Positions 1-36,666 of a DNA stretch of 36,666 bases are shown in pieces (positions within the stretch are counted from its first letter, which is position 1; each line of letters opens with the position of its first letter). Below the pieces are notes generated by a model. It searched no databases and was not told the DNA's origin. It worked only from the letters and a program-made list of their open reading frames with translations. The stretch lies in the sequence record SRR20825010_4262. One strand, 5' to 3'. The translations under genes were made by a program, and so were the position numbers.

Positions 1-924
1 GGTTAAATCTATCCTATACAGATTACCAGAAGCCGTTAAGTTTCTACTGAAATAAAGTTTGGTTCCATTATTTGACCAGCCGATAGAGCCTGATAGGGTT
101 TGGTTGGGTACAAATGAATTAGCCACCGAACGGCTGAACATTAACTCAGGAGTATTTCTGTTAAAATCTAATATTTGAATGTTGACATTGTTTTTTGGTC
201 GCACTGCAATTTGGGTGCCCATGGGATTCAGTGATAAATGCGCTGCTTGAACGTTGGATGTTAAGACAGTTGGAGCACCTTGTGGGTCGAATGGTTGACC
301 TGCCATTGGTACTTCATGGATTTCGAAATTTCCGTTCGTACTATTTTGGCTTACCAACCAAAATTGGGTCATATTACCAGAAGCTACAGTAAGCATGCCA
401 TCGCCTCGGTTGATAATTCCTGTTACTTGGTTTTTGCTTCCAATTACAACTGCACCAGCAGGAGGGCCATTTGCCCGGTTCCCCTGTGAACTCATATCTA
501 TTAAAGTATAAAGTATTTCACCAGCAGCATTACGGTGGAAAACATAATAGCGAGACTCATTACCTACCCCTGGGACAGGGCTTAAAGCAAGAGGTTGAAT
601 ACCATTCGGGTCCGTAGTTAGGCCATTTCCATTTTGCATAATGGCATGGGTGGCATCAAAAATATTAACTCCGTCAGAGTAAAAAAGTAGGTCGCCAGTA
701 ATGGGGTCAGTGGCAGTTAGCTTTTCACCTACATTAATTTGCGATGATTTTCCGTCTTCTAAAAAGGGTTTTGCAGATTGGGCTTTTCCAAAAACAAGGG
801 CTTGGTCATTGTTGGAGAAGTACCAATTATGACGTGTAAAGTTCTGAGCATATGTCAGTAACGAGGAAGTGATCCCTAATAAAAAGAATAAAAGGCGAGT
901 TTTTCTTACCACGCTAAATTTCAT
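1..924 (-). CDS. Secreted protein, N-terminal part (runs off the window's left edge); probable T9SS type-B CTD / gliding-motility-associated cargo with beta-propeller-like N-terminus
   Basis: Translated by hand from ATG at 924: MKFSVVRKTRLLFFLLGITSSLLTYA|QNFTRHNWYF...DPITGDLLFYSDG..., open for 308 codons to position 1. It has a Sec signal peptide with Gln at +1. The NWYF and GxLLFYxDG motifs resemble Bacteroidota PKD/CTD-B proteins, and it is adjacent to a porP/sprF gene. The CTD itself is outside the window. Confidence 0.75.
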   Translation of the reverse strand, partial: MKFSVVRKTRLLFFLLGITSSLLTYAQNFTRHNWYFSNNDQALVFGKAQSAKPFLEDGKSSQINVGEKLTATDPITGDLLFYSDGVNIFDATHAIMQNGNGLTTDPNGIQPLALSPVPGVGNESRYYVFHRNAAGEILYTLIDMSSQGNRANGPPAGAVVIGSKNQVTGIINRGDGMLTVASGNMTQFWLVSQNSTNGNFEIHEVPMAGQPFDPQGAPTVLTSNVQAAHLSLNPMGTQIAVRPKNNVNIQILDFNRNTPELMFSRSVANSFVPNQTLSGSIGWSNNGTKLYFSRNLTASGNLYRIDLT

Positions 925-944
925 ATAATTATAAAACACCGAAG

Positions 945-952
945 CTAAAATA
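945..952 (-). promoter_or_regulatory. Candidate Bacteroidota -7 element (TATTTTAG) for the secreted-protein gene
   Basis: Variant of TAnnTTTG about 20 nt upstream of ATG 924. Confidence 0.4.
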
Positions 953-1051
953 CAACCCTATTACGTGGTTAACGGAGTTTTTATTATATTCATCGCTCCT
1001 TAAAGTCAGGCCTAAGATAGGAGATTCTTATTGTATGCTAGGCTTTAAGCG

Positions 1052-1080
1052 TTGGGTTTCGAGGAAAAAAAATAACTTTA
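1052..1080 (+). promoter_or_regulatory. Candidate sigma-A promoter for porP/sprF (TTG-N18-TAACTTTA)
   Basis: Near-match to the -33/-7 consensus, followed by a short 5'UTR hairpin GTTTGAG-ggta-CTCAAAC (1093-1110). Confidence 0.45.
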
Positions 1081-1130
1081 CGTTTCACAATAGTTTGAGG
1101 GTACTCAAACGTTAAAGGTTAAAAGTTTAA

Positions 1131-2165
1131 ATGCGCAAAACTTTATTTTTGCTGATTGCCACGTTGGGAGTAGGGTTGGGACAGGTTAAAGGCCAAGACC
1201 CACAATTCTCTCAATTCTATGCAGCTCCTTTATATATTAATCCTGCTTTTACGGGAGCATCTGGTTTTACTCGTTTAGGGGTTAACTATCGGAATCAATG
1301 GCCATCCCTAGATGCTTCTTTCGTAACATTTTCGTTTTATGCCGACCATTATTTAGAAAAATATAACAGTGGGGTAGGGTTTATTGTAACCACCGATCGC
1401 GAAGGAGTGGCTGGCTTGCAGAGCACTAATGTGGGTTTGACCTACTCATATCAGCTAAAAATCTCAGACAACATTGTTTTTCGTCCGGGTATTCAGGCCA
1501 GCTATTTTATGCGGAATGCTAATTTTTCTAACCTTGTTTTTGCGAGTCAGATTGACCCTGTTAATGGCTTTGACCCTAATTTACCAGGCGACCCAAAAGT
1601 GACCGGTAGTAATCTTAATGTAAACTATTTAGACCTTGGTGTTGGAGGAATTATATACTCTAGAAATTTATTTTTGGGTGCTTCAGTTCAGCATTTAACA
1701 GAGCCTAATCAGTCGTTACTGGATGGTGATAGCCCCTTGAGTCAGCGTGTTAGTGTTCATGGGGGTTACAAAATAATGTTAAAAGAGGGTGCGCTAAAAA
1801 GAGATCTTACTTATACCAGAAAGGAAAGAAGCATTACACCAATTTTTCAGTATAAAACCCAAGGGGAGTTTAGTCAGTTAGATGCTGGATTCTTTTTGCA
1901 CTTAGAGCCTATTAACTTGGGCTTACAATACAGAGGCTTGCCAATTAAAACCTTCGAAAACTTCCCTAATAATGAAGCACTCATTTTCTCTTTTGGGGTA
2001 ACTACTGACGACTTTAATTTTGGTTATAGTTACGACTACACACTTTCGGAATTGAGCAATGCAAGTGGAGGAGCACATGAGATCTCTATTTCGTACCTCT
2101 TTCAATGGGGGAAACCATTGAGGCTACCACGCAATCAATGGAGTATTCCTTGTCCGAAAAACTAA
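1131..2165 (+). CDS. Type IX secretion system membrane protein, PorP/SprF family
   Basis: Signal peptide then QDPQFSQFYAAPLYINPAFTG, NYRNQW, and C-terminal GYSYDYT...GAHEISISY, all family hallmarks. Confidence 0.93.
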   Translation: MRKTLFLLIATLGVGLGQVKGQDPQFSQFYAAPLYINPAFTGASGFTRLGVNYRNQWPSLDASFVTFSFYADHYLEKYNSGVGFIVTTDREGVAGLQSTNVGLTYSYQLKISDNIVFRPGIQASYFMRNANFSNLVFASQIDPVNGFDPNLPGDPKVTGSNLNVNYLDLGVGGIIYSRNLFLGASVQHLTEPNQSLLDGDSPLSQRVSVHGGYKIMLKEGALKRDLTYTRKERSITPIFQYKTQGEFSQLDAGFFLHLEPINLGLQYRGLPIKTFENFPNNEALIFSFGVTTDDFNFGYSYDYTLSELSNASGGAHEISISYLFQWGKPLRLPRNQWSIPCPKN

Positions 2166-2171
2166 GCTAGA

Positions 2172-3413
2172 ATGTCTTCCTTCCAACTTTTGGATCTCAT
2201 TATTGGAATTGTGTTGGTTGATTATTCTTTTGATCAGCTGCTCGATTTTTTAAACATGAAGTCAGCCAAAGGTAAACTCCCAAAGGAGCTAGAAGGTATC
2301 TATCCTACTGAGGAATACGCCAAGTCTCAGCGATACTTTGAAGCTAGGTTCAAATTTTCATTTCTTACCACTGCTTTTAGCACTTCAATTACTATACTTG
2401 TTCTTGTTTTCGGGATTTTTGGAGATTTACACATCTGGCTTTCTGACCATTTTCAAAACCCTATATTCCATTCATTGGTCTTCTTTGGCGTCCTGTTTAT
2501 AGTTTCCGATATCATTAATATTCCCTTTGAACTCTACTCCACTTTCGTAATTGAGGAGAAATTCGGCTTCAATAAAACTTCTTTAAAAACATTTTGGTCG
2601 GACAAGTTAAAGGGTTATTTGTTGGCCATTCTTCTTGGTGCGGGTTTAGGCTATGTGTTACTATGGCTGATTTTTGAATGGCACGAGCAGTTCTGGATTT
2701 ATGCCCTCATTGTTATAACAGCTTTTTCACTGTTCATGAGTATTTTCTATACTTCGCTCATATTGCCCTTGTTTAATAAGCTTATTCCTTTGGCAGATGG
2801 GGAATTGAAAGATAAAATCAATGCTTATGCAGATCGCGTTAAATTTCCTTTGGACAGTATTTTTGTAATAGATGGCTCTAAAAGGTCGAGCAAGGCCAAC
2901 GCGTTTTTCTCTGGCATAGGAAAGAAAAAGAAAATTGTGCTTTATGATACCCTCATCGAGAAACAATCTCACGAAGAGCTAGTAGCCATTTTAGCCCATG
3001 AAGTAGGTCATTTTAAAAAGAAACATGTGATTGTCAGTATGGCCATTTCAATGGTGCAGATGGCGATCACTTTATATATTTTGTCGCTTCTTATTTTTAA
3101 TGAGAATCTTTCAATGGCTTTAGGGGCTGAGGATATGTCTGTTCATTTAAACCTTGTGGCTTTTGCCTTATTATACACTCCGATTTCAAAGCTTACGGGT
3201 GTTCTAATGAATATGATCAGCAGGAAAAATGAGTATGAAGCGGATGCTTATGCTTCCATAACCTATGATTCTGTTCCTTTACAGTCGGCACTGAAGAAGT
3301 TGTCGGTAGATAGCCTCAGCAACCTCACACCACATCCTGCTTATGTTTTTGTGAATTACTCACATCCTACCTTGCTTCAGCGGCTTCAGCATATGGATAA
3401 GTTTAAAAAATAA
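2172..3413 (+). CDS. M48 family (Ste24p-like) membrane zinc metallopeptidase
   Basis: Multiple TM helices, DGSKRSSKANAFFSG, HEVGH (HExxH), SRKNEYEAD, YSHP. Confidence 0.93.
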   Translation: MSSFQLLDLIIGIVLVDYSFDQLLDFLNMKSAKGKLPKELEGIYPTEEYAKSQRYFEARFKFSFLTTAFSTSITILVLVFGIFGDLHIWLSDHFQNPIFHSLVFFGVLFIVSDIINIPFELYSTFVIEEKFGFNKTSLKTFWSDKLKGYLLAILLGAGLGYVLLWLIFEWHEQFWIYALIVITAFSLFMSIFYTSLILPLFNKLIPLADGELKDKINAYADRVKFPLDSIFVIDGSKRSSKANAFFSGIGKKKKIVLYDTLIEKQSHEELVAILAHEVGHFKKKHVIVSMAISMVQMAITLYILSLLIFNENLSMALGAEDMSVHLNLVAFALLYTPISKLTGVLMNMISRKNEYEADAYASITYDSVPLQSALKKLSVDSLSNLTPHPAYVFVNYSHPTLLQRLQHMDKFKK

Positions 3414-3421
3414 GATAGTTC

Positions 3422-5341
3422 TTATCTAAAAATACTTGGAGACGGACTTGTGATTAAGAAATCCGAGAAATTAAACCCGCTGTTTCCCGATAAATCTAAG
3501 TCTGTCATAGGAATTCCGATAGGAGCATCGGGATAATAGGCCAATCGAATTTCTATTGCTTTAAAAGTGAGGTTGTCATTTCTGATTCTAAAACCAACTC
3601 CAATTCCAGTTTGAGCTTTTTCTCTAAAAATATGGCGTTTGCCATCGTTGACCATCCCCAAATCATAAAAACCAAAGATTGCTAGTTTGAAATCTGCGGC
3701 TTCAAATGGGGTGAAGCTCACGGTTTCAACATTGAGTAAAAAACGTTGGGTTCCTCTCAAAGTATTACTTCCTAAGCCCCTTATGCCATTTTTGTCCCTT
3801 ATGTCGATGTACTCATTAGGAAAACGATCTATACCAAATGTATAATTGACATTGATAAACTGTCTGAATTTCCATTTATTCAAATCAATTAATGAGCTAA
3901 AAAACCTGAAGTCTGCTTGGAATACGCCTTGTTCGAAAATTTTATTTTTCAGAAAACTTTCCAACGAAAACCCACCCAATAGGTAACCTAAATTTCCAAT
4001 GTACCCACCGCGCCCTGCCTTTCCTCCAAGGAAATAACGGTTGCCAAATTCAGCCCATTCATAGCCTCCCAGTAATTCAACCTGATAACCATAGGGAATA
4101 TCTTCCGTTCTGCCATAGCCAAAAATTAACTGGTCTTTGAAGTATCTTCTTTGTGAAATGCCTATTGACGCAATGGATAAAGTGCGGTTATGAAATTGTT
4201 GATTTAGGTCAATATCAACCTCTGGCCTGAGTGAAAATTTGATGTTTGAGATCCTTCCTGAAAGTATAAGTCGTGTTCGATCATTCTGAATAGGGTCTTT
4301 TAAGTTAAGTGGAAAGGCCCTGGCCAGCCAAAAATCCTGATAATCATAACGTTCATTAATGGTTTGAATGTCATACTCATCATCAGAAATGATATTTGAC
4401 AATTCTCTGAAACGAAGTCTCTGGTTGGTGATTTCAATGCCACCTGCAAACTTGATTTTGGGAGAAATAAACGCTCTACTCAATTTTACGCTGCTAAAAT
4501 CTTTGTTAACGGTATTTGCATAATTGGCCTCAAAGGAAATAAATGAGCGCTTAATATTTGGTACTCTATATCGAGCTTGATAGCTAAATTTCTGATCTGA
4601 ACTATTGTCAACAGCGAATCGATTATCTATTTCATGACCAGACCCAAAAATATTTTTGTGGTTTACCCTTAAGATACCTGAATCAAAATCTCGTGCTTCA
4701 ATGTCGAATGAAAGTGCTAAAACATCTTTTGTGATAATTTCAACGTCAACAATATTTGGGTTGTCTGCCCGGGGGCTTAAGTAAATTCGGGCATCTTTTA
4801 TATAGGGTAGTTCACGAAGTATCCTTTCATTATCTGATATCACCAGTGGATCAACGATGTCACCACTGCTGAAGAGCAAGTTGTTGAGTATTACACGTTC
4901 CCTAGTGTTGAAATTGATGGTATTGCCTGTTTTTTGAACAAATGACTTTGGTCTTTCTTCAGGCTTGTCGATTCGTGTGCCGAGTGCCTTAAGTTTAATC
5001 AGTTCAATGTCACCTATGATTTTTCCACTATAGTCTTTAAAAGGGTTTTCACTTTTCACTAACTGAGTAGAGTCAATTTTAAAGTCATCTGAAGGTAATG
5101 AAAACAGAAGGTCGAATAGCTCTTTGGTGAATTTTCGTTGAGACCATTTTCCATGCAAACGTTGATAAAAATTACCACTTACCTTATAGAAAAGGGTGTC
5201 GGGTAAAACGAGTGTGGTGTCTTTGTCAAAGGTAAGTCTGGTATCTTTTAAAATGATAGTGGTGTTTTTTGGCAGCTGTAATGTGTCATATTTCACTTTT
5301 TTCTTTTGAGCACAAAGCGAAAATGAAGACCATAAAGTCAA
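3422..5341 (-). CDS. Omp85/BamA-TamA-like outer-membrane protein (true start probably upstream, near 5377)
   Basis: POTRA-like segment (TRERVILNNLLFSSGD...DNERILRELPYIKDARI), NIFGSGH barrel start, IRGL loop and C-terminal GIGVGFRIRN. Confidence 0.7.
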   Translation of the reverse strand: MTLWSSFSLCAQKKKVKYDTLQLPKNTTIILKDTRLTFDKDTTLVLPDTLFYKVSGNFYQRLHGKWSQRKFTKELFDLLFSLPSDDFKIDSTQLVKSENPFKDYSGKIIGDIELIKLKALGTRIDKPEERPKSFVQKTGNTINFNTRERVILNNLLFSSGDIVDPLVISDNERILRELPYIKDARIYLSPRADNPNIVDVEIITKDVLALSFDIEARDFDSGILRVNHKNIFGSGHEIDNRFAVDNSSDQKFSYQARYRVPNIKRSFISFEANYANTVNKDFSSVKLSRAFISPKIKFAGGIEITNQRLRFRELSNIISDDEYDIQTINERYDYQDFWLARAFPLNLKDPIQNDRTRLILSGRISNIKFSLRPEVDIDLNQQFHNRTLSIASIGISQRRYFKDQLIFGYGRTEDIPYGYQVELLGGYEWAEFGNRYFLGGKAGRGGYIGNLGYLLGGFSLESFLKNKIFEQGVFQADFRFFSSLIDLNKWKFRQFINVNYTFGIDRFPNEYIDIRDKNGIRGLGSNTLRGTQRFLLNVETVSFTPFEAADFKLAIFGFYDLGMVNDGKRHIFREKAQTGIGVGFRIRNDNLTFKAIEIRLAYYPDAPIGIPMTDLDLSGNSGFNFSDFLITSPSPSIFR

Positions 5342-5466
5342 ACAAAGAATGATGATATGGAGCCTTTTGAGTTTGATAGCCTTTCGGGATTAGCGCACCT
5401 TTCTCATAATATAATTGAAAAAAAGGGAATCTAATTAATGGGAAGGAGATGTTTTTAGATTGACTT

Positions 5467-6501
5467 CTAAAGAAAGTCAATGTCTATATTACCAGGGTAT
5501 TTCATAAGGTAGCTTAGGCCATCAAGGGGCTTCATGTCTTCATAAAGAATTTTATAAAGCATGTCTGTAATCAACGGTTTTATTCCTTGGGCATCAGCTA
5601 ATTGCTTAATAATCCTAATGGTATTAACTCCTTCAGCAGTTTCTTCCATTTCGGCAATCGCCTCATTCATGGTTTTGCCTTGCGCTAATTTAAAGCCAAT
5701 TGTGTAGTTACGACTGGTTTGGCTGGAAGCAGTTGCCACTAAGTCGCCAATCCCTGCTAAACCTATGAAAGATGATATTTCGCCACCTAGGGCTTTGCCT
5801 AGGTAGATCATCTCTACTAAGCCTCTACTGATTAATAAGCCTTTAGCGTTATCGCCAAAACCCAAACCAGAAATGATTCCCGAGGCAATAGCAATAATGT
5901 TTTTAAGAACACCGCAAAGCTCAACGCCTTTGAGGTCTTGATTGCCGTAAACTTGAAATTTATCGGACCTCAATAATCTTTTGCCCTCATTAATTACTTC
6001 GTTGAAAGGCGAAGCAATCACAGTGGCTGCAGGGTGTCCTAAGGCCAATTCTTTTGCCAAATTTGGGCCTGCCATACAACCCACACGCACAACTACACTT
6101 TCCTCCCTGATTACTTCACTCATGGTTCTGATACAAGAACGATCCATTTTGAAATCTGCAGGAATTTCATCCGGTAGAATTAAATCTAGACCTTTAGTGC
6201 CATGAATTAAAACATGATAAGGGTGGAGGAATGGGGCGAATTGGCGCATCATTTCTCTGAAATTCGCTGATGGAACTACTGGGAATATGACGTTGCACAT
6301 TTTGGCTACCTCTTCTAAGCTATTGGTAACGGTAATGTTTTCGCTGAGCTCTTGACCATTTGAAATGCGGGTAGACTTAATTTTCTCTACTGTTTCAGCA
6401 TTTCGTGCATACAATAATACATTCGAATTCTTTGAAAGAATGTTTGCAACGGCTGTCCCGAAACTGCCTGAACCAATGACTCCAACACATTCCTTAGACA
6501 T
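5467..6501 (-). CDS. gpsA: NAD(P)H-dependent glycerol-3-phosphate dehydrogenase
   Basis: GSGSFGTA Rossmann motif, GPNLAKE, GVLKNIIAIASG, GLAGIGDL, SRNY, AEGV. Confidence 0.95.
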   Translation of the reverse strand: MSKECVGVIGSGSFGTAVANILSKNSNVLLYARNAETVEKIKSTRISNGQELSENITVTNSLEEVAKMCNVIFPVVPSANFREMMRQFAPFLHPYHVLIHGTKGLDLILPDEIPADFKMDRSCIRTMSEVIREESVVVRVGCMAGPNLAKELALGHPAATVIASPFNEVINEGKRLLRSDKFQVYGNQDLKGVELCGVLKNIIAIASGIISGLGFGDNAKGLLISRGLVEMIYLGKALGGEISSFIGLAGIGDLVATASSQTSRNYTIGFKLAQGKTMNEAIAEMEETAEGVNTIRIIKQLADAQGIKPLITDMLYKILYEDMKPLDGLSYLMKYPGNIDIDFL

Positions 6502-8197
6502 ATTTCTCTAGGTTATAACCCACTAAACGGTTGTGATAATAAAACAGCAAATTTAAATCTTGGGTGCTAATGTCACCTTTTTTGTTCTTGATCAACGGCC
6601 GTTTGGCATGGTACATACCCATATTAGCCAAGCCATGCGCAATGATTTTGTCAGGGTCGCCTGTAAGGTAAGGAGAAACACTAACTTCACCTTTGTTGTA
6701 CATTTCGTGAACCCTTCTTAACACCGTCTGGAAAACAGTTTTGAACTCCTCGTAAGGGATGTTTTGATCTTCCTCTGGAATCCTCAGTAGATTATATAAG
6801 TCGAGTTTATTGAATTTCTTCTGAAGCATTTCAAAAGCGACAAAGGCTACTAAATGACTAGCAAATACTTTGTTAATACGGTGGAACTCTTCAACAATCC
6901 TATCACTCAGCATTCGGGTGTATTCATCCTCACGTTGCTGATCATGTGAAATGATTTTTCCGTCTTTAGTGAAATACTCTTGGGTGTCTATTTGGCGGCC
7001 ACTTTTGTCATAACTATTACCCTCTGTATCAACGTAATTACCTAAAACATCTAAGCCTCGGCCAATAGATACAGATATGTCGGATCCTTTTGTGAAAAAT
7101 TTGAGTAAGAAAGCTGATATTTTATAAGAAGTTGAGTACTCATCATTTTCGACATAGTAACGTTCTTGACCTTTCAGTCTCAAATATTCACGAATAAGCG
7201 AGGGTGCCTCAAGGACAAAATTGTAGTTTAAAGTAACCGGGACAATAAAGATTTTGTGAAGCCCATCTCTTTTTCCTTTCTGATAATTGACACGTTGAGC
7301 CTCGATGGCAGTACTTAAAAGGCCAAGCTTTAACCGTTTTTCTATTTGGCCTGAACGGGAACGAGTTCCACCAGGGAAGAAAAGACTATGACAACCTTTC
7401 TGAATTGCAAGACTTGAATAGCTTTTCAGGGTTTCCAAGTATAGCAGATTTTTTTTCCTTCTATCTACTTTATAAGCCCCAAGGCTTTCCATGAAATAAG
7501 CAAAGATTTTAATGTTGAATAGATTTAGGCCAGCACCATAAATAAAAGCTGGCAACCCTAAAGCGTTGATCACCCACCCAATTAAAATAGAATCGAGATT
7601 GCTAAAATGGGTAGGAACCATGATGATTGTCCCTTTTTTAGCCAAGGTGCGCAATTCTTCTACCTCACCTGTAATGTGAATCTTGTCTTGTAGTGAATAG
7701 CGGGTACTGAAAATAGACCAAAACCCTCGTGCTCGGGAGGCATTCAATAGTCTGGCAAAGCCAAAGGTTACAATTGAACGAGCCATTCTAAAGCGGGATT
7801 TTTTGAAGTTCCCCGCAATTTCACTGGCGTATCGTTCTATTATTTCTGATAAAATATCTTCTAAAGTCCCGTCAATATCCTCCTTGTCATCATTACTTGA
7901 GATCTCTAGAAGTCTATCCTTAATGGACTGGAGAAAATCAGCTTCATCGGGGGGATCAACAGCCCATGGATTTCTTTTGACCCTTAATTTTTCCCGAAAA
8001 AGAGTAGTCTCTATTTCTTCAATTAGGCTCGATCGTTTTGGGGTCAGTTTTTTTATACGCTTAATACTTTCAGCAGTCACCTCTTTAATAAACGCGTCCC
8101 TGTTATTGCTCAAGCTCACGACAGGCCACTCGTCAATTCCTCCCGGAACCACCTGGTCGTACTTCTTCTTTACGTAGTCTTTGCCGATTGGCTTCAT
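6494..8197 (-). CDS. Glycerol-3-phosphate acyltransferase, PlsB-like
   Basis: HxxxxD (PTHFSNLD), GAGLNL, FFPGGTRSRSG, KLGLL; overlaps the gpsA start. Confidence 0.85.
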   Translation of the reverse strand: MKPIGKDYVKKKYDQVVPGGIDEWPVVSLSNNRDAFIKEVTAESIKRIKKLTPKRSSLIEEIETTLFREKLRVKRNPWAVDPPDEADFLQSIKDRLLEISSNDDKEDIDGTLEDILSEIIERYASEIAGNFKKSRFRMARSIVTFGFARLLNASRARGFWSIFSTRYSLQDKIHITGEVEELRTLAKKGTIIMVPTHFSNLDSILIGWVINALGLPAFIYGAGLNLFNIKIFAYFMESLGAYKVDRRKKNLLYLETLKSYSSLAIQKGCHSLFFPGGTRSRSGQIEKRLKLGLLSTAIEAQRVNYQKGKRDGLHKIFIVPVTLNYNFVLEAPSLIREYLRLKGQERYYVENDEYSTSYKISAFLLKFFTKGSDISVSIGRGLDVLGNYVDTEGNSYDKSGRQIDTQEYFTKDGKIISHDQQREDEYTRMLSDRIVEEFHRINKVFASHLVAFVAFEMLQKKFNKLDLYNLLRIPEEDQNIPYEEFKTVFQTVLRRVHEMYNKGEVSVSPYLTGDPDKIIAHGLANMGMYHAKRPLIKNKKGDISTQDLNLLFYYHNRLVGYNLEKYV

Positions 8198-8214
8198 TCA
8201 GTTTTTCAAAACCC

Positions 8215-8222
8215 CAAAGATA
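8215..8222 (-). promoter_or_regulatory. Bacteroidota -7 element TATCTTTG for acyltransferase-gpsA
   Basis: Exact TAnnTTTG match 17 nt upstream of ATG 8197. Confidence 0.6.
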
Positions 8223-8252
8223 TGATAAAAATTGTTCCTCTAGCTTCCGCTG

Positions 8253-9383
8253 TTAACAAAGTAAGGAATTCAGTCCATGTGCCAAGCCCATTACTTCATT
8301 TTTCCTGTTGAAACTATGTAGGCAGATTCTCAATCGTTCTTCTCCTACTTTCACCGTGGGTGAAAGTATTGGGCGAACATCGAACCCCCATTCCTGAAGT
8401 TGCTTTGACGTGGATTTAGCTTTTTGGTTGCCAGAAGTAATCACTACTTGTACTGCGCTAGTCGATAAATAGCGGGGAGGTTGCTGAACCTTAAGGGCTT
8501 GATTGAATAGAGAAATATTTTCTTTTAGACCAATAACTAAACTCGGCTTGCTTTTAAGGAATCGAAAAGCTTCTTGTATTGACAAAAAATCAAAAGCCGA
8601 TGGCGCGGTTGTATATATAAAGGGGCGTGAATAATTTATCATATAATCGATCACCGTTTGGTCTGAGGCAACACAAGCACCATGAATGCCCATGGCCTTG
8701 CCAAAAGTGAAAATAATAGCATATACTTGTTTAGTTAAACCTAATTCAGCCACTAAGCCCGCCCCATTTTTACCGAATATGCCCGTGCTGTGTGCTTCAT
8801 CCACTATTAATTTAGCACCATATTTTTCTGAAAGTAGACAAAGTGCTTTTAATGGCGCAAAGTCTCCATCCATGGAGTACACTGCTTCGCAAGCAATATA
8901 AACTTCACCCTCACTGAGTTTTAGTTTCCGTTCAAGGTCTTCTAAGTCGTTGTGCTTAAAAGGCATTGATTTAGCTAAACTTAATCGGCTTCCATCTTTA
9001 ATGCAGGCATGCGAAAGTTCATCATATAGAATAGTGTCACCCCTCTGTGGAAGGCAAGAGAAAAACCCCAAATTGGCGCTATACCCCGAATTGAAAATAA
9101 GACTGGTGCCATACCCAAATAAAGCGGCTAATTCTGATTCCACCAGAGTGGCCAATGCTGAATTGCCCGTCAACAGTCTTGATCCAGTAGATCCATTTTT
9201 GGACGATAACTTCTCGTAGGCACTTAATATTTGAGTTTTCAAATCCTCGGATCTAGAGAGGCCTAAATAATCGTTCGAACTAAAGTCAACGAGATTTTCG
9301 TCAACCAGTTTTAAGCTTCGCTTGTTGCCCAGAGAGGCACGTTTATTCAGTTGCTGCTCAATTCTCAAATTCTTTTTATTCAT
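8253..9383 (-). CDS. bioF: 8-amino-7-oxononanoate synthase (PLP class II aminotransferase)
   Basis: DFSSNDYLGL, GSTGSRLLTGN, FNSGYSAN, DEAHSTG, TFGKAMG, PTV..GEERLRI. Confidence 0.85.
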   Translation of the reverse strand: MNKKNLRIEQQLNKRASLGNKRSLKLVDENLVDFSSNDYLGLSRSEDLKTQILSAYEKLSSKNGSTGSRLLTGNSALATLVESELAALFGYGTSLIFNSGYSANLGFFSCLPQRGDTILYDELSHACIKDGSRLSLAKSMPFKHNDLEDLERKLKLSEGEVYIACEAVYSMDGDFAPLKALCLLSEKYGAKLIVDEAHSTGIFGKNGAGLVAELGLTKQVYAIIFTFGKAMGIHGACVASDQTVIDYMINYSRPFIYTTAPSAFDFLSIQEAFRFLKSKPSLVIGLKENISLFNQALKVQQPPRYLSTSAVQVVITSGNQKAKSTSKQLQEWGFDVRPILSPTVKVGEERLRICLHSFNRKNEVMGLAHGLNSLLC

Positions 9384-9453
9384 TTGCTATTAATCCGCTG
9401 GCTAAAATTATAAATAATTGAGACTTTAGTGGCTCAAATTAAATATCACTGCA

Positions 9454-10401
9454 ATCAAGCCGCTCTTTATTTTTCTATCACTCCTTTTTTCATTCCCAGT
9501 TTTCGGGCAAAGCGACTATCGTAGGGCTGAATTCTCATTTACAACAGAGAATGATGTTTACCTAATGAACAGGGATGATGAGTATTATTCAAATGGATTT
9601 CTTTTTCATTACCGTTACGTACCAAACAAGCCAGACTCTTCTTTGAACAATAAGGAGATTATTGACATTGAGCTTATGCATAAATTCTATACCCCAAATG
9701 ATTTATTGTTTGATGAAATTTCGGAATTGGATAGGCCTTATGCAGGCTTATTGTCGGTGGGAATTTCTAAGTCTAAATTCAAAGGGCCACAATCGAGGTT
9801 TAAATATGGGCTTGCGTTGGGTACAACAGGTAAGGCTTCTGGGGCGGAATTTTTGCAGAAATGGTATCATAATGCGGTGGGATTTAAGCAGCCCAAAGGA
9901 TGGCAGCATCAAATTAAAACGGCTTTGATTCTAAATGCTACTGCTGAATATAATAGGCAGTTTTGGCTAGTGCCAAAAAGTATGGCTTTTATTAGTTCAT
10001 CTTCATCTTCATTAGGAACAGGACGAACATACATTGCTCAAAATTTCGATTTCCGAATGGGGATATTAAATCTACTGAACAAGTCACCATTTGTAAATGC
10101 AGTGATTGGAGAAAATAACCAAGAGCTTGAGAAGTTAGGGTATGTGGTATTCGGGTACGGGGTGTCCTATGTTTTGCATGACATTACCATTTCGGGGAGT
10201 TTGTTTAATGATGATAGTCCGCATACCGGAAGACAGATGCCTTGGGTGAGTACTTTTAGGGCAGGCTGGGCGACTGGTAATGAAAAAACAACATTTAAAA
10301 TAATGTTCCACTGGTTGAGTAAAGATGTTCAAACAGCCGAGAACGATTCGTATATTTCATTTAGCTTTGACTTTAGATTAAAGAATAAAAATTCAGAGTG
10401 A
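9454..10401 (+). CDS. Lipid A 3'-O-deacylase LpxR family (DUF2219) outer-membrane protein; start extended upstream of the track's 9565
   Basis: The upstream in-frame sequence gives a signal peptide IKPLFIFLSLLFSFPVFG|Q and the conserved END motif. It continues into DxxYSNG, YTP, DRPYAG, LGTTG..SGAE..QKWYH and GWQHQI. Confidence 0.8.
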   Translation: MKPLFIFLSLLFSFPVFGQSDYRRAEFSFTTENDVYLMNRDDEYYSNGFLFHYRYVPNKPDSSLNNKEIIDIELMHKFYTPNDLLFDEISELDRPYAGLLSVGISKSKFKGPQSRFKYGLALGTTGKASGAEFLQKWYHNAVGFKQPKGWQHQIKTALILNATAEYNRQFWLVPKSMAFISSSSSSLGTGRTYIAQNFDFRMGILNLLNKSPFVNAVIGENNQELEKLGYVVFGYGVSYVLHDITISGSLFNDDSPHTGRQMPWVSTFRAGWATGNEKTTFKIMFHWLSKDVQTAENDSYISFSFDFRLKNKNSE

Positions 10402-10507
10402 GTTAGGCGTATTTTTTTTGGAGAAGCTTATATTTTTCTCTTCAAATAAAGCTTCCCTCACTTTGCCATTGAGGCATTACCTGTTAATATTGTGGCATTC
10501 TATTGAT

Positions 10508-11482
10508 ATGGCATTAAAGCTTTCCGAAATACAAGCCCCCATTGCTAATGAAATGACTGAATTTGAACAGAAATTCAGGTCATTCATGAAGAGTAACGTA
10601 TTTCTGCTCGACCAAATCATGAGTTATATTGTAAAACGAAAAGGCAAGCAAATGCGGCCTATGTTCGTGTTTTTGGCGGCAGGGGTAACAGGTGAAATTT
10701 CAGATAGAACTTACAGGGGAGCATCACTTATCGAGTTACTACATACGGCCACATTGGTGCATGATGATGTGGTAGACGACTCCAATTACAGAAGAAGTTT
10801 TTTTTCGATAAATGCCCTTTGGAAGAATAAAATTGCTGTTTTAGTAGGCGATTACTTACTTTCAAGAGGCTTACTCTTATCTGTGGATAATGAGGATTTT
10901 GATTTTTTAAAGATCGTTTCTCGAGCTGTGCGCGAAATGAGCGAAGGGGAATTGCTTCAAATGGCGAAAGCCCGAAACTTAGATATCACAGAAGATATTT
11001 ACTATGATGTGATTCGCCAAAAGACGGCTTCTCTGATTGCTTCGTGCTGTGCCGTAGGTGCTACTGCCTCAAATGCTTCCCAAGAAGATATTGATAAAAT
11101 GAGAGATTTTGGGCTGAAGGTCGGAATGGCTTTTCAGATCAAAGACGACCTTTTCGATTATGGGACTGAAGAAGTAGGTAAGCCACTTGGGATTGATATC
11201 AAAGAACAAAAAATGACTTTGCCTCTGATCTACTCTTTGCAGAACGCCAGTAGTAGCACCAAACGAAGAATTATCCGAACCGTGAAGAGTAAAGGAGATC
11301 ATTCGAAAAAAGTGAATGAAGTGGTTGCCTTTGTTAGAGAATCAGGTGGAATAGAATACGCACAGACAGTAATGAACCAGTATTACCAAGAAGCAAAAGA
11401 AATTCTAGAAACATTTGAGCCAAGCATTTATCGAGACTCTCTTTCTCAGTTAGTTACTTACACAATAGAAAGGTCTAAATAG
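10508..11482 (+). CDS. Polyprenyl diphosphate synthase (octaprenyl/heptaprenyl type)
   Basis: GKQMRP, ELLHTATLVHDDVVD (FARM), KTASL, FQIKDD (SARM), GKPLGIDIKEQKMTLP; ATG 10508 preferred over TTG 10418. Confidence 0.93.
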   Translation: MALKLSEIQAPIANEMTEFEQKFRSFMKSNVFLLDQIMSYIVKRKGKQMRPMFVFLAAGVTGEISDRTYRGASLIELLHTATLVHDDVVDDSNYRRSFFSINALWKNKIAVLVGDYLLSRGLLLSVDNEDFDFLKIVSRAVREMSEGELLQMAKARNLDITEDIYYDVIRQKTASLIASCCAVGATASNASQEDIDKMRDFGLKVGMAFQIKDDLFDYGTEEVGKPLGIDIKEQKMTLPLIYSLQNASSSTKRRIIRTVKSKGDHSKKVNEVVAFVRESGGIEYAQTVMNQYYQEAKEILETFEPSIYRDSLSQLVTYTIERSK

Positions 11483-11516
11483 AAAACAACGCCACACTTT
11501 GAGGTATGGCGCTGTT
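11480..11516 (-). terminator. Rho-independent terminator, better formed on the minus strand
   Basis: Minus-strand RNA AACAGCGCCAUAC-CUCAAA-GUGUGGCGUUGUU-UUCU is a 13-bp stem with two G-U pairs. On the plus strand those two positions are A-C mismatches and there is no U-tract. Confidence 0.7.
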
Positions 11517-11580
11517 CCGTTAGTTAGTAGTAAATTTGTTTGATTGCTATAGCCTGATGTTTGAATCAGAATACGGCAGA
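11482..11580 (-). ncRNA. Candidate intergenic small RNA (~100 nt)
   Basis: TACTTTAG -7-like box at 11583-11590 (minus), 5' hairpin CUGAU-ucaaac-AUCAG, AC-rich single-stranded linker, own terminator; no minus-strand CDS nearby. Confidence 0.5.
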
Positions 11581-11663
11581 TGCTAAAGTAACAACCTGTT
11601 TTTAAAAAGCCCTTACCTAAAATCTTATTTTTTTTTAAAAATCACCAATAGCGTTTAGTACAC

Positions 11664-12767
11664 ATGAAAAAACTAAAGATAATTGAGTTGGCTTCCGTTT
11701 TGGCTGGGCCAAGTGTTGGGCAGTTTTTTGCAGAATTAGGGGCAGAAGTAATAAAGGTGGAAAGCCCAAAAACTGGTGGTGACGTTACACGATCATGGTG
11801 CTTTAAGGGAGAAAAGGTGAATGGTACCGTTTCGGCTTACTTTACTTCTGTAAACTGGGGTAAGAAGTCTCTAGCCATCGATCTCAGGGATATGGAAGAA
11901 AGGGCAATTGTCTATAAGCTTATCGAGGGTGCCGACATGGTAATAGCCAGCTATAAACCTGGAGATGCTGAAAAATTAGGTGTTGATTACGAAACCTTAA
12001 AAGCACTCAACCCAAAACTCATTTATGGTCAAATTACTGGTTATGGGTTTAATAACCCCAAAGTAGGTTATGATGCGGTGATCCAGGCAGAGTCTGGGTT
12101 TATGAGCATCAATGGAGAGTTAGGGGCTGACCCCTTAAAGATGCCTGTGGCCTTAATTGATGTTTTGGCGGGGCATCAATTGAAAGAGGCCTTGTTAGTT
12201 GCTCTGATTGAGCGCATGGAAAGCGGTAAAGGAAAATTTGTGCAAGTGGCCTTGATAGATGCTGCAATCAGTGCTTTAGTAAACCAAGGAGCGAATTGGC
12301 TAGTGGGACAGAATGAGCCTCGGTCAATGGGGAATCTTCATCCAAACATAGCGCCCTATGGTGAGCTTTTCATCACTAAGGATCAGCGTCAATTGCTCTT
12401 AGCTGTTGGGAACGATAAGCAGTTCTCAAAACTCTGTAGCATCTTAAAAATTAAGGAGACTCATAATTTTTCAACCAATCAAGAAAGGGTAGAAAATAGA
12501 GCGGACTTGAATCGAATGCTCTCGACTAAAATTCGACTTTGGTCCTCTGTCGAATTAATGGCGGTATTGGTGAATCAACAGGTGCCGGCTGGCTTAGTGG
12601 CTACCATAAAAGAGACGCTTGAACAAGGAGAGTCTCATTGGTTTCTTAAAGCAGACGGTATCACTGGCTTAAGATCTTTTGCAGCTTCTGGTTTCGACAG
12701 CCTTTCGCTAAGCCCACCTCCTCAATTGGGGCAGCATAATGATGAAATTCTCAGTGATTTAAACTGA
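11664..12767 (+). CDS. CoA-transferase family III (CaiB/BaiF)
   Basis: LASVLAGP, LGAEVIKVE, GDVTR, NWGKKS, GYDAVIQAESGFMS, APYG, PPPQLGQHN. Confidence 0.93.
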   Translation: MKKLKIIELASVLAGPSVGQFFAELGAEVIKVESPKTGGDVTRSWCFKGEKVNGTVSAYFTSVNWGKKSLAIDLRDMEERAIVYKLIEGADMVIASYKPGDAEKLGVDYETLKALNPKLIYGQITGYGFNNPKVGYDAVIQAESGFMSINGELGADPLKMPVALIDVLAGHQLKEALLVALIERMESGKGKFVQVALIDAAISALVNQGANWLVGQNEPRSMGNLHPNIAPYGELFITKDQRQLLLAVGNDKQFSKLCSILKIKETHNFSTNQERVENRADLNRMLSTKIRLWSSVELMAVLVNQQVPAGLVATIKETLEQGESHWFLKADGITGLRSFAASGFDSLSLSPPPQLGQHNDEILSDLN

Positions 12768-12820
12768 TTTTTTTCACTAACGTCATTATTCGCTTTAGTA
12801 ATTCTATTTTGGGTTAGTTT

Positions 12821-12840
12821 TTCTCCCACTTTACTCCACG
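12821..12840 (-). promoter_or_regulatory. Inverted pair of MraZ-box-like repeats
   Basis: Minus strand CGTGGAGTAA AGTGGGAGAA: two GTGG cores 10 nt apart. Confidence 0.5.
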
Positions 12841-12952
12841 TCAAAAGAAAACCTTATTTTTTGGCTTTATGGTCGTTTTCGCCTGTATTGATCTCACTTG
12901 CTTTTCACGGGGAGCATTTTTTAATCGATTTTTTTTCTGATGTATAACTTCC

Positions 12953-12984
12953 TTGTAGAGATATTTAATTCATCCATAAATTTG
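12953..12984 (+). promoter_or_regulatory. Candidate distal dcw promoter (TTG-N21-TAAATTTG)
   Basis: Exact TAnnTTTG at 12977-12984 with TTG at 12953-12955. Confidence 0.5.
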
Positions 12985-13082
12985 CGTATTCACAATCCAA
13001 ATCAAGCTTTTTAGTTGTTGGGCCTTACCGGTTTATTTTTTGTCACGCTTGTTTTTCTACATAGAAAAAGATACTTTTCATA

Positions 13083-13122
13083 AAAAGTGGGGAAAAGTGA
13101 GTAAAAGTGGTGAAGTGTGGGA
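13083..13122 (+). promoter_or_regulatory. MraZ-binding direct repeats (four, 10-nt period)
   Basis: AAAAGTGGGG AAAAGTGAGT AAAAGTGGTG AAGTGTGGGA directly upstream of mraZ, matching the known GTGG-N6 MraZ operator layout. Confidence 0.85.
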
Positions 13123-13130
13123 AAAAATCT

Positions 13131-13138
13131 TACTTTTG
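13131..13138 (+). promoter_or_regulatory. Proximal dcw promoter -7 element TACTTTTG
   Basis: Exact TAnnTTTG 18 nt upstream of the mraZ ATG; the MraZ boxes cover the -33 region. Confidence 0.75.
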
Positions 13139-13156
13139 TAAAGGTTCAGGTGTGTA

Positions 13157-13603
13157 ATGGCTTTTTTTACAAGTGAATATGATTGTAAGCTCGATGTAAA
13201 GGGCAGGTTGGCTTTACCTTCAAAGGTAAGGGCTGCATTGCCAGATAATGCATCAGAAGAGCTTGTGCTAAGACGAGGTTTCGAGCCTTGCTTGGTGTTA
13301 TATCCTATGCTTGAGTATAAAAAAATCTATGCGAAGATAAAGGGACTAAGCGAATTCAGCGAGGAGTATCGTAGGTTTCAGAGAACTTTTTTTAGGGGAA
13401 ATGTTGATGTTGAGTTGGATGGAGCAGGAAGAATTAACATCCCAAAAAAAATGATGGAATATGCGAATCTTGAGAAGGAAGTAGTGTTAGTGGGGTTGGG
13501 GAATAGAATTGAAATCTGGAATCCTGATCAATATGAGGAATACCTCATCCAAGACGCAGGCGAGTACTCCAAGATGGCGGAGAAATTTTTGGCAGAAGAA
13601 TAA
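13157..13603 (+). CDS. mraZ: Division/cell wall cluster transcriptional repressor MraZ
   Basis: LDVKGRLALP and LDGAGRINIP repeats, IEIWNP; first gene of the dcw cluster. Confidence 0.97.
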   Translation: MAFFTSEYDCKLDVKGRLALPSKVRAALPDNASEELVLRRGFEPCLVLYPMLEYKKIYAKIKGLSEFSEEYRRFQRTFFRGNVDVELDGAGRINIPKKMMEYANLEKEVVLVGLGNRIEIWNPDQYEEYLIQDAGEYSKMAEKFLAEE

Positions 13604-13609
13604 TTAACT

Positions 13610-14518
13610 ATGTCAGAGTATCATGTGCCAGTTATGCTTAAGGAATGCGTTGATGGCCTCTCTATCAAGCCTAATGGAATCTATGTAGATGTCACTTTTG
13701 GGGGTGGCGGACATTCAACCGAAATATTAAAGCATTTAAATAGTGAAGGCAGGCTCTTTGGTTTCGATCAAGATGTTGATGCTAAAGCTAATGCGGAAAA
13801 AATAGATAATCGTTCTTTCACATTTGTACAAGCCAATTTTAGGCATATCAAGCGGTACCTCAAGTTACATGGGGTAAAGCAGGTAGATGGGATTTTGGCC
13901 GACTTGGGAATTTCTTCTCATCAGATAGATGAGCCGATGCGCGGGTTTTCTACTCGCTCTGAAGCTGATTTGGATATGAGAATGGATTTAAACGCTTCGC
14001 TGAATGCGAGCGATGTGGTTAATGAATATTCAGAAGAGCAATTGCATAAGCTTTTGGGTATTTACGGAGAGGTGAAAAATGCCAAGACTTTGGCGGCTGC
14101 TATTGTTTCAGAGCGTTTCTCAAAGCCTTTCAAAACCACAAAAGACTTGATTCAATTATTAGATCGATTAGCGCCAAGACATAGAGAGTATAAGTACTAT
14201 GCTCAGGTTTTTCAGGCCATCCGCATTGAAGTAAATGATGAAATGGGTGCGCTGGAAGATTTCCTTGAGCAGTCGGCTGAGGTGATTAAGCCGGGCGGCA
14301 GATTGGTGGTAGAGTCTTATCATTCTCTCGAAGACCGAATGGTGAAGAACTTTATTAATAAAGGTAAAGTGTTCGGGGAGGTAGAGAAAGACTTTTTCGG
14401 AAATCAGTTGAAGCCATATAATGCGATCAACAGAAAGCCGATTGAAGCGAATGATGAAGAATTAGCAGTGAATAAAAGGGCAAGAAGTGCGAAGCTTCGT
14501 ATTGCCGAAAAAATATAA
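13610..14518 (+). CDS. rsmH: 16S rRNA C1402 N4-methyltransferase
   Basis: HVPVML, DVTFGGGGHS, DLGISS.Q.D, LDMRM, FQAIRIEVN, YHSLEDR, RARSAKLR. Confidence 0.98.
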   Translation: MSEYHVPVMLKECVDGLSIKPNGIYVDVTFGGGGHSTEILKHLNSEGRLFGFDQDVDAKANAEKIDNRSFTFVQANFRHIKRYLKLHGVKQVDGILADLGISSHQIDEPMRGFSTRSEADLDMRMDLNASLNASDVVNEYSEEQLHKLLGIYGEVKNAKTLAAAIVSERFSKPFKTTKDLIQLLDRLAPRHREYKYYAQVFQAIRIEVNDEMGALEDFLEQSAEVIKPGGRLVVESYHSLEDRMVKNFINKGKVFGEVEKDFFGNQLKPYNAINRKPIEANDEELAVNKRARSAKLRIAEKI

Positions 14519-14528
14519 GTAAACGAAA

Positions 14529-14912
14529 GTGGCAGCGAATAAATTTAAAGCAAGAAAGAATGAAAAGTCCAGCACTGGAGGCGGTGGTGGGTTGTTCGGT
14601 CTTTTGGCAAAGCTAAAGATTGCTGGAAACTTAGAGACAGGCCTTCCGGTGAAGCACCTGCCAAAAGTGGCTTTCGCATTAGCACTCGGTGTGTTCTATG
14701 TTTGGAACAGCCACTATGCTGAAAAGGCAAATAGAAATATTGATAAACTAGAAACCGAGGTTGAGGATTTAAGGGCCGATGTTACTACGCTGGAAGCAGA
14801 TTATATGTACAGCAGTAAGCAGTCGGAAGTCGCCAAGAACGTAAAAAAACTAGGATTAGAAGAAAGTAAAGAACCGCCATACAAAATTGTTGTAGACAAA
14901 AGTGAATATTAA
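14529..14912 (+). CDS. ftsL: FtsL-like cell division protein (GTG start)
   Basis: Single TM helix plus coiled coil, S..SEV...V..LGL motif, located between rsmH and the PBP gene. Confidence 0.85.
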   Translation: MAANKFKARKNEKSSTGGGGGLFGLLAKLKIAGNLETGLPVKHLPKVAFALALGVFYVWNSHYAEKANRNIDKLETEVEDLRADVTTLEADYMYSSKQSEVAKNVKKLGLEESKEPPYKIVVDKSEY

Positions 14913-17007
14913 GGAGTCGATATTACTAAGAGTAAGAATAGCTTTTTTAGCTGTGATTGCCTTTGTCTTGGTAGTAATCTACCGGATTGCAGACATTCAG
15001 TTTGTTCAAGGTGATGAATGGCGAAAAGAAGCACAAGAAATTGGGTTGGACTATAAAACAATAAAGGCCACCCGCGGAAGTATTTATGCCGATGGTAATG
15101 ACTTGATGGCGACCTCACTTCCCTTTTACAAAATTGCATTCGATCCATCGCTTGCAAACGATAATACCTTTAAAACAGGTATTGACTCCCTTTCACTACT
15201 ATTGTCGAAATTTTTTCGAGATCGCTCTCCTGGTGAATATCGGAAGAAGATCTCGGAAGCTCGACAGTCCCGCAAGAGGTACTTAGTCCTTAATAACAAC
15301 CTCATCAATTATCAGAATAAAGAGATGATGGAGAAATGGCCAATCTTTAGAGAAGGTCAAATGATTGGTGGGGTAATATTTGATAAGTTCGATGAGCGTC
15401 ATCGTCCTTTTAAAACTTTAGCCCAACGTACAATTGGCGGTGTAAATAAGGATGGAGAAGCTACTGTTGGAATAGAAAAGAGTTACGATCAATTTTTGGC
15501 TGGTCAAGACGGAACTGGTTTATATCAAAGAATAGCAGGCGGCAACTGGATGCCAGTCAATGTGGCATCAGATGTAAAGCCTAGAAATGGCTATGATGTT
15601 TACACTACAATAGACATTAACCTACAAGATGTTGCTCAAAATTCATTGTTGAGACAATTGGAGAAATACCGAGCAGCTTATGGTACTGTAGTTCTAATGG
15701 AGGTGAAAACAGGTGAAATCAAAGCCATGTCTAACCTTACAAGAACAGAAAGTGGTTCCTATGTTGAAGACTATAATTATGCAGTCCAAGGCTTAAATGA
15801 CCCTGGTTCTACCTTCAAACTTGCATCGATGCTGGCCCTTTTTGAAGGAAATAGTATTGAACTCACTGATACGGTTGATACGAACGATGGGAAAGTGCAA
15901 TTTTCTGACCGTACCATGGAGGATCAGAGTGCTTCGAAAGGTGGATATGGTAAACTTACTGTGCAAGAGGTGTTCGAAAAGTCTTCTAATGTGGGAGTTT
16001 CCAAATTGGTGGATCAATACTTTGGTAAAAACCCTCAAAAATACATTGACCTAATAAAGTCTACTGGATTGGGGCAGCCCTTAGATTTCCAGATGATGGG
16101 AGAAGGTGTTCCTTACATTAAGAATGTAGACGACAAATCTTGGAGTAAGGTAAGTTTACCTTGGATGTCGGTAGGTTATGAAACTGCAATTACCCCACTT
16201 CAGACTTTGGCTTTCTACAATGCTGTAGCCAACGATGGCAAAATGATCCAGCCCATTATTGTGAAGAGTATCAGAAAGGGAAATCAAATATTAGAAGAGT
16301 TTAAGGCCAAAACGCTCGATAAGAAAATAGCATCGAAGGCTACTCTGGAAAAATTGAAAATCATGCTGGAAGGCGTGGTGGAAAGGGGTACGGCAAAAAA
16401 CATTAAAAATGACTTTTATAAGATTGCTGGGAAAACAGGGACAGCTCAAAAATTGATTGACGGACGATATTACAAACAACGCTATTATGCGTCTTTTGCT
16501 GGTTATTTTCCCGCTGATGAGCCTTTGTATTCGTGCATTGTAGTAATTGATGACCCAAAAGGGTGGAACAGCTTTGGAGGAGATGTTTCCGCTCCTGTTT
16601 TCAAAGAAATTGCCGATATGATTTTCGCCCTTGACCTTGGTTTGCACGATAAATTTGAAGGAGAGCGCTTGGCCAAAGAAGGAACCTTCCCAGTAATCAG
16701 GGCAGGTAATTATGATGAATTGAATAAGCTGTTGAATCAGTTTGGGATTTCAAATCACATGGAGGAAAAAAATGTAGAGTGGGTGCGAGCAAGTGTTAGT
16801 AATAATGCGATTGCTTGGAAACCAAACCATCCACAGTCAAACCTTGTGCCGAACGTGGAAGGAATGACGCTTAGAGATGCGCTTTATATACTGGAAAATA
16901 TAGGATTAAAAGTATCTGTCTCTGGTACGGGGCGAGTGCTAAGGCAATCGGTCTCTTCAGGGAAAAGAATAGTAAAAGGCACAACCATCACAATTGAACT
17001 AGGGTAA
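14902..17007 (+). CDS. ftsI: Class B penicillin-binding protein with C-terminal PASTA domain (GTG start)
   Basis: RGSIY, PGSTFK (SxxK), SSNVG (SxN), GKTGTAQ (KTG), VPNVEGM PASTA. Confidence 0.93.
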   Translation: MNIKESILLRVRIAFLAVIAFVLVVIYRIADIQFVQGDEWRKEAQEIGLDYKTIKATRGSIYADGNDLMATSLPFYKIAFDPSLANDNTFKTGIDSLSLLLSKFFRDRSPGEYRKKISEARQSRKRYLVLNNNLINYQNKEMMEKWPIFREGQMIGGVIFDKFDERHRPFKTLAQRTIGGVNKDGEATVGIEKSYDQFLAGQDGTGLYQRIAGGNWMPVNVASDVKPRNGYDVYTTIDINLQDVAQNSLLRQLEKYRAAYGTVVLMEVKTGEIKAMSNLTRTESGSYVEDYNYAVQGLNDPGSTFKLASMLALFEGNSIELTDTVDTNDGKVQFSDRTMEDQSASKGGYGKLTVQEVFEKSSNVGVSKLVDQYFGKNPQKYIDLIKSTGLGQPLDFQMMGEGVPYIKNVDDKSWSKVSLPWMSVGYETAITPLQTLAFYNAVANDGKMIQPIIVKSIRKGNQILEEFKAKTLDKKIASKATLEKLKIMLEGVVERGTAKNIKNDFYKIAGKTGTAQKLIDGRYYKQRYYASFAGYFPADEPLYSCIVVIDDPKGWNSFGGDVSAPVFKEIADMIFALDLGLHDKFEGERLAKEGTFPVIRAGNYDELNKLLNQFGISNHMEEKNVEWVRASVSNNAIAWKPNHPQSNLVPNVEGMTLRDALYILENIGLKVSVSGTGRVLRQSVSSGKRIVKGTTITIELG

Positions 17008-17010
17008 TTC

Positions 17011-18474
17011 ATGTCTGCATTAAAAGACATATTGTACAAAGTGGCTTTGCAATCAGTATCTGGCGATACTGCTGTGGAGGTGTCTGCATTGGCTTTTGAC
17101 TCTAGAAAAGTGGGAGCGAGGACGGCCTTTATTGCTACGCGTGGTACCCAAGCCGATGGTCATGATTTTATTGAGCAGGCCATTGAAAAAGGTGCCGTAG
17201 CCATTATTTGCGAACAACTTCCAGAAACCCTAAATACTTCCATTACCTATATTCAAGTGAAAGACAGTAGTGAGGCTTTGGGTATCATGGCCTCTAACTT
17301 CTTCGGGAATCCTAGTGCGAAATTAAAATTGGTGGGTGTTACAGGTACCAATGGAAAAACAACTTGTGTTAGCTTGTTATTCCAACTGTTCAAGCAGCTG
17401 GGTTATAATGTAGGCTTACTTTCTACCGTAATCAATAAAGTCAATGATGAGGTAATTGTAGCTACACACACCACGCCCGATGCCATCCAAATGAATGAGT
17501 TGATGGCGAAAATGGTAGCTAAGGGTTGTTCTCATTGTTTTATGGAAGTTAGTTCTCATGCCTTGGTGCAACACCGTGTTTCGGGACTTACCTTTCAAGG
17601 AGCGATTTTTACTAACCTGTCCCACGATCATTTAGATTATCACAAGACTTTCGATGAGTACATCAAAGCAAAAAAAATGTTGTTTGATGGACTTCCATCC
17701 TCGTCTTTTGCTTTGACTAATATAGACGATAAAAGAGGAGCCGTAATGCTCCAAAATACGAAAGCGTCTAAATATCGCTATGCACTAAAAACCATTGCTG
17801 ATTTCAAAGCGAAAATTCTTTCCAACACCCTTCAAGGTCTAGAATTGGACATTGAGAGCCATAATGTTTGGTTCAAGCTCATTGGTGATTTCAATGCCTA
17901 TAACCTGATGGCGGTTTATGGTGCAGCAGTTTTATTAGAAGAAGAGCCAGCCGAAGTGCTTCAAGCGCTATCGGATTTGAACCCAGCGCCAGGTCGTTTC
18001 GAGCAAGTGCTGACCGATACGGGAATTACTGCTATTGTAGATTATGCTCATACGCCAGATGCATTGGAGAATGTGCTTTCTACCATCAAAGTTTTCCGTA
18101 GTGGAAATGAGAAAGTGATTACGGTGGTAGGCTGTGGTGGGAATAGAGACACCACAAAAAGACCAGAAATGGCGAAGATTGCTTGTGAGCTAAGTGATAA
18201 GGTGGTGTTGACTTCAGATAACCCGCGATTTGAAGAGCCAATGGCAATTATTGAAGATATGCAAAAAGGCGTGAGCTCGAGTAATTATAGAAAAACACTG
18301 GTCATGGCAGATAGAAGAGAAGCGATTAAAACAGCTTGTTCTATGGCCGAACCCAATGATATTATCCTAGTGGCGGGAAAGGGTCACGAAACCTATCAAG
18401 ATGTAAAAGGAGTGAAATCCGATTTCGATGATAGAAAAGTATTGAAAGAAATGTTAAACCTAATTCATAAATGA
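17011..18474 (+). CDS. murE: UDP-MurNAc-L-Ala-D-Glu:meso-DAP ligase
   Basis: GVTGTNGKTT, MEVSSH, DHLDYH, DYAHTPD, SDNPR (DAP specificity), AGKGHE. Confidence 0.98.
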   Translation: MSALKDILYKVALQSVSGDTAVEVSALAFDSRKVGARTAFIATRGTQADGHDFIEQAIEKGAVAIICEQLPETLNTSITYIQVKDSSEALGIMASNFFGNPSAKLKLVGVTGTNGKTTCVSLLFQLFKQLGYNVGLLSTVINKVNDEVIVATHTTPDAIQMNELMAKMVAKGCSHCFMEVSSHALVQHRVSGLTFQGAIFTNLSHDHLDYHKTFDEYIKAKKMLFDGLPSSSFALTNIDDKRGAVMLQNTKASKYRYALKTIADFKAKILSNTLQGLELDIESHNVWFKLIGDFNAYNLMAVYGAAVLLEEEPAEVLQALSDLNPAPGRFEQVLTDTGITAIVDYAHTPDALENVLSTIKVFRSGNEKVITVVGCGGNRDTTKRPEMAKIACELSDKVVLTSDNPRFEEPMAIIEDMQKGVSSSNYRKTLVMADRREAIKTACSMAEPNDIILVAGKGHETYQDVKGVKSDFDDRKVLKEMLNLIHK

Positions 18475-18544
18475 AATGTGATATATGATATTAGAATTTA
18501 GAAACTCAGTTTTCTAAATTCTAATATCTAAAATCTAACCTCTA
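18471..18544. repeat. Inverted heptamer-repeat hairpin (5+5 units) between murE and mraY
   Basis: ATGAAAT GTGATAT ATGATAT TAGAATT TAGAAAC tcag TTTTCTA AATTCTA ATATCTA AAATCTA ACCTCTA; perfect 18-bp IR 18487-18504/18511-18528. Confidence 0.9.
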
Positions 18545-18550
18545 AAAAAG

Positions 18551-19765
18551 ATGCTGTACTACCTATTCAATTATTTAGATAGAGAATTTGACTTGGTTGG
18601 CGCTGGAGTGTTTCAGTACATCTCTTTCCGTGCAGGTATGGCTGTGCTTTTGTCACTGTTAATCACCATTACTTTCGGTGAGAAGTTGATCAACATGCTT
18701 CGTAACAAACAGGTGGGTGAAAGCATTAGGGATTTAGGTTTGGAAGGTCAAATGGCTAAAAAGGGTACGCCTACCATGGGTGGACTTATCATTATTGCCG
18801 CCATTGTTATTCCAACTTTGCTTTTCGCGAAGCTCGAAAATATTTATGTTATTCTTTTGTTAATCACCACCCTAGGTTTGGGGGCTATTGGTTTTTTGGA
18901 TGATTATATCAAGGTTTTTAAGAAGAATAAAGAAGGACTGGCTGGTAAATTTAAAGTAGTTGGTCAGGTAGGAATAGGTCTCTTGGTAGGGGCCGTACTC
19001 TATTTTAATGATGATGTGGTGGTTAGAGAATTCAATCCAACTCCACAGGGGCAAGTTATTTCAGTGACAGAAGGGGCCAATTATGTGGACAGTAAATCGA
19101 CTACCACTACCATACCTTTTGTGAAGGACAATGAGCTGGATTATGATGGATTCAATCCAACAGATAACGAATGGGTTACTGCTGCTATTTACATTTTAGT
19201 CGTAATTTTCTTTGTTACGGCCATATCAAATGGGGCCAATATTACGGATGGAATTGACGGATTGGCTGCGGGAACATCTGCCATCATTGGGTTAACACTG
19301 GCAATTTTCGCTTACATATCGGGTAATGCAATTTTCTCTGATTACCTGAATGTTATGTTCATTCCAAACTCTGGAGAGCTCGTGATTTTCTGTACTGCCT
19401 TTGTGGGGGCTTGTGTAGGCTTTTTATGGTATAACTCTTATCCAGCCCAAGTCTTTATGGGTGATACGGGCAGTCTGTCACTAGGTGGTATCATCGCTGT
19501 ATTGGCTTTGGTGCTCAGAAAGGAACTTTTAATTCCAGTGTTGTGCGGAATCTTTGTGATCGAAAACCTATCTGTAATCATTCAGGTGAGTTACTTCAAA
19601 TACACCAGAAAGAAATACGGTGAAGGAAGAAGGGTGTTCTTAATGTCGCCTTTGCATCACCACTATCAGAAAAAAGAGATGCCAGAAGCCAAGATTGTAA
19701 CGAGGTTTTGGATTGTGGGAATTTTGCTGGCAATTATAACATTGGCAACGCTTAAGTTGCGATAA
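18551..19765 (+). CDS. mraY: Phospho-N-acetylmuramoyl-pentapeptide transferase
   Basis: [41 protein letters not shown]. Confidence 0.98.
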
Positions 19766-19768
19766 CGA

Positions 19769-19817
19769 AGAATGTTTGATTTACGAAGTTTAATGTAAGA
19801 GTTAGAAAGAGCACATT
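19769..19817. repeat. Left heptamer arm flanking the four-helix-bundle gene
   Basis: AATGTTT GATTTAC GAAGTTT AATGTAA GAGTTAG; 19778-19802 matches the reverse complement of 20178-20202 at 21/25 positions. Confidence 0.75.
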
Positions 19818-20219
19818 TTGGATAGACAAGACATCATAATAAGACACAGAAAGTTTGTACTAGATATAGTGCATGTCTGTGATGCTTTGCCGAAAAGCTA
19901 TTCGAAGGGTGTTTTCGCTAGGCAGCTTATTAGAGCGTCAAGCTCTGTAGGAGCTAACTATAGGGCTGCCGGTAGAGGTAAATCGACTGCGGATTTCATC
20001 AATAAACTCAAGATTGTTGAAGAAGAAGCAGATGAATGCAACTACTTTTTAGACCTTATTTTGGCCCTAAATAGGAGTAATACCTCCGAGGTTCAAAGAC
20101 TAATAAAAGAGTCGGAAGAAATTTTGGCAATGACGGTTGCGGCTATTAAGACTGCTAGAAGTAATGTTGCTTCTAGTACTCGTACATCAAACATAGTAAA
20201 TCGTAATTCTAAACAATGA
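19818..20219 (+). CDS. Four helix bundle protein (23S rRNA IVS protein / TIGR02436-like), TTG start
   Basis: QLIRASSSVGANYRAA.RGKS.ADFI.KLKIVEEEADE..Y.L motif, 133 aa, inserted between mraY and murD. Confidence 0.92.
   Translation: MDRQDIIIRHRKFVLDIVHVCDALPKSYSKGVFARQLIRASSSVGANYRAAGRGKSTADFINKLKIVEEEADECNYFLDLILALNRSNTSEVQRLIKESEEILAMTVAAIKTARSNVASSTRTSNIVNRNSKQ
20163..20210. repeat. Right heptamer arm, inside the 3' end of the four-helix-bundle ORF
   Basis: AGTACTC GTACATC AAACATA GTAAATC GTAATTC; complementary to the left arm; encodes the S/N/T-rich tail. Confidence 0.75.
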
Positions 20220-21544
20220 AACGGAGACTAACCATACTAGGCGCAGGCGAAAGCGGAACAGGAGCAGCATTGCTTGGAAAGGCAAAAGGCTATGATGTGT
20301 TCGTGTCTGATATGGGGCAGATCAAAGTGCAGTATGTTCAGGAATTAGAAGCCAATGGTATTGAGTTCGAAAGCGGAAAGCATTCAGAAGAACGAGTTTT
20401 AGAAAGTGACTTGGTGATCAAGAGCCCTGGTATTCCAGAGTCAGCCCCTTTAATAAAAAAACTTAGAGCCAAGGGCAATTTAATTATTGGCGAAATCGAA
20501 TTCGCAGCTCGGTATACGACCGCAAAGCTCATTGGCATTACCGGAACCAATGGAAAAACGACAACCACGCTTTTGACCTATCATCTGTTGAAAGAGGGGG
20601 GATTTAATGTAGGCCTTGGTGGTAATGTGGGTAAAAGTTTTGCACGTCAGGTAGTGGAAGACAAGCACCACTGGTATGTGCTAGAATTGAGCAGTTTCCA
20701 GTTAGATGACTGCTACGAATTGAAATTGAACATTGCAGTTGTATTAAATATCACACCAGATCATTTGGATAGATATGATTACAATTTCGAAAAATACATT
20801 GCATCGAAGATGCGCATATTTAACCTGGTACATCTGGGTGGTCATGGCATTTATTGGAACGATGATCACCAAATTGGGAAGAACATTTCAAAAGCCGCTC
20901 GCGGCCTTAAAGTTCATCCTTATTCGCTTGGAGGAGACGCCTCCGAGATAACAAATGATAGGTTGTTTTTTACCCCTTTAAACGTTGAGGTATCCGCCCC
21001 CAGAGCAGATATCTCAATAAAGGGGCAGCATAATATGCTGAACGCCAAAGCCGCAGGTTATGCTGTTAGCTTAGCAGGCGTGAGTGAGGGGGCCATTATT
21101 CGTGGTTTTAAAAACTTCAAAAATGCCCCGCACCGATTAGAGCCTGTAAGGGAAATTAATGGAGCGAAATACATCAATGATTCAAAAGCCACGAATGTCG
21201 ATTCTGTCTATTATGCTTTGGATGCGGTTGATGCACCTATTGTTTGGATTGCAGGTGGGGTAGATAAAGGAAATGATTACAGCCTGATTCAGGCTTTGGT
21301 ACAGAATAAAGTAAAAGGCTTGATTTGCCTAGGGAAGGATAATTCGAAACTCTATACGGCTTTTGAAAATTTAGTTCCTAGCATTCAAGCGACTGATGAT
21401 TTGATAAAAGCGATTAGAATGGCCAAAGATTTGGCAGCACCAGGCGATACAGTTTTGTTATCTCCGGCTTGTGCAAGTTTCGATTTGTTCAAGAACTATG
21501 AAGATCGCGGAAATCAGTTCAGAGAGGCAGTTTTAGCGATTTAA
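20216..21544 (+). CDS. murD: UDP-MurNAc-L-Ala:D-Glu ligase
   Basis: LGAGESG, SPGIP, GITGTNGKTT, ELSSFQL, PDHLDRY, NDSKATN, SPACASFD. Confidence 0.98.
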   Translation: MKRRLTILGAGESGTGAALLGKAKGYDVFVSDMGQIKVQYVQELEANGIEFESGKHSEERVLESDLVIKSPGIPESAPLIKKLRAKGNLIIGEIEFAARYTTAKLIGITGTNGKTTTTLLTYHLLKEGGFNVGLGGNVGKSFARQVVEDKHHWYVLELSSFQLDDCYELKLNIAVVLNITPDHLDRYDYNFEKYIASKMRIFNLVHLGGHGIYWNDDHQIGKNISKAARGLKVHPYSLGGDASEITNDRLFFTPLNVEVSAPRADISIKGQHNMLNAKAAGYAVSLAGVSEGAIIRGFKNFKNAPHRLEPVREINGAKYINDSKATNVDSVYYALDAVDAPIVWIAGGVDKGNDYSLIQALVQNKVKGLICLGKDNSKLYTAFENLVPSIQATDDLIKAIRMAKDLAAPGDTVLLSPACASFDLFKNYEDRGNQFREAVLAI

Positions 21545-21566
21545 AACAGAAAATTAAGAAAATACA

Positions 21567-22730
21567 ATGTTGATAAAATTGAAAGCATGGGCCGATAAAA
21601 ACCTTCAGGGCGATCCCGTCATCTGGGCGGTGGTGCTATGCCTTTCGCTCATTAGTATTTTGGTCGTATACAGTGCCACGGGCTCATTAGCCTACAAGCA
21701 AATGGGTGGCAATACAGAGTATTACCTTATTCGTCATACCGTTATGGTGGGTTTAGCCATGGTGGTGATGTGGGTTGCGCATAAAATCGATTACCGTTAT
21801 TATTCTAAAATTACCCGATACGCCCTTTTCGTTTCTGTGCCCTTATTACTTTATGCATGGCAAGCAGGCTCAACTGTAAATGAAGCTTCTCGCTGGATTG
21901 AATTGCCTTTTATTGGTTTACAATTTCAACCTTCAGATTTAGCCAAAATGGCTTTAATTGCTGGTTTGGCCAGTATGTTGGCCAAAAGGCAACAAAATAT
22001 TGCCAATATCAAAGAATCCTTGATCCCGATGTTGGCATGGTGTGGGGCTATCTGTGGCCTTATTGCAATGACCAATATTTCGACTGCAATTTTACTCTTT
22101 CTTACCTGCATGCTGCTTTTATTTATCGGTCGAGTACCGCCAAAATATTTGGCCATGTTAATGGTTGTTGGTGCTTTCGTGGGCGTGCTAGCCATGAGCT
22201 TTGGTCAGCGTGGTGGAACCGCAATTAGTAGGGTGACCGACTTCATAAGCCAAGAAGAAGTGCCATATCAGGCACAACAGTCGTATATCGCTATTGCTAC
22301 AGGCGGAGTAATTGGGAAAGGGCCAGGTAAAAGTGATCAAAGGAATTTCCTTCCATATCCTTACTCAGATTTTGTCTATGCCATCATTATCGAAGAATAT
22401 GGAATGATTGGAGGAGTGTTCGTTTTGTTCCTGTACTTAGTGCTACTCTATAGAGGAATGCGAGTAATGGCCAATAGTGACAGGGCATTTGGAGGGCTGC
22501 TTTCGGCAGGACTCAGTTTTGCCATTGTAATTCAAGCCTTGGTCAATATTGGCGTTGTGGTGGGGTTAGGCCCTGTAACAGGTCAAACATTACCATTGAT
22601 TAGCATGGGGGGAACCTCGCTACTATTCACAGGACTTTCCTTGGGAATTATCCTAAGTGTGAGCCGTGGAGAACAAGAAGTTTTTTCACCAATAACTGGT
22701 GATTTAAGAAATTCAGCTAGAACAGCGTAA
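21567..22730 (+). CDS. ftsW: SEDS peptidoglycan polymerase FtsW
   Basis: RWI...FQPSD, GKGPG.S, SDFVYAIIIEEYG, PVTGQTLPLISMGGTS. Confidence 0.96.
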   Translation: MLIKLKAWADKNLQGDPVIWAVVLCLSLISILVVYSATGSLAYKQMGGNTEYYLIRHTVMVGLAMVVMWVAHKIDYRYYSKITRYALFVSVPLLLYAWQAGSTVNEASRWIELPFIGLQFQPSDLAKMALIAGLASMLAKRQQNIANIKESLIPMLAWCGAICGLIAMTNISTAILLFLTCMLLLFIGRVPPKYLAMLMVVGAFVGVLAMSFGQRGGTAISRVTDFISQEEVPYQAQQSYIAIATGGVIGKGPGKSDQRNFLPYPYSDFVYAIIIEEYGMIGGVFVLFLYLVLLYRGMRVMANSDRAFGGLLSAGLSFAIVIQALVNIGVVVGLGPVTGQTLPLISMGGTSLLFTGLSLGIILSVSRGEQEVFSPITGDLRNSARTA

Positions 22731-22732
22731 TT

Positions 22733-23842
22733 ATAGAAAAGCAACAACCATATCGAATCATTATCAGCGGAGGCGGCACAGGCGGGCATATTTACCCAGC
22801 CATTGCCATTGCCAATGCTTTTAAAGCGCGTTTCGATGATGCTGAAATTCTTTTTGTGGGTGCCGAAGGAAAAATGGAAATGCAGAAAGTGCCAGAAGCT
22901 GGCTATAAAATCATCGGTCTTTGGATCAGTGGTTTGCAGCGCAGGCTCACTTTCGACAACCTACTTTTCCCGGTAAAGCTGGTAAATAGCCTGAGCAAAA
23001 GTGCAGGCATCATCAGAAGATTTAGACCACATGCGGTGGTTGGTGTTGGGGGTTATGCAAGTGGACCTTTGTTAAGGGTGGCTTTGCGAAAGGAGGTTCC
23101 AGCGGTAATTCAAGAGCAGAATTCATATGCAGGCCTCACCAATAAATTATTGGCAAAGAAGGTGCAAAAAATATGCGTGGCTTACCCTGACATGGAGAAG
23201 TTCTTTCCAGCTGAAAAAATTGCTTTCACTGGAAATCCTGTAAGAAAAGACATAGTCGATTTAGCAGGAAAGAAAGAAGCTGCTAAGAAGCATTTTGGCT
23301 TGAGCGATTCACCAGTATTGTTGATTTTAGGAGGAAGCCTCGGTGCTCGTACCCTGAACGATAGCATGGTGTTGGGTTTAGAGAAATTGAAGGCTGAAGG
23401 CATTCAAGTGATTTGGCAGTGTGGTAAGTTTTATCATACTGAAATGAAAGAGAAGCTTGAGGCTTCTGGAGATGCCAAAAATATTTTTCTTTTCGAGTTT
23501 TTGAAGGAAATGGATTTGGCTTATGCCGCAGCGGATGTAGTGATTTCACGAGCAGGCGCTTTGTCTGTTTCGGAACTCAGTATTGCTGCAAAGCCTACGA
23601 TTTTTGTGCCTTCACCTAATGTGGCCGAAGATCATCAAACCAAAAATGCGAAAGCAATGGTTGATAATGATGCTGCTATTTTGGTGAAGGATGTGGAAGC
23701 CAGAGAGAAATTAATAGACGAGGCTATTGCGCTGATCAACGATCAGAAAAAGCAATATAAGCTGAGTGAAAAAATAAAGGCATTGGCGAAACCCAATGCT
23801 GCAGATGAAATAGTTGACGAGGTTTTAAAATTGATAGCGTGA
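22733..23842 (+). CDS. murG: Undecaprenyl-PP-MurNAc-pentapeptide GlcNAc transferase; non-canonical start (ATA 22733 or ATT 22730)
   Basis: The in-frame sequence upstream of the track's GTG reads IEKQQPYRIIISGGGTGGHIYPAIAIA, the essential N-terminal G-loop. Also GGYASGP, EQNS, TGNPVR, GGSLGA, SRAGA, HQTKNA. Confidence 0.95.
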   Translation: MEKQQPYRIIISGGGTGGHIYPAIAIANAFKARFDDAEILFVGAEGKMEMQKVPEAGYKIIGLWISGLQRRLTFDNLLFPVKLVNSLSKSAGIIRRFRPHAVVGVGGYASGPLLRVALRKEVPAVIQEQNSYAGLTNKLLAKKVQKICVAYPDMEKFFPAEKIAFTGNPVRKDIVDLAGKKEAAKKHFGLSDSPVLLILGGSLGARTLNDSMVLGLEKLKAEGIQVIWQCGKFYHTEMKEKLEASGDAKNIFLFEFLKEMDLAYAAADVVISRAGALSVSELSIAAKPTIFVPSPNVAEDHQTKNAKAMVDNDAAILVKDVEAREKLIDEAIALINDQKKQYKLSEKIKALAKPNAADEIVDEVLKLIA

Positions 23843-25215
23843 AGCTGAGAGACGTGCATAACGTATATTTTCTTGGGATCGGAGGGATTGGAATGAGTGC
23901 TTTGGCCAGGTGGTTTAAGCATAATGGCAAAGCTGTGTCGGGTTACGATAAAACACCAACTCCTTTAACACGTCAGTTGGAAAATGAAGGTATTGCTGTG
24001 CATTTCGAGGATGATCCGGAAAGAATCAGTGATAACATAAAAAGCGAAAAAGAGGATGCTTTGGTGATTTACACTCCAGCAATTCCAAAAGACAACAAAG
24101 AATATGCTTGGCTGAAGGTGGAAGGTTTCAACATTATGAAACGCTCGCAAGTGTTGGGTTTGATTACCGAAAGCATGATTAGCGTGGCCGTGGCTGGAAC
24201 ACATGGTAAAACCACCACCAGTTCAATGATCGTCCATTTGATGAAAACGGCAGGTATTGATTGCACTGGGTTTTTGGGAGGAATTGCGACCAATTATGGA
24301 ACAAACATGGTGATGAATGAGGAAACGAATTCTATTGCTGTAATTGAAGCCGATGAATTTGATCGCTCGTTCTTAACGCTTAGACCCGATGCGGCTGTGG
24401 TTACCTCTATCGATGCAGACCATTTAGATATTTACGGTGATAAAGACGCTTTGAAAGAGTCGTTCGCGCTGTTTGTAAGTAAAATAGAAAAGAAAGGTAA
24501 ACTCTTCGCGAAGCGAGGAGTGGGAAGCCAGATTTTAGGAGATGTAACTCGAATTCATCACTCGAGTTATGCCTTGGACTCGGCTGATATTATAGCTGAG
24601 AACCTAAGAATTGAGGAGGCGGCTTTCGTTTTCGATTATAAAACAAGCAAGAAAACCATATCAGGTATTCGGTTGAATGTACCGGGTTTTCACAATGTAG
24701 AAAATGCCTTGGCGGCCATTTCTGTTACCAAATACTTTGGTGCTGACGATGACTCTATCCGTGAAGGAATAAGTACCTATAAAGGGGTGAAAAGGCGCTT
24801 TGAGTACATTATTCAGACTGAAGGCCTGGTGTATATCGATGATTATGCACATCATCCGGTAGAGATCGAATCATTGTTGAAGTCGGTGCGAGCGCTTTAT
24901 CCGAATAAAAGAATTACTGCTGTTTTTCAACCGCATCTGTTTAGTCGCACAAGAGATTTCGCTCCAGAATTTTCAGAGAGTTTGGGCTTGGCAGACGAAG
25001 TGATATTGTTGGATATTTATCCTGCGAGAGAGCAGCCGATTGAAGGAATTACTTCAGAAATGTTGCTCAAAAAAGTGACTGCTGAAAGGAAAATGGTTTG
25101 TGCTAAAGAAGCTTTGCTTGAACAGATTAAAGCTTGGCAGCCAGAGGTGCTTTTAACCATTGGCGCAGGTGACATTGATAAGTTTGTAGAACCTTTAAAA
25201 ACTGAATTGTCATGA
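23839..25215 (+). CDS. murC: UDP-MurNAc:L-Ala ligase (GTG start)
   Basis: GIGGIGMSALA, AGTHGKTTTSS, EADEFDRSF, DDYAHHP, FQPHLFSRT. Confidence 0.98.
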   Translation: MKLRDVHNVYFLGIGGIGMSALARWFKHNGKAVSGYDKTPTPLTRQLENEGIAVHFEDDPERISDNIKSEKEDALVIYTPAIPKDNKEYAWLKVEGFNIMKRSQVLGLITESMISVAVAGTHGKTTTSSMIVHLMKTAGIDCTGFLGGIATNYGTNMVMNEETNSIAVIEADEFDRSFLTLRPDAAVVTSIDADHLDIYGDKDALKESFALFVSKIEKKGKLFAKRGVGSQILGDVTRIHHSSYALDSADIIAENLRIEEAAFVFDYKTSKKTISGIRLNVPGFHNVENALAAISVTKYFGADDDSIREGISTYKGVKRRFEYIIQTEGLVYIDDYAHHPVEIESLLKSVRALYPNKRITAVFQPHLFSRTRDFAPEFSESLGLADEVILLDIYPAREQPIEGITSEMLLKKVTAERKMVCAKEALLEQIKAWQPEVLLTIGAGDIDKFVEPLKTELS

Positions 25216-25979
25216 GAGCAAAAGAAACAATTTGGAGGGTTGTAGGGATTACGGGGGCGTCTGCCCTTCTAGTATCCATGATTAGTTTTATCGATAAAAG
25301 GGAAGTAGGCTACAGAATTAACGACATCGAAGTGGACATAGAAAATACCTATGAAAACTTCTTTATCGATGAAGAGGATGTAATGTCGCTCATCTTCGAA
25401 AATAAAGGAGATACCATATTGGGTGACGCTTACGGACGAGTGAGTTTGAAGGAAATTGAGCAAAGAGTGGAGTCCCACAGTTTCGTGAAGGATGCGCAAG
25501 TATTTAGAGACTTAAATGGTCATTTGGTAGTGCGGGCCATTCAGAATAAGCCAATGGCAAGGATTGTTGCCGATAACGGAAAACAAGCGTATTTAGGTGA
25601 GGAGGGTGATATTTTACCGGTTTCTAATAAATATACAGCAAGAGTTATTGTGCTTTCAGGTAAATATATGGATGAATTGACTTCTCGAAAAAGTATTGAA
25701 GGAAACGAGTACGACCACAAACTTTATAATTTGATTGAGTACATCAACAAGGATAAGTTTTGGAGCATGCAGATCGCTCAGTTGATAGTGAGCAAAAATG
25801 GAAAAGTAGTGATGATTCCACAAGTAGGGGATCAAAAACTTGAATTTGGGTTCGCAGAAAACTTTAAGTCAAAATTCAAACGGTTAGAGATTTTCTTCAA
25901 AGAAATTATGCCAACAAAAGGTTGGAATACATACAGTAGGGTAAATGTAGAATACAAAGATCAACTCATTTGTGAGTGA
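25212..25979 (+). CDS. ftsQ: Cell division protein FtsQ/DivIB
   Basis: N-terminal TM helix, POTRA segment, C-terminal GWNTYSRVNVEYKDQLIC, located between murC and ftsA. Confidence 0.9.
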   Translation: MRAKETIWRVVGITGASALLVSMISFIDKREVGYRINDIEVDIENTYENFFIDEEDVMSLIFENKGDTILGDAYGRVSLKEIEQRVESHSFVKDAQVFRDLNGHLVVRAIQNKPMARIVADNGKQAYLGEEGDILPVSNKYTARVIVLSGKYMDELTSRKSIEGNEYDHKLYNLIEYINKDKFWSMQIAQLIVSKNGKVVMIPQVGDQKLEFGFAENFKSKFKRLEIFFKEIMPTKGWNTYSRVNVEYKDQLICE

Positions 25980-26069
25980 TCAAAACAAAGGAATTTATAG
26001 TGGAAATGAATGTAGAAGTGACAGGTTTACAATTATAGAAGCTCTGAAATATAAAATACAAACAACGCC

Positions 26070-27377
26070 ATGCAAGAAGATAAAATAGTTGTCGGACTAG
26101 ACATTGGAACCACGAAGATCTGTGTGATTGTGGGGACAAAAAATGAGTATGGAAAACTCGAAGTATTAGGAATGGGTAAAGCCGTCTCTGATGGAGTGAT
26201 CCGTGGTATAGTAACCAATATTGATAAAACCGTTGTTGCAATCGAAAAGGCAATTGCCGAAGCAAGTGAGCAATCAGGCATCGAAATCAATGTGGTAAAT
26301 GTGGGCATTGCAGGCCAGCACATTAGAAGTTCAGTTCATCATGGTAGCATCACCCGTGAAGTGGTTGAAGATGAAATTACGGTTACGGACCTAACTCGTT
26401 TATCAAACGATATTCATAAGATCGTAATGCCTCCCGGCTGTGAAATTATTCACGTAATGCCGCAAGATTACATTGTGGATTACGAAGAAGGAATTAAAGA
26501 TCCGGTTGGTATGTCGGGTGTTAAGCTTGAAGCAGATTTCCATGTGATCACTGCCCAAACCAATGCCATTAGAAATATCAATAAGTGTGTGCGAAGAGCT
26601 GGTTTAGAAATCGAGAATTTGATTTTGGAGCCATTGGCATCCAGCATGTCAGTTTTGAGTGACGAAGAAAAAGAGGCTGGCGTTTGCCTTGTAGATATTG
26701 GTGGTGGTACTACCGACATCGCGATCTTCCACGATAATATTATCCGACACACCGCAGTAATTCCTTTTGGTGGCAATATCATCACCTCCGACATTAAGGA
26801 AGGCTGTAAAGTAATGCAGAACCAAGCGGAGCTGTTGAAAACGAAATTCGGAAAAGCCATTGCAGAAGAGGCCAATCCAAATGAAATCGTTTCGATTCCT
26901 GGCTTACGGAATAGACCACCAAAGGAAATTTCGATCCGTAACCTCGCCAATATTATTGAGGCCAGAATGGAAGAAATCATTGAGTTGGTGCATGCAGAAA
27001 TTATCACTTCAGGTTATGCAAGCAAGTTGGCTGGTGGAATTGTAATTACAGGGGGCGGTTCGCAACTGGGTTATGTAAAACAGTTGTTCGAATACATGAC
27101 TGGTATGGATGCCAGAATTGGTTATCCTAACGAACACCTTGGTAAGAGCAAAGTAGAGGCCATTAAAAGCCCCATGTATGCAACTACTGTTGGTTTAGTG
27201 CTTTCGGGTTTCAGAGCGATTGATGAAAGAGAGAACCGCTATATGGAAAATCAAGTTGCCTCAGGAAAGAAGACAATGAAGAGCGCAAAGAAAAGCTCAG
27301 ACTTCTTCAAAGGTCTCATCGATAAGACAAAAGGTTTGTTGATGGATGATTTTCAAGATAAAGGCGGAGAGTATTAG
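26070..27377 (+). CDS. ftsA: Cell division protein FtsA
   Basis: GLDIGTTKI, DPVGMSG, DIGGGTTD, ITGGGSQL, C-terminal amphipathic helix. Confidence 0.98.
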   Translation: MQEDKIVVGLDIGTTKICVIVGTKNEYGKLEVLGMGKAVSDGVIRGIVTNIDKTVVAIEKAIAEASEQSGIEINVVNVGIAGQHIRSSVHHGSITREVVEDEITVTDLTRLSNDIHKIVMPPGCEIIHVMPQDYIVDYEEGIKDPVGMSGVKLEADFHVITAQTNAIRNINKCVRRAGLEIENLILEPLASSMSVLSDEEKEAGVCLVDIGGGTTDIAIFHDNIIRHTAVIPFGGNIITSDIKEGCKVMQNQAELLKTKFGKAIAEEANPNEIVSIPGLRNRPPKEISIRNLANIIEARMEEIIELVHAEIITSGYASKLAGGIVITGGGSQLGYVKQLFEYMTGMDARIGYPNEHLGKSKVEAIKSPMYATTVGLVLSGFRAIDERENRYMENQVASGKKTMKSAKKSSDFFKGLIDKTKGLLMDDFQDKGGEY

Positions 27378-27398
27378 AAACTAAATAAAAGTGAATTC

Positions 27399-27447
27399 AG
27401 TGCTGTGATCACGCATCATTCAACTTGATGAACATGATGACAGCATT
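27399..27447 (+). other. Extended imperfect RNA hairpin in the ftsA-ftsZ intergenic region
   Basis: AGTGCTGT/ACAGCATT outer stem, ATCA/TGAT middle stem, CATCA/TGATG inner stem; no U-tract. Confidence 0.55.
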
Positions 27448-27481
27448 AAAAATAAGATAAAATAACAAATGCCTGCTTTTG

Positions 27482-27509
27482 TCTTCGGTCTTCGGACTTC
27501 GGACTTCGG
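27482..27509. repeat. Heptamer tandem repeat (T/A)CTTCGG x4 upstream of ftsZ
   Basis: TCTTCGG TCTTCGG ACTTCGG ACTTCGG, then partial GCTT. Confidence 0.9.
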
Positions 27510-27526
27510 GCTTAAACATAATAATC

Positions 27527-29095
27527 ATGGCAGAATCTTATATGTTCGAACTTCCAAAGCATCACAAATCGATCATCAAGGTGATTGGAGTTGGTGGCGG
27601 AGGAAGCAACGCAGTAAACCACATGTATAATCAGGGTATTAAGGATGTGGAGTTTATCGTTTGTAACACTGATGCGCAGGCATTGAAAAGCAGTCCTATT
27701 CCAAATAGGTTACAAATAGGCATTGGCCTTACTGAAGGTCTTGGTGCTGGTGCCAGCCCAGAAGTGGGAAAAAATGCGGCTTTAGAAAGCAAAGAAGACA
27801 TCCGTCAAATGCTCGGTGACGATACCAAAATGGTATTCATTACCGCAGGAATGGGAGGAGGTACCGGGACTGGTGCCGCTCCGGTAATTGCCAAAATAGC
27901 ACGCGACATGGACCTACTTACGGTAGGGATTGTTACGGCTCCTTTTGGTTTTGAAGGAAGAAAGAAAATGAATGCAGCCAATGAAGGTATTGCTGCATTA
28001 AAGGAGAATTGCGATACGGTTTTGGTGATCCTCAACGACAAGCTGAGAGAAATTCACGGTAACCTGCCGATCAGTAAGGCATTTGCCGAAGCAGATAATA
28101 TTTTAACCACAGCTGCTAAAGGAATTGCCGAAATCATTACCGTACCTGGTTATGTAAATGTCGATTTCATGGACGTTCAAACCGTAATGAAGGGCGCTGG
28201 TGCGGCTGTTATGGGTTCTGCTTCTGCCGAAGGCGAAGGAAGAGCACTAAGAGCTGCCGAAATGGCCATCTCTTCTCCGCTATTGAACAGTCAAGATATT
28301 TTAGGGGCTAAGAAAATCTTACTCTCTATTATCTCTGGTGAAGACGCTGAGCTTCAAATGGACGAGCTGACTGAAATTACTGAATACATCCAAGACAAAG
28401 CAGGTGATGATGCTGAAGTGATCTTCGGTCACGGAATTGATATAGAGCATGGACAAAGCATTAGCGTAACCGTAATTGCAACGGGCTTCGAGACTCCAAT
28501 GGTAGAAGCTAGACCAAATGCGTCTAAGAAAACGGTCATCGATTTAGAGAGTAATCAGCCAATCGAACGTAATGTTGAGAAGCCGTCTTTTATTGAGAAA
28601 CCAACACAATCGTCACTGTTCAACGCAGGTTTTGAAAAGCCGGAACCACGTCAGGGGATTGATGAAGTGGAGAATAAGGATGACAGTGATGATGACAATA
28701 TTACTTCAGGTTATACTTTCTTGTCTAGATTGGCACAGAAATATGATATCGAAGAAGTTGGGCCAGAAGCCAGTGACGATCCAGAAGTTCGTTTACGTAA
28801 TGAACGTGTTGAGCTAGATCACGAAGAGCAACGTTACAAGGATTTCTTGGAAATGAAGCGCAACAAACTTCAACAACAAGCGAGACTAAGAGAAGAAAAG
28901 TTACGTAGCTCTGGAAATTATCAGATCAAGAATGATGATATCAAAGAGAAACTTGAAGTTCCCGCTTATCAGCGTAGACAAGTAAGGTTAAACGATGCAC
29001 CGCCTTCATCTGAAAGCAATGTGTCGCGCTATAACCTTAATGATGACGATGAAATAATGGGCAACAATAAGTTTCTACATGACAATGTAGATTGA
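27527..29095 (+). CDS. ftsZ: Cell division protein FtsZ with long acidic C-terminal linker
   Basis: GVGGGGSNAV, NTDAQAL, GMGGGTGTG, NVDFMD, Bacteroidota C-terminus VPAY.R...N.FLHDNVD; ATG 27527 preferred over TTG 27479. Confidence 0.98.
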   Translation: MAESYMFELPKHHKSIIKVIGVGGGGSNAVNHMYNQGIKDVEFIVCNTDAQALKSSPIPNRLQIGIGLTEGLGAGASPEVGKNAALESKEDIRQMLGDDTKMVFITAGMGGGTGTGAAPVIAKIARDMDLLTVGIVTAPFGFEGRKKMNAANEGIAALKENCDTVLVILNDKLREIHGNLPISKAFAEADNILTTAAKGIAEIITVPGYVNVDFMDVQTVMKGAGAAVMGSASAEGEGRALRAAEMAISSPLLNSQDILGAKKILLSIISGEDAELQMDELTEITEYIQDKAGDDAEVIFGHGIDIEHGQSISVTVIATGFETPMVEARPNASKKTVIDLESNQPIERNVEKPSFIEKPTQSSLFNAGFEKPEPRQGIDEVENKDDSDDDNITSGYTFLSRLAQKYDIEEVGPEASDDPEVRLRNERVELDHEEQRYKDFLEMKRNKLQQQARLREEKLRSSGNYQIKNDDIKEKLEVPAYQRRQVRLNDAPPSSESNVSRYNLNDDDEIMGNNKFLHDNVD

Positions 29096-29117
29096 TTAAA
29101 ATCTTTCATATAAATAC

Positions 29118-29152
29118 AAAAGACGACCTGCTGCCATGGGTCGTCTTTTTTT
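29118..29152 (+). terminator. Rho-independent terminator of the dcw operon (possibly bidirectional)
   Basis: AAAAGACGACC...GGTCGTCTTTTTTT. Confidence 0.9.
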
Positions 29153-29164
29153 GTCGCTAAACCC

Positions 29165-29197
29165 AACCCTTGGAGGGTTCAAAACCCTCCAAGGGTT
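29165..29197. repeat. REP-like nested palindrome
   Basis: AACCCTTGGAGGGTT-caa-AACCCTCCAAGGGTT: a perfect 15-bp IR whose arms are each self-palindromic. Confidence 0.75.
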
Positions 29198-29229
29198 TAA
29201 TAATGGCAAAAACTTTCCTTTTGCTAAAA

Positions 29230-29826
29230 TCAAAACAACTCTATCTGCTCTGGCAACAACCTAAAGGATTTTCTGTGTAAAGGCGTAACCCCCAAATCCC
29301 TGATGGCTTGGCGGTGCTTTTTGGTGGGGTAGCCTGCGTTGGTTTCCCAGCCATAACCAGGAAACTTCAATGCCGCCTCACTCATAATTCTGTCTCTTTC
29401 TACTTTCGCAAGAATGGAAGCTGCCGCAATGGATAAATACTTTCCATCACCCTTGATAATACATTCATGGGTAATGCCTTGATAGACCTTGAAGCGATTA
29501 CCATCAATAAGGAGTAACTCAGGTCTCAATTTTAGTTGGTCAATGGCACGATGCATTGCCAAAAAGGAGGCATTCAAAATATTGATTTCATCAATTTCCT
29601 CTGGGCTTACCTCGCAAACCGCCCAAGCCAAGGCTTCAGCTTTAATTTCAAGTTCAAGCTGCTCTCTGTGTACTCTTTTTAGTTGCTTAGAATCATTGAG
29701 TAATTTGTTTTGGTAATCTGTTGGAAGAATAACGGCCGAGGCCACTACAGGTCCAGCTAAAGGTCCACGGCCGGCTTCATCGCAACCCGCTTCTATTTTT
29801 CCAGAACCAAAATTTGATAATAACAT
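29230..29826 (-). CDS. rnhB: Ribonuclease HII
   Basis: [52 protein letters not shown] 29826 preferred. Confidence 0.97.
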
Positions 29827-29829
29827 GCC

Positions 29830-29876
29830 CAAACTTAAAACTTTGATTTGGATGCTGAAACATATGTCTAATTTTG
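29830..29876. promoter_or_regulatory. Back-to-back Bacteroidota promoters for rnhB and NUDIX
   Basis: Minus strand: TAAGTTTG (29830-29837) 3 nt before the rnhB ATG. Plus strand: TTTG (29847-29850)-N18-TAATTTTG (29869-29876) 4 nt before the NUDIX ATG. Confidence 0.7.
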
Positions 29877-29880
29877 CGGC

Positions 29881-30429
29881 ATGGAATCGCATAAAAACCC
29901 TTGGAAAACTTTAGACGGAAAACTGATTTACGAAAACCCGTGGATTAGGGTCGATGAGTTTAATGTGATCAATCCTTTGGGCGGGAAAGGAATTTATGGA
30001 AAAGTATCCTTTAAAGGACGAGCTGTTGGAATCCTTCCTATAGACGATGAAATGAATACTTGGTTGGTAGGGCAGTATCGATATACTTTAAATGAATACA
30101 GTTGGGAAATCCCGATGGGGGCGGTACCCGAAAACGAGATTTTGGAGGTTGGGGCAAAGCGCGAACTGAAAGAAGAAACTGGGCTTGACTGCCAGGAACT
30201 TGAGTTTTTGTGTAAAATTCATACTTCAAATTCAGTAACGGACGAAGTGGGGTTAGCTTATTTAGCAACTGGCCTTACCAAGGGTGAAACTAACTTTGAT
30301 GATACCGAAGATATTTCAATCAAGAAATTACCCTTTAACGAAGTGTTAGAAATGGTGCTCGATGGCCGCATTACCGATAGTTTAAGCGTAGCAGCAATCA
30401 TGAGGTTTGCTCGATTAAAAGGAATCTAA
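29881..30429 (+). CDS. NUDIX hydrolase (ADP-ribose pyrophosphatase-like)
   Basis: QYRY, WEIPMG...[11 protein letters not shown] Nudix box. Confidence 0.92.
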
Positions 30430-31793
30430 TGTTAGAGCAACTATCGTATAAACAGCATTTCGGTAAAACGATTAACCTTGCCTACCCTGTAATGTTGAGC
30501 CAAGTAGGCCACGTTACTGTAGGTATTGTGGATAGTATTATGGTCGGGCAAATTGGGCCAGAAGCCCTGGCCGCATCTTCTTTCGCCAATAATGTGCTTA
30601 TGGTATTTCTGATGTTCGGCATTGGTATGTCGTATGGCATCACTCCACTAGTTGCTCAAGCCGATGGTGAAGGTGACCGTAATAAAATCACTCGACTGCT
30701 CCGCCATGGAATTGTTTTGTGTTTAGGTACCAGTTTAGTGTTGGTCTTATTAGGCTACCTCTTGTCTTTTGGTTTCGAGAATTTCTCTCAACCCGAAGAA
30801 GTAATCAGGCTAGGGAAACCGTACTTCTATGTCATCCTCTTTTCGATGATTCCGATGATGCTTTTTCAGAATTTCAGACAATTTGCTGAAGGGCTTTCTA
30901 TCACCAAACCCACCATGTTCATTACTATTGGTGCGAACCTTATCAATGTGTTGTTCAATTATCTTCTGATTTACGGGAAGTTCGGTTTCCCTGAATTAGG
31001 GTTAATTGGTGCAGGCTGGGGTACTTTAATATCCAGAATTTTTATGGCGGCAGGGATGATGCTTTATGTTGGGAAGAGCCAAAGAACGAAGTATTATAGA
31101 GAGGCTTTCAAAATCTTCAACATTACCGCTGCTTACTTTAAACCCATGCTCAAAATTGGAGTACCAAGCGGAACACAGTTTGTATTTGAGGTAAGTGCTT
31201 TTGCTGGAGCGGCTTTATTGATGGGTAAAATGGGTGTAGTGCCTTTGGCGGCCCACCAAATTGCTTTGAGCTTGGTTTCACTCAGTTATATGATGGCCAC
31301 AGGTATTGCAGCGGCTTCTACAGTACGTATTGGCAACCAAGTGGGTAGAAGGGATGCTTTCAACCTTAACCGCGCTGGCAATACCAGCTTTATGATGGCG
31401 CTTATTTTTATGGCCTGTTGTTCTGTGGTCTACATTGTCTTCCATAATTTCTTCCCCACACTCTATATCGATGACCCCGAAGTAATAAGAATAGCAGGTT
31501 CATTGATTATTGTGGCGGGTTTCTTCCAGCTGTCAGATGGTGTTCAAGTGGTAGGCTTAGGCTCGCTCAGAGGAATGTCAGATGTTCGAGTGCCTACCCT
31601 AATCACTTTTGTAGCCTATTGGGTATTGGGTATACCGGTGAGTTATCTTTTTGGCTTTGTGCTGGGTTTTGGCCCCGAAGGTGTTTGGTACGGCCTGCTG
31701 ACAGGCTTGAGTATTGCCGCCATTACACTCTTTATCCGCTTTAAGGTTTTGGCGAAAAGGAAGGCGCTTTCTTTTGTGAACGGAGAGGAATGA
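30429..31793 (+). CDS. MATE family efflux transporter (NorM-like)
   Basis: About 12 TM helices, DSIMVG, LIYGKFGFPELG, AAHQIA, FQLSDGVQ; TAATG coupling with NUDIX. Confidence 0.93.
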   Translation: MLEQLSYKQHFGKTINLAYPVMLSQVGHVTVGIVDSIMVGQIGPEALAASSFANNVLMVFLMFGIGMSYGITPLVAQADGEGDRNKITRLLRHGIVLCLGTSLVLVLLGYLLSFGFENFSQPEEVIRLGKPYFYVILFSMIPMMLFQNFRQFAEGLSITKPTMFITIGANLINVLFNYLLIYGKFGFPELGLIGAGWGTLISRIFMAAGMMLYVGKSQRTKYYREAFKIFNITAAYFKPMLKIGVPSGTQFVFEVSAFAGAALLMGKMGVVPLAAHQIALSLVSLSYMMATGIAAASTVRIGNQVGRRDAFNLNRAGNTSFMMALIFMACCSVVYIVFHNFFPTLYIDDPEVIRIAGSLIIVAGFFQLSDGVQVVGLGSLRGMSDVRVPTLITFVAYWVLGIPVSYLFGFVLGFGPEGVWYGLLTGLSIAAITLFIRFKVLAKRKALSFVNGEE

Positions 31794-31892
31794 AGTTGTC
31801 ATTACTCTATTTTTTATACCGTGGCTCCATACAGAAAGTACTCAACTGAGAGAGTGTTGCTCTGTTCAGTAATCATTCTAATATATTTTTTA

Positions 31893-31917
31893 ACTTATGA
31901 TTTATTAAATCATAAGT
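31893..31917. promoter_or_regulatory. Perfect 12-1-12 palindrome abutting the lipoprotein start codon
   Basis: ACTTATGATTTA-t-TAAATCATAAGT immediately followed by ATG 31918. Confidence 0.5.
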
Positions 31918-32976
31918 ATGAAGGCGAAGTACCTCTTTTTATTTACCGTGTTACTTGTTTTCTCTTGCCAGAATTCGACAGACGAAGTTAATAGTCTTAC
32001 TTCCAACATTAGTATTGAAAGCTATAAACCGCTTCTCGGTAAAGAAGTTAAGGCTTTTGGAGAAGGTTGTTTTCGCCAAATTGAGGTGATTGACTCTGTT
32101 TTGGTCCTATTAGACCCTTGTTTAGGAGAGCAATTCCAGCTCTATTCTTTAAGTGGGCGTCTGATTAACTCTTTCGGAAGAGATGGCGATGGACCAAATG
32201 AATTTAAGTTGCCTAGTATCAAGTATGAAGCAGGTGACGGTATTTGGGTACATGATATAAATAAGAATCGTTTCAAGTATTTCGATCGAGAAAATATACT
32301 CACGGGTGAAGGTTACCCTACTGAGGAAGTGCTTATCCCAACGGGGCTACTTGACGATTCTAATCTTATAAAATTTGCTGACAGTGTTTTTATTGGAGCA
32401 AATAATACAGAAGGTAAGGGGAACTTCTTCTTTTTCAATACACAAACAGAAGTGAAAAATTGGAGTCCGTTTCACCCAAAAGTGACGAATGAACCTATTG
32501 AAAAGAAGCGACCTACATTGTATGGGGGTATATTAGTTTTTGAACCTCAAAAACGATTACTGGTAAAGGCCTATCAGTTTTTTAATCAGTTGAGCATTTA
32601 TAATATGGAGGGCGAGTTGCAAAAGGATATTATTTTTGGAGATGCCTTAGACCCTGATTTTTCTCAACCATCAAAATGGTTTGTGCCTGATGAGGTTGTT
32701 TATGCATTTCTTGATGTGAAGGTCACGAGCGAGGCCATTTATGGTTTGTACAGTGGGCTTCGTCAAAACGAGTACTTAACTGAGGAAGGGTACCCTAGAT
32801 CTGGGCTTAAAAAATCATACTTATTTATTGTGAATTGGGATGGTGAACTAATAAAGGCTTATGAACTTGATAAGTATCTGCGGAGCTTTGACCTTGATAA
32901 GAACAGCTCCATTTATGGCTTAGCCGAAGACGATAGCTTAGGAGTAAAGAAGGTTTATAAGTTCGATTTGAAGTAG
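31918..32976 (+). CDS. Lipoprotein, probable TolB-like six-bladed beta-propeller (BF3164/DUF4934-like)
   Basis: Lipobox LVFS-C, FGRDGDGPNEF, IYGLYSG, NWDGELIK.Y.LD. Confidence 0.75.
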   Translation: MKAKYLFLFTVLLVFSCQNSTDEVNSLTSNISIESYKPLLGKEVKAFGEGCFRQIEVIDSVLVLLDPCLGEQFQLYSLSGRLINSFGRDGDGPNEFKLPSIKYEAGDGIWVHDINKNRFKYFDRENILTGEGYPTEEVLIPTGLLDDSNLIKFADSVFIGANNTEGKGNFFFFNTQTEVKNWSPFHPKVTNEPIEKKRPTLYGGILVFEPQKRLLVKAYQFFNQLSIYNMEGELQKDIIFGDALDPDFSQPSKWFVPDEVVYAFLDVKVTSEAIYGLYSGLRQNEYLTEEGYPRSGLKKSYLFIVNWDGELIKAYELDKYLRSFDLDKNSSIYGLAEDDSLGVKKVYKFDLK

Positions 32977-32978
32977 TA

Positions 32979-33659
32979 CTACTCGCTAGCCTTAAGGCTT
33001 TTGATAAACTCGACAATCCCTCTCACAATCATAAACTGAGCAATGATGTAGGTGAGCATAATAAGGAAACCAGCTTGCGGAAAAGGTGTTCCAAATTGGT
33101 TGATGGCTAAAATGCTATCGCTAATGATAAAGAAAAAGGCGCCAATCATAATCCACCAAAAACTGGTTTTGTCTGTTTTTCCCCAGCGCTTGCTGGCGGT
33201 AATACCCATAATGCAAATCACGATGGTATAGAGTAGGGCCGGAATCATCATGTCTCCCAAACCTGGTTTGATTTGTTGAAATATAACGAGGCCATACACC
33301 CCAAATAACAAATCGTGCCATTTGAATTTTAGTTTTCGGTCTTCTGTATCTATTAAATTGAGGTTAAGGAAAATATAGACAAGGTGTGCGAGTAAAAATG
33401 AAGCCAAACCCAGTAGAAAGAAGATGGGTTGAGCATCGGAGAAGATTAAGAAAACATCTCCCAATAAAGAGAGAAATAGGGCTGCATTCACAAATTTGCT
33501 CAATATCGTTTTAGGTATTTCACTGTTGAAGTAAATCATCAAACCCACCATTAAAAGTGGTTTGGTGAAATCTGCCATGGTTGGAAAATCCATCAGCTTG
33601 GCCAACAGATGGAGAAAGGCAAATGCAAAAAATGGAAGCAGTGTCTTTGGTGTTTTCAT
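32979..33659 (-). CDS. Lysoplasmalogenase, YhhN family
   Basis: TKPLLM, SLLGDVFL, GLASFLLAHLVY, GAFFFIISD, TYIIAQ. Confidence 0.92.
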   Translation of the reverse strand: MKTPKTLLPFFAFAFLHLLAKLMDFPTMADFTKPLLMVGLMIYFNSEIPKTILSKFVNAALFLSLLGDVFLIFSDAQPIFFLLGLASFLLAHLVYIFLNLNLIDTEDRKLKFKWHDLLFGVYGLVIFQQIKPGLGDMMIPALLYTIVICIMGITASKRWGKTDKTSFWWIMIGAFFFIISDSILAINQFGTPFPQAGFLIMLTYIIAQFMIVRGIVEFIKSLKASE

Positions 33660-33764
33660 GATTTAAAATTATTGAGACAACCTTCCAAAACTTCTGTGTA
33701 TTAAATAGTTACGGGTCATTAGGGGTTGTTGTTAAATATATTAATTACAGCTCTCTAAATGATG

Positions 33765-33790
33765 GGATACTGAAACAAGGTCAGTATGAA
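33765..33790. repeat. Degenerate REP-like palindrome
   Basis: GGATACTGA-aacaagg-TCAGTATGAA, resembling from memory the Bacteroidota extragenic palindrome GATGCTGAAACAAGTTCAGCATGAC. Confidence 0.4.
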
Positions 33791-33813
33791 TGGGTAAGGA
33801 GGGTTCGATTCAA

Positions 33814-35016
33814 TTAAACCTCGCCTTTCACAAACCATTTCGACCAATTTAAACCAAAAGTAAGAAATAGGAAACCGATAAATGAAAGTGCAGCACAAAT
33901 TAGGAAGGCTTCGCGCAGGTTTTCAATATGATTTCCATAAATCCATCCAGCAATAAGTGCTCCCGAACCAATTCCTATTTCTAGAGCAATGTACATAGTG
34001 GCCAATCCTTTGCCGCGTAAGTGATCCAAACTTAAATCAATCGTCCACGCATAAATAGTTGGGGTGTTCATGCCTACCGCAATACCAAACATTACTGCAC
34101 TCACCATGAGCATGGTTTGGGTATGGGTATAAGCGATTAGAATATCTGAGACGACAATAGCCAATGCCGCAATTTTTAAAACAATGATTCTACCGTACTT
34201 ATCGGAAGCCTTTCCTGCCAAAAGTCGGATCACCAAAGAAGAAATCACAAATACGGTAAAGAAAATGCCTTTTTGACCTTGGTCATAGCCAAGTTGTATG
34301 GTAAGATCTGGCACTAAAGTAAGCACTGCCCCAAATGAAAAGGCCGTCAATAAAAAGAGGAGTGAGGGGTTGAATACCCTTGGCTCAATAACTTCATTCC
34401 ATTTGATTTTGAGTAACTTAGGGTGAAATTTCACCTTGTCTTTCAAGGTTTCTCTCATGCCTGCTAGGATGATCACCGATAGTATTGCTACTATTGATGA
34501 AATATAAAATGTCATGTCCAAGCCGTAAGCTTCAGTGATTTTTGGACCAATAGAGGGACCCGCGGCCATCCCTAAACTTCCGAAAAATCCGGAATAGCCC
34601 ATGGCTTCTCCTCGTCTGTTGGCAGGTACTATATCAGCAAGGTATGCTGAAGTGCCAGTTGGTTTAAAGCCGGTAGAAAACCCATGAAGAAACCTGAGGA
34701 GCAACAAAGCCCAAACGGTGCCGACCATCGGGTATAAAAATCCCATTACAAAGCATATACTGGCGCCAAATATCATTACTGGAATTCGACCAATAGTGTC
34801 AGATAGTTTCCCGCTAAAGGGCCTAGAAAGCCCTGCTGTAACGGTGAAGAGGGAAATGATCAAGCCTTTGTATTCACCACCACCCAGAGAGGTAATATAG
34901 TCGTACAAATCGGGCACTATCATATTAAAGCTACCGAAGAACAGAAAGGAACTTAGGCAAAGTAAAAAGAACTGTAAGGTATAAATGCTGGGCTTTCCTG
35001 TCTTTCTTCTGAACAT
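33814..35016 (-). CDS. MFS transporter
   Basis: Motif A GKLSDTIGR / GKASDKYGR, RFLHG, RRGEAMG, about 12 TM helices; ATG 35016 preferred because ATG 35049 lies inside the terminator. Confidence 0.9.
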   Translation of the reverse strand: MFRRKTGKPSIYTLQFFLLCLSSFLFFGSFNMIVPDLYDYITSLGGGEYKGLIISLFTVTAGLSRPFSGKLSDTIGRIPVMIFGASICFVMGFLYPMVGTVWALLLLRFLHGFSTGFKPTGTSAYLADIVPANRRGEAMGYSGFFGSLGMAAGPSIGPKITEAYGLDMTFYISSIVAILSVIILAGMRETLKDKVKFHPKLLKIKWNEVIEPRVFNPSLLFLLTAFSFGAVLTLVPDLTIQLGYDQGQKGIFFTVFVISSLVIRLLAGKASDKYGRIIVLKIAALAIVVSDILIAYTHTQTMLMVSAVMFGIAVGMNTPTIYAWTIDLSLDHLRGKGLATMYIALEIGIGSGALIAGWIYGNHIENLREAFLICAALSFIGFLFLTFGLNWSKWFVKGEV

Positions 35017-35022
35017 AGTATT

Positions 35023-35051
35023 AAACAAAAAATGGAGCCGAAGCTCCATTT
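35023..35051 (-). terminator. Rho-independent terminator after prfB (C(UUCG)G loop)
   Basis: Minus strand AAATGGAGC-TTCG-GCTCCATTT-TTTGTTT. Confidence 0.85.
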
Positions 35052-35054
35052 GGT

Positions 35055-36132
35055 TTATTGTTGCATTAAATACGCTTTTATGTAATCGTCTAAGTCACCG
35101 TCTAACACGTTTTGAACGTCAGTTCGTTCATAACCTGTACGGGCGTCTTTAATCAATTTATAAGGATGCAGGACGTAGTTTCGAATTTGAGAACCAAAAT
35201 CTACGCGCATTTTTTCACCTTCCACAATATCTCTGGCGGCATTACGCTTGTCGAGCTCAATTTGATATAATCGAGACTTTAACATAGAAAGCGCTTTCTC
35301 CTTATTTCCGAGTTGAGACCTGCCCTCTGTATTTTCAATGGTAATGCCAGTAGGAGCGTGTTTTAGACGCACACCCGTTTCTACCTTGTTTACGTTCTGT
35401 CCACCTGCACCCCCTGAACGGAAAGTATCCCAACTGATATCTCCAGGTTTGATTTCTATCTCTATAGTATCATCTACCAGCGGGTAAGCAAATACGGATG
35501 CAAACGAAGTGTGCCTTCTTCCTCCTGAATCGAAAGGAGAAATACGCACCAAACGATGCACTCCTGATTCAGCCTTTAATTGGCCAAAAGCAAACTCGCC
35601 TTCAAACTCTAAGGTGCAAGATTTACAGCCTGCTACATCGCCCGCTTGATAATGGATTTGCTTCACATTATAGCCTTGGCGTTCGCCCCACATGATGTAC
35701 ATTCGCATCAGTATTTCGGCCCAATCGTTACTTTCTGTTCCGCCTGCGCCAGGGTTGATTTCAATCACGGCACTCAGTTGGTCTTCTTCACCACTGAGCA
35801 TCTTCTTGAATTCAATTTCTTCTAAAATTTCGAGTGCTTTTGTGTATTCTTTTTCTACCTCTTCAACGGACACTTCACCCATTTCGAGGAACTCGTTTAG
35901 GGTGTCAACATCTTCTAAAGCGGTTAAAACGTTTTCAAAGCTGGTAGTCCAGACTTTCTTTAAACGTATTTGTTTTAATACTTTTTCGGCCTCTTTTGGG
36001 TCGTTCCAAAATTCTGGTTGGGCCGTCACCAGCTCTTCTTCTTCTACTTCACTTTTCTTGACATCGTAGTCAAAGATACCCCCTCAAAGCCGCTACTCTG
36101 GCTTTTAAATCTTTCAGCTGATCTGAAGTCAT
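35055..36132 (-). CDS. prfB: Peptide chain release factor 2 with programmed +1 frameshift
   Basis: ORF1 [20 protein letters not shown] ends AGG GGG TAT CTT TGA C, and the +1 frame continues DYDVKK... into the SPF and GGQ motifs. Confidence 0.97.
36069..36084 (-). other. prfB frameshift cassette (internal SD AGGGGG + CTT TGA C)
   Basis: Canonical RF2 autoregulatory site; TGA at 36072-36070. Confidence 0.95.
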
Positions 36133-36153
36133 AGTTCGTAATTTTTTGAAGCG

Positions 36154-36184
36154 CAAAGGTGGTAAAATGTAGGGGATAATTCAA
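36154..36184 (-). promoter_or_regulatory. Candidate prfB promoter (TTG-N20-CACCTTTG)
   Basis: One-mismatch -7 element 21 nt upstream of the ATG. Confidence 0.5.
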
Positions 36185-36221
36185 GATTGAATTCAATTTC
36201 AATAATGGTTTAGCGGATATT

Positions 36222-36258
36222 AAAAAGAAAGAAGCCCAATTGTATCAATTGGGCTTCT
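36222..36258 (-). terminator. Rho-independent terminator after ragB/susD
   Basis: AGAAGCCCAATTG-ata-CAATTGGGCTTCT then TTCTTTTT on the minus strand. Confidence 0.88.
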
Positions 36259-36293
36259 ATAATTTATGAAGATATTAAACCTCCTTCGTATTA

Positions 36294-36666
36294 TTAATCG
36301 TTCTGAACCAAACTAGGATTGATATTGATGGCGCTAATTGGGAAGAAAAATTGCCACTGCAGGTCACCAGCAGGTATATCAGTGATTCTAGCTTGAGTTA
36401 AGCTGAAACTACCTCTGGTAGATCTCTGAAGTGGTAAGTCCAATCTCTTAAGGTCTAAGAAACCGAATCCTTCACCCCAAAGCTCAATTCTTCTTTGCAC
36501 TAAGATTTCATCTAAAAGTGCCTGTCCCGTGTTAACGCTGATTATTGCATTTGGGTCACGTTGAGAAACTAAAGAGAATAAAGCAGTTCTAGCAGCAACT
36601 TCATTAGCTCCTCCTAAGCGAGCATTCGCTTCAGCCTCAATCAAAATCATCTCAGCAGTACGCATT
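36294..36666 (-). CDS. RagB/SusD family outer-membrane nutrient-binding protein, C-terminal part
   Basis: MRTAEMILIEAEA, EI..QRRIELWGEG..FLDLKR, FPI..I..NP.L.QN. Confidence 0.92.
   Translation of the reverse strand, partial: MRTAEMILIEAEANARLGGANEVAARTALFSLVSQRDPNAIISVNTGQALLDEILVQRRIELWGEGFGFLDLKRLDLPLQRSTRGSFSLTQARITDIPAGDLQWQFFFPISAININPSLVQND

Follow-up and report, generated by a model that had tools for sequence, protein, structure and literature searches.

By the family description, 23S rRNA that has been cut at an intervening sequence (IVS) is not known to be religated. Genes accompanied by their own repeats are known from the REP-RAYT systems, in which the gene is flanked by its own repeats, gene-less repeats occur elsewhere, the flanks form hairpins and the protein is an HUH nuclease, and TRAP is a ring regulator whose repeat number matches its subunit number and which binds repeats in RNA. 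The IVS of Coxiella burnetii (helix 45, S23p), as described in PMC4990558, is closed by a terminal stem of 28 bp, and GACAGAT heptamers stand in tandem ahead of the start codon. Their number varies between strains, decay of the ORF is seen, and the first repeat is the place of cutting by RNase III, after which the excised RNA undergoes degradation. Ssn nucleases are encoded by a small single-domain gene flanked by its own repeats (SRM/NTS), each flank being a self-contained hairpin (PMC11893778). The Avd protein of diversity-generating retroelements is an S23-like pentameric helical barrel (PMC6182149 and bioRxiv 10.1101/2023.10.23.563531), and in the latter source it binds an RNA stem-loop with all five protomers. 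Furthermore, intergenic heptamer repeats have been described with the units TAACTGA (PMC4679880) and GGGAATC (PMC4692102); the terms “four helix” and “intervening” are absent from the main texts of both papers, whose supplements may list such genes as neighbours, and PMC8700078 lists four-helix-bundle genes merely as strain-specific. In searches of openly available main texts, no paper was found that links the PF05635 family to heptamer arms at mRNA junctions, although database comments may mention the link.

The window analysed here is the whole stretch of 36,666 nt from sequence record SRR20825010_4262. Its host is a Roseivirga-like member of the Bacteroidota and the region concerned is the dcw cluster, in which a four-helix-bundle gene with heptamer arms separates mraY from murD. 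Among the matches listed for the cassette ORF, the nearest one with a species name is from Roseivirga ehrenbergii (94%). The features are as follows.

18487..18547, + strand: gene-less heptamer hairpin at the murE-mraY junction (fold z -6.2)
18551..19765, + strand: mraY, the upstream host gene (TIGR00445 above cut-off)
19769..19802, + strand: left arm, with the units TGTTTGA TTTACGA AGTTTAA TGTAAGA (paired core 19778-19802)
19818..20219, + strand: four-helix-bundle gene of 133 aa with a TTG start (profiles TIGR02436 / PF05635)
20147..20184, + strand: local hairpin where the coding core ends; it competes with the long stem at its inner end (fold z -3.1)
20178..20210, + strand: right arm, about five complementary heptamers (paired core 20178-20202)
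20216..21544, + strand: murD, the downstream host gene (TIGR01087 above cut-off)
27387..27513, + strand: remnant left by deletion of a second cassette at ftsA-ftsZ, aligning with the full cassette of genome G006

As originally predicted, the left arm begins with AGAAT at 19769, 3 nt past the end of the mraY stop codon (19765), and the right arm ends with ATTCT at 20210, 5 nt before the murD ATG (20216), which overlaps the TGA of the cassette ORF (ATGA). ACATT at 19813-19817 directly precedes the TTG at 19818, and the 52-nt spacer of the cassette differs at 2 positions from that of G003, a genome of the same genus. The cassette is not an assembly artefact, because contigs of two public runs (X1 and X2), one of which may be the source sample, span it intact. 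A joint in X1 that skips 19631-20746 was considered as an excision product and rejected; it has one side of only 33 nt and dissimilar flanks, and is read as the mraY-murD junction of another organism. The cassette lies at mraY-murD and not in helix 9 or 45 of 23S rRNA. Its sole ORF is the TIGR02436 gene, with no transposase of a known family beside it, and the predicted lack of a transposase or reverse transcriptase in the window agrees with the scan of 27 of its 37 ORFs, among which none was found and 7 were without match at 1e-8. A sigma-70 scan, whose model does not cover Bacteroidota promoters, gave 7 promoter-like sites against 5.8 expected, and the same scan found no terminator-like site at the cassette. 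Elsewhere in the window, AAAAGTGGGG-type 10-nt repeats stand before mraZ (13082-13126) and are presumably MraZ binding boxes, and the prfB ORF (35055-36029, - strand) starts at profile position 31, which we take to be expected from the usual programmed frameshift.

The reading to which we give about an even chance is that of a slow selfish cassette, the form that the ORF-bearing 23S IVS takes at mRNA junctions, whose protein would act on its own heptamers. It consists of about four heptamers (W-K-T-W-N-G-A), a four-helix-bundle gene of 120 aa and four or five complementary heptamers.

The arms of the present copy are complementary as claimed, the inverted repeat 19778-19802 / 20178-20202 matching at 21 of 25 positions, and a second register (19772-19786 / 20180-20194) matches at 14 of 15; both registers occur in the predicted fold. 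The arm duplex is calculated at -31.4 kcal/mol; dinucleotide shuffles average -16.8 (sd 3.2), and 0 of 1000 attain the real value. Among 1046 windows of the sequence, none pairs with the left arm better than the true right arm does. The 491-nt region around the cassette folds with a z of -4.6. By itself the left arm shows no folding beyond that of shuffles (z +0.8). A genuine 7-nt periodicity is present, weak in this copy (p 0.008 on the left and 0.04 on the right) and strong across the family. Some details of the predicted geometry had to be given up: the loop closed by the paired core is 375 nt rather than about 345 nt, and the pairing of ACATT with AATGT at the ends is missing from the predicted fold, because 20147-20184 makes a local hairpin there instead. 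The right arm is the ORF's own 3' end, as had been stated, in this lineage, but only through read-through, because the frame here runs about 20 codons into the arm; in the median family copy the stop codon comes 1 codon past the conserved core, and the read-through tail of the structural model has pLDDT values of 58 and 49 in its last two blocks.

The survey of other loci took the best 80 of at least 570 confirmed loci in genome contigs, 78 of which, with the window, had full flanks. In these 79 loci the identity at lag 7 is 0.41 upstream and 0.46 downstream, most other lags lying near 0.29. The duplex z is below -3 in 35 of the 79. The best 80 loci are mostly from Bacteroidota, with single cyanobacterial, Thermoflexales, Terriglobia, Verrucomicrobiota and Deltaproteobacteria records, and the non-Bacteroidota records have other heptamer units, altered on both sides together. 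In addition, every TIGR02436 match from 26/36 genus genomes was included, which gave 242 copies after removal of a duplicate (L001) and of matches with fewer than 90 profile positions; the arm test set comprised the 171 copies with both neighbours on the same strand and an upstream gap of 10-150 nt. G003 and the other genus genomes were used in place of the window genome's own paralogs, the flanks of which were expected to carry 7-periodic complementary arms. Watson-Crick arms scoring at least 10 are indeed present in 140 of the 171 copies, against 6/171 shuffled controls and 105/855 cross-site pairs.

The median paired length of the arms is 25.5 nt and the unit consensus is W-K-T-W-N-G-A, in which the last two positions are inflated by the choice of phase on GA. 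The left arm starts at a median of 2-4.5 nt past the upstream stop, and the paired right segment ends at a median of 13 nt before the next start (84 copies). Left arms have 4 units in 50 of 168 copies and 5 in 22, and right arms have 5 in 51 and 4 in 41, so that the idea of five heptamers fixed in each arm gives way to a commonest number of 4 on the left and 5 on the right, with a range of 1-12. In favour of pairing, the own arm pairs slightly better than same-site arms from other genomes (-1.2 kcal/mol, p 0.0025, 102 copies), an advantage that comes mainly from ftsA-ftsZ copies. Strong selection for an RNA helix is contradicted by the retention of Watson-Crick pairing in only 13 of 30 double changes and by the lack of a G·U excess given below. 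The complementarity of the arms arises mostly from both being built of one unit, and therefore a unit-reading protein or DNA template switching fits as well as an RNA stem. Arm similarity is 5.25 of 7 positions between copies at other sites and in other genomes whose proteins are at least 50% identical, 4.24 below 30% protein identity and 4.17 within one genome; the arm sequence follows the protein lineage.

The cassette protein is above cut-off in TIGR02436 (76.7 bits against 24) and PF05635 (62.3 against 33.8), and PF05635 is, of its kind, the only match above cut-off for the window protein; the family itself is very large, with at least 7934 hits among 8000 candidates scored. The predicted model has four helices (pLDDT 90.5), and in the structure comparison the first rank is taken by BT_0352 (2RLD, Z 15.5, rmsd 2.0, 108 aligned) and the second by XCC0516 (2GSC, Z 15.4, rmsd 2.4, 111 aligned), with five chains listed in each of the two entries; XCC0516 is termed a homopentamer in PMC4990558. 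The same comparison recognised no known catalytic fold. By site-weighted counts Q36, S43, N47 and E73 are conserved at 98-100% and R39 at 87% in all subfamilies. Since Q36, R39, S43 and N47 are spaced 3-4 residues apart on helix 2, the model suggests that they constitute a binding or catalytic face.

That the gene and its arms form a unit inserted at the junction was the central claim of the original prediction, and it agrees with the patchy occurrence of the cassette: at mraY-murD a copy is found in only 2 of the 36 genus genomes, G003 and G012. The other genomes comprise 30 with a closed junction lacking it, three whose contigs enter a TAACTGA array from both sides and G002, which is unresolved; 33 of the 36 have mraY-murD without the cassette. 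In 26 family-level relatives having both genes (27 loci examined), no profile-detectable copy lies at this junction, the gap is -4 to +8 nt in 20 and the two genes are joined by an ATGA overlap in 9, like murD with the cassette ORF here. The tight coupling of mraY and murD is thus ancestral, because of these short gaps and of the absence of a copy. The notion that the stem makes the insertion silent gains slight support, but the ATGA overlap couples murD to the cassette ORF. The TAACTGA arrays stand directly before murD in seven close relatives, with TAACGAA in an eighth (L100); assemblies break at these arrays, which have no complementary left arm (TAACTGA mraY-murD loci L093, L095-L099, L101 and L329, L331, L332). 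A palindromic repeat, CCCCCT...AGGGGG, is also found in other genus members at mraY-murD (L116, L120-L122) and murD-ftsW (L136), so that dcw junctions host several repeat families. L340 (mraY-murD of G115) is a 126-aa ORF with the look of a highly diverged four-helix bundle (hhalign 48%, E 2e-4); it has no clear arms and may be a copy that has aged or been domesticated.

Each of the 36 genus genomes has 2-12 family matches. Cassettes occur at murD-ftsW in 7 genus genomes, at ftsA-ftsZ in 11 copies and, as full cassettes, at murE-mraY in three family members (G075, G089 and G131). They follow a stop codon directly and are oriented like the genes of the host operon, and these operons serve cell wall, histidine, tryptophan, methionine, folate, Fe-S assembly, respiration and acyl-CoA catabolism, that is, no shared function. 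Thirteen upstream neighbours called on the minus strand are probably mis-calls, the chosen ORF being 620-700 nt away. The single recurring exception to the in-operon placement is a Flavobacterium site (L011, L017, L018, L022, L024, L025, L028, L033, L037, L055, L065 and L019) at which the next gene is convergent to the cassette in 12 copies, so that the right arm is not followed by a start there.

The gene and arms are gained and lost as one unit, and the window holds traces of other such units. The hairpin before mraY has a perfect 18-bp stem (18487-18528) followed by about three more heptamers; the stem is 18/18 in the window and has 3-6 mismatches in five relatives, which from the sequences looks like template-switch correction of a quasi-palindrome, and the hairpin probably descends from such a cassette, as its relic or its daughter. 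What is retained at ftsA-ftsZ is the last approximately 78 nt of a four-helix-bundle gene (to 27465) and a right arm, the CTTCGGA array at 27483-27513, without the left arm and most of the gene. This is probably the relic of a second cassette, and loss occurs through imprecise deletion, because the gene end and the right arm survive. The mechanically called ftsZ ORF from TTG 27479 takes in this arm in frame, and ATG 27527 is the likely start. Empty alleles in relatives contain other repeats.

The copy tree (FastTree, 117 columns and 242 rows, many open forks) follows the site and not the genome. The nearest neighbour is from the same site in 141 of 155 cases and from the same genome in none (0/155), copies of one site share a median protein identity of 66% and copies of one genome 28%, and the tree needs 40 changes by site against 149 by genome. 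Among 492 same-genome pairs the highest identity is 63% and the median 28%, near-identical dispersed copies being absent. The exceptions to grouping by site are mostly neighbouring junctions within one operon, and related copies are found at neighbouring operon junctions: the three mraY-murD copies of Roseivirga form a group (support 90) together with the seven from murD-ftsW, in Flavobacteriaceae mraY-murD copies group with ftsW-murG copies, and copies of the his and trp junctions interleave. Moreover, some junctions are occupied by unrelated cassette lineages in different taxa, such as the separate lineages at mraY-murD and likewise at lepA-folD.

Compared with G003, the window copy has dN 0.028, dS 0.66 and dN/dS about 0.04, and 13 dcw host genes have dS 0.52-0.98 in the same comparison; by these values the window copy is as old as the host genes and under strong purifying selection. 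Vertical conservation at this site had been named as the finding that would speak against a mobile unit, and the result is divided: the gene matches its neighbours in age, yet conservation at the site is lacking. In 35 site-matched pairs, which are not independent of each other, the median dN/dS is 0.059; intact copies are under purifying selection and others are decaying. A recent transfer between the window lineage and G003 was rejected, as dS equals that of the host genes and the flanks are no closer. The two genomes are not each other's closest relatives, and their clade includes eight more genomes, all with the TAACTGA-type array; therefore either one allele type has moved between lineages or both have been kept polymorphic. 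When G003 is compared with its sister genome G006, 6 of 45 nt differ in the final 15 codons of mraY against 0-2 of 45 in the five preceding bins, a spike of divergence located exactly where the junction alleles of the two genomes differ. It fits allele exchange as far as nucleotide differences can indicate it, in a single case of 45 nt. Searches for a carrier gave no confirmed relative in viral contigs, 2 weak matches in phage records and 27 in plasmids, and identified none.

If the cassette is selfish, it would be expressed from the host transcript, and its protein, a pentamer in solved relatives, would recognise the own heptamers via the Q36-R39-S43-N47 face and E73, be it as RNA, as single-stranded DNA or as inverted sites on double-stranded DNA. 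Binding might then speed the copying of the cassette, either to an empty allele at its own junction or to the neighbouring one, and the chemistry of copying would be left to host recombination. The function would be needed only for spreading, and therefore purifying selection and repeated decay would both be explained; the combination of purifying selection, frequent breakage and patchy presence is what a selfish cycle of gain, decay and loss predicts. The cassette would be tolerated because no reading frame is interrupted, and here its ORF would relay ribosomes to murD via ATGA. Cutting of the imperfect arm stem by RNase III is not required, and we estimate it as possible, on balance doubtful. 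Several points stand against the selfish cassette. The highest identity within a genome is 63%, so no recent jump is seen. The dS of 0.66, within the host range, may equally be given by inheritance and repeated loss. Purifying selection as strong as that on MurD is easier to explain by a benefit to the host, unless empty alleles keep being reinvaded, and local hops are possible without a mobility protein, by tandem duplication and loss. The protein's lack of a known catalytic fold counts against it too, as do the missing transposase and reverse transcriptase among the 27 of 37 ORFs scanned, the small number of tree columns with many open forks, and the restriction of the mraY divergence spike to one case.

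A bolder form of the selfish reading, which we put forward tentatively, sees PF05635 proteins as what mobilises small elements of a class not yet described, which has no known transposase fold. The pentamer would grip four or five heptamers per end, and the cassette would be copied to spots behind stop codons, with a preference for the same transcription unit. If this is true, the 23S IVSs would be copies that landed in rRNA, a retroelement would have recruited one relative as Avd, and cassette relics would make up many of the intergenic heptamer arrays seen in Bacteroidota, Cyanobacteria and Xanthomonas.

Less probable, yet the best of the other explanations, is a passenger with a role in the host, in which the gene encodes a conditionally useful nucleic-acid-binding protein (an RNA chaperone, a stress protein or an anti-phage protein) and not a mobility factor. 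The heptamer arrays would be a mutable spacer by which ordinary recombination moves or deletes the gene, and complementarity would be kept by DNA template switching. The vertical age, the strong purifying selection, the presence of at least 2 family matches in all 36 genomes and the perfect 18/18 murE-mraY hairpin, as if from template-switch correction, agree with this. So do two findings on the arms: an excess of G·U was sought and found absent among arm mismatches (132 G·U against 111 A·C, p 0.2) and among homologous changes (50 against 45, p 0.68), and the real order of units gains little pairing over shuffled order (13.0 against 12.3; better in 67 of 104 copies). However, the passenger leaves unexplained why nearly every family copy has arms, why the arm type tracks the protein lineage across sites and genomes, and why a host should maintain copies at dozens of junctions that have nothing in common, sister species differing in the subset they carry. 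PADLOC gave no model matching the window protein, and 1 of 66 family members matched weakly.

Regulation in cis after the manner of TRAP, which we regard as improbable, would have the pentamer bind the mRNA heptamers and open or close the stem, and so tune murD translation or dcw processing. It is in keeping with the modal unit numbers of 4 and 5, with arms beginning a median of 2-4.5 nt past the upstream stop, with the predicted pairing of left and right arm over about -15 to -7 of murD and with the binding of an RNA stem-loop by the five protomers of the related pentamer Avd. The gene-less hairpin also has 3 pairs changed on both sides among 6 related sequences, with a covariation score reached by 14 of 500 shuffles, a figure that is not a probability. 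As to occlusion, the predicted ensemble, in which the left arm pairs with the right arm, covers only about -15 to -7 of murD; the five bases before the ATG and its first two are 93-99% unpaired, so that the proposal of a stem hiding the murD start does not agree with the fold, and the cassette's own start is not hidden by the arm either, since its TTG pairs with the cassette coding sequence. The predicted openness of the murD ATG argues against a regulator, and so do the 33 genus genomes that do without the cassette at mraY-murD, the lack of a regulatory logic common to the host operons, the absent wobble bias and the 12 copies that face a convergent gene.

Addiction in cis, by which the arms would burden an essential mRNA with a block or RNase III site to which the cassette protein is the antidote, is very unlikely: it would explain purifying selection without movement, and some remnants keep the right arm without the left, as at the window's ftsA-ftsZ, but both arms are kept at a score of at least 10 in 8 of the 13 broken or partial copies examined, and two-armed gene-less hairpins persist at murE-mraY in 12 of 37 genomes, the window included, and also at ftsA-ftsZ, although paralogs might supply the protein in trans. 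A true mRNA intron, with the loop excised and mraY and murD rejoined, is hardly credible even though only a few nucleotides separate the arms from the mraY stop on one side and the murD start on the other, as no Rfam family matches 18300-28000, the relatives' empty alleles are not precise excision products and the known rRNA IVS is cut by RNase III and its excised RNA degraded (PMC4990558).

The description of gene and repeats as one unit offers a candidate ligand for the PF05635 protein, whose family has solved structures without known function, and an origin for intergenic heptamer repeats, which have so far been without a described cause. It also suggests that the ORF-bearing rRNA IVS is perhaps a special case of an element living mostly at operon junctions, and if the protein drives movement, this would be a new kind of mobile element.

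Among the described systems, insertion sequences and MITEs differ from the cassette, which has no transposase of a known family and no near-identical copies in the same genome. The TAACTGA and GGGAATC repeats are like it in being heptamer arrays before start codons or convergent inverted pairs, and were described without a link to this gene family. On the likeness of the family to Avd the comparisons diverge: phrog_3206, which is annotated as Avd, matches 30 of 66 family members, but not the window protein, the family profile gave no hit to the solved Avd sequence, and the fold scores to Avd (Z 12.2-12.6, rmsd 2.3-2.4) are level with those of unrelated bundles. Kinship of the family to Avd is plausible. 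Unlike Avd, the cassette gene has mraY and murD as neighbours and no reverse transcriptase among the 27 of 37 window ORFs scanned, and RVT_1 matches are found in only 9 of the 36 genus genomes.

The Ssn nucleases with their own repeats may serve as the closest working analogy, since they share cognate flanking repeats, gene-less repeats elsewhere and lineage-specific pairs of repeat and protein (PMC11893778); there, however, the protein is a GIY-YIG nuclease, whereas here the flanks are the halves of one tandem-heptamer stem and the protein is an all-helical bundle. The tie to the 23S intervening sequences is borne out by the Coxiella IVS, which has the same gene family and heptamers before the start codon. 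In the ORF-bearing 23S IVS of Coxiella, and also of Leptospira, the S23p gene likewise lies in the loop of a terminal stem (28 bp there and about 25 here), and the cassette shares with them the terminal inverted repeats around the S23p ORF. The cassette differs from the 23S IVS in lying between protein genes in mRNA, at dozens of junction types and with 2-12 matches per genome, and from the Coxiella IVS in its less perfect stem and in an ORF under strong purifying selection. It therefore stands outside the 23S IVS class by position, yet is built like one; this architecture was already known in rRNA.
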